A DNA stretch of 36,648 bases from Acidimicrobiia bacterium (GTDB lineage: Bacteria; Actinomycetota; Acidimicrobiia; Spongiisociales; JAHEDJ01), in NCBI GenBank assembly GCA_029210695.1, contig JARGFH010000038.1:1-36648 (forward strand), in the 5' to 3' direction. The translations under genes were made by a program, and so were the position numbers. Each line of letters opens with the position of its first letter. Position 1 is the stretch's first letter. The notes under the pieces were generated by a model. It ran no database searches and was not told where the DNA came from. It worked only from the letters and a program-made list of their open reading frames with translations. Shown in pieces: positions 1-36,648 of the stretch.

Positions 1-443
1 CTAGGTTCTGAGTTCTAGGTTTTACCGGCGCCTGGAGACAATCTCACATACACGGACCTCTGCCTACGGCGATGGGCCAATTGCCAATTGCCAGCCACCG
101 ATACTTCTCGTTCTCAGGGCACCGGGTTTCCTGAGTCGCTGGTCCCTTGTCGCGGGTCGCGGGTGGGCGGTTCCAGCTTTTGGGTTCTAGGTTCTACCGG
201 CGCTCCACGGATTCCTGCCAGCCCTACGGCGATGGGCCAATTGCCAATTGCCAATTGCCCTCGTTCTCAGGGCACCGGGTTTCCTGAGTCGCTGGTCCCT
301 TGTCGCGGGTCGCGGGTGGGCGGTTCCAGGTTTTGGGTTCTAGGTTCTACCGGCGCCTGGAGACGATCTCACATAACCCGGCCTCTGCCTACGGCGATGG
401 GCCAATTGCCAATTGCCAATTGCCCTCGTTCTCAGGGCACCGG
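1..443. repeat. Tandem composite repeat, ~155-165 bp unit, ~2.8 copies, truncated at window start, built from heptamer tracts
   Basis: CCTACGGCGATGGGCCAATTGCCAATTGCC starts at 63, 223 and 388; CTCGTTCTCAGGGCACCGG starts at 107, 260 and 425; 107-203 and 260-356 differ at one base. Confidence 0.95.
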
Positions 444-472
444 ACTCGCCCCATCGTTATGCTCCGACCACC

Positions 473-1162
473 ATGGAGGGTCTCATCGATACTGCTCGCC
501 AACTCGTCGCTCACAAGGACATGGCTGCCCTGGTCGAGTACCTGGCCGACGGAACCGACCCCGTCGAAGCACTCGATGTCTTTCGCTCGTTGGCGAATGA
601 GGCCTACTGGGAGCGCAAAGATCTGGACCAAGCAATGGCGATTGCTCGATCCGGGATCACTTTTGGCTTGGCGCGGTCGGCCGGCTCGGACCAGGCGTAC
701 GACCTCCGGAGCGCGGTCAAGGCAATAGCGTTCAACCTCGCCTCGTTTGCCTGGCCGGGTTGGAATGAAGATGGGATCGAGATCAACCGGCACCACCTCA
801 CCGCTGCGCTTGACTCCGCCCGAACCAACGTGCGGTTGGCCGTCGAGTTGGAGAAGGGGTCGGTTGCGATCGCGCGAGGCCACTGGATGGTGGGGGCGAC
901 GCTCCTGGCGCTCGAACGGTATCAAGAGTCGATAGCCGAGTTTCTGGCCGCTCGATTGTCGGCCGACGAAGGTCGATCTGAGGTGGAGTCTGCGATGGCC
1001 GAGGGATACGCAGCCCTGGTCCGGGTCATAGAGCGTCCAGGCGAGCAAGAGCTCGAGGATGAGCTTGGCGAGCTCCTGGAAAGGCTGCGCTCGACAGAGG
1101 ACGGCGACTCCTATGCCGGTCAGATCGAGACGGCCAAGCGCGTCTTCACGCCGAATAACTAG
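473..1162 (+). CDS. Hypothetical helical (TPR-like) protein
   Basis: The 413-1162 frame; the first ATG beyond the repeat is at 473, preceded by TATGCT at 458-463. Ala/Leu-rich helical pattern (ARGHWMVGATLLALERYQESIAEFLAA) and an FNLASFAWPGW motif. Confidence 0.7.
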   Translation: MEGLIDTARQLVAHKDMAALVEYLADGTDPVEALDVFRSLANEAYWERKDLDQAMAIARSGITFGLARSAGSDQAYDLRSAVKAIAFNLASFAWPGWNEDGIEINRHHLTAALDSARTNVRLAVELEKGSVAIARGHWMVGATLLALERYQESIAEFLAARLSADEGRSEVESAMAEGYAALVRVIERPGEQELEDELGELLERLRSTEDGDSYAGQIETAKRVFTPNN

Positions 1163-1175
1163 CAAGCGGTGAGAA

Positions 1176-1205
1176 GTTCTAGGTTTTGGGTTCTGGGTTT
1201 CTACC
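1176..1205. repeat. Short heptamer tract (TTCTAGG/TTTTGGG/TTCTGGG)
   Basis: gttctaggttttgggttctgggtttctacc, same family as the tracts in 1-350 and at 2651-2677. Confidence 0.8.
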
Positions 1206-1388
1206 GCGCCGGCAGTCACTCTTGAGGCTCATTGCTCACAGCTTCCTGCGAAGTGGCGATTACCGATTGCTCGATTCCTGCGTCTCGGTTTCTACCTTGT
1301 GACGATGGTCCCTAGTGTTCAGGTCGGGCAGCGGCGGACACTTGTTCTGCCGGTTTGTCGGCTTTTTCGTAACAAGGAGAGGAAGGGA

Positions 1389-2594
1389 ATGTCCAGAACG
1401 AAGGTATCCCGCGTTCTCTTGGTGTTCGTCGCGTTCGCACTCGTCGCCGCAGCCTGCGGCGACGCTGAACCCGTTGATGCCGAGGGTTTCAAATTCGGAA
1501 TGATCCTGGTTGGACCACAGAACGACCACGGCTGGAGCCAGGCACACTTCGAGGCGGGTCAGTACGTCGCCGAACTCACCGGTGCCGAGATGATCGTGCA
1601 GGACAAAGTCAATCCGGCCGACCTGCCGGAGAAGACTGTTGATCAGGTGGCGGCCGACCTCATTGCCCTGGGTGCGCAGCTCGTCTTTGCCACGTCGGAC
1701 GATATGAAGGACGGTGTCCTTCTGGCTGCCGAGCAGAATCCCGATGTACCGATGATCTGGTCGTCCGGGGACAGCGCCTGGGAAGATGGCAAGGCGTTCG
1801 CCGGTCTCGACAACCTGGGCAATGTGATGGGCAAAATGGAGTTCGGCAAGATGATTGCCGGTTGCGCAGCCGGGTTGACTACTCAGACCGGGTCGATCGG
1901 CTACGTGGGTCCGCTCACCAACGACGAAACCCAACGGCTGGTCAACTCAGCGTATCTCGGAGCCAAGTACTGCTGGGAGAACTACCGCGGTGAGACGACC
2001 GCGCTGGACTTCGCAGTGACCTGGATCGGGTTCTGGTTCAATATTCCCGGGTTCACTCTGGATCCGACACAGGTCTCCAACGAGTTCCTCGACTCCGGTG
2101 CCGACGTGCTGATCTCAGGCATTGACACCACTGAAGCACTGGTGGAGGCAGGGAAACGGGCGAGCGAGGGCGAGGCCGTTTGGTCCGTTCCCTACGACTT
2201 CGAAGGTGCGTGCGCAGAGGCGCCGGAGATCTGCCTGGGCACCCCCTACTTCAACTGGGGACCGGCCTATCTAGAGATCGTCAATTCGGTCGTCAATGGT
2301 GACTTCAAAGCCGATTGGCAATGGAACGGACCGGACTGGGACAACCTCACCGACAACACCAAGACGGCCGTCGGGTGGGTGAGTGGCGACGGTCTCTCGG
2401 CCGACGCTTCTTCCGACCTCGATGACTTCATCGCCGGTCTGGGTTCGGGAGACATCAATCTCTTCACCGGGCCCCTCAACTACCAGGATGGAAGCGTCTA
2501 TCTCGCCGACGGCGAGGAAGCTACGGACTTCCAGATCTGGTACACGGAGCAGCTGCTCGAAGGCATCACGGGAGAAAGCGCCTCAGGCGAATAG
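1389..2594 (+). CDS. BMP family (PnrA-like) ABC substrate-binding lipoprotein, probably nucleoside/purine
   Basis: AAGGAGAGGAAGGG RBS before ATG 1389; signal peptide with lipobox VAAAC; GPQNDHGWSQAH motif; followed by a cognate ATPase and permeases. Confidence 0.9.
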   Translation: MSRTKVSRVLLVFVAFALVAAACGDAEPVDAEGFKFGMILVGPQNDHGWSQAHFEAGQYVAELTGAEMIVQDKVNPADLPEKTVDQVAADLIALGAQLVFATSDDMKDGVLLAAEQNPDVPMIWSSGDSAWEDGKAFAGLDNLGNVMGKMEFGKMIAGCAAGLTTQTGSIGYVGPLTNDETQRLVNSAYLGAKYCWENYRGETTALDFAVTWIGFWFNIPGFTLDPTQVSNEFLDSGADVLISGIDTTEALVEAGKRASEGEAVWSVPYDFEGACAEAPEICLGTPYFNWGPAYLEIVNSVVNGDFKADWQWNGPDWDNLTDNTKTAVGWVSGDGLSADASSDLDDFIAGLGSGDINLFTGPLNYQDGSVYLADGEEATDFQIWYTEQLLEGITGESASGE

Positions 2595-2617
2595 AACAAA
2601 AGGCCCGATACGAAGAA

Positions 2618-2643
2618 GGGGGAGGGGAGCAATCCCCTCCCCC
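2618..2643 (+). terminator. Stem-loop after SBP gene (terminator or mRNA stabiliser)
   Basis: GGGGGAGGGGA-GCAA-TCCCCTCCCCC: perfect 11-bp stem with GNRA loop, 24 nt after the stop; weak U-tract. Confidence 0.7.
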
Positions 2644-2650
2644 TCTCAAT

Positions 2651-2761
2651 GTTCTAGGTTCTAGGTTTTGGGTTCTACGTGGGCTACCGATAACTCAGAA
2701 CCTACAACTCAGAACCTCCGCAGGCTCTTGACCAATTGCCAATTGCCAATTGCCAATTGCC
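2651..2761. repeat. Inverted heptamer tracts plus (CCAATTG)4
   Basis: gttctaggttctaggttttgggtt (2651-2674) is an imperfect inverted repeat of aactcagaacctacaactcagaac (2692-2715); CCAATTG x4 at 2732-2759. Confidence 0.85.
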
Positions 2762-2832
2762 TAGGGCCCATTGCCAATGGCTAATTCCCCGGGACCAGCC
2801 GCGCGACGGTGTCGCCGCGTTAGTCTCCCCGC

Positions 2833-4299
2833 ATGGGCTTCGAGCTGCGTGAGATCCACAAGCACTTCGGACCGGTGCGCGCCAACGACGGAGTCAACCT
2901 CAGCGTCGCATCCGGGGAGCTCCACGGGCTGCTCGGCGAGAACGGGGCGGGCAAGTCCACCCTCATGAAGGTCCTGTCGGGCTTTCACCTGAAAACCTCC
3001 GGCGAGATCCTTGTTGATGGAGAACCGGTCGAACTGAGGACGCCGGCCGACGCAATGCTGCACGGCATCGGCATGCTGCATCAGGATCCACTCGTGTTCT
3101 TGCCGTTCACGGTGCTCGACAACTTCCTCATCGGCAGTCCCGGCCCAGAGCGGGTGAACCGGCGCGAAGCTGCCCGCGATTTGGCCGCGCTGGCCGAGCG
3201 CTTCGACTTCAGTTTCGATCCTGATACGCCGACCAGGAGGCTCACGGTTGGTGAGCGTCAACAGCTCGAGATCCTCCGGTTGCTGTGGCTGGGTGCCCGT
3301 GTGTTGATCCTCGATGAACCCACCACGGGCATCTCGGCACCGCAACGCCTCAAGCTGTTCGCAACGTTGCGTGAGCTCGCCGCAGATGGAATGAGCGTGG
3401 TCTTCGTTTCGCACAAGTTGGAAGAGGTTGAGGAACTGTGCGAGCGGGTCACGATCATACGGGCCGGTGCGGTCGTGGGAGAACGAGATCTCCCCTGTCC
3501 GGCTTCGGAATTGGTCGAGCTGATGTTCGGCGGCGAAGTGGAGGTGGGCGAGCGGCCCGTCGTCGGCCTGGGCCCACCCCGTCTGGTTGTATCCGGGCTC
3601 GGGGTGCATGACCGGATGGTCGGCGTTGAGGACTTCGACCTCGAGGTGACTGAAGGCGAGGTGATCGGGCTGGCCGGGCTGGAGGGCAGCGGCCAGCGGA
3701 TCGTGCTCGACGCTCTCTCCGGCCTGCGGCGGGCGCAAGCCGGGGCGATCAAGGTGGGGGGACGGGACCTCACGAGGACCGGATACCGCGGGTATCTCGC
3801 AGCCGGCGTGCAGTTCCTTCCGGCCGGCCGTCTCGAGGAGGGCCTCGTGGCCGGACTGACACTGACCGAGCACTTCGTTCTCGCCGGTCGTCGCGATGGT
3901 TTTCGTATCGACTGGGATGGTGCCAGAGAAGAAGCCGCCCGTGACATTGCTGAACACTTCATCAAGGGAACTCCCGAGTCCACCGCCGAGTCGCTCTCCG
4001 GTGGTAATCAACAGCGTCTTCTCCTCGCCATGCTGCAAGAGAACCTCTCGGTCCTGCTGATGGAACATCCGACGCGCGGCCTCGACATCGAATCAGCAGC
4101 CTGGGTCTGGGAACAGCTTCTGCTACGACGGGAAGACGGCACGGCGATCGTCTTTGCCTCAGCCGACCTCGATGAGCTGCTCGAATACAGCGACCGGATT
4201 CTCGTGTTCTTCAACGGATCTGTTCTTGCGGAAGTGAGCGCGCGCAAATCGAGTGTCGACGAACTTGGTCACCTCATCGGGGGGAAGGTGAGTCGATGA
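2833..4299 (+). CDS. ABC transporter ATP-binding protein, duplicated NBD (CUT2 sugar/nucleoside type)
   Basis: Walker A GENGAGKST, LILDEPT and SHKL in the first domain; LSGGNQQR and EHPTRGLD in the second. Confidence 0.95.
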   Translation: MGFELREIHKHFGPVRANDGVNLSVASGELHGLLGENGAGKSTLMKVLSGFHLKTSGEILVDGEPVELRTPADAMLHGIGMLHQDPLVFLPFTVLDNFLIGSPGPERVNRREAARDLAALAERFDFSFDPDTPTRRLTVGERQQLEILRLLWLGARVLILDEPTTGISAPQRLKLFATLRELAADGMSVVFVSHKLEEVEELCERVTIIRAGAVVGERDLPCPASELVELMFGGEVEVGERPVVGLGPPRLVVSGLGVHDRMVGVEDFDLEVTEGEVIGLAGLEGSGQRIVLDALSGLRRAQAGAIKVGGRDLTRTGYRGYLAAGVQFLPAGRLEEGLVAGLTLTEHFVLAGRRDGFRIDWDGAREEAARDIAEHFIKGTPESTAESLSGGNQQRLLLAMLQENLSVLLMEHPTRGLDIESAAWVWEQLLLRREDGTAIVFASADLDELLEYSDRILVFFNGSVLAEVSARKSSVDELGHLIGGKVSR

Positions 4300-5381
4300 A
4301 TCTCGCCGATCTCTGGAAACGCAGCCGGACGGGGGTCCTGGCAGTGGCGATGGCGCTGGTGGTAGGCATTCTGTTGCTCCTCGTCGCCGGCGCCAACCCG
4401 TTTGAGGCCCTTGGTGTGATCATCGACGGGTCGCTGGGTAGCACCGCCAGGTTCGGCGATACGCTGATGGTGTGGGCACCGCTGGTCCTGGCGGCCGCCG
4501 GCCTGCTCATCACGTTTGCTGCCGGGCTTTGGAACATCGGCGTCGAGGGTCAGATCGTCTTCGGTGCGATCGCCGCTTCGCTAGTTGCCCGAGAGGTTTC
4601 CGGTCCTACCTGGTTGATTGTGACGCTGGCTTTGCTGGCCGGATTCGTGGGCGGAGGGTTCTGGGCCTTCCTCGCCGGTCTGCTCAGGACGTATGGAAAG
4701 GTCAACGAGATCTTCGGGGGTCTCGGGTTGTTTTTCGTGGCTCAGGCGCTCGCCGTCTATCTCGTGCTTGGACCATGGAAGCGACCGGGCGTCGCCTCGA
4801 CCAGTGGAACCGAACCGTTCCCCCGAGAGTCGTGGCTCCCGACGCTGGGTTCGACCCGACTCTCCTGGGTCGCCGTTCTCGTGGCGGTGATCGCCGTGCT
4901 GGTGGTGTTCTACCTGCTGCGCGGCACGCGCTTCGGTCTGCGGCTGAAGGCCGTCGGCAAGAACATGCGTAGCGCCTTCCTTCTCGGAATTCCCACGGGC
5001 CGCTACATGCTGGCCGCCTTTGCCCTCGGTGGAGGACTGGCTGGCCTAGCCGGTGCCGTCCAGGCGACCGGGTTTCATCACAAGCTCGTGCCGTCCATCT
5101 CCGGTGGGTATGGATTTCTGGCGATCCTGGTGGCGATGTTGGCCGGTTATGCGGCACGCTGGATCGCACCGATCGCCTTCGTGTTTGCCATGCTGGCCGT
5201 GGGCAGCACGCTCCTTCCGTTGAAACTCGGGCTCGACTCCTCTGTCGGCGGTGTATTGCAGGGCGTGCTGGTGCTGTTCACGATCCTGGCGCAGGGCTGG
5301 CAGGCGCGTAGACAGGACCGATCGGACGGAATGGCGGTCGGGCCACCGGAGACACCGATCGTTCCCGGAGAGGTGGGCTGA
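4296..5381 (+). CDS. ABC transporter permease (nucleoside/BPD_transp_2 type)
   Basis: ATGA overlap with the ATPase; GLWNIGVEGQ motif; many TM helices; TRFGLRLKAVG. Confidence 0.93.
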   Translation: MNLADLWKRSRTGVLAVAMALVVGILLLLVAGANPFEALGVIIDGSLGSTARFGDTLMVWAPLVLAAAGLLITFAAGLWNIGVEGQIVFGAIAASLVAREVSGPTWLIVTLALLAGFVGGGFWAFLAGLLRTYGKVNEIFGGLGLFFVAQALAVYLVLGPWKRPGVASTSGTEPFPRESWLPTLGSTRLSWVAVLVAVIAVLVVFYLLRGTRFGLRLKAVGKNMRSAFLLGIPTGRYMLAAFALGGGLAGLAGAVQATGFHHKLVPSISGGYGFLAILVAMLAGYAARWIAPIAFVFAMLAVGSTLLPLKLGLDSSVGGVLQGVLVLFTILAQGWQARRQDRSDGMAVGPPETPIVPGEVG

Positions 5382-6322
5382 TGGAAGCGACACTCGCCTC
5401 GATTCTCGCTGCGTCGACACCCCTGATCTTCATCGTCATCGGAGAGACAATCACCGAGAAGGCAGGCGTCATCAACCTGTCTCTCGACGGAACCGTTCTG
5501 CTGTCGGCGATGGTCGGATTCGCCGGCGCCTACGAGAGTGGCTCGGTAATCGTCGGTTTCTCGGCGGCGGCGCTGGTGTCGGCGCTGGCTGCTCTCCTGG
5601 TCGCCTATTCGAGCATTGCGCTCCGTCTCAATCAGGTCGCCGTGGGGTTCGTGCTATTCCAGCTGACCGGCGAGCTGAGCGCATTCCTCGGGGATCCATA
5701 TGTCCGCGTTCCGGGCCCAACCGTCGCCTACCGTCCGATCCCGCTGCTGGAAGACATCCCATTTGTCGGGAAAGTCTTCTTTCAACACGACCTGATCGTC
5801 TACGGCAGCATCGTGTTGATCTTCGTTACCTACTGGTTCATGTTCCGCACCCGCCGGGGGTTGAAGCTACAGGCAGTCGGCGAACGGCCTGAAGCCGCCC
5901 ATTCGAGAGGAGTACCGGTCAATCGACTCCGCTACCTCTACGCGGCCGGTGGGGGCGCCCTGGTCGGCATGGGAGGGGCGGCATACTCACTCGGTGCCAA
6001 GATCGGATGGTCGGAAGGCCACACGACCGGCCTGGGGTGGATTGCGCTCGCCATCGTCATCTTCGGAGGCTGGCATCCGTACAGGGCGGCGTTCGGGGTG
6101 TACCTCTTCGGAGCGTTGCAGTTCTCTGCAATCAAGCTCCAGGATGTCTTCCCCGACCTGACCCAGGTCCTCGGCACGCTGCCCTTCCCGATCATGATCT
6201 TCACGCTCGTCCTGGTCTACAGCGACCGGGTACGCAGCCTCACCGACCGGTATCCGGCACTGCGCGGCATCCTTGGCAGCGATCCTCCGTCCGCCATCGG
6301 GACTCGTTTCGACGTCGACTGA
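5381..6322 (+). CDS. ABC transporter permease (second subunit)
   Basis: TGATG overlap; EKAGVINLSLDG, GLKLQAVGERPEAA and GWIALAIVIFGGW motifs. Confidence 0.93.
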   Translation: MEATLASILAASTPLIFIVIGETITEKAGVINLSLDGTVLLSAMVGFAGAYESGSVIVGFSAAALVSALAALLVAYSSIALRLNQVAVGFVLFQLTGELSAFLGDPYVRVPGPTVAYRPIPLLEDIPFVGKVFFQHDLIVYGSIVLIFVTYWFMFRTRRGLKLQAVGERPEAAHSRGVPVNRLRYLYAAGGGALVGMGGAAYSLGAKIGWSEGHTTGLGWIALAIVIFGGWHPYRAAFGVYLFGALQFSAIKLQDVFPDLTQVLGTLPFPIMIFTLVLVYSDRVRSLTDRYPALRGILGSDPPSAIGTRFDVD

Positions 6323-6367
6323 CGGAGCCCGTCGCAACCTGACAGAATATGTTGGAGAGGTGATCGT

Positions 6368-6835
6368 ATGAAACGTGCATGGATGAAGTTCATTAAGTGG
6401 GCCCTGCTATTCGATCTGGTGGCCCTCATCGCGGCCCAGGTTGCCAAGCAGTTGATCCCAGAAGTAGGCGATGAAGACAGCGACGTGTTCCAGACGGTGA
6501 CCATGACCGGAGGTCGGAACTGGGTCGGCAAGGCTGAGGCGTTGCGATCCGGGACGGTGATCACGGGGATGGGTGGCATGGAGATGGACCTCACTATGGT
6601 GACTCTCGACCCGGCGGGCGCCCACCTCAAGGTCATCACGATCATGGGAGGCGTCGAGATCCGCGTGCCGCGCGGATGGAACGTCGAGTTGAAGGGCTGG
6701 GCGTTCATGGGAGGTCATGCCAACAGCGCCAGGAAACAGGAGGTCCCCGACGACGCTCCGCATCTGATCATCGAGGCCTCGACGGTGATGGGCGGTGTGG
6801 CGGTGACTCCGGCGAAGGAAGTGACTCGCCTGTAG
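6368..6835 (+). CDS. Membrane-anchored protein with LiaF/DUF2154-like beta-repeat domain
   Basis: GGAGAGG RBS; N-terminal hydrophobic segment; repeated MGG turns (GMGGMEMDL, IMGGVEIRVP, FMGG, VMGGV). Confidence 0.7.
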   Translation: MKRAWMKFIKWALLFDLVALIAAQVAKQLIPEVGDEDSDVFQTVTMTGGRNWVGKAEALRSGTVITGMGGMEMDLTMVTLDPAGAHLKVITIMGGVEIRVPRGWNVELKGWAFMGGHANSARKQEVPDDAPHLIIEASTVMGGVAVTPAKEVTRL

Positions 6836-6927
6836 TGCGTCCCTGATCCCGGGTTGGGGCCGGTTGCCCCCATTGAGTTCAAGCCGTGGATCTGCAACCC
6901 TGTGGGCGGCAGGAAGAAAGGAATCCC

Positions 6928-7497
6928 TTGGCGGCGGTTGACATACCGGGGTTCATCGCGGACTTGAAAGACCACGCGGTTGACCACCACTTCCATGTGC
7001 ACGACGAGCGGCACTTTGTGGAGACCTACTCGATGCGTCAGTCGTGGGAGGTGGTCCTGCACCCCGAGGAAGCGTGCGGCGGCCCTCTCGACTTGCACCT
7101 GGCTCTCGAGGTTGATCCGCGGGTCGTGATGGCATTCGAGGATCAACTCGAAGAACTCGGAGAAGAGTTCACAGAGCCCGAGGATCTGCATCATCTTCCG
7201 CTCTATTTCAACTGGGCGTTACCTCCTTTGCCGTACCCGCCGGATCTTCTCGTGCTGGCCACCGACCTGGCCGGGATCGGAGCAACAGATCTTCCGTTGG
7301 AGGTGTCGGCTATCGATTCGTTCGCGTCCGTGACGGATGCCGCCCAGAGGAGCTTGACGATCGTCGGTCGGGTCGAGGTCTCTCTCACTGAGGCGTTCAT
7401 GGGTCGAGAACAACTGTGCGATGCCCTTGATCGCGCCCACGAAATCAGTCTCTTCTTGCTGGAGGGTTCGTCAGACTGGCTAGCCGAATCGGTGTGA
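6928..7497 (+). CDS. Hypothetical acidic protein
   Basis: Probable TTG start at 6928 after AAAGGAA; coding-like composition; His-rich N-terminus (DHAVDHHFHVHDERH); no recognised family. Confidence 0.65.
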   Translation: MAAVDIPGFIADLKDHAVDHHFHVHDERHFVETYSMRQSWEVVLHPEEACGGPLDLHLALEVDPRVVMAFEDQLEELGEEFTEPEDLHHLPLYFNWALPPLPYPPDLLVLATDLAGIGATDLPLEVSAIDSFASVTDAAQRSLTIVGRVEVSLTEAFMGREQLCDALDRAHEISLFLLEGSSDWLAESV

Positions 7498-7650
7498 TAG
7501 GTCGGAGCGCCGGACGTGTCCTTCGGCGGCAACCACACGGATGGTGACGGTATGCGGTCCGGTTTCCGAGTATCCCCGGCGCCTCATCTCCCTCAAGACG
7601 AGACCGGGCCTGCTCGGGAATGACCGGCAGCAGCCCGGCGCTCACCACCG

Positions 7651-8337
7651 CTAGAAGGGTACCCCGACCGCCTCGCAGAGGAACTTCATGAAGGGCGCCC
7701 CGCGCCTGCAGTAGTCGGTGACATCCTCCATGAGCTGATCCGACGTGAGCTGGCTTTGAGTCAGCCGCGTCGAGGCGATGAAATCCTTGCGTTTGAGGTC
7801 GTCGATCAGTGGATGATTCCCGTCGTAGCCTTTCGGAGGGCGAACCAGCGAATCGCCGGTCAGCGCAAACACATCGGTGAAGCGCGTGCCGCGCGTTGCC
7901 CTCTTCCAGTCGGCGGGGTGGTCGGCTATCTGCTGCCGAATCTGATAGGCAGCCTTGGTCTCCGGTCTCCACAGGCCGACCCCGAGGAAGCATTCGCCCG
8001 GTTGAAGATGCAGATAGAAGCCGGGGGCGTGGGCATCCTTGCCGGCAATGTGGCGGAACTGCATTCCCGTGTTCGGCTTGTAAGGCGTTTTGTCTTTGCT
8101 GAACCGCGTATCTCGCTGGATTCTGAAAAGCGAACCACCAACGGTCCTGGAGTCGGCTACGAAGTTATCTGAGATCTTTGCCAATGGGCCGGCGAAATCG
8201 GTTATGAAGTCGAGCGCCGGTTCACGCACATATTGCTCGTAGTCAGACTGATGGGCCTTGAACCAATCCCGGTCGTTGTTTTGAGCGAGGTCGCGGAGGA
8301 ATGCGAAGAGCTTGGGGGTGAAATATCTGCTACCCAT
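7651..8337 (-). CDS. DUF2461 / TIGR02453 family protein
   Basis: FLRDLAQNNDRDWF, FRIQRDTRFSKDKTPYK and PGFYLHLQPG motifs; ATG 8337 lies 6 nt after TATGTT. Confidence 0.9.
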   Translation of the reverse strand: MGSRYFTPKLFAFLRDLAQNNDRDWFKAHQSDYEQYVREPALDFITDFAGPLAKISDNFVADSRTVGGSLFRIQRDTRFSKDKTPYKPNTGMQFRHIAGKDAHAPGFYLHLQPGECFLGVGLWRPETKAAYQIRQQIADHPADWKRATRGTRFTDVFALTGDSLVRPPKGYDGNHPLIDDLKRKDFIASTRLTQSQLTSDQLMEDVTDYCRRGAPFMKFLCEAVGVPF

Positions 8338-8483
8338 CCGGGAAACATACCCTTCAAGGAGCGCCTTTGTCTCTTCGATAAGTACTTGTATGTCGACGCA
8401 CCGGGCGGCAACGTCGACGGGTGCACAACTTGAACGGAGCCGGCGCAATGGTGGCGATCTTCCGCAATTCTGCGGATGAACCT

Positions 8484-10235
8484 ATGAGTCGCCGCCTGCG
8501 CTATGAGCAGGCCATTGCGGCGTGCGCCCATTCACTCCTGACCACCGATGAGTCATCCGCACTCGAGGTGGCGGCGCGGGCGTTGCTGTCTGCGACCGAA
8601 GCCCAGTATCTGTTCATCGATCGCAACGTAGAGGACGCTGAAATCGGTTTTGCCGCCGAGAACGTCATCACCGTCTCTGCCGATGGGCGCGATGGTGTCG
8701 GTCTGGACGGCTGGAAGATGGTCTCGTGGTCGACCATGCCGGCCGCCCGTGAGGCGTTGTCGGCGGGCGAACCGTTCATGTACAGGGTCGAAGCTCTCGC
8801 CGGGAGCGAGCGCGATCAACACTTCGACGGATTCACCGACGAAGTCCTGAAGATCCCGATTCTGATCGCCGGCGAGTGGGTAGGTCACATGGGGATCGCC
8901 GCCGCTCGCGGCCTGTCGTGGAGCGATGACGAAGTCGCCCTGCTCGGCGCGGCCACGCAGATGGTTGGTGCCTTCTGGGAGCGTCACACGACCAGATATC
9001 AGCTGGAAGCGGCTCTCGCTGCATCGGACCGTCAGCTCAGATATCAGCGTGCGCTCGCCATTTGTGCGCGAGAGTTGTTGCTCGGTCCGGATGAGTCGGC
9101 ACTCGAGCGGGCCGTTGAAGCGATGCGGGACGCTTCCGGTTCTTCGTTCGGGTTTGTTGATGTCGTCGAGAACGATCCGACAACCGGCCCGACCCTCGTC
9201 AAGTTGCTGACCTCTGTTGCGCCCGGGGTCGAAGTAACTGCGGACGATTATGAGTACTGGAAGCGAGTACCGCTTGCCCGGATCCCATCCGCCTGGGCTC
9301 GACTCCGGGACGGGTGCCCTTATAGCCATGGTCTGGGTTCGATCAACGAGGCGGATCGAGCCTGGTACGAGAATGCACCCACTCCTCGGATCTCGGATCT
9401 CAAGCTGCCGATCAGTGTCGACGGGGCTCTGGCCGGAGTCATCGGGTTCTCCCACGCGGCAAGCCACCAGGAGTGGGGCGAGGATGAATTGGAGCTTCTC
9501 CAGGCCGGTGCGCGGATGATCGCCGCTCACTGGGAACGTGAGGCCGCCCACGCTCGATTGACCGAGCTCGTGGCCTCCAAGGACGAGTTCGTGGCGGGCG
9601 TTAGTCACGAACTGAGGACGCCGTTGACTGCCGTCGTCGGTCTCGCGCAGGAGCTCAGGGACCACCTCACGTCATTCACGAACGACGAGATCGCCGAATT
9701 CGTTGCGCTCATTGCCCAGCAGGGAACCGATGTTGCGCACATCGTCGAGGACCTCCTGGTGGCCGCCCGCGCCGATATCGACGGAGTGACGGTGGTCCCG
9801 CAGCCGGTGCAACTGGTCGATGAGCTGGCCGCCATCCTGGTCGGCCTCTCCGAACTCAAGGCATCACGGGTGGGCGTCACCGGTAACACCGTGAAGGTGG
9901 ACGCCGACCCGGCCCGGTTCCGCCAGGTCGTTCGCAATCTGGTCACCAACGCGCTTCGGTACGGCGGGCCACACATCGAGGTCGTGCTCTCCAAATCTGA
10001 CGCGCATGGGATCCTCGAAGTTCGCGACGACGGTCCGGGCATTCCCGAGGAGCACCGGACGGCGGTCTTCGATGCCTATCACCGTGCGCACGATCCGAAA
10101 GGACAACCGGCTTCGGTTGGGCTAGGGCTCACGGTGAGCCGTCACCTCGCCCGTCTCATGGGTGGTGAGCTCGACTACCGCTTCGAAGACGGGTGGAGTG
10201 TCTTCTCGCTCAGGCTTCCGCGTTCTGTGGAGTGA
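8484..10235 (+). CDS. Cytoplasmic sensor histidine kinase with two GAF domains
   Basis: H-box VSHELRTPLT, N-box NLVTNALRY, DDGPGIP and GLGL; two similar N-terminal GAF-like modules. The start may instead be 8448. Confidence 0.9.
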   Translation: MSRRLRYEQAIAACAHSLLTTDESSALEVAARALLSATEAQYLFIDRNVEDAEIGFAAENVITVSADGRDGVGLDGWKMVSWSTMPAAREALSAGEPFMYRVEALAGSERDQHFDGFTDEVLKIPILIAGEWVGHMGIAAARGLSWSDDEVALLGAATQMVGAFWERHTTRYQLEAALAASDRQLRYQRALAICARELLLGPDESALERAVEAMRDASGSSFGFVDVVENDPTTGPTLVKLLTSVAPGVEVTADDYEYWKRVPLARIPSAWARLRDGCPYSHGLGSINEADRAWYENAPTPRISDLKLPISVDGALAGVIGFSHAASHQEWGEDELELLQAGARMIAAHWEREAAHARLTELVASKDEFVAGVSHELRTPLTAVVGLAQELRDHLTSFTNDEIAEFVALIAQQGTDVAHIVEDLLVAARADIDGVTVVPQPVQLVDELAAILVGLSELKASRVGVTGNTVKVDADPARFRQVVRNLVTNALRYGGPHIEVVLSKSDAHGILEVRDDGPGIPEEHRTAVFDAYHRAHDPKGQPASVGLGLTVSRHLARLMGGELDYRFEDGWSVFSLRLPRSVE

Positions 10236-10285
10236 TCCGTCGCGGTTTTGTGCCCGCCTCGCCGTGGAAGACCAGGAGGACTGGC

Positions 10286-10315
10286 GAGCCCCGGGTGCGA
10301 GAACACCCGGGGCTC
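10286..10315. terminator. Hairpin between convergent genes
   Basis: GAGCCCCGGGTG-CGAGAA-CACCCGGGGCTC, perfect 12-bp stem. Confidence 0.7.
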
Positions 10316-10335
10316 CTGGTTGGGTTGGGCAGCGC

Positions 10336-10938
10336 TCAGGCGCTTGTATCGGCAGCGTCATCGGGTTGTGGACCGAAGTGCCCGCCGCCCCTCGGGCCGA
10401 AGCCTCGGCGACCCTCGAAGCCGTCCGGCAGCTCACCGTTCACCATATCGGTGATGCGTTCGGTGATCTCCACGACTTTCTCGTCGGCTTCCTGCTGGGT
10501 GATCCGCTCGTCGGCGACGGCTTGATTCAGGCGGTCTGTAGCCTCTGCGACGAGGGCGTCGATCACGGCCCCGGTCTTCTCCGCACCGGCTAGGTCGGCG
10601 ATCGACTGCCCGTCACGAAGCGCTTCCGCCAGGTCTGCTACGTCGATCTCGAGGAGGCCGGCCACCGTCTCGAGATGTCCGCCGCCGCCACGGTGGTGGC
10701 CGAAGCGATTCAGCGGCCCGCGCTCCCGGATTCGATCAGCCACCACGTCGGCTTGTTCCTGGGTGATGACTCCTTCACCGACGAGTTCACCGAGCACATC
10801 TTCGAGCGTCCCGGCGGTTTCTTCGACGGCCTCGTCCTCCTGTGCCACAGCAGTGGTCGGAGCGAGTACGGCCGCGCCGGCTGATATGCCGATTGCGGCG
10901 ACTGCGCCTACCACCAGGGTTGCGAGAGTCTTTCGCAT
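10336..10938 (-). CDS. Secreted hypothetical protein with repeated xGxITQEQAD helical motifs
   Basis: GAAAGGAG RBS; signal peptide ending AVA-Q; EGVITQEQAD and DERITQQEAD repeats; Gly/Arg-rich linkers. Confidence 0.75.
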   Translation of the reverse strand: MRKTLATLVVGAVAAIGISAGAAVLAPTTAVAQEDEAVEETAGTLEDVLGELVGEGVITQEQADVVADRIRERGPLNRFGHHRGGGGHLETVAGLLEIDVADLAEALRDGQSIADLAGAEKTGAVIDALVAEATDRLNQAVADERITQQEADEKVVEITERITDMVNGELPDGFEGRRGFGPRGGGHFGPQPDDAADTSA

Positions 10939-11029
10939 GTTGGGTCTCCTTTCAAGAGCCTCTACCGACATGATCGAAGGCACTCGTTAGGAAACGGTGA
11001 AGTGGACTGAAGAAGCACCTGAGAAAGAC

Positions 11030-11557
11030 TCAGCCGGAGTCAGGAGCCATGTTGCCGAGATCCCACTCGCCGTCTGTGAAGAGGCGGGGCGTCAACATCC
11101 AGGCGAGTTCCCCACGCCCTGGTTCGGCAAGTTCCCAGGATGGAAGGTCGATGGCGACGGCGGATCCGGTCGTGACCCTGACTCGACCACCACCGATCAG
11201 CACGCCCGCCGTGGTCGACCAGGTTGGTTCGTGTCCCACGAGCATGAGACGAGCAACATCGTCGGCCGTGTCGGTGACGATGCTCAAGACCGATCCGGCG
11301 GATGTCCCGTACAGCTCGTCGGTGATCCGGATTTCGCAGTTCCATCCACCCGTATCTGCCGCCAGGAAGGCGGTCGACTGGGCCCTGAGGGCAGATGACG
11401 AAACCACCAGATCCGGAGTCTGATCCGAACGAGCCAGTGCAACCCCGATTGCTCTGGCGGCAGCCATCCCGCGCTCGTTCAAGGGCCGCGAATGGTCGGA
11501 ACCGAACTCGGCATTCCAGTCGGATTTGGCGTGGCGGAGCAGAATCAGGCGCTTCAC
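11030..11557 (-). CDS. sixA: Phosphohistidine phosphatase SixA family
   Basis: [23 protein letters not shown] and LVGHEP motifs. Confidence 0.88.
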
Positions 11558-11822
11558 AGTCTCGAAGCTAGTTGTCGGTTGCGCGGGTCGGGGAGCAGAA
11601 GCCGGTTCCTATCGATCGCATCCAGTCTGGACGCCGGATTCGGCCGGTGAAGCGAGCGATGGCCTGCGCGCCGGGGCAGATCGCCCACCGAAGGCCGAGC
11701 CGGTAGCGATCGAGAGGCTGTGGCACGTCGCCCGTGGATTGCCGCCCCGTTGTTTTGACCACACCGCAACGATGAATAGCTCACCTGACGGGCTACCGTC
11801 GAACCGACGACGAGGAGATCCT

Positions 11823-12467
11823 ATGGCCTGGTACCGCCGCCCAGAGAAGGAAAGCACCGACAAACCCTTGCCGGGACGCGCCGAACCGATCCGCGTCCCC
11901 GCAACGCACTTCGTGAACGGCAATCGCATTGTTCCACCGTTTCCAGACGGCCTGGAGACGGCCGTGTTCGGGATGGGCTGTTTCTGGGGCGCCGAGCGCG
12001 TGTTCTGGCAGATGGAAGGGGTTTACTCGACCGCGGTCGGATATGCCGGTGGGTCCACGCCGAATCCGACCTACGAGGAAACGTGTACCGGACGGACCGG
12101 CCATACCGAGGTGGTTTTGGTGGTGTTTGATCCGGCCGTGGTCGGCTACGACCGGTTGCTCGGCGCTTTCTGGGAGGGCCACAATCCCACCCAGGGAATG
12201 AGGCAGGGCAACGACGTGGGTACGCAATATCGTTCGGCGATCTACGCCAGCACAGATCGACAGCTCGACGCCGCCGAGCGGTCGCGTGATCTCTTTCAGA
12301 CCGAACTGGCTTCACACGGCTACGGAGAGATCACCACGGAGATCGCTCCCGCCGGCGAGTTCTACTACGCGGAGGACTACCACCAGCAGTATCTGGGCAA
12401 GAACCCCAACGGGTATTGCGGCCTGGGCGGGACCGGAGTGTCCTGTCCGACCGGCTTGAGCGCCTAA
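11823..12467 (+). CDS. msrA: Peptide-methionine (S)-S-oxide reductase MsrA
   Basis: [26 protein letters not shown] and AEDYHQQYL motifs; C-terminal [21 protein letters not shown]. Confidence 0.97.
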
Positions 12468-12482
12468 CCCGACCTGTTCCTG

Positions 12483-12534
12483 TTTTCTGCGCAATGCAAT
12501 GGTGTGTTTTCCGTACGCAGCATTGCGGAGAAAA
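12483..12534. repeat. REP-like ~50-bp palindrome, copy 1
   Basis: TTTTCTGCGCAATGC-AATGGTGTGTTTTCCGTACGCA-GCATTGCGGAGAAAA, between convergent msrA and S41 genes. Confidence 0.9.
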
Positions 12535-12543
12535 TGGTGGGGG

Positions 12544-13971
12544 TCAGCGCCCGAGGAGTTGCAGCGCCGCGTCGATCCACGGGTCGACTTCAGCGTCCGG
12601 GTCGATCTCGATGACGACGTCGGGCCGAACGCCGTCTCCCAGATCCACCCCGCCCGGCGTCAGCCATCGAGCGATGGTGAGCTTGATAGCGCCGCCATTG
12701 CCCAGATTGAATTGCTGCTGCACGGTGTTCTTCCCGAAGGTGACCTCACCGATGATCGTCGCCCGACCGGCTTCCTGTAGTGCGCCGGCTACGACCTCTG
12801 AAGCCGACGCGCTCGCCCGGTCGACCAGCACCATCAGCTTGACGTCATCGCTGGTGGCCAGGCCGCCGTTCTGAACCCGGTATTCGAGCGTGTCGTCCGG
12901 TGCCTCGGTTTTCACCACTAGACCATCATCCAGGAATTCACTTGCGATGTTGACCGCTGCGTCCAGGGATCCGCCCGGGTTGCTGCGCAGATCGAAGATG
13001 ATTTCGGTCACTCCACCGGAGAGCAACTCGTCCAGCGCTTCATGGATCGCCTCGTCCGCGTTGCTGGCGAAGCTGACGAGCCGGAGATACCCGACTCCCG
13101 ACTCGAGCACCTCGGACTCGACGTTGGGTACGGAGATCGCCGCCCTCGTCACCGTGAACTCGAGGAGTACCCCCTCGCGTTCGATGCCGAGCGTTACGTC
13201 CGTTCCCGAGGGGCCCCGCACGATGGCCACGATCTCGTCGAGAAGCTTGCCTTCGACGTCTTTCCCATCAACGGACACTACGTAGTCGCCGGCTTGAAGT
13301 CCGGCCGCTTCCGCCGGACTTCCCTCCAGTGGCTGAACGATGACCATGTGACACGTCTCCGAGAGCAGCGAACAGACGTCATCTTCCGGATCCGTCGGGT
13401 CTTCACCACGCACCAATGCACCGATGCCTTCGACGCTTCCGGAGGTGTCGATTCTGAAGTTCTCGAGCGCGGTGGGATCGAGGTAGACGCTGTAGGGGTC
13501 GTCGAGGCCGACATTGACCATGCCGGTCAGGGCAGCTTCGACTGCTTCTCCGAGGCTGGCGTCCTTCTCGTCGATGGCCGCCACGAGCGCATCGCAGAAC
13601 GATGAGAAGGCGTCGCTCGGCTCAGAACAGGTGACCTCATCGGGGGCGCCGCTCCCACGTTCGATCTCCCATGCGGTCAATCCCTCGAGGGCTCCTGCTG
13701 CCAGAGCGGCGTCGCCGATATCGTCAACGTAGTGGCCTCGAATCAGGCTGTAGGCGTCACAGAAGGACTCGAAGTCGGTGGTCGGGTCGTCGCAGTCGGT
13801 GACGAGCAGGGTCGTGCCCAGCGCGGAGGTGGACACAGTGTCGCCTGAGGTGGTGGTCGGCTGTTTGTTGGAGGTCGACGTGGATTGGTCTGGTGTTGTC
13901 GTGGAGTCGGCAGATGAGCAAGCCGCAACGACAACCAACATCGCAACTAGAAGAGAGGTTCGAGAACGCAT
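12544..13971 (-). CDS. S41 family C-terminal processing peptidase (CtpA/Prc-like) lipoprotein with PDZ domain
   Basis: Lipobox VAAC; LDDPYS, EGIGA, GSPAEAAGL, DLRSNPGG, catalytic SASASE, TFGK and KLTIARWLTP motifs. Confidence 0.93.
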   Translation of the reverse strand: MRSRTSLLVAMLVVVAACSSADSTTTPDQSTSTSNKQPTTTSGDTVSTSALGTTLLVTDCDDPTTDFESFCDAYSLIRGHYVDDIGDAALAAGALEGLTAWEIERGSGAPDEVTCSEPSDAFSSFCDALVAAIDEKDASLGEAVEAALTGMVNVGLDDPYSVYLDPTALENFRIDTSGSVEGIGALVRGEDPTDPEDDVCSLLSETCHMVIVQPLEGSPAEAAGLQAGDYVVSVDGKDVEGKLLDEIVAIVRGPSGTDVTLGIEREGVLLEFTVTRAAISVPNVESEVLESGVGYLRLVSFASNADEAIHEALDELLSGGVTEIIFDLRSNPGGSLDAAVNIASEFLDDGLVVKTEAPDDTLEYRVQNGGLATSDDVKLMVLVDRASASASEVVAGALQEAGRATIIGEVTFGKNTVQQQFNLGNGGAIKLTIARWLTPGGVDLGDGVRPDVVIEIDPDAEVDPWIDAALQLLGR

Positions 13972-14086
13972 TGTCGCTATTCAACCCGACCGGGGTGACT
14001 ATGCGCCAAACGGGAGATGAAGATGGCGTGAGAATCCATGCGGAGCGTTCCTCTGCGCAGGGCCGCGGGTTGGTCGCCACCGAGGA

Positions 14087-14890
14087 TCAGGGCTGCCGTT
14101 GTGAGGCTCCGCGCCAACCCTCGGCGGCTTCGTCGACGACGGTGTCGAATCGAAGGCCCATGAGAATCACGCCGGCTGCTCCTGCATCACGCGCCCGGGC
14201 GGCAGTCGATGCGGCTGCATCCCATCCAAAGGCCCTCCGGTCCGCGTCCGGCCGCGCAGCAAGCTCCGCCTTGAGGCCATCTCCGGCCGGGACAGCTCCG
14301 ACGGCCTCCATGCGGTGGACCCAGTCGAGAGTGAATGGAGGGATCACCATAACGTAGACCGGTGGGTCGTCGTCGCGGATCTTCAACTTGTCGATCTGCC
14401 GCCCGGCGGTGGCCGGATCGAGCAGCGGGCCGGCCACGAAGAACTGCCCGCCTGCCTCGATCCGGCGGCGGAACTGCCACGCCTGGAAGCGGGTCGGCAT
14501 GCCGACCTCGAACTGCGGCGTCCGGTTCTGGAGATCGCGCAGGTGTTCGACGACCTCATAGTGATCGGCGTAGTGGTCGATCTGGGGGACCGTGTCGCCG
14601 ATGACTACCAGAAACGAATCCACTCCGTTGCCCAGCGCACCTCGCACCTCGCTCTCGATGGCGAGGATGTTGCGGTCCCGGGTGGAAACCACCACGGTGG
14701 GATGGACCGACGGCACGTCGTGGGTTATCCGGGCCGAGTATGCGTAGGGCGACACCCTGATCTTTCCAAACACGTTGTCTGTAACGAGCACGTGCGACCA
14801 CGCCCCCTCGAGAAGAAGGTGCGACATATCCGGGAGATCGGGAGGGTTGACCTCGACGATCTCGGTCCAGTCACGGTTTGCGCTGAGCAT
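14087..14890 (-). CDS. Methylenetetrahydrofolate reductase (MetF)-like protein
   Basis: EVNPP, VTDN and STRDRNILAIESEVRGALGNGVDSFLVVIGD resemble the MTHFR pattern; divergent from metZ; CAGGA RBS before ATG 14890. Confidence 0.75.
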   Translation of the reverse strand: MLSANRDWTEIVEVNPPDLPDMSHLLLEGAWSHVLVTDNVFGKIRVSPYAYSARITHDVPSVHPTVVVSTRDRNILAIESEVRGALGNGVDSFLVVIGDTVPQIDHYADHYEVVEHLRDLQNRTPQFEVGMPTRFQAWQFRRRIEAGGQFFVAGPLLDPATAGRQIDKLKIRDDDPPVYVMVIPPFTLDWVHRMEAVGAVPAGDGLKAELAARPDADRRAFGWDAAASTAARARDAGAAGVILMGLRFDTVVDEAAEGWRGASQRQP

Positions 14891-14973
14891 GCGGTCCTGC
14901 TGATCGACGGTCGTGAGACCGAACACTACGACGGCGGCCATCCGGCGGCAATGTTCGAGTACGGTACTTCGTC

Positions 14974-16179
14974 ATGGATCGATGGCGACCGAGGACCAGC
15001 CAGGTGCGCGGAGGACACGAGCGCACTGCATTCGGCGAGACGGCCGAGGGCATTTTTATGACGTCCGGCTACGTGTACGAGACCGCTGAGGAAGCGGCAG
15101 CCGTTTTTCGCGGCGATGCCGACGGATACATCTATACCCGCTACGGCAACCCCACCGTCGCCATCTTTGAAGAACGTCTCCGACTCCTGGACGGGGCCGA
15201 AGCATGCAGGGCGACGGCGAGCGGGATGGCCGCCGTCTTTGCCGCCCTCGCTTGCGATCTCAACACAGGTGACCGCGTTGTGGCGTCCCGCGCTCTCTTC
15301 GGTTCCACCGTCGCAGTTCTCGGCCCGTTGCTCGGGCGGTGGGGTATCGATTCCGTTTTCATCGACGGCCGGGACCTCGACGCCTGGGACGAGGCACTGG
15401 CCGTGCCCCCCAAGGTGGTGTTCTTGGAGACGCCCTCCAATCCGATGCTCGAACTCGTGGATATCGCGGCGGTGGCAGAACGTTCCCATGCAGTCGGTGC
15501 CCGGGTAATCGTCGACAACGTGTTCGCGACTCCCGTTCTGCAACGCCCTATCGAATTGGGTGCGGATGTCGTCGTTTACTCGACAACGAAGCACCTCGAC
15601 GGTCAGGGTCGAACCCTGGGCGGGGCGGTTCTCGGCCCATCGGATTTCATCGACGGTCCGCTCAAGGAGTTCCAGCGCCACACCGGACCCTCGATGAGTC
15701 CGTTCAACGCCTGGGTCGTTGCCAAGAGCCTCGAGACGCTCGATCTGCGTGTCAGGGAGCAGTCGCGCAACGCGGAAACCCTGGCCGGGTACCTGAGCGA
15801 GATGCCGGGAGTCGCCCGGGTGCTCTATCCAACCGCCGACTCGCACCCTCAGGCCGAGCTGGCGAGCAGGCAAATGGAAGCGGGGGGATCCATGGTCTCC
15901 GTTGAGATTGCGGGTGGTCGGGAGGCGGCGTTCCAGTTCATGAACCGGCTCCATCTGTTCGATATCTCGAACAATCTGGGCGATGCCAAGAGCCTTGTGA
16001 CTCACCCGGCGACCACTACTCACTCGAAGCTCACACCTGAGCAGCGAACGGCGATGGGGATCACCGACTCCCTGGTCCGCCTGTCGGTGGGCCTCGAGGA
16101 TGTGCGCGATCTGCAAGACGATCTCGGTATGGCACTGACCGGCCAAATCGGTCACCCAAGTACCTCGCTCGGCGGGTAG
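14974..16179 (+). CDS. metZ: O-succinylhomoserine sulfhydrylase (Cys/Met PLP family)
   Basis: ETAEGIFMTSGYVY, YTRYGNPT, ETPSNP, VDNVFATP, PLP lysine in STTKHLDGQGR, ISNNLGDAKSL. Confidence 0.92.
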   Translation: MDRWRPRTSQVRGGHERTAFGETAEGIFMTSGYVYETAEEAAAVFRGDADGYIYTRYGNPTVAIFEERLRLLDGAEACRATASGMAAVFAALACDLNTGDRVVASRALFGSTVAVLGPLLGRWGIDSVFIDGRDLDAWDEALAVPPKVVFLETPSNPMLELVDIAAVAERSHAVGARVIVDNVFATPVLQRPIELGADVVVYSTTKHLDGQGRTLGGAVLGPSDFIDGPLKEFQRHTGPSMSPFNAWVVAKSLETLDLRVREQSRNAETLAGYLSEMPGVARVLYPTADSHPQAELASRQMEAGGSMVSVEIAGGREAAFQFMNRLHLFDISNNLGDAKSLVTHPATTTHSKLTPEQRTAMGITDSLVRLSVGLEDVRDLQDDLGMALTGQIGHPSTSLGG

Positions 16180-16296
16180 CCTGAAATCGAGGTGACGTTT
16201 TCTCACACACCTCTGTTGTCCGGCTCTCCGGGTTCCGCGTCTACGCACCAATCTGTGTTGCCCCGGCGCGCCCCCGGACCAACCCAAGGGAGGCTC

Positions 16297-17406
16297 ATGC
16301 ATCTCGATCGCCTCGCTCGTTTCGAGAGCGCCGACTATCCGGTGCTCTCCGTTTATGTGAATCGAGACGCCCTCAACCCGGCGGTGCGTCCCCGAATCGG
16401 CGACCTCTTGAAGCCGTTTCGCGAGTTCGGCGACCTCGACCACGATGCTCAGATGTCGCTGCGAGCCGATCTCGAGACGGTAATGAGTATGTGTGATCGG
16501 ATCGACGTCGACCGGGCACCGGCCACTGCCTTGTTCGCATGTCAGGGTGGCGGACTCCTCGAGTACCTCCCTCTTCCGGCCCCGGTGTGGGACGTTGCAA
16601 TGGTCTCGGATCGACCGTATCTGCGTCCGCTCAGGAGCGTCCGCGCGAGCGAGTTGGTGGCGGTGGCAGTGGTCGATCGCAAACATGCCCGGCTTTACAG
16701 CTGGGATGGCGCGGGAGTCCGACTCCTTGAGCTCGTGGAAGAGCTGGAGGAACACAAGGGCAATTTCGGCGGGTTCTCGGGATACGATGAGCGCCGGGCC
16801 AGGAGTCATGCTGAGACACTCGAACGCCGGCACTTCCGGCAGGTGGCCGACCGGCTCTTCGAACACCATCGGGCAACTCCGTTCGGCAAGGTCATAGTCG
16901 GTGGCCACGAGGAAACCATCACCAGGTTCGGATCATCCCTTCACCCGTACCTGCGCGATCGATTGATCGGCTCATTCGTCATCGATCCGCACACCATGAC
17001 GGATAGCGACGTCGCCAAGCGAGTTGATGGTTTGCTCGAGACGGCAGTGCGCGAGGAACAAGAAGAGCTGGCCACCAGGGTGGCCGAATCGGCCGAGGAG
17101 GGGGGCAGAGCTGCGCTTGGGCTCGCCAATGTGCTCGAGGCGGTGAACGCGGGCGCCGTCGACCATCTCGTCGTCGCCGGCCGCTTCACCAAAGACGGTG
17201 TGGTGTGCACTACTTGCGGAAGACTCGATCGCCTTGGAGAAGCGTGCGTCGGATGCGGTTTGCTCGTTTCGCCAACTGATGACGTGGTCGGTGCGGCCAT
17301 GGAGCAGGTGCTCCGGATGGGCGGTCGTGTTGATCAGATTACCGTTCCGAGCTTGCTCGATCAGCATGGAGTGGGAGCCCTCCTGCGGTTCGCAATACAC
17401 GGGTGA
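16297..17406 (+). CDS. Bacterial eRF1/Pelota-superfamily (baeRF) protein with C-terminal zinc ribbon
   Basis: VLSVYVN N-terminus, PYLRPL, VAVVDRKHARL, loop HKGNFGGFSG, AALGLANVLEAVNAGAVDHLVV, CTTC..CVGC and terminal GVGALLRF; GGGAGG RBS. Confidence 0.85.
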   Translation: MHLDRLARFESADYPVLSVYVNRDALNPAVRPRIGDLLKPFREFGDLDHDAQMSLRADLETVMSMCDRIDVDRAPATALFACQGGGLLEYLPLPAPVWDVAMVSDRPYLRPLRSVRASELVAVAVVDRKHARLYSWDGAGVRLLELVEELEEHKGNFGGFSGYDERRARSHAETLERRHFRQVADRLFEHHRATPFGKVIVGGHEETITRFGSSLHPYLRDRLIGSFVIDPHTMTDSDVAKRVDGLLETAVREEQEELATRVAESAEEGGRAALGLANVLEAVNAGAVDHLVVAGRFTKDGVVCTTCGRLDRLGEACVGCGLLVSPTDDVVGAAMEQVLRMGGRVDQITVPSLLDQHGVGALLRFAIHG

Positions 17407-17489
17407 GCGGCTCTGGCTTCCTACCCGGTGGCCCGACGGTCTAATCGGAGCAACGGAAAGGCGGGCGCCGACGCCCGGCCGGGTTTGCC

Positions 17490-20400
17490 CTAGCGAGCGA
17501 TGAAGTACTTTGCCTGCGGGTGATGGCAGATGATGGCCGAGGTCGTCTGTTCGGGTTGGTATTGCCATCCGGTTTCTTCACCGACCGATACACCGATTCG
17601 GTCGGCGCCGAGGAGGTCGGCGACAGTCTCATTGTCCTCGAGTTCCGGACAGGCCGGATAGCCCCACGAGTAGCGACCGCCGCGATACTTCTGACGAAAC
17701 AGTCCGGCCAGTGACGGCCCGTCCTGGTCGGCGAAGCCCCATTCCGTGCGGATGCGGTGATGCCAGTATTCGGCTAGAGCTTCGGCCATTTCCACCGCCA
17801 GACCGTGCAGATAGAGGTAGTCCTCGTAGTGGTGGCCTGCGAACAGCTCGGCCGCCCGTTCCGACGCTTGCTCGCCGACTGTGACGATGTGAAAGGCGGC
17901 GTAGTCGGCTCCGGTACCGATCGGTCGATGGAAGTCGGCAATACACAAGAACGGACTGCTTGCCTGGCGTGGGAATGTGAACCTCTTGACCTCGCGACTT
18001 CGCTCTTCGTCGGACCACACGACCAGGTCGTTGCCGTCGGCATTGACCGGGAAGTAGCCGTAGACGACCTGCGGGACCAGCAATCCGTCGCGCTTCGCCC
18101 GATCGAACTGGTCGCGCAGCACCGGCCGGATCCGGTCCTTGAAATCGCCGTCCGGTTCTCCGGGTTCGGGGCGAAAGTGCCACTGATTGCGAAACAGCGC
18201 CGTCTCGTTGAGGTACGAAGCAACTTCGTCGAGGGGAATTCCTTTCACCACCCGGGAACCGGTGAAGGGCGGATCAAAAACGTGGTTGTCGCCGGCGACC
18301 TCGGGCGACCGGCTCGGGATCGCTGCTAGCGGTGCTTCCTTGGTCCGGCGCCGGGGCAACGGCCGGCCACCCGCTACGCGACCGAAGTCGGGGTCTGTCA
18401 GGTGGGTCTCGGCGGCGATGTCGTCCATCACTGCCAGCCCGGCGAAGGCGTCCTTCCCGTAGAACAGCGGACCCGGGTAGTGCTCACGCAGGTCACGTTC
18501 GACGTACGTCCGGGTCAGCGCGGCCCCGCCGAGAATGACGGGCAGGTGGGCCAACCCCCGGTCGGACAGTTCGATCAGGTTGTCACGCATGACCAGGGTG
18601 GACTTCACCAGCAGCCCGCTCATGCCGATGGCGTCTGCGTTCACCTCCAGCGCCTTCTCGATCATCTCGGTGATGCCGACCTTGATGCCGAGGTTGTGCA
18701 CCCGGTATCCGTTATTCGTGAGGATGATGTCGACGAGGTTCTTCCCGATATCGTGAACGTCACCCTTTACCGTCGCCAAAACGATCGACCCCCTGCCGGC
18801 ACCATCGGCCTTTTCCATGTGAGGTTCCAGATAGCCGACGGCTGCCTTCATCGTCTCTGCCGACTGGAGTACGAACGGCAACTGCATATCACCGGCGGCG
18901 AACAAGTCACCCACCCTTCTCATCCCCGCCAGGAGGATGTCGTTGATGATGGTGATGGCGGACCGACCGAGGAGGGCCTCTTTGAGGTCATTGGTGAGGC
19001 CATCGCGATCGCCCTCGACGATCCGGTGCTCGAGTCTCTGTTCAACCGACCTGCCGCCGCGATCCTCTCGTTCAACAGCCGTTGCCGTCGCGCCTGCGAA
19101 GAGTTCGAGGATTCGTTCGAGCGGGTCGTAGCCGTCGGATCGGCGGTCGTAGATGAGGTCGAGCGCCGCCTGCCGCTGGTCGTCCGGAATCCGGTGGAGG
19201 GGTATGACTCTGGCGGCGTGGAGGATGGCTCCGTCGAGACCCGCTTCGAGGGCTTCGTTGAGAAACACGGAGTTCAGTACATGCCGGGCCGCCGGCTTCA
19301 GCCCGAATGACACATTTGAGATACCGAGGCTGGTGAAGGTTCCGGGGAGTTCTTCTTTGATGCTCCGGATGGCATCGAGCGTGGCCATGGCATCCCGGCG
19401 CAGATCCTCGCCGCCGGTGGTCAGTGGAAACGTGAGCGGATCGAAGATGAGATCGCCGGGTTCGAGCCCGTGTCGTTCGATAGCCAGATCGTGGATGCGG
19501 TGAGCGATCCTCATCTTCCACTCCAGATCCCGGGCCTGTCCTTCCTCATCGATGAGGAGGCAAACCACCGCGGCGCCGTATTCGCGCGCCAGAGACATGA
19601 CCCGGTCGAATCGGGAACCAGGGCCGTCGCCGTCCTCCAGATTGGCGGAGTTGAGCACGGCCCGGCCACCGATCCATCGCAGGCCGGCCTCCATGACCTC
19701 CGGCTCGGTGGAATCCAGCACGAGCGGGACGCTGATCTGGGTCGAGAAACGGGAGGCCAGTTCGTCCATGTCGGCGACTCCATCCCGTGCGACGTAGTCG
19801 ACGCAGAGGTCTACGAGATGTGCACCCTCTTTGACCTGGTCCTTGCCGGTCTGGACGCAGCCGTCCCAGTCCTCTGCCAGGAGGGTCTCGCGGAATCGCT
19901 TGGACCCGTTGGCATTGGTCCGTTCGCCGATGATGAGAAACGATGTGTCCTGCCGGAAGGGCGTGAACGAGTAGGTCGAGGCGGCGCCGGGTTCATGGCG
20001 GGCCGTACGGGCGACCGGCTGCAGGTCGGCTACCGCGTCAACGACTGCCCGGAGATGCTCCGGAGTAGTGCCACAGCATCCACCGACGACGGACACTCCA
20101 AACTCGGAGACGAACCTCGTGTGATACTCGGCGAGTTCGGCGGGCGAGAGGTTGTAGCACATCTCTCCGTCCCGGACTTCAGGGAGGCCGGCGTTGGGGA
20201 TGACCGCAATCGGCATCCGCGCCCGCTCGGAGAGGTAGCGAATGTGCTCCGTCATTTCCGTAGGCCCGGTCGCGCAGTTGAGGCCGAAGACGTCGGGGCC
20301 CAGCGGGTCGATAGCTGCCAGGGCGGCCCCAATCTCGGTTCCGGGCAGCATGCGGCCGGTCGCCTCGATCGTGACCTGTGCCTGGATTGGAAGCTGAATC

Positions 20401-20945
20401 CCCGCGCTGTGCATCGCGAGGCGTACTCCGTTGATGGCTGCCTTCAGCCCGAGCAGGTCGAACTGAGTTTCGATGATGAAGAGGTCGGCCCCCCCTTCGA
20501 GCAAGCCGAGGGCTTGTTGTTCGTAGGCAGAGCGGAGATCGACGTAGCGGATCTGACCGAGGGTGGGGAACTTCGTGCCGGGGCCGATCGAGCCGGCAAC
20601 CCAGCGGCGCCGGTGCCGGGTCGAGAAGTCGTCGGCCACTTGCCTGGCCAGGCGGGCAGCTACGACGTTGATCTCATGGACGCGATCCTCGATGCCGTAT
20701 TCGGCCAACGGGACGGCAAAGGCGCCAAATGTGTTGGTCTCGATTACATCCACACCGACGTCGAGGTAGGAGGCGTGAATCTGTTGGACGAGATCGGGGC
20801 GAGTCAGGTTGAGGAGTTCGTTGCAGCCGTCGAGGTCGGGTCCACCGAAGTCGTCTTCAGTCAGCCCGGCCAGTTGGAGGGAGGTGCCCATCGCGCCGTC
20901 GTAGATGACGACTCTGGATCTCGTGGCTTCGACGTAGCTTCTCAC
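17490..20945 (-). CDS. metH: Cobalamin-dependent methionine synthase
   Basis: DGAMGT, GLNCATGP, GGCCGTTPEH, IGERTNANGS, GDVHDIGKNLV, MSGLL and RYSWGYPACP motifs; GTG start 20945 after GAGGA RBS. Confidence 0.97.
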   Translation of the reverse strand: MRSYVEATRSRVVIYDGAMGTSLQLAGLTEDDFGGPDLDGCNELLNLTRPDLVQQIHASYLDVGVDVIETNTFGAFAVPLAEYGIEDRVHEINVVAARLARQVADDFSTRHRRRWVAGSIGPGTKFPTLGQIRYVDLRSAYEQQALGLLEGGADLFIIETQFDLLGLKAAINGVRLAMHSAGIQLPIQAQVTIEATGRMLPGTEIGAALAAIDPLGPDVFGLNCATGPTEMTEHIRYLSERARMPIAVIPNAGLPEVRDGEMCYNLSPAELAEYHTRFVSEFGVSVVGGCCGTTPEHLRAVVDAVADLQPVARTARHEPGAASTYSFTPFRQDTSFLIIGERTNANGSKRFRETLLAEDWDGCVQTGKDQVKEGAHLVDLCVDYVARDGVADMDELASRFSTQISVPLVLDSTEPEVMEAGLRWIGGRAVLNSANLEDGDGPGSRFDRVMSLAREYGAAVVCLLIDEEGQARDLEWKMRIAHRIHDLAIERHGLEPGDLIFDPLTFPLTTGGEDLRRDAMATLDAIRSIKEELPGTFTSLGISNVSFGLKPAARHVLNSVFLNEALEAGLDGAILHAARVIPLHRIPDDQRQAALDLIYDRRSDGYDPLERILELFAGATATAVEREDRGGRSVEQRLEHRIVEGDRDGLTNDLKEALLGRSAITIINDILLAGMRRVGDLFAAGDMQLPFVLQSAETMKAAVGYLEPHMEKADGAGRGSIVLATVKGDVHDIGKNLVDIILTNNGYRVHNLGIKVGITEMIEKALEVNADAIGMSGLLVKSTLVMRDNLIELSDRGLAHLPVILGGAALTRTYVERDLREHYPGPLFYGKDAFAGLAVMDDIAAETHLTDPDFGRVAGGRPLPRRRTKEAPLAAIPSRSPEVAGDNHVFDPPFTGSRVVKGIPLDEVASYLNETALFRNQWHFRPEPGEPDGDFKDRIRPVLRDQFDRAKRDGLLVPQVVYGYFPVNADGNDLVVWSDEERSREVKRFTFPRQASSPFLCIADFHRPIGTGADYAAFHIVTVGEQASERAAELFAGHHYEDYLYLHGLAVEMAEALAEYWHHRIRTEWGFADQDGPSLAGLFRQKYRGGRYSWGYPACPELEDNETVADLLGADRIGVSVGEETGWQYQPEQTTSAIICHHPQAKYFIAR

Positions 20946-20988
20946 GGCGTTCCTCGCCTCCGGTTGTTCCAACGAGGAGCGTCTCCGC

Positions 20989-21080
20989 AACCCCATCGTG
21001 CAGGCGTTGGCACCGTGTCCCCGTTGGGCCGGTTGCCGCGGTCTCACAGGGCCTGATCCCTCCACCGCTCTTGATGAGTT
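20989..21080 (-). ncRNA. SAM-I riboswitch (S-box) upstream of metH
   Basis: Minus strand reads AACTCATCAAGAGCGGTGGAGGGATCAGGCCCTGTGAGACCGCGGCAACC...GGTGCCAACGCCTGCACGATGGGGTT, with hallmark ATCAAGAG, GAGGGA, GGCAACC and GGTGCCAA; P1 is AACTCATC/GATGGGGTT. Confidence 0.93.
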
Positions 21081-21086
21081 CGGTGA

Positions 21087-21092
21087 ATCCTA
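21087..21092 (-). promoter_or_regulatory. Putative -10 element for the metH leader
   Basis: TAGGAT (TAnnnT) 6 nt upstream of riboswitch P1. Confidence 0.5.
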
Positions 21093-21235
21093 ACGCCATT
21101 CCGGCTCCACCCGTCCGTTGAGGTGGGCAGATCGAAGATACCCCGCCCCTCGGCGCCCTCTCCTTTTGTGATGCACCTTCAAAGCGATGGGTTGCGCCAC
21201 TACGCTGTTGCGGAAGATAGGCGGGGAGACTGGCG

Positions 21236-21475
21236 ATGGCGATCGAAACACACGATAAGAAGCGTCACGGTGAGGTCGATGAGAAGAGGTTTGGCCGTGC
21301 GATTGCCACGAGCATCGTGGTCGGAACACCCCTGTCGATCATCTTCATCGTGCTGTCCATGTGGATCTTCACGGATTCAGACCTGACGAGGGCGTTCTCC
21401 GTTGGAATCTGGCCGGGGATCCTGACCGGAGTGTTCGGCGGTGGATTCGTAGGCGTCATCATCGGTTCGGACTAA
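21236..21475 (+). CDS. Small membrane protein (2 TM)
   Basis: GGGGAG RBS; two hydrophobic segments; stop 10 nt before the next gene. Confidence 0.7.
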   Translation: MAIETHDKKRHGEVDEKRFGRAIATSIVVGTPLSIIFIVLSMWIFTDSDLTRAFSVGIWPGILTGVFGGGFVGVIIGSD

Positions 21476-21485
21476 CACCCACCGT

Positions 21486-22100
21486 ATGGATGATGAGCGC
21501 GAGGTAGGTGTCGGACCGCATCCGCGGCCATGGCCCGATGATCCGCGACTCGATCCGGAGTTACTCGAGCACGGTGATCGCCGCAACGTCGTGGACGAGT
21601 ACCGCTACTGGCGCCATGAAGCCATCGTTGAGGATCTCGACGGTCGCCGGCATCCGTTTCATGTTGCGGTCGAGAACTGGGAGCACGATTTCAACATCGG
21701 ATCGGTGGTGCGAAACGCCAACGCATTCATGGCTTCCGCCGTGCACATCATCGGGAAGCGCAAGTGGAATCGGCGCGGTGCGATGGTCACCGATAGATAC
21801 CAACACATACTCCATCATCCGACGATCGAAGGTTTCGTAGCCTGGGCGGGTGAAGCCGGGCTGACGGTGGTCGGCATCGACAACTTGCCCGGTTCTGTGC
21901 CAATCGAAACGACTGAACTCCCGGCCGGGTGCGTTCTCCTCTTCGGCCAGGAGGGCCCTGGGTTGTCGGAGGGTGCCCGGTCTGCCGCCGCCATGGTTTG
22001 TTCGATCACTCAGTACGGCTCTACGAGGTCGATCAACGCCGGCGTCGCCTCGGGGATCGCCATGCACCACTGGATACTCCAGCACCGTTTCGGCCGCTAG
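21486..22100 (+). CDS. TrmH/SpoU family RNA methyltransferase
   Basis: ENWEHDFNIGSVVRNANAF, FGQEGPGLS and GSTRSINAGVASGIAM (SPOUT motifs). Confidence 0.92.
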   Translation: MDDEREVGVGPHPRPWPDDPRLDPELLEHGDRRNVVDEYRYWRHEAIVEDLDGRRHPFHVAVENWEHDFNIGSVVRNANAFMASAVHIIGKRKWNRRGAMVTDRYQHILHHPTIEGFVAWAGEAGLTVVGIDNLPGSVPIETTELPAGCVLLFGQEGPGLSEGARSAAAMVCSITQYGSTRSINAGVASGIAMHHWILQHRFGR

Positions 22101-22114
22101 AAACCCCATCCCAC

Positions 22115-22164
22115 TTTCTCCGCAATGCTGTGTACGAAAAACACACCATTGCATTGCGGAGAAA
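22115..22164. repeat. REP-like ~50-bp palindrome, copy 2 (opposite orientation)
   Basis: TTTCTCCGCAATGC-TGTGTACGAAAAACACACCATT-GCATTGCGGAGAAA; the spacer is the reverse complement of the copy 1 spacer with 2 mismatches. Confidence 0.9.
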
Positions 22165-22185
22165 ATGGTGTTGTAGGGTTTTGGG

Positions 22186-22644
22186 ATGGCATCGGTGTAT
22201 CAGATCAACATCAGCGGCGGAGGGGTCCCCAAGCTGCCGATCGACGAGGTAGACGTCGACATCAACGGCATCATCGGTGACGACCAGGCGAGCAAAGAGC
22301 ACCACGGAGGACCCGACCGGGCACTGTGTATTTTCTCGCTCGAGGTGATCGAGGCACTGCAGGCCGAAGGTCATCCGATCGCGCCCGGCTCGACGGGTGA
22401 GAACGTGACGATCGCCGGCCTGGACTGGGATCGGGTGGGGCCGGACACCAGGCTACGGATCGGACAAACGGTCGCTCAGATCACCAGCTTCACGTCGCCG
22501 TGCTGGAAGATCGTCGGTTCGTTCTCAGACCGTGACTCTGCCCGGATTAGCCAGGCGGAGTACCCCGGTTGGAGCCGCGTCTACGCCAGGGTGATCATCA
22601 GCGGAGCCATCCGGACGGGTGACGACGTCGAAGTGATCGACTAG
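22186..22644 (+). CDS. MOSC domain protein (YiiM-like)
   Basis: GVPK, GDDQ..HHGGPDRAL, GENVT, SPCWK and GAIRTGD motifs. Confidence 0.9.
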   Translation: MASVYQINISGGGVPKLPIDEVDVDINGIIGDDQASKEHHGGPDRALCIFSLEVIEALQAEGHPIAPGSTGENVTIAGLDWDRVGPDTRLRIGQTVAQITSFTSPCWKIVGSFSDRDSARISQAEYPGWSRVYARVIISGAIRTGDDVEVID

Positions 22645-22698
22645 ATACCGCCTCCTACCCGCTCTCAAAGGCTCCTGTTCAAAGCGATTCGCAGACGC

Positions 22699-23868
22699 CT
22701 ATGGGCCGGCAGCTGAGCGGTTCCGAAGATTCGCCCACCCAACGAGCCGCTTTGCTGCTTCGGTGATATCGGCGGTCGATTCCGCATACGAGAAGCGGAT
22801 GAAACGGTGACCCTGGGTTGGGTCGAAGTCGATTCCCGAGGTCGCCGCCACGCCGATCTCGTCGAGCCACTGCGCGCTGAGCGCCTGGGAATCGTCGGTC
22901 AGATGTGAAACGTCTGCGTACACGTAGAAGGCGCCGTCCGCCGGGGCGATCCGATCTATCCCGGCTCCGGCCAGGCCGCCAATGAGGATCCGGCGGTTCT
23001 CCGCGTAGCGGGCGACGTTGGCGTCGAGTTCCTCGGAGCAGTCGAAGGCGGCGATGCCGGCGAGTTGCGAAAGCGTCGGCGGCGAGATGAAGAGGTTCTG
23101 CGCAAGTCGCTCAACCGGCCGGATCATCTCCTCGGGTAACACGAGCCAGCCCAGCCGCCAGCCCGTCATCGAAAAGTATTTCGAGAAGCTCTGGACGACC
23201 ACCGCGTGGTCGGCCACGGCGATGACGGTTGGAGCCGGCGTGTCGCCGTATGTGATGCCGTGGTAGATCTCGTCGGCGATCATGCGGATTTCGTGTGTCT
23301 CACAGAAACCGGCGAGATCGGTGAGCTCGACCCCGGTGAGGATCGTGCCGGTGGGGTTCGAAGGAGAGGCCGTCACCAGCCCGTCGAGTGGCAGCAGCGG
23401 TTCGAGCAAATCCGGCGTTGGATTGAACCTGGTGTCCGGCCCCACCGGAAGTTCGACGACTTCGATGCCGAGGGCGCGCAGGATGTTCCGGTAGGCCGAG
23501 TAGCCGGGCTCGGTCATGGCCACACGGTCGCCTTCGTCGAATGCGGCCAGAACTGCCAGTACGAATCCGCCCGATGCCCCGACGGTCACCGCGATCCGGT
23601 CTTCGGCCACGTCGACTCCGTATCGATCGAGGTAGTGCCGGGTGATCCGTGTCCGTAGCTCGGGGACGCCGTGGGCGTCCGTGTAGCCCAGTCGATGGGA
23701 ACGCAGGGCTGCCTCGGCCGCGGCCAGCACTCCGCGCGGTGCGGGCGTCGACGGCTGACCCACCTCGAGGTGCAGCACTTCGCCGCCGGCAGCTTCCCGG
23801 CGCGCCGCCGCCTTCATGACCTCCATGACGTAGAACGGAGCAATGTCGGATCGGCGGGAGATCTTCAT
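22699..23868 (-). CDS. PLP-dependent aminotransferase class I/II
   Basis: HLEVGQP, SPSNPTG, DEIYHG, SFSKYFSMTGWRLGW and GAFY motifs; ATG 23868 overlaps the upstream stop (TGATG). Confidence 0.93.
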   Translation of the reverse strand: MKISRRSDIAPFYVMEVMKAAARREAAGGEVLHLEVGQPSTPAPRGVLAAAEAALRSHRLGYTDAHGVPELRTRITRHYLDRYGVDVAEDRIAVTVGASGGFVLAVLAAFDEGDRVAMTEPGYSAYRNILRALGIEVVELPVGPDTRFNPTPDLLEPLLPLDGLVTASPSNPTGTILTGVELTDLAGFCETHEIRMIADEIYHGITYGDTPAPTVIAVADHAVVVQSFSKYFSMTGWRLGWLVLPEEMIRPVERLAQNLFISPPTLSQLAGIAAFDCSEELDANVARYAENRRILIGGLAGAGIDRIAPADGAFYVYADVSHLTDDSQALSAQWLDEIGVAATSGIDFDPTQGHRFIRFSYAESTADITEAAKRLVGWANLRNRSAAGP

Positions 23869-24485
23869 CAGGGCGAGCGTAGCGAGCGAGCGTGTGCGGG
23901 TTCCAGCCACCGGCGCCGGGTCATGTAATACCTGGCCACCATCAAGGAGGAAGCAGCGGAGGAGAGGATCCCGAACATAACGATGGCCCGGTCCGAATAA
24001 GCGGCGCCGTACACCAGCCAGAGGAGACCTTCCACGAGAGTGAGCTGCCACGTCCCTGGACTGATTCCTTTGGGCGCCCAGGTCCTGAAGGCCGTCCACA
24101 GAGAAGGCGTCGCCTGCACTCCGAAGGAGACACCGAGCAGAACGCCCAATCCGGCCCAGCCGCCGATCACGCCGACGAGCGTGAGGATCAGCGCCCAGGA
24201 GGACCCGAGCATGACTGCCCGGGCGATGGGTCGTCCCGTCCAGGCGATCAGGCCGATCGTGAGCGTGTAGAAGAGCACCATCGAGGTGGTGGACGGAAGT
24301 GCCAGCCAGAGGTCCTGCGAGTACAGATATGCCGTCCATGCGGCGTTCGATACCATCCCGAGGCTCGCCCATGTAGTTGAGACCCCGTCGGCATTGCGCG
24401 TATTCCACAGTTTCATCACCTGAGGGACCAGCGTGACGAAGGCCAGCAGCGTTGCGAGGACGGCGGCCGAGTCGGCGATGAGCAT
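23868..24485 (-). CDS. PQ-loop (SWEET/SemiSWEET-like) membrane protein with two repeats
   Basis: LVPQVMKLWNTRNADGVS and a second repeat ATPSLWTAFRTWAPKGIS; about 7 TM; TACACT 6 nt before the ATG. Confidence 0.8.
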   Translation of the reverse strand: MLIADSAAVLATLLAFVTLVPQVMKLWNTRNADGVSTTWASLGMVSNAAWTAYLYSQDLWLALPSTTSMVLFYTLTIGLIAWTGRPIARAVMLGSSWALILTLVGVIGGWAGLGVLLGVSFGVQATPSLWTAFRTWAPKGISPGTWQLTLVEGLLWLVYGAAYSDRAIVMFGILSSAASSLMVARYYMTRRRWLEPAHARSLRSP

Positions 24486-24676
24486 CGGTGCAGTGTAGGG
24501 AGGGCCGGCGGGGCCGCTTCCATCGAAACGGTCTCCGGATCGAGGGTGGCCTAGATCGATCAGGCCTTTGGTGATCGTTTGGCCTCAACCCCGACACTAC
24601 CTGCGTGGGTCGACCAGGCCGGGTGACCGTCCGTTCCGTTTGGTGCGGGGAGGAACGACAAACCAGGAGGTGTTCT

Positions 24677-26011
24677 GTGAACCTAGCGAAGTCAAGCGAA
24701 GACCTCCATCGGCTTGTGGAGTCGGCGACCAGGTTCGGTATAGAAATGGACGAACAGGAGGCCCTGCGCTGGCTGATGGCGATGTCACTTGCCGAGGGTT
24801 CGACCGACATCGTCGTTGATGCCGGCTCGGGCGTGTTCGGGCATCGCATCTCTATGCTCGATTTCAGCCCGCATGATCTCGCCTACATCCGAACAGTGGA
24901 GACGATCGTCGAGATCCAGGACCGGGCCGGCGTAGAGACGGCCGTTGCGCTCTCCGGTTCCGCCGCCCAGTCGAAGATCCAGACGTTTCCCGGCGATTGT
25001 GACTTCTTTGAGCGGGTCAACATCCTGGCGGCCACCCGGCAGGAGGCCTGCGAGATCCTGGGGGACCTCGTGCTGCAGAAGGCGCTGTCGACCCTCGAAG
25101 GTGAGACTTATCGGCTCATAGAGGTCAAGTTCGGTGAGTATCCGGAGAGCCTTTGCCTGGGCGACCTGGAGCTTCCGGCGGGCTCGCTCATTTCCTGGGA
25201 TGTCGAAGCGCTTCGGGCCGGCGCCGTCTCGGCCTTCACTTCCGATGGCAGTCCGCGCGCCGTTACCTGGGCGGAGGCTGCCCGGCAACCGGGGTGGTGC
25301 AAGCTGGATTGGGTGGTAGCCGACCCGGTCAGAGGACACATCTCAAACGCCAGCAACATGCTCGATGCCACGTGGGAGTCACCGGACGGGGCGATCGTTC
25401 CGCTGGACGGCTACCTCGACCCCTACTTCCAGGAGGTCTACCTCGAGGCGGATTCGATACCGTTGTTCTCGAAGATCGTCAAGCAGGTCTCAACGGATGC
25501 GCTCGACACGTACGTGGGGGAGCTCGAAGCGCAAGTCCGCAAATACGTGGGCCACGAGCCGAAGAACTTTGGCAAAGCGGCCAAGCGGATGTACAACATC
25601 TTTCGACTGCAAGGGCGATATGAAGAGGCTTCGTTCCTCCGCGAGCTCTTCGACGAGCCTGCGACTGTCCTCTATCAGGTGTGGTCCCTACTCCGCAGTC
25701 TCGAGGAAGCCGCCGACCCCGGCTCTCCGATCGACCGCGATACGGTGCTGAGGCAGGCAGATGAGCTGATCCTCACCGTCGTCCGCACTCTCGAAGGCGA
25801 CGCGGAGGCTGCGATCGTCACCCACCTGTTACTCCTGCGCGACAGCATCAGCCGTGATAGAGACCTCGAAGGCAGGTCCGTCGCCGTCGCCTCGGCTCGG
25901 GAGGACCTCGTCCAACTCGTCAACGACTACTTCTACGATCGGATCACCGCAGTGCCGGCCCTGCGTGACTATGTGATGGACCTCGAATCGACCGTTCCGC
26001 CGGTCGGGTGA
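24677..26011 (+). CDS. Uncharacterised protein with Pol-beta-superfamily nucleotidyltransferase signature
   Basis: CAGGAGG RBS with GTG 24677; ALSGSAAQSKIQTFPGDCDFFE fits hG[GS]-x11-DhD; candidate third Asp in WCKLDWVV; helical C-terminal half. The CDS is secure; the function is inferred. Confidence 0.7.
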   Translation: MNLAKSSEDLHRLVESATRFGIEMDEQEALRWLMAMSLAEGSTDIVVDAGSGVFGHRISMLDFSPHDLAYIRTVETIVEIQDRAGVETAVALSGSAAQSKIQTFPGDCDFFERVNILAATRQEACEILGDLVLQKALSTLEGETYRLIEVKFGEYPESLCLGDLELPAGSLISWDVEALRAGAVSAFTSDGSPRAVTWAEAARQPGWCKLDWVVADPVRGHISNASNMLDATWESPDGAIVPLDGYLDPYFQEVYLEADSIPLFSKIVKQVSTDALDTYVGELEAQVRKYVGHEPKNFGKAAKRMYNIFRLQGRYEEASFLRELFDEPATVLYQVWSLLRSLEEAADPGSPIDRDTVLRQADELILTVVRTLEGDAEAAIVTHLLLLRDSISRDRDLEGRSVAVASAREDLVQLVNDYFYDRITAVPALRDYVMDLESTVPPVG

Positions 26012-26013
26012 AT

Positions 26014-28977
26014 TCAGTTGTGAAGGACCTGAAGAGCCAGTTCGACCGTTTGGTCTCTGCTCAGCATGCGACCGCGGCTACGGAGAGCTTCAAACTGGGT
26101 GGTCCCGAGCTCGTCCTGGAGTGAGGCGACCACATTGTCGTGGCCGGCCCGGTTGGCGGCGGGTACTGGTGCCCGGGCCACATCCCGGATCGCTTCTTCG
26201 GCTCCGTAGAGCTTCGCCGCACTGCCTGCGTCCCCTCGCCGCGTGGCGAGTACGGCGGTTGTGAAGAGCACTCTCGCCACCCCTACCGGCGAGTCGAGGT
26301 CGACGAACGCCTCCAGGGACTCGATGAGGAGGAGAGCCGCCATGTCTTCCGACCCATGCGAGGCCTCGAGGTCGGCGGTGTACTGAGCGGCGTCGGCCAC
26401 GCCCAGTCGATTCCCGAGCTGCCGGTTGATCTCGAGAGACTGATGGTGGAGATCGAGCGCGGTGTCGGCCCGCCCCTCCAGTTCGTCCACGAATCCCAGG
26501 CGAAGAAGACAATGGGCCCGCTCACGATCATCGCCGATCTTCTCGAACCGGTCTCTGGCCGCCTCGAAGTGTTCTCGCGCTGTGGCGACTTCGCCGAGGT
26601 TCACGAGTGCGATGCCGAGATTGAGCTCCGCAGTTGCTACTCCCCGGACGTCTCCGAGTGCCTCGAACATCGTCGAGGACTCCTCATATCGCTGCCTGGC
26701 TGTTGCATAATCCCCGGACTGGAGTGCCAGCACGCCGATTCCGTTCAGAACGCGAGCCACCCTCCCGGTCTCGCCTGCTCCACGTTCGATTTCCAGGGCT
26801 CGCTCCATCGAGATACGGGCGGCGGTGTAGTCGTCCATCGAGTAGGCGAGGACTCCGAGGGTCCACTCCGCTTTGGCCACGAGGTCCTCGGGAAGGTCGC
26901 GGTATCGGTCGAGCAGGTCGAGGAGGCGTTTCCTGCCCTCGGGAGCGTATCCCCGATGCATCCAGAATGAGGTGAGGGCGTCGGCCAGTTCGATCGCGGC
27001 GACGGGATTATCGGCGGTGGCACGATCTAGGGCGGCCCGGAGGTTGTCGTGGTCCTGATCGAGCCTGGCGAACCAGACCGGTTCATCGGGTCCACCTACC
27101 GAAGCAGCTGCATTTCTAGCTCCGGCCAGGTAGTAGTCGAGGTGCCGGCCTGCACAGACGCCGGTCAAATCCGCTTCATCCAGTCGGGCGGCGGCGAACT
27201 CACGCAGCGTTTCGAGAGAGCGATATCGGGTCGGCCGGTCGGGGACGATCTCTGCTTGCAGCAGCGACTTCTCGACCAGGCCGCCGATGAGGTCGAGTGT
27301 TTCTGATGTTGTTTCCCCTACATGGTGGGCAGCCTCCAGGGTGAAGCCGCCCTTGAACACCGATAAGCGGTCGAACAGCTTGCGCTCATCGTCATTCAGG
27401 AGGTCGTAGCTCCAGCGGATCGTCTCGCGGAGGGCGACATGTCGGTGCGGCAGGCCCCTGTCTCCGCGGGTCAGGAGGGAGAGTCGTTCGTCCAGTCGTT
27501 CGGCGATCTCGGGAATACTCAGCACGTTCGCCCGAGCGGCTGCAAGCTCGATGGCGAGCGGTAGGCCGTCGAGCCTGCGGCAGATCTGTCCCGCGGCCGG
27601 CAGAGTCCCGGCATCCTCTTCCAGGTCCGGATTGCGGCGCCGGGCGCGATCGATGAACAGGATGACGGCATCGGCTTTGGCGATGCCGTCGGGTGGGTCG
27701 GCCGGATCGGGGAGCCGCATCGGTGGCACGGTCCAGGAGGTCTCGCCCTGCACATTGAGACGCTGGCGGCTGGTTGCCAGCACCGAGGTGCCCTCGGGGT
27801 CGGTCGGCAGCTTCGAGAGCAGGTGGACGGATCCGTCGATGACATGTTCGCAGTTGTCGAGGATCAGAAGCGTCCGTTTCGCCCACAGGAACTTCCGGAT
27901 GGCTTCGATGACGTCTTGGCCCGGTTCCGGTGCAACGCCGAGGGTTTCTGCGACTGTGTCGGTGATCTCGTCTCCGGGCGTGAGTGGAGCGAGGTCGACG
28001 AACCAGACGCCGTCTGGGTAATCGGAGAGGAGGGATCCGCCGATCTCCAAGGCGAGTCGGGTCTTGCCGCAGCCTCCCGGCCCGGTCAGCGTGACCAGGG
28101 GACGCTGTCGGGTGAGTGCAGTGATGCGTTCGAGTTCCTGGTGCCGCCCGATGAAGGCGGTCGCGGGCGGGTCGAGGTTGGTGGGAGTCTCGGCGGACGC
28201 AGTGGTGAGGGTCAACCTGGGGTCCTGAAGCAAGATACTCTCTTCCAGGTCCTGAAGGGGTGGGCCTGGCTCGATTCCGAGTTCTTCCCCGAGGACGTCT
28301 GCCGCGCGCTTGTATGTGCGGAGAGCATCTGCTTGACGTCCTTCCCGATAGAGCGCCAGCATCAACTGCTCCCAGTGCCGCTCACGCAGCGGGTGATACT
28401 TCACGAGCTTCTCGAGTTCGGCGATCAGCCCACCGTGCTTCCCGATGGCCAGATCGGCGTCGATCCGATCGCCTATTGCACCGGCGCGAAGTTCGTCCAA
28501 TCGGGTCGCCTCGATCTGGGCTCCGTCGAGATGGCGAACGTCTGCCAGAGCATCACCGCGCCAGAGCGCCAGTGCTTCCGTCAGGGTGACGGCGGCCGCG
28601 CCCGCAGAACCAGAAGCCATGGCGGCGCGCCCCCTGCGGACCAGGTCTTCGAAACGGCTGGCATCGATGCACGCCTCGTCGACCTCGAGTGAGTATCCAC
28701 CACTTGTCGTGACGATGACGGCGGGTGATCCACCGTTGTGCTGAGCCAGCAGTTTGCGCAACTTGGCGATATAGACCTGGAGAGCCGAGGTGGCAGTTGC
28801 CGGAGGTCGAGCATCCCAGAGTCGATCTATCAAACGATCGGTGGAAACGACCCGGTTCCGATGGAGCAACAGGAGGGTTAGGAGATCCCGTTGGCGCGTG
28901 CTTCCGGGCAGGATGCTGTGGCCCCCTGCCAGCAGGTCGACCGGCCCCAATAGCCGGAACTCCATGGCTTCTGCCAT
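26014..28977 (-). CDS. AfsR/SARP family regulator: wHTH-BTAD-STAND NTPase-TPR
   Basis: FRLLGP, ALALWRG, HPLRE, LMLALYREGRQADAL, Walker A GPGGCGKT, LILDNCEH, RLDGLPLAIELAA and C-terminal TPRs. Confidence 0.93.
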   Translation of the reverse strand: MAEAMEFRLLGPVDLLAGGHSILPGSTRQRDLLTLLLLHRNRVVSTDRLIDRLWDARPPATATSALQVYIAKLRKLLAQHNGGSPAVIVTTSGGYSLEVDEACIDASRFEDLVRRGRAAMASGSAGAAAVTLTEALALWRGDALADVRHLDGAQIEATRLDELRAGAIGDRIDADLAIGKHGGLIAELEKLVKYHPLRERHWEQLMLALYREGRQADALRTYKRAADVLGEELGIEPGPPLQDLEESILLQDPRLTLTTASAETPTNLDPPATAFIGRHQELERITALTRQRPLVTLTGPGGCGKTRLALEIGGSLLSDYPDGVWFVDLAPLTPGDEITDTVAETLGVAPEPGQDVIEAIRKFLWAKRTLLILDNCEHVIDGSVHLLSKLPTDPEGTSVLATSRQRLNVQGETSWTVPPMRLPDPADPPDGIAKADAVILFIDRARRRNPDLEEDAGTLPAAGQICRRLDGLPLAIELAAARANVLSIPEIAERLDERLSLLTRGDRGLPHRHVALRETIRWSYDLLNDDERKLFDRLSVFKGGFTLEAAHHVGETTSETLDLIGGLVEKSLLQAEIVPDRPTRYRSLETLREFAAARLDEADLTGVCAGRHLDYYLAGARNAAASVGGPDEPVWFARLDQDHDNLRAALDRATADNPVAAIELADALTSFWMHRGYAPEGRKRLLDLLDRYRDLPEDLVAKAEWTLGVLAYSMDDYTAARISMERALEIERGAGETGRVARVLNGIGVLALQSGDYATARQRYEESSTMFEALGDVRGVATAELNLGIALVNLGEVATAREHFEAARDRFEKIGDDRERAHCLLRLGFVDELEGRADTALDLHHQSLEINRQLGNRLGVADAAQYTADLEASHGSEDMAALLLIESLEAFVDLDSPVGVARVLFTTAVLATRRGDAGSAAKLYGAEEAIRDVARAPVPAANRAGHDNVVASLQDELGTTQFEALRSRGRMLSRDQTVELALQVLHN

Positions 28978-29096
28978 CCCTGTCCTCTCCCTACGCAGAT
29001 CGTAGCTGTGGCGGATCGCTCACGCAGCGTGCAAATTCAGCTCTGTCTGCGGTGCCGGCGCGTGTGTCTCTCAGTGCGCCCGTGCACAACGGAAAC

Positions 29097-30107
29097 TCAC
29101 GACCCCGGGCTCACCGCTCGTTCCACCACGAACTCCGCGGACTTCGCCATCGCGCGCGCCGTTGCCGGGTGGCCCGGAATCAAAGCGGGCCAGACGTGGA
29201 ACATATCCGGTTCGAGAATCAGGTCGACGTCCGCGCCGTCCCGTTTGGCCGCCTCGGCCAGGTTGAGGGAGTCGTCGAGGATCATCTCCCTCCCCCCGGC
29301 GAAAATGAGCATCGGTGCAATCCCCGTGAAGTCCCCGTACCTCGGTGAGACATACGGGTTGCGCGGGTCGGCGGTACCGATGTACTCCAGGTTGGGACGG
29401 GCATCGCCAAGGGGAAGGTAGTCCGTTTGCCAGTTCCGCCGCAGGCTCTCGCTTTGGTGTTCGAGGTCGGTGTAGGGGGAGAAGAGGATGCTGCCGGCCG
29501 GAAGGGGATGGTGCTCATCCCTGAGACGGAGCAGGAGCGCGGTGGCCAGTCCACCGCCGGCGGAGTCTCCGGCCAGAATGATCTTCCCAGGTTCGATTCC
29601 CTCTTCTAGGAGCCCCAGGTAGGCGGACAGTGCATCGTCGACCGCCGCCGGAAACGGATGCGCAGGAGCAATCCGGTAGTCGGCGACGAATGAGCGGGTG
29701 TGGGTCTCCCAGGTCAACCGGGCAACGAAGCGCCGATGGGTGGCCGGGTTGCCTGAGAGGTACGCACCGCCGTGGAGGTAGAGGATGGTCGCCCGGTCAT
29801 CCAGGTGGCCGCCCCGTTCATGCCATTCCCCTCGTATGGATCCGACGGATCCCGGGCGCACCGCGACCAGGTCGCGCAGGCTCCGCGGTAGACGGGGATT
29901 GAAACTCGCCTCGAGTGCTCTCCGTTCGGCTCTGTCGCCGCCGACGGCGCTCGCCATGATGAAGGCGCGCAGGGCCACCACCGTCATCTCTACCGACCAT
30001 GACCAGGTCGGGACGACGGGGCCTCTGAAGATCCGGTGGAAGGTCCGGCCGACGACTGCAACGAGTACGGCCAGCGCCAGGCGAATAATGAGTCTGATTC
30101 TTCCCAT
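29097..30107 (-). CDS. Alpha/beta hydrolase (HSL-family esterase/lipase) with N-terminal hydrophobic extension
   Basis: LHGGAY, DYRIAP, GDSAGG nucleophile and MFHVW; ATG 30107 lies 6 nt after TATCGT. Confidence 0.9.
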   Translation of the reverse strand: MGRIRLIIRLALAVLVAVVGRTFHRIFRGPVVPTWSWSVEMTVVALRAFIMASAVGGDRAERRALEASFNPRLPRSLRDLVAVRPGSVGSIRGEWHERGGHLDDRATILYLHGGAYLSGNPATHRRFVARLTWETHTRSFVADYRIAPAHPFPAAVDDALSAYLGLLEEGIEPGKIILAGDSAGGGLATALLLRLRDEHHPLPAGSILFSPYTDLEHQSESLRRNWQTDYLPLGDARPNLEYIGTADPRNPYVSPRYGDFTGIAPMLIFAGGREMILDDSLNLAEAAKRDGADVDLILEPDMFHVWPALIPGHPATARAMAKSAEFVVERAVSPGS

Positions 30108-30198
30108 CCCACCACGATACGCCGCTCGAATGACAGTGTTGGTTCCTGTGGCCATCCGTCGATTCAACGAACACCCGGGCCGCTAGCCTCAACTGCTT

Positions 30199-31425
30199 AT
30201 GGGGCGCTTCCTGGTCAGGCGGATCATTTCCTCGGTCATCACCCTATTTCTGTTCGCCACCGTGGTCTTCTTCGTCGCCAAGGTCATGATGCCGGGCGAT
30301 TTCACGAACAACTTCATGCCGGGTCTCGGAGAAGGGAGAGCCGAGCTCCAGGCAGAGTTGGGTCTCGACCGGCCCCTTTTCGAGCAATGGTGGCGGTTCA
30401 TGGAGAGCTTCGTTCGGGGGCGCTTCGGGGAGACAACCGACGGACGTCCGATTCTCGACCTCATGACAACTCTGCTGCCGTGGAGCCTTCTGATCTTCAC
30501 GCTCTCGATCGGCCTGGCGTTCTTGACCGGCCACTGGCTCGGCAAGGTCGTCGGCTGGTCGAAGAGCCGTCGGCTGAAGGCCATCATCCGCCTGGGTGCA
30601 GTGACGACCCACACGCTCTTTCCCCCGTTCCTCACCTTCGTGCTGGCGGTCGCCTGGATCAACCTGGCCGGTCTGGCCGGTCGCAGCGCCATGATCAGCC
30701 TCGCCGACGTCGATCAGGGTGCGATCAGGGTCGGGAGATCTTTCATGATCCTGCCGACCACGGGTGACCCTCTGCTCTGGCAGATGTCCGCCGCCTTCGT
30801 CGTGACCGGGATCGTGGTTCTGAGTATGCAGAGGCCCTTCCTGCGATTGTTCCGGCGTCGCATTCCCGGGTGGGTTCTGTTCCTCCTGTGGGTTGGACTC
30901 AACCTGGCTTTCTGGCAGTACCTCGGCGAACGCGCCAAGGCTCTCGACGTTCTCTTTCTGCTTTCCCTCCCGTTGCTGGCAGTCGCCATACTGACGATCG
31001 GAGAGATCATCCTCGTGGTGGAAGCAGCCATGGACGGAGTGGCTCAGGAGGCCTATATACATACGGCGCGGGCCATCGGCATGCCGGAGAAGCAGGTACG
31101 CAACCGCCATGCGGCAAGAGTGGCGCTGCTACCCGCCCTCAGCCGTTTCGTCGTTTCGTTGCCGTTCGTACTGTCGGGCCTGGTCATCGTCGAGTATGCC
31201 TTCTCGGTACCCGCCCACTACGGAGCATCGATCAACTTCCCCGGGTTGAGCTCGGTGCTGTTCGCTTCGCTGCAGGCGAGGGACTACCCGCTAGTAGTAG
31301 GAGGCTTGCTATTCATCGGGTTGATCTCGGTGGGAGCCCGGATCGTGCTCGACGTGCTGCACGCCATGCTCGATCCTCGAACCCGCTACGGCCAGACCGA
31401 CCGGCCGACTGAGATGGCGATATGA
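30199..31425 (+). CDS. DppB/OppB-like ABC permease
   Basis: FLVRRI, MPGD, LGLDRPLFEQW, YIHTARAIG, IVEYAFS..PGL, RDYPLV and LDPR motifs. Confidence 0.88.
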   Translation: MGRFLVRRIISSVITLFLFATVVFFVAKVMMPGDFTNNFMPGLGEGRAELQAELGLDRPLFEQWWRFMESFVRGRFGETTDGRPILDLMTTLLPWSLLIFTLSIGLAFLTGHWLGKVVGWSKSRRLKAIIRLGAVTTHTLFPPFLTFVLAVAWINLAGLAGRSAMISLADVDQGAIRVGRSFMILPTTGDPLLWQMSAAFVVTGIVVLSMQRPFLRLFRRRIPGWVLFLLWVGLNLAFWQYLGERAKALDVLFLLSLPLLAVAILTIGEIILVVEAAMDGVAQEAYIHTARAIGMPEKQVRNRHAARVALLPALSRFVVSLPFVLSGLVIVEYAFSVPAHYGASINFPGLSSVLFASLQARDYPLVVGGLLFIGLISVGARIVLDVLHAMLDPRTRYGQTDRPTEMAI

Positions 31426-32423
31426 AACGCCGGTCATGGTGGAGCATCGCATGGGTGCGGTTCCGGTCGAACAAGCTGGCAATGTTCGGCGTGTTCCTCA
31501 TCGGCATGTATGCGGCAGCTGCCTTCGTGCATCCGATCTTGATGGCAACGGTCTGGGATCGCGACACCTACCACCCGATCTACGGGCATGACGACGTCAT
31601 CGTCCAGAAGGAAGTCGTCCTGGTTGTGACCGACGATGACACACAAATTCAACTGATGCGGGCCCGGATGGTGAATCCGTTCGTTGAAGTCGGTGAATCA
31701 GTGTCCGAGGTCACCCTCCCCGAACCGTTCACGGTCGAGCATCCGCTCGGTGTGGACAATCTTGGACGGGACGTCTTGTCGATGGTGCTGGCGGCGAGCA
31801 CTCCGAGTTTTGTGGTCGGCCTTTCCGCGGCGATCACGACCGCGGTCGTCGGGCTGCTGGTGGCGACGACTGCTGCGTATTGGCGAGGGCCGACCGACAT
31901 GATCCTGACCGAGGTGTCCGACACCCTCCAACTGCTCCCGGCGCCCTTACTGATGGTTATTCTCGGTGCCGGGCCGTTTCGGGATTCGCTCGGTCCACTT
32001 GCCTTCGGGTTGATCTACGGTGTCGTCGCCGGGGCATCGGGTGCGGCCATCGTGCTGCGGAGCCAGGCCTTGAGCGTGTTGAGCAGACCATTCATCGACG
32101 CCACCCGTGTGGCGGGGGCGGGTGCCAAACAGATCATTCTGAGGCATCTGTTGCCGCATCTGGTGCCGGTGGCAGCCCTCTACATGTTGCTCGGCGCCAG
32201 CGGAGCAATCGTGGCGGATGGGTTCGTGTCGTTTCTCGGCTTCAGCAACACCCGGCTGAACTGGGGAACCATCATCTTCTTTGCCATGTCGCTCCCTCCG
32301 GCCAACCGGGCCGGGATTCCGTGGGAAGCGATCATCGCCGCTGCGGGTGCAATCAGCCTGTTTTCTGCGGCGTTCTACCTGGTTGGTTTGGGGTTCCGAG
32401 ACATCGCCCGGGCAACCGACTGA
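31422..32423 (+). CDS. DppC/OppC-like ABC permease
   Basis: ATGA overlap; RFRSNKLAMFG, HPLGVDNLGRDV, FIDATRVAGA, RHLLPH and SFLG..WG motifs. Confidence 0.88.
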   Translation: MKRRSWWSIAWVRFRSNKLAMFGVFLIGMYAAAAFVHPILMATVWDRDTYHPIYGHDDVIVQKEVVLVVTDDDTQIQLMRARMVNPFVEVGESVSEVTLPEPFTVEHPLGVDNLGRDVLSMVLAASTPSFVVGLSAAITTAVVGLLVATTAAYWRGPTDMILTEVSDTLQLLPAPLLMVILGAGPFRDSLGPLAFGLIYGVVAGASGAAIVLRSQALSVLSRPFIDATRVAGAGAKQIILRHLLPHLVPVAALYMLLGASGAIVADGFVSFLGFSNTRLNWGTIIFFAMSLPPANRAGIPWEAIIAAAGAISLFSAAFYLVGLGFRDIARATD

Positions 32424-32433
32424 GGGCTAACGG

Positions 32434-32462
32434 AGTCGACCGGCGCAAAGCGCCGGTCGACT
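32434..32462. terminator. Hairpin between convergent genes
   Basis: AGTCGACCGGCGC-AAA-GCGCCGGTCGACT, 13-bp stem followed by TCTT on the + strand. Confidence 0.75.
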
Positions 32463-32489
32463 TCTTGTACTAGCTACTAGGTACGTCTT

Positions 32490-32774
32490 CTAGTAACGGT
32501 CGCCGCCGCCTCCACCGCCCGGGCGGCGCTCCTGGCGTGGGCGAGCCTCGTTGACGGTCAGACGGCGTCCGTCCATGTCGGATCCGTCGAGCTTCTCGAT
32601 CGCTTCGCGTCCTTCGTCATCGTTGGCCATCTCGATGAACCCGAACCCACGGGAGCGACCGGTGGCGCGGTCCATGATGACCTGGGAGGAGGTGACCTCA
32701 CCGAAGGGGGTGAACACGCTCTCGAGATCCGAAGACGTGAATGTATAGGGCAAGTTGCCTACATAGATGTTCAT
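32490..32774 (-). CDS. RRM (RNP-1) RNA-binding protein with Gly-rich tail
   Basis: RNP2 IYVGNL, RNP1 RGFGFIEM, GRRLTVNEARP; TAATG coupling to the upstream gene. Confidence 0.95.
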   Translation of the reverse strand: MNIYVGNLPYTFTSSDLESVFTPFGEVTSSQVIMDRATGRSRGFGFIEMANDDEGREAIEKLDGSDMDGRRLTVNEARPRQERRPGGGGGGDRY

Positions 32775-33193
32775 TACCGATTTCCTTCTGAAACAACCGA
32801 CACGAGCTCGACCGTAAAGGTGAGCGCTTGACCGGCGAGCGGATGATTGGCATCGACCTGCACAGTCGCTTCCGATACGTTCAGCACGATTGCCGGCTGC
32901 CCGGTGGCTAGTTGCACCGAGTCGCCGACGGTGAGTCCGTCGGGAGCGTTTGCTGCTGGTACGTCGAACACGAGGTCGTCCCGCGTCTCGCCGTACGCAT
33001 CGCCCGGTTCGAGTCGGAATGTGGCGGACTCGTCAACGGAAAGGGGTTCCACGGCCCGTTCAAACCCGGGAATCACCTGGCCGGCACCCATCTCGAATTC
33101 GAGAGGATCGCCGTCGAGTGATGAATCGAACTCCGATCCATCGTCGAGCATTCCCGTGTAGTGAACCGTGACCCGGTCGCCGGAAGCCGGCAT
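32774..33193 (-). CDS. FKBP-type peptidyl-prolyl isomerase (short SlyD/FkpB-like)
   Basis: VHYTG..DGSEFDSS, VIPGFE, AYG and VDANHPLAGQALTF motifs; GAAAGGAG RBS. Confidence 0.93.
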   Translation of the reverse strand: MPASGDRVTVHYTGMLDDGSEFDSSLDGDPLEFEMGAGQVIPGFERAVEPLSVDESATFRLEPGDAYGETRDDLVFDVPAANAPDGLTVGDSVQLATGQPAIVLNVSEATVQVDANHPLAGQALTFTVELVSVVSEGNR

Positions 33194-33395
33194 TCGGGTC
33201 TCCTTTCTCGCTTCTCGTCCCACACAGCACACCACCCGGCCAGGCCGGTCATGACATGCGGCACGGGTCTGGCTACAGGCCCCAAACCCGAACTCCTGGA
33301 ACGGAAAAGAGACGCTGCAGTCGCAGTTCGTGCAACTGCCGGAAAGGACTCTAGCGCGCGTATTTCTGGGGTCCAGGCAGAATTTGCTTCAGAGA

Positions 33396-33445
33396 TTTCT
33401 CCGCAATGCAATGGTGCGAATTCGATACACAGCATTGCCGAGAAA
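33396..33445. repeat. REP-like ~50-bp palindrome, copy 3
   Basis: TTTCTCCGCAATGC-AATGGTGCGAATTCGATACACA-GCATTGCCGAGAAA, 2 nt after the ABC gene stop; same 22-nt spacer length. Confidence 0.88.
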
Positions 33446-33447
33446 AC

Positions 33448-35208
33448 TCAGGGGGCCTCATCGGTGGCCGCCCAGAGGTCACGCATCAAGGACGACCGGT
33501 CCAGTAGTTCATCGAGTGTTCCGCGTTCCACGAGGCGACCGCCGTCCATCACCAGGATCTGATCGGCGCGTTGCAGTGCCACCCGACGGTGGGAGACGAC
33601 CAGGCAGGTCACATCCCGGCGTTCGAATAGGCGCGTCCACAGCTCGGCTTCGGTGTGAAGGTCCAGCGCCGACGAGAGATCGTCAAACACCAGCAACTCG
33701 GCCTCGGTGGCGAACATTCGCGCCGCCGCCGACCGCTGAAGTTGACCGCCCGACAATTTCACGCCCCGGGCGCCGACCATCGTGTCAAGGCCGTCCTCGA
33801 GGCGCTCGAGATCGGGATCCAGCACGGCCAGTGCCACCGCTTCCCGCAACCGCTCCCGGGTGACGCGTTGCCCGAGGGCAATGTTGTCGGCCAATGTGTC
33901 GGAAAACAACCGGGGCACCTGAGGCGTGTAGGCCGAGCGCGGCGGGGTCAAGAACGAGGCGGGATCCGTGATCTCGTGTCCATTCCAGGTGATAGAGCCC
34001 TCAAACGGGACCAGTCCGAGCAGCGCCCGCAACAGGGTCGTCTTGCCGGAGCCGATCTTGCCTGTAATCACGGTGAAGGTGCTGCGATCAAGTGTGAACG
34101 AGATGTCCGCGATTCCATCCTCGGAGTCCGGATACCGGAAGGTCAGATTGCTCACATCGAGATGCTGCAGGCGGTCGGCAGCCTCGAGACGAACCGGCGG
34201 CAGGGATGGGACATCGCCGGAGAGAGGAACGCGGGTCCTTTCCATCAGCGCTTCATCCGGCGCATCAACGGCGAGTCTCTTGACCCGTTCGAACGCAACT
34301 CCGGTTCTCCGGTACTGAGCAATGATGTCGCCCACGAATGCCGTGTAGCCCGTGAGTCGGGGCAGGTAGGTCAAGAACACGGCGAGGTCGCCGACTGTGA
34401 AGGTACCGTCCCGGATGGCCCCGGCGGCGACGATGAGGACGAGGGCGGTCCCGACAGTGGCCATGTTGGTATTGATGGAGCGCAGCAGTTCGGTGAGAAA
34501 GGTGTCCCGGAGGGCCGCGGCGCGGCGCGTCTGGTTGAGCTGCCGGAATTCACCGAGAAGAGCCTTCTCGGCGCGGGCGAGTTTCACCGCTTGCACTGCG
34601 CCGAACGTCTCGCCCACGAAGCCCGTCACGTTCTCAGTGGCGGTGCGCATCACCCGCCTCCGGTTGCGGATCTGAGGGCTCAGCGACTGCGTGAGCACCC
34701 CGGTGAGGAGGAGTGGGATGAGGATCAATCCGGTGAGCCCGGCGTCGATCCTGGCCATGACGAACACCGAGCCCAGGCCGAACGCGACCACCCCGCCGAG
34801 GTCGACCCAGTTCTCCACGTACTCCAGAAGGTCGTCGATGTCATCCCGAAACGTTGAGATCGCCTGGGAAGGGTCGACGGCTATCGTTCGCGAACCGGGG
34901 GCTTCCAGCAGCCAGCGAAGCAAGTTTCTTCGCAGCTGGAGGGCCTGATCGTTCCAGTAAGTGATCCAGGCCACATCCGCAAACCAGAGCACTCCGTTGC
35001 GTCCGATCGCAAGAGCAGCGAACACAATCACGGCGGTCCATGGACTCGCTCCGGCCGGACCTGTGCCGGCCAGCCGATCGAAGACCTGGCCGATCAACAA
35101 CCCGAAAACGATCGGGAGGGAGTGGACGATGGTCCACAACACTGCACTGAACGAGAAGAGCGCCGGCCGGTAGCGGATCATCTCCCAGGCGAGTCGGAGT
35201 GTGCTCAT
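33448..35208 (-). CDS. ABC exporter, fused TMD-NBD
   Basis: N-terminal TMD; GKIGSGKT, LSGGQ, degenerate Walker B LVFDD and VSHR. Confidence 0.93.
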   Translation of the reverse strand: MSTLRLAWEMIRYRPALFSFSAVLWTIVHSLPIVFGLLIGQVFDRLAGTGPAGASPWTAVIVFAALAIGRNGVLWFADVAWITYWNDQALQLRRNLLRWLLEAPGSRTIAVDPSQAISTFRDDIDDLLEYVENWVDLGGVVAFGLGSVFVMARIDAGLTGLILIPLLLTGVLTQSLSPQIRNRRRVMRTATENVTGFVGETFGAVQAVKLARAEKALLGEFRQLNQTRRAAALRDTFLTELLRSINTNMATVGTALVLIVAAGAIRDGTFTVGDLAVFLTYLPRLTGYTAFVGDIIAQYRRTGVAFERVKRLAVDAPDEALMERTRVPLSGDVPSLPPVRLEAADRLQHLDVSNLTFRYPDSEDGIADISFTLDRSTFTVITGKIGSGKTTLLRALLGLVPFEGSITWNGHEITDPASFLTPPRSAYTPQVPRLFSDTLADNIALGQRVTRERLREAVALAVLDPDLERLEDGLDTMVGARGVKLSGGQLQRSAAARMFATEAELLVFDDLSSALDLHTEAELWTRLFERRDVTCLVVSHRRVALQRADQILVMDGGRLVERGTLDELLDRSSLMRDLWAATDEAP

Positions 35209-36575
35209 CTCGACCCCTTCGAGTGGGCATGTCTGCGCTCATCCGCACTACGGCCGAGCACGTCGCTCTGGTCCCCGGCTGTGAGCAAGCGTGAGTAGTA
35301 GCTAGAAGGATCGGCAGCCAGCACCTTCCGTGGGCCGAGCTCGGCGATCCGGCCGGCCTCGACGACCATGATCTCATCGGCCCGTTGCACGGTGTCCAGC
35401 CGGTGGGCGACGATTACGACGGTTCGGTCTCGAAACATCCGCTCGGTGGCGAGCGACAGCACCGACTCGGTGGCCGGATCGAGACGGGAGGATGGCTCGT
35501 CGAGGATGACCAGCCCCGGGTCCTGGAGAAACACCCTGGCGAAGGCGAGGAGTTGCGACTCTCCTGCCGAGAGTCCGGCGCCGGAGGCGCCCAGCAGTGT
35601 GTCGAGCCCGAGTGACCCGACCCATTCACCGAGTCCGGCGGCCTCGAGCGTTCCCAGGATGTCGGCGTCCGGCCGGGTGTGGTCGAAGAAGGTCAGGTTG
35701 TCGCGAACCGAAGCACGAAATAGCTGCACATCCTGCGTCACGACCCCCACCCGGGCTCGCAGCGACGTGGGCGCCACGGAGCGTATGTCGATCCCTCCGA
35801 TTGATACCGAACCCGCGGTCGGATCGTACAGACGAGAAATCAGTCGCGTAATAGTGGTCTTGCCGCCCCCGGTCCGGCCGAGGAGCCCGAGTACGCGTCC
35901 GGCTTCGAGTTCGAATGAGACCTCGTGCAACACCGACCGTTGGTCGTACGAGAAGGCGACATCATCAAAGGAGACCGAAAGCGGCCCTTCGGGCAGTTTG
36001 GTCGTCCCTGACTCGTCGATCCGGCTCGTCAAGCCGCGTAGTTCGTCGATTCGTATGATGCCGCCTGCCGCCTTCTGAAGTTCCTGAAACTCCTGTGCCA
36101 CTTGCTCGATTGGGGTTCTCACGAGTTGGGTGTACTGGACGATCAGGTAGGCGGTCCCGATGGTGATTTCCCCGCGCAGCACGAGCCACACTCCGACGGT
36201 GAGTGAAATAGCGTCTCCGGACCAGAAGGCGATGTTTGATGCCGTCCAGAAGATCGTCCGTTTCTTCCATGCCGCCGTCGTGCGAAAGAAGAAGTCACGC
36301 ATGACGCCGACGAATCGGAGCATGACGAACGGACCTGCCCCGTTGGCCCGGATGTCGTCGATTCCTGCCAGACGCTCCTCGATGAATCCGTACAACTGCG
36401 CTGAGGTTTCCCGCTCTTCCTCTGACGCTTTGACCGCCAACCGGCGCATCTTCAGGATCAACGTGAGGACGGCGGCGACGTATGCCGAGATGGCGAGTCC
36501 CATGCGCCAATCGGTGAACCATGACACCACCAGCACGCCGACCAGAAGGAGTCCACTGCCCAGCAGTCGCACTAA
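35205..36575 (-). pseudogene. ABC exporter TMD-NBD partner subunit, 5'-truncated or interrupted
   Basis: GRTGGGKT, LSAGE, ILDEP and AHRL motifs; homology begins mid-TMD (LVRLLGSGLLLVG), roughly 130 aa shorter than the adjacent paralog; upstream sequence switches abruptly in composition. Confidence 0.65.
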
Positions 36576-36648
36576 GCCTGGATCCACCGATTCGGTTGGC
36601 TGGTGGTGGTTTTGGGGGTTGAATCGGGGTCGGGTGGGCCGGATTGTG
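36576..36648. mobile_element. Probable terminal segment of an insertion sequence (IS1380-like end)
   Basis: Junction CTAA|GCCTGGATCCACCGA followed by strongly G/T-skewed sequence. It resembles CC(T)xGAT(T/C)C-type IS1380 ends as recalled, not searched. No transposase lies inside the window. Confidence 0.5.

Follow-up and report, generated by a model that had tools for sequence, protein, structure and literature searches.

An orphan actinobacterial copy of a strongly conserved bacterial nucleotidyltransferase family related to giant-virus and virophage proteins

We found that the gene P0001, in a 36,648-nucleotide stretch of DNA from an Acidimicrobiia bacterium (the window), belongs to an uncharacterised family of two-lobed bacterial Pol-beta nucleotidyltransferases (NTases). 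The family is very strongly conserved, and P0001 retains its predicted catalytic residues and is probably active. Our reading, to which we give a probability of roughly 40%, is that P0001 is a template-independent NTP-condensing enzyme, probably with a 2'-5'-linked product, present in this genome as an orphan copy. Although hundreds of bacterial species carry the family and it is tightly constrained, neither Pfam nor NCBIfam has named it. The features referred to below, in positions of the window, are as follows.

24665..24670 (+), Shine-Dalgarno-like AGGAGG, 6 nt ahead of the GTG start, read directly
24677..26011 (+), gene P0001, 444 aa, predicted Pol-beta NTase of the uncharacterised Mg662/L544 type
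24677..24862 (+), N-terminal helical region, residues 1-62, with conserved W32 and G55; outside the Mg662 alignment, which begins at model residue 63
24863..25492 (+), predicted catalytic alpha/beta lobe, residues ~63-272; structural alignment over model residues ~64-253
24956..25003 (+), conserved hG[GS]...DxD motif G94, S95, D107, D109; strand 86-93, helix 94-98 and strand 107-117 in the model
25121..25123 (+), E149, candidate third carboxylate on the strand after a long helix, from conservation and covariation with 211
25307..25309 (+), D211 in K-L-D-W, candidate third carboxylate, from conservation
25358..25462 (+), bacteria-specific segment, residues ~228-262, with near-invariant D230, W233, D244, D248, Q252 and Y255
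25493..25990 (+), all-helical C-terminal lobe, residues ~273-438, from model helices; the Mg662 alignment reaches residue 436-440
25574..25606 (+), basic/aromatic patch K300, R304, Y306, N307, R310, the putative NTP-binding face of the helical lobe

The gene and its family

The window contains a stop-free translation of 444 aa at 24677-26011 (+), with a GTG start behind AGGAGG, so that the open reading frame with a strong ribosome binding site described in the first-pass annotation is real. Third-position GC in this frame is 0.77 against 0.63 overall. A longer product from a GTG at 24605 is possible, but relatives of P0001 align from residue ~6-9, and P0003, which is 91% identical, is likewise 444 aa long. 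A promoter/terminator scan returned no promoter-like site near P0001, and the sole terminator-like hairpin, which lies upstream of it, is within what shuffled sequence yields. No RNA data set containing the DNA was listed among the sequencing runs; only small shares came up, in sediment metagenomes.

When compared with Pfam, NCBIfam, PADLOC and PDB sequences, P0001 gave no match at E<=10. This agrees with the earlier remark that it has no obvious family, and the Pfam and NCBIfam scans placed it in no characterised housekeeping family. CD-NTase sequence models likewise gave no match, no family of either Pfam or PADLOC being hit at E<=10, and the domain scan showed no PAP-associated, OAS1_C or RNA-binding domain. 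A profile of the P0001 family found no NTase among PDB sequences at E<=10, its sole hits there being weak ones to helical bundles (E>=0.047). Leads from the ESM Atlas, to clusters of the NTP_transf_2, RlaP and DncV-like kinds, were all weak (TM<=0.35).

The family itself is large. At E<=1e-3 it takes in 5991 of 8000 scored candidates; clustering at 50% identity gives 516 clusters, and at least 580 species genomes have a relative. P0001 reaches 658 bits with the family HMM and is 55-61% identical to the NTases of 80 genome loci, which makes it orthologous to the NTase of an exonuclease-NTase pair in Anaerolineae. Identity across phyla is about 60%. Across 163 related loci, 103 of the 444 columns (about a quarter of residues) are at least 95% conserved, and P0001 departs at 3 of these 103, each time by a conservative change.

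Predicted fold, catalytic residues and viral kin

An AlphaFold model of P0001 built with 64 sequences (pLDDT 92.1, pTM 0.90) showed a two-lobed Pol-beta NTase; a single-sequence model (pLDDT 48) was set aside. Whole-chain matches were obtained to 4ams (Z 20.9, rmsd 3.5, 304 aligned), 4xul, which is Mg662 with GTP (Z 20.6, rmsd 3.6, 302 aligned), and 4amq (Z 18.8). We call these three structures L544-like in line with one BFVD entry name. The next unrelated structures after this group scored Z<=9.3. The catalytic lobe aligned with PAP, Pol lambda/mu, the Tailor and TUT7 TUTases, cGAS and DncV over 104-125 residues at Z 6.0-6.8, and similarity to cGAS and DncV (Z ~6) or to OAS was no greater than that to poly(A) polymerases and TUTases. 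These comparisons support, at the level of a predicted model, the identification of P0001 as a Pol-beta NTase. They bear out the proposal that it is a full-size two-lobed enzyme and not a minimal MNT antitoxin, which would have about 100-150 aa and a HEPN partner where P0001 has 444 aa and a second helical lobe. The same annotation proposed a comparison with CD-NTases, OAS and CyaA. The nearest known kin are none of these but the Mg662/"Megaviridae ORFan" NTases and virophage proteins, and the comparisons single out no CD-NTase or OAS kinship of P0001.

Conservation was assessed in the 163 related loci and in 28 full-length proteins chosen to represent 50%-identity clusters. We found that G94, S95, D107 and D109, located where the first-pass annotation had put them, are each kept in 163/163 loci, and in 27, 28, 28 and 28 of the 28 representatives, respectively. 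The hG[GS] element is L-S-G94-S95 at the junction of strand 86-93 and helix 94-98, and D107-C-D109-F on strand 107-117 has the form [DE]h[DE]h. Chance could produce a G[GS]-x-DxD string by itself; the retention of these residues in all 163 loci indicates that more than chance is at work.

For the third carboxylate the earlier choice, D211, stood in part. K209-L-D211-W is present, and position 211 is acidic in all 163 loci (D in 162, E in 1), but it is acidic in only 20/28 representatives and has a rival in E149. At position 149, 157 of the 163 loci have E and one has D, and 24/28 representatives are acidic there. Both residues fit an h[DE]h pattern (I-E-V and L-D-W), the two positions covary, and 27 of the 28 distant representatives have an acid at one or both. 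Judged by conservation, D211 is thus not the sole candidate, E149 being conserved about equally. The basic patch described earlier in the C-terminal lobe is also present: K300, R304, Y306, N307 and R310 are each kept in 163/163 loci, and R304, Y306 and N307 in 28/28 representatives.

The P0001 family appears to be homologous to the Mg662/"Megaviridae ORFan" NTases and to virophage proteins. Among BFVD models, 18 viral proteins matched P0001 at E<=1e-3, the better-scoring ones being virophage and mimivirus-like. IMG/VR yielded three partial, virophage-like matches only. Alignment of the family profile with a virophage-like ORF (L086:7569-8792) by hhalign gave a probability of 94.9% and an E-value of 4.7e-8 over 190 columns and covered all three motif regions. 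In this alignment an E lies opposite E149, the D of K-I-D-Y opposite D211, and K-S-L-K-R-M-Y-S opposite the K300..R310 patch. The segment at residues ~228-262 had no counterpart in the virophage-like protein. A literature search returned no functional study of the P0001 family or of Mg662/L544. Outside giant-virus and virophage ORFans the family has no close structural relatives, so that learning what the bacterial enzyme does would annotate the viral proteins too.

A protein of this kind could also bind nucleotides without turning them over, as a GTP- or NTP-sensing regulator, a role suggested for some Mab21-like proteins. By its PDB title, the Mg662 crystal structure contains bound GTP; MB21D2 is among the Foldseek matches; and one article (PMC11522460) counts mimivirus L544 with the "transcription regulators". 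A protein that merely bound nucleotides would not need to keep the DxD, the G-S and an acid at 149/211 family-wide, and we regard such a regulator as very unlikely.

The bacteria-specific segment points in another direction. Its residues D230, W233, D244, D248, Q252 and Y255 are each kept in 163/163 loci and could form an acceptor pocket, as expected if P0001 transferred a nucleotidylyl or phospho group to an acceptor (a small molecule, a glycan or a protein), much as aminoglycoside/lincosamide NTases, GlnE-type adenylyltransferases or LicD/fukutin-type enzymes do. In the family members P0241 and P0164 the domain is fused behind AbfB, FBA, lectin or PQQ-like domains, and P0204 and P0246 have signal-peptide-like N-termini. 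Both features would favour an acceptor-directed activity and fit poorly with a cytoplasmic signal. In the window, a SARP-type regulator abuts P0001, and such regulators are often tied to secondary metabolism. The two other genomes of the phylum that have the gene do not share this neighbour, and the genes that adjoin the NTase include no recurring biosynthetic or resistance genes. The recurrent exonuclease of the relatives would have no obvious role with such substrates. Transfer to an acceptor of this kind is unlikely in our judgement.

The exonuclease partner and the orphan copy

P0001 had been described as stand-alone, with no CBASS Cap2, Cap3 or effector gene and no HEPN gene nearby. None was found among the 14 neighbouring ORFs scanned, and no exonuclease was found in the window. 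An Exo HMM run over the genome (97.85% complete) gave a best score of 23.7 bits, compared with ~180-310 bits for linked copies, and protein searches of G000, G119 and G195 for the exonuclease had no match at E<=1e-5. The neighbours of P0001 (a SemiSWEET-like membrane protein, an aminotransferase, the SARP regulator, a hydrolase and ABC permeases) do not recur in relatives. We conclude that P0001 in this genome is an orphan copy, not tied to its neighbours.

The description as stand-alone does not extend to the relatives. A Cap18/CBASS-type DEDDh exonuclease adjoins the NTase in 90 of the 163 loci; 55 lack it despite having room, and 18 are too short to judge. No receptor or effector is linked to the gene in the window or in relatives. 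The adjacent exonuclease is upstream on the same strand in 84 cases, on the opposite strand in 5 and downstream on the same strand in 1, and the adjacency persists amid several different flanking gene sets. The 55 loci without the exonuclease keep every catalytic residue, which indicates that the function of the NTase does not depend on it. As substitute partners in these loci we considered ComEA-like, ComEC, aldehyde dehydrogenase, PRPP synthetase and hydrolase genes; they were rejected because they track close relatedness and none is common to the window. A literature search combining DEDDh, nucleotidyltransferase and Anaerolineae found no paper.

The partner exonuclease matched Cap18 of E. 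coli upec-117 (7t2s; E 3.1e-39) as well as the "Exonuclease" model that PADLOC has for CBASS (E 4e-62); it also scores against the RNase_T and Rv2179c-like exoribonuclease models. According to a preprint (bioRxiv 10.1101/2025.03.04.641389), CBASS Exo proteins hydrolyse 2'-5'-linked dinucleotides and 2-5A and show little activity on 3'-5'-linked dinucleotides; the 2'-5' preference was seen in all three homologues assayed, including the 7t2s protein, and the S. marcescens Exo had no detectable nuclease activity on DNA or RNA. The CBASS exonucleases described there are ~40% identical to the partner exonuclease.

These data can be read in more than one way. P0001 could extend RNA or DNA 3' ends, as a non-canonical poly(N) polymerase or terminal transferase, and the DEDDh partner of its relatives could trim them, the two forming a tail-and-trim module. 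The catalytic lobe reaches Z 6.2-6.8 with yeast and human poly(A) polymerases, Pla1, Tailor, TUT7, GLD-2 and Pol mu/lambda, at least as high as with cGAS and DncV, and Foldseek also lists TENT5/FAM46 and tRNA nucleotidyltransferase. The exoribonuclease-type scores of the partner are in keeping with such a module, and so is the housekeeping setting in relatives, where glyQS and dnaG-sigA stand beside the NTase. A 2H ("2'-5' RNA ligase") phosphoesterase lies downstream of the NTase in 14 loci, which would also suit RNA ends, but all 14 belong to one clade. For the same reason we rejected this gene as a second, independent clue to 2'-5' chemistry. The absence of a detectable RNA-binding domain argues against tailing, as does the fact that the nearest characterised kin of the partner are the CBASS Exo clade, with its reported 2'-5' preference and, for S. 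marcescens Exo, lack of detectable DNA or RNA nuclease activity. We consider tailing possible, though doubtful.

A minimal anti-phage defence gene, that is a CBASS-like signal synthase with its effector elsewhere, might be expected from the exonuclease family, which is otherwise known from CBASS operons, and from the patchy distribution of the NTase (3/301 genomes sampled from the phylum of the window and 30/151 from the class of Levilinea). Yet the NTase has no PADLOC match, no effector is adjacent to it in the window or in relatives, and the gene lies in a housekeeping-gene setting and not in a defence island. Its conservation, given above, is extreme for a defence gene, and tblastn searches of 72,556 plasmid and 50,697 phage records yielded nothing. 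Defence is therefore the least probable of the readings, and highly improbable. Separate acquisitions within the phylum were also considered and not adopted: trees set the window, L089 and L090 apart (97-98 SH-aLRT for L089 and L090), and a single clade was not rejected (AU p 0.34).

Under the reading that we prefer, an NTP-condensing enzyme, D107 and D109 would hold two metal ions together with E149 and/or D211, and the K300/R304/Y306/N307/R310 face of the helical lobe would hold an NTP. P0001 would then join nucleotides without a template. The product would most likely be a short 2'-5'-linked di- or oligonucleotide, serving as a signal or a metabolic intermediate, and in most relatives the adjoining Cap18-type exonuclease would trim or destroy it. 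We take the 2'-5' assignment from one preprint on CBASS exonucleases; in this genome no copy of the partner was found.

More tentatively, and with doubt about the whole, many Chloroflexota and a few Actinomycetota may run a chromosomal, non-defence pathway on a 2'-5'-linked product. Its NTase family would be shared only with giant viruses and virophages, and the Cap18-type exonuclease, where present, would set the product level, while the synthase of the window would work alone. If it does, the product would have a cellular role and a receptor independent of CBASS. The window adds an exonuclease-free actinobacterial copy of an NTase that is otherwise often exonuclease-paired, and this copy is a natural experiment on the synthase without its usual partner. 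With the NTase so often paired to an exonuclease of a kind reported to cut only 2'-5' links, the use of 2'-5' nucleotides by bacteria outside phage defence becomes a testable idea.

Comparison with known systems

In the CBASS systems of E. coli upec-117, S. marcescens and V. cholerae a CD-NTase occurs with Cap18/Exo, and the relatives of P0001 pair their NTase with an exonuclease of the same clade. P0001 further resembles the CD-NTases in having a predicted Pol-beta fold with a helical second lobe. However, P0001 matches no CD-NTase model and reaches only Z ~6 with cGAS and DncV, and the Cap2, Cap3, HORMA and effector genes of CBASS operons are absent both at P0001 and in its relatives. In contrast to the CBASS pairs, the window lacks Exo itself.

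The PAP/OAS1-type NTases are likewise two-lobed. The catalytic lobe of P0001 compares with theirs at Z 6.2-6.8, and its helical lobe has a conserved basic/aromatic patch. Unlike these enzymes, P0001 has no sequence-level match to the group and no PAP-associated or OAS1_C domain or RNA-binding module.

The closest likeness is to the Mg662/"Megaviridae ORFan" NTases of Megavirus chilensis (4XUL, 4AMS, 4AMQ), which have the same two-lobed architecture (Z 18.8-20.9 over 291-304 residues, rmsd 3.5-3.7), although identity is only 10-12% and the family profile found no PDB sequence. Related virophage proteins occur in Zamilon, Sputnik (V21-like), Yellowstone Lake virophage and Mavirus, and the virophage-like protein shares the G-S...DxD, h-E-h, K-h-D-[WY] and K-x-x-K-R-M-Y-[NS] motifs with the P0001 family. 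Compared with the Mg662 type, the bacterial proteins add a 62-residue N-terminal region and the invariant segment of ~35 residues (228-262).

The nucleotidyltransferase gene and its neighbours

We confirmed the gene and motif described in the first-pass annotation. The reading frame at 24677-26011 (forward strand) encodes 444 residues with no internal stop, and the motif from G94-S95 to D109 lies exactly at nt 24956-25003, as annotated. The GTG start is 6 nt downstream of AGGAGG (24665-24670, forward strand). Starting at an alternative GTG at 24605 would lengthen the protein by 24 residues; the alignment of relatives begins at about residue 6-9, and P0003, the nearest of them at 91% identity, likewise has 444 residues. 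Third-position GC of the frame is 0.77, in a window of 63% GC, and the 3.9-Mb assembly (97.85% complete) contains one copy of the gene. The protein had been said to have no obvious family, and searches of Pfam, NCBIfam, PADLOC and PDB sequences indeed gave no match at E≤10. The surrounding genes are as follows.

17490-21065, reverse strand: metH
21486-22100, forward strand: SpoU methylase
22186-22644, forward strand: MOSC protein
22699 to about 23780, reverse strand: aminotransferase
23868-24485, reverse strand: PQ-loop/SemiSWEET-like membrane protein, divergent from the target
24677-26011, forward strand: target nucleotidyltransferase (NTase) gene
26014-28977, reverse strand: AfsR-like SARP/BTAD-NB-ARC-TPR regulator (987 aa), convergent with the target, stop codons 2 nt apart
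29097-30167, reverse strand: alpha/beta hydrolase
30199-31425 and 31422-32423, forward strand: two ABC permeases

Consistent with the annotated lack of an adjacent CBASS or HEPN gene, a scan of 14 window ORFs turned up no CBASS or HEPN domain and none from any other defence system. The SARP/BTAD-NB-ARC-TPR regulator was not seen next to the NTase gene in the two other carrier genomes of the phylum. A 716-codon frame (22699-24849, reverse strand) overlaps the 5' end of the target. We rejected it as a high-GC artefact because only its C-terminal residues 358-702 match aminotransferase and the SemiSWEET-like gene occupies the same span in another frame.

Predicted fold and viral kin

An AlphaFold model built from a 64-sequence alignment had a pLDDT of 92.1 and a pTM of 0.90; a poor single-sequence model (pLDDT 48) was set aside. 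The predicted elements are as follows.

Residues up to 62: N-terminal helices
Alpha/beta lobe, first part: strand 86-93, helix 94-98, strand 107-117, helix 121-138, strand 145-154
Alpha/beta lobe, second part: hairpins, and strands 208-216 and 221-234
Residues 275 to 438: all-helical lobe

In a structural search of 48,161 chains the model matched 4xul_A, Megavirus chilensis Mg662 with GTP (Z 20.6, rmsd 3.6 Å, 302 residues, model residues 63-436), below which were only helical bundles with Z≤9.3. Among structures listed by Foldseek, the Mg662-type entries 4ams and 4amq scored Z 20.9 and 18.8. The catalytic lobe (about 64-253) also matched Pla1 and yeast PAP (Z 6.6-6.8), Pol lambda (6.7), Pol mu (6.5), Tailor/TUT7 (6.4), cGAS (6.3) and DncV/CdnB (6.0-6.1). 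These matches therefore support a Pol-beta NTase fold, and the model favours none of the known cellular branches. The Pol-beta fold with a helical C-terminal lobe proposed from the sequence agrees with the model; the PAP, Pol, TUT, cGAS and DncV matches all fall within Z 6.0-6.8. The fold data equally permit the main alternative to the 2'-5'-linked product considered below, that the enzyme tails RNA or DNA 3' ends.

By structure, the target is kin to Mg662-type viral proteins. Its model is matched at E≤1e-3 by 18 predicted viral structures, including Zamilon, a 'V21 virophage-like protein', Yellowstone Lake and Qinghai Lake virophages, Mavirus, an 'L544-like helical domain-containing protein' and other mimivirus-like proteins. 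Three IMG/VR contigs carry a partial sequence match, and in the two whose ORFs are listed (L086 and L088) the matching ORF adjoins a packaging-ATPase-like gene. This virophage-like ORF (L086:7569-8792) aligned to the family profile with a probability of 94.9% (E 4.7e-8, 190 columns). The G-S...DxD regions are paired, as are I-E-V-K-F-G and I-E-F-K-L-Q, K-L-D-W-V-V and K-I-D-Y-V-I, and, at the patch, K-A-A-K-R-M-Y-N and K-S-L-K-R-M-Y-S; bacterial residues ~228-262 have no counterpart in the ORF in this alignment.

Conservation and distribution of the family

Within a known superfamily, the target falls in a branch that is uncharacterised. A word-indexed search found 5991 of 8000 candidate proteins at E≤1e-3, the best of which share about 60% identity with it and are all 'hypothetical' proteins under the labels Chloroflexota, Anaerolineae or Acidimicrobiia. 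When 50%-identity representatives were searched exhaustively, 516 clusters matched (143 at E≤1e-30), and relatives occur in at least 580 species genomes.

We compared 163 loci (80 from genomes, 80 from metagenomes, the window and two more). At least 95% conservation was found at 103 of 444 columns, and the target deviates at three of these (L90V, E286Q and T341S). Every locus keeps G94, S95, D107, D109, K209, W212, D230, W233, D244, D248, Q252, Y255, Y279, K300, R304, Y306, N307 and R310. Among more distant clusters, 28 full-length representatives (27-50% identity to the target) all retain D107, D109, S95, D244, R304, Y306 and N307. D211 had been put forward as the third carboxylate; an acid is present there in 20/28 representatives, and position 149, acidic in 24/28, is a rival candidate. 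The two positions covary: all six representatives with D149 have a non-Asp residue at 211 (G, E, A, S, S, N), and in 27 of the 28 at least one of the two positions is acidic. Because of this covariation we infer that the two side chains neighbour each other and share the third-carboxylate role. Catalysis would use two metals held by D107/D109 with E149 and/or D211. By analogy with PAP, OAS and cGAS, the K300-R310 face would hold the NTP.

Our data show that the target gene is intact and strongly constrained and that its protein has a Pol-beta NTase fold whose second lobe is helical. A defence function is unlikely because of the strong conservation and the setting among housekeeping genes. Two distant members (P0204, P0246) have hydrophobic, signal-peptide-like N-termini, and two others (P0164 and P0241, 1067 and 1291 aa) carry the NTase at the C-end behind PQQ_2 or AbfB + FBA (+ lectin/PLAT) domains. 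In such branches these architectures hint at a role outside the cytoplasm or one related to glycans, and the carbohydrate-binding fusions and signal-like N-termini keep alive the alternative that the NTase nucleotidylates an acceptor. A few relatives show signs of decay: the NTase match contains an in-frame TAG in one genome (G372) and is broken into two pieces in two others (G346, G380).

The gene was found in 3/301 sampled genomes of the window's phylum and in 30/151 of Levilinea's class. The three phylum copies lie in DNA of 63%, 66% and 37% GC and share no flanking gene. In trees, the copy of G119 (locus L090), a carrier from the window genome's order, groups with two Acidimicrobiia MAGs (support 97-98); L089, the locus of the third carrier (G195), falls within a group from Anaerolineae (98), and the window copy sits by itself on a long branch, basal to the main clade. 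The AU test did not reject one clade uniting the three copies (p 0.34); transfer is therefore likely. Plasmid and phage record searches found no NTase copies. L089 has 37% GC in a 1.6-Mb genome; its NTase is ~60% identical to the target over most of its length and is flanked by two alpha/beta hydrolase genes.

The adjoining exonuclease of relatives and the proposed product

In other genomes the NTase family is frequently linked to a Cap18-type exonuclease. Using an HMM built from the gene upstream of the NTase, we found a DEDDh exonuclease adjoining the NTase in 61 of the 80 genome loci, of which 60 have it immediately upstream in the same orientation. Of the remaining 19 loci, 4 lie too near a contig end to judge. 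Across the 163 loci it was adjacent in 90 (upstream in 84 and downstream in 1 in the orientation of the NTase, and on the opposite strand in 5), absent despite room in 55 and undecidable in 18. The pair is kept amid varied flanks, among them dnaG-sigA with glyQS, DUF3786, and a 2H phosphoesterase with DUF1232. On a FastTree tree adjacency changed at least 12 times (7 forced by well-supported branches) versus 44 with shuffled labels; therefore the exonuclease is missing beside the NTase in whole clades.

A DUF3786 gene lies 3' of the NTase on the same strand at 25/163 loci (L007-L165), in at least three separate clades, one without exonuclease; the 2H phosphoesterase-DUF1232 pair is 3' of the NTase in a single 14-locus clade only. 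In L036 the exonuclease is split over two frames, a further sign of decay. L015, a 7.5-kb contig labelled as a Methanosarcinales archaeon, has exonuclease, NTase and DUF3786 ordered as in L011 and L025, except that another predicted ORF separates exonuclease from NTase. In the tree the L015 NTase nests with those of L011 and L025, and the contig probably comes from Anaerolineae and was binned into an archaeal genome.

The partner HMM found no Cap18-type exonuclease within the window, and its best genome-wide score was 23.7 bits, for a hit within a frame of 606 codons on a different contig, compared with ~180-310 bits for linked copies. No exonuclease protein match at E≤1e-5 was found in the window's genome, G119 or G195. 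The target is thus an exonuclease-free copy outside Chloroflexota, and the original description of the NTase as stand-alone holds for this genome but not for the relatives with an adjoining exonuclease. In seven other genomes with an exonuclease-less NTase locus, a homologue lies elsewhere in five and is absent from two. Of these five, the Anaerolineae genome G384 has two NTase paralogues, one with a Cap18-like exonuclease directly beside it (C47:109501-111359) and one without (L013); in G341 the unlinked homologue is 42% identical, and in the other three genomes 32-35%.

The target is of interest mainly as a tractable way into unknown nucleotide chemistry. Its product may be 2'-5'-linked, a suggestion based only on the reported specificity of the partner. 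The partner matches E. coli upec-117 Cap18 (7t2s; E 3.1e-39 over 172 residues) and the PADLOC CBASS 'Exonuclease' model (E 4e-62). A preprint (bioRxiv 10.1101/2025.03.04.641389, 2026 version) reports that Exo proteins of this kind cleave 2'-5'-linked dinucleotides, with little activity on 3'-5'-linked ones, and degrade 2-5A, with DNA/RNA activity of S. marcescens Exo given there as undetectable; it also claims that Exo removes a linear intermediate and so sets a threshold for cGAS-like enzymes. The Exo proteins in that preprint are ~40% identical to the partner found beside the NTase in relatives.
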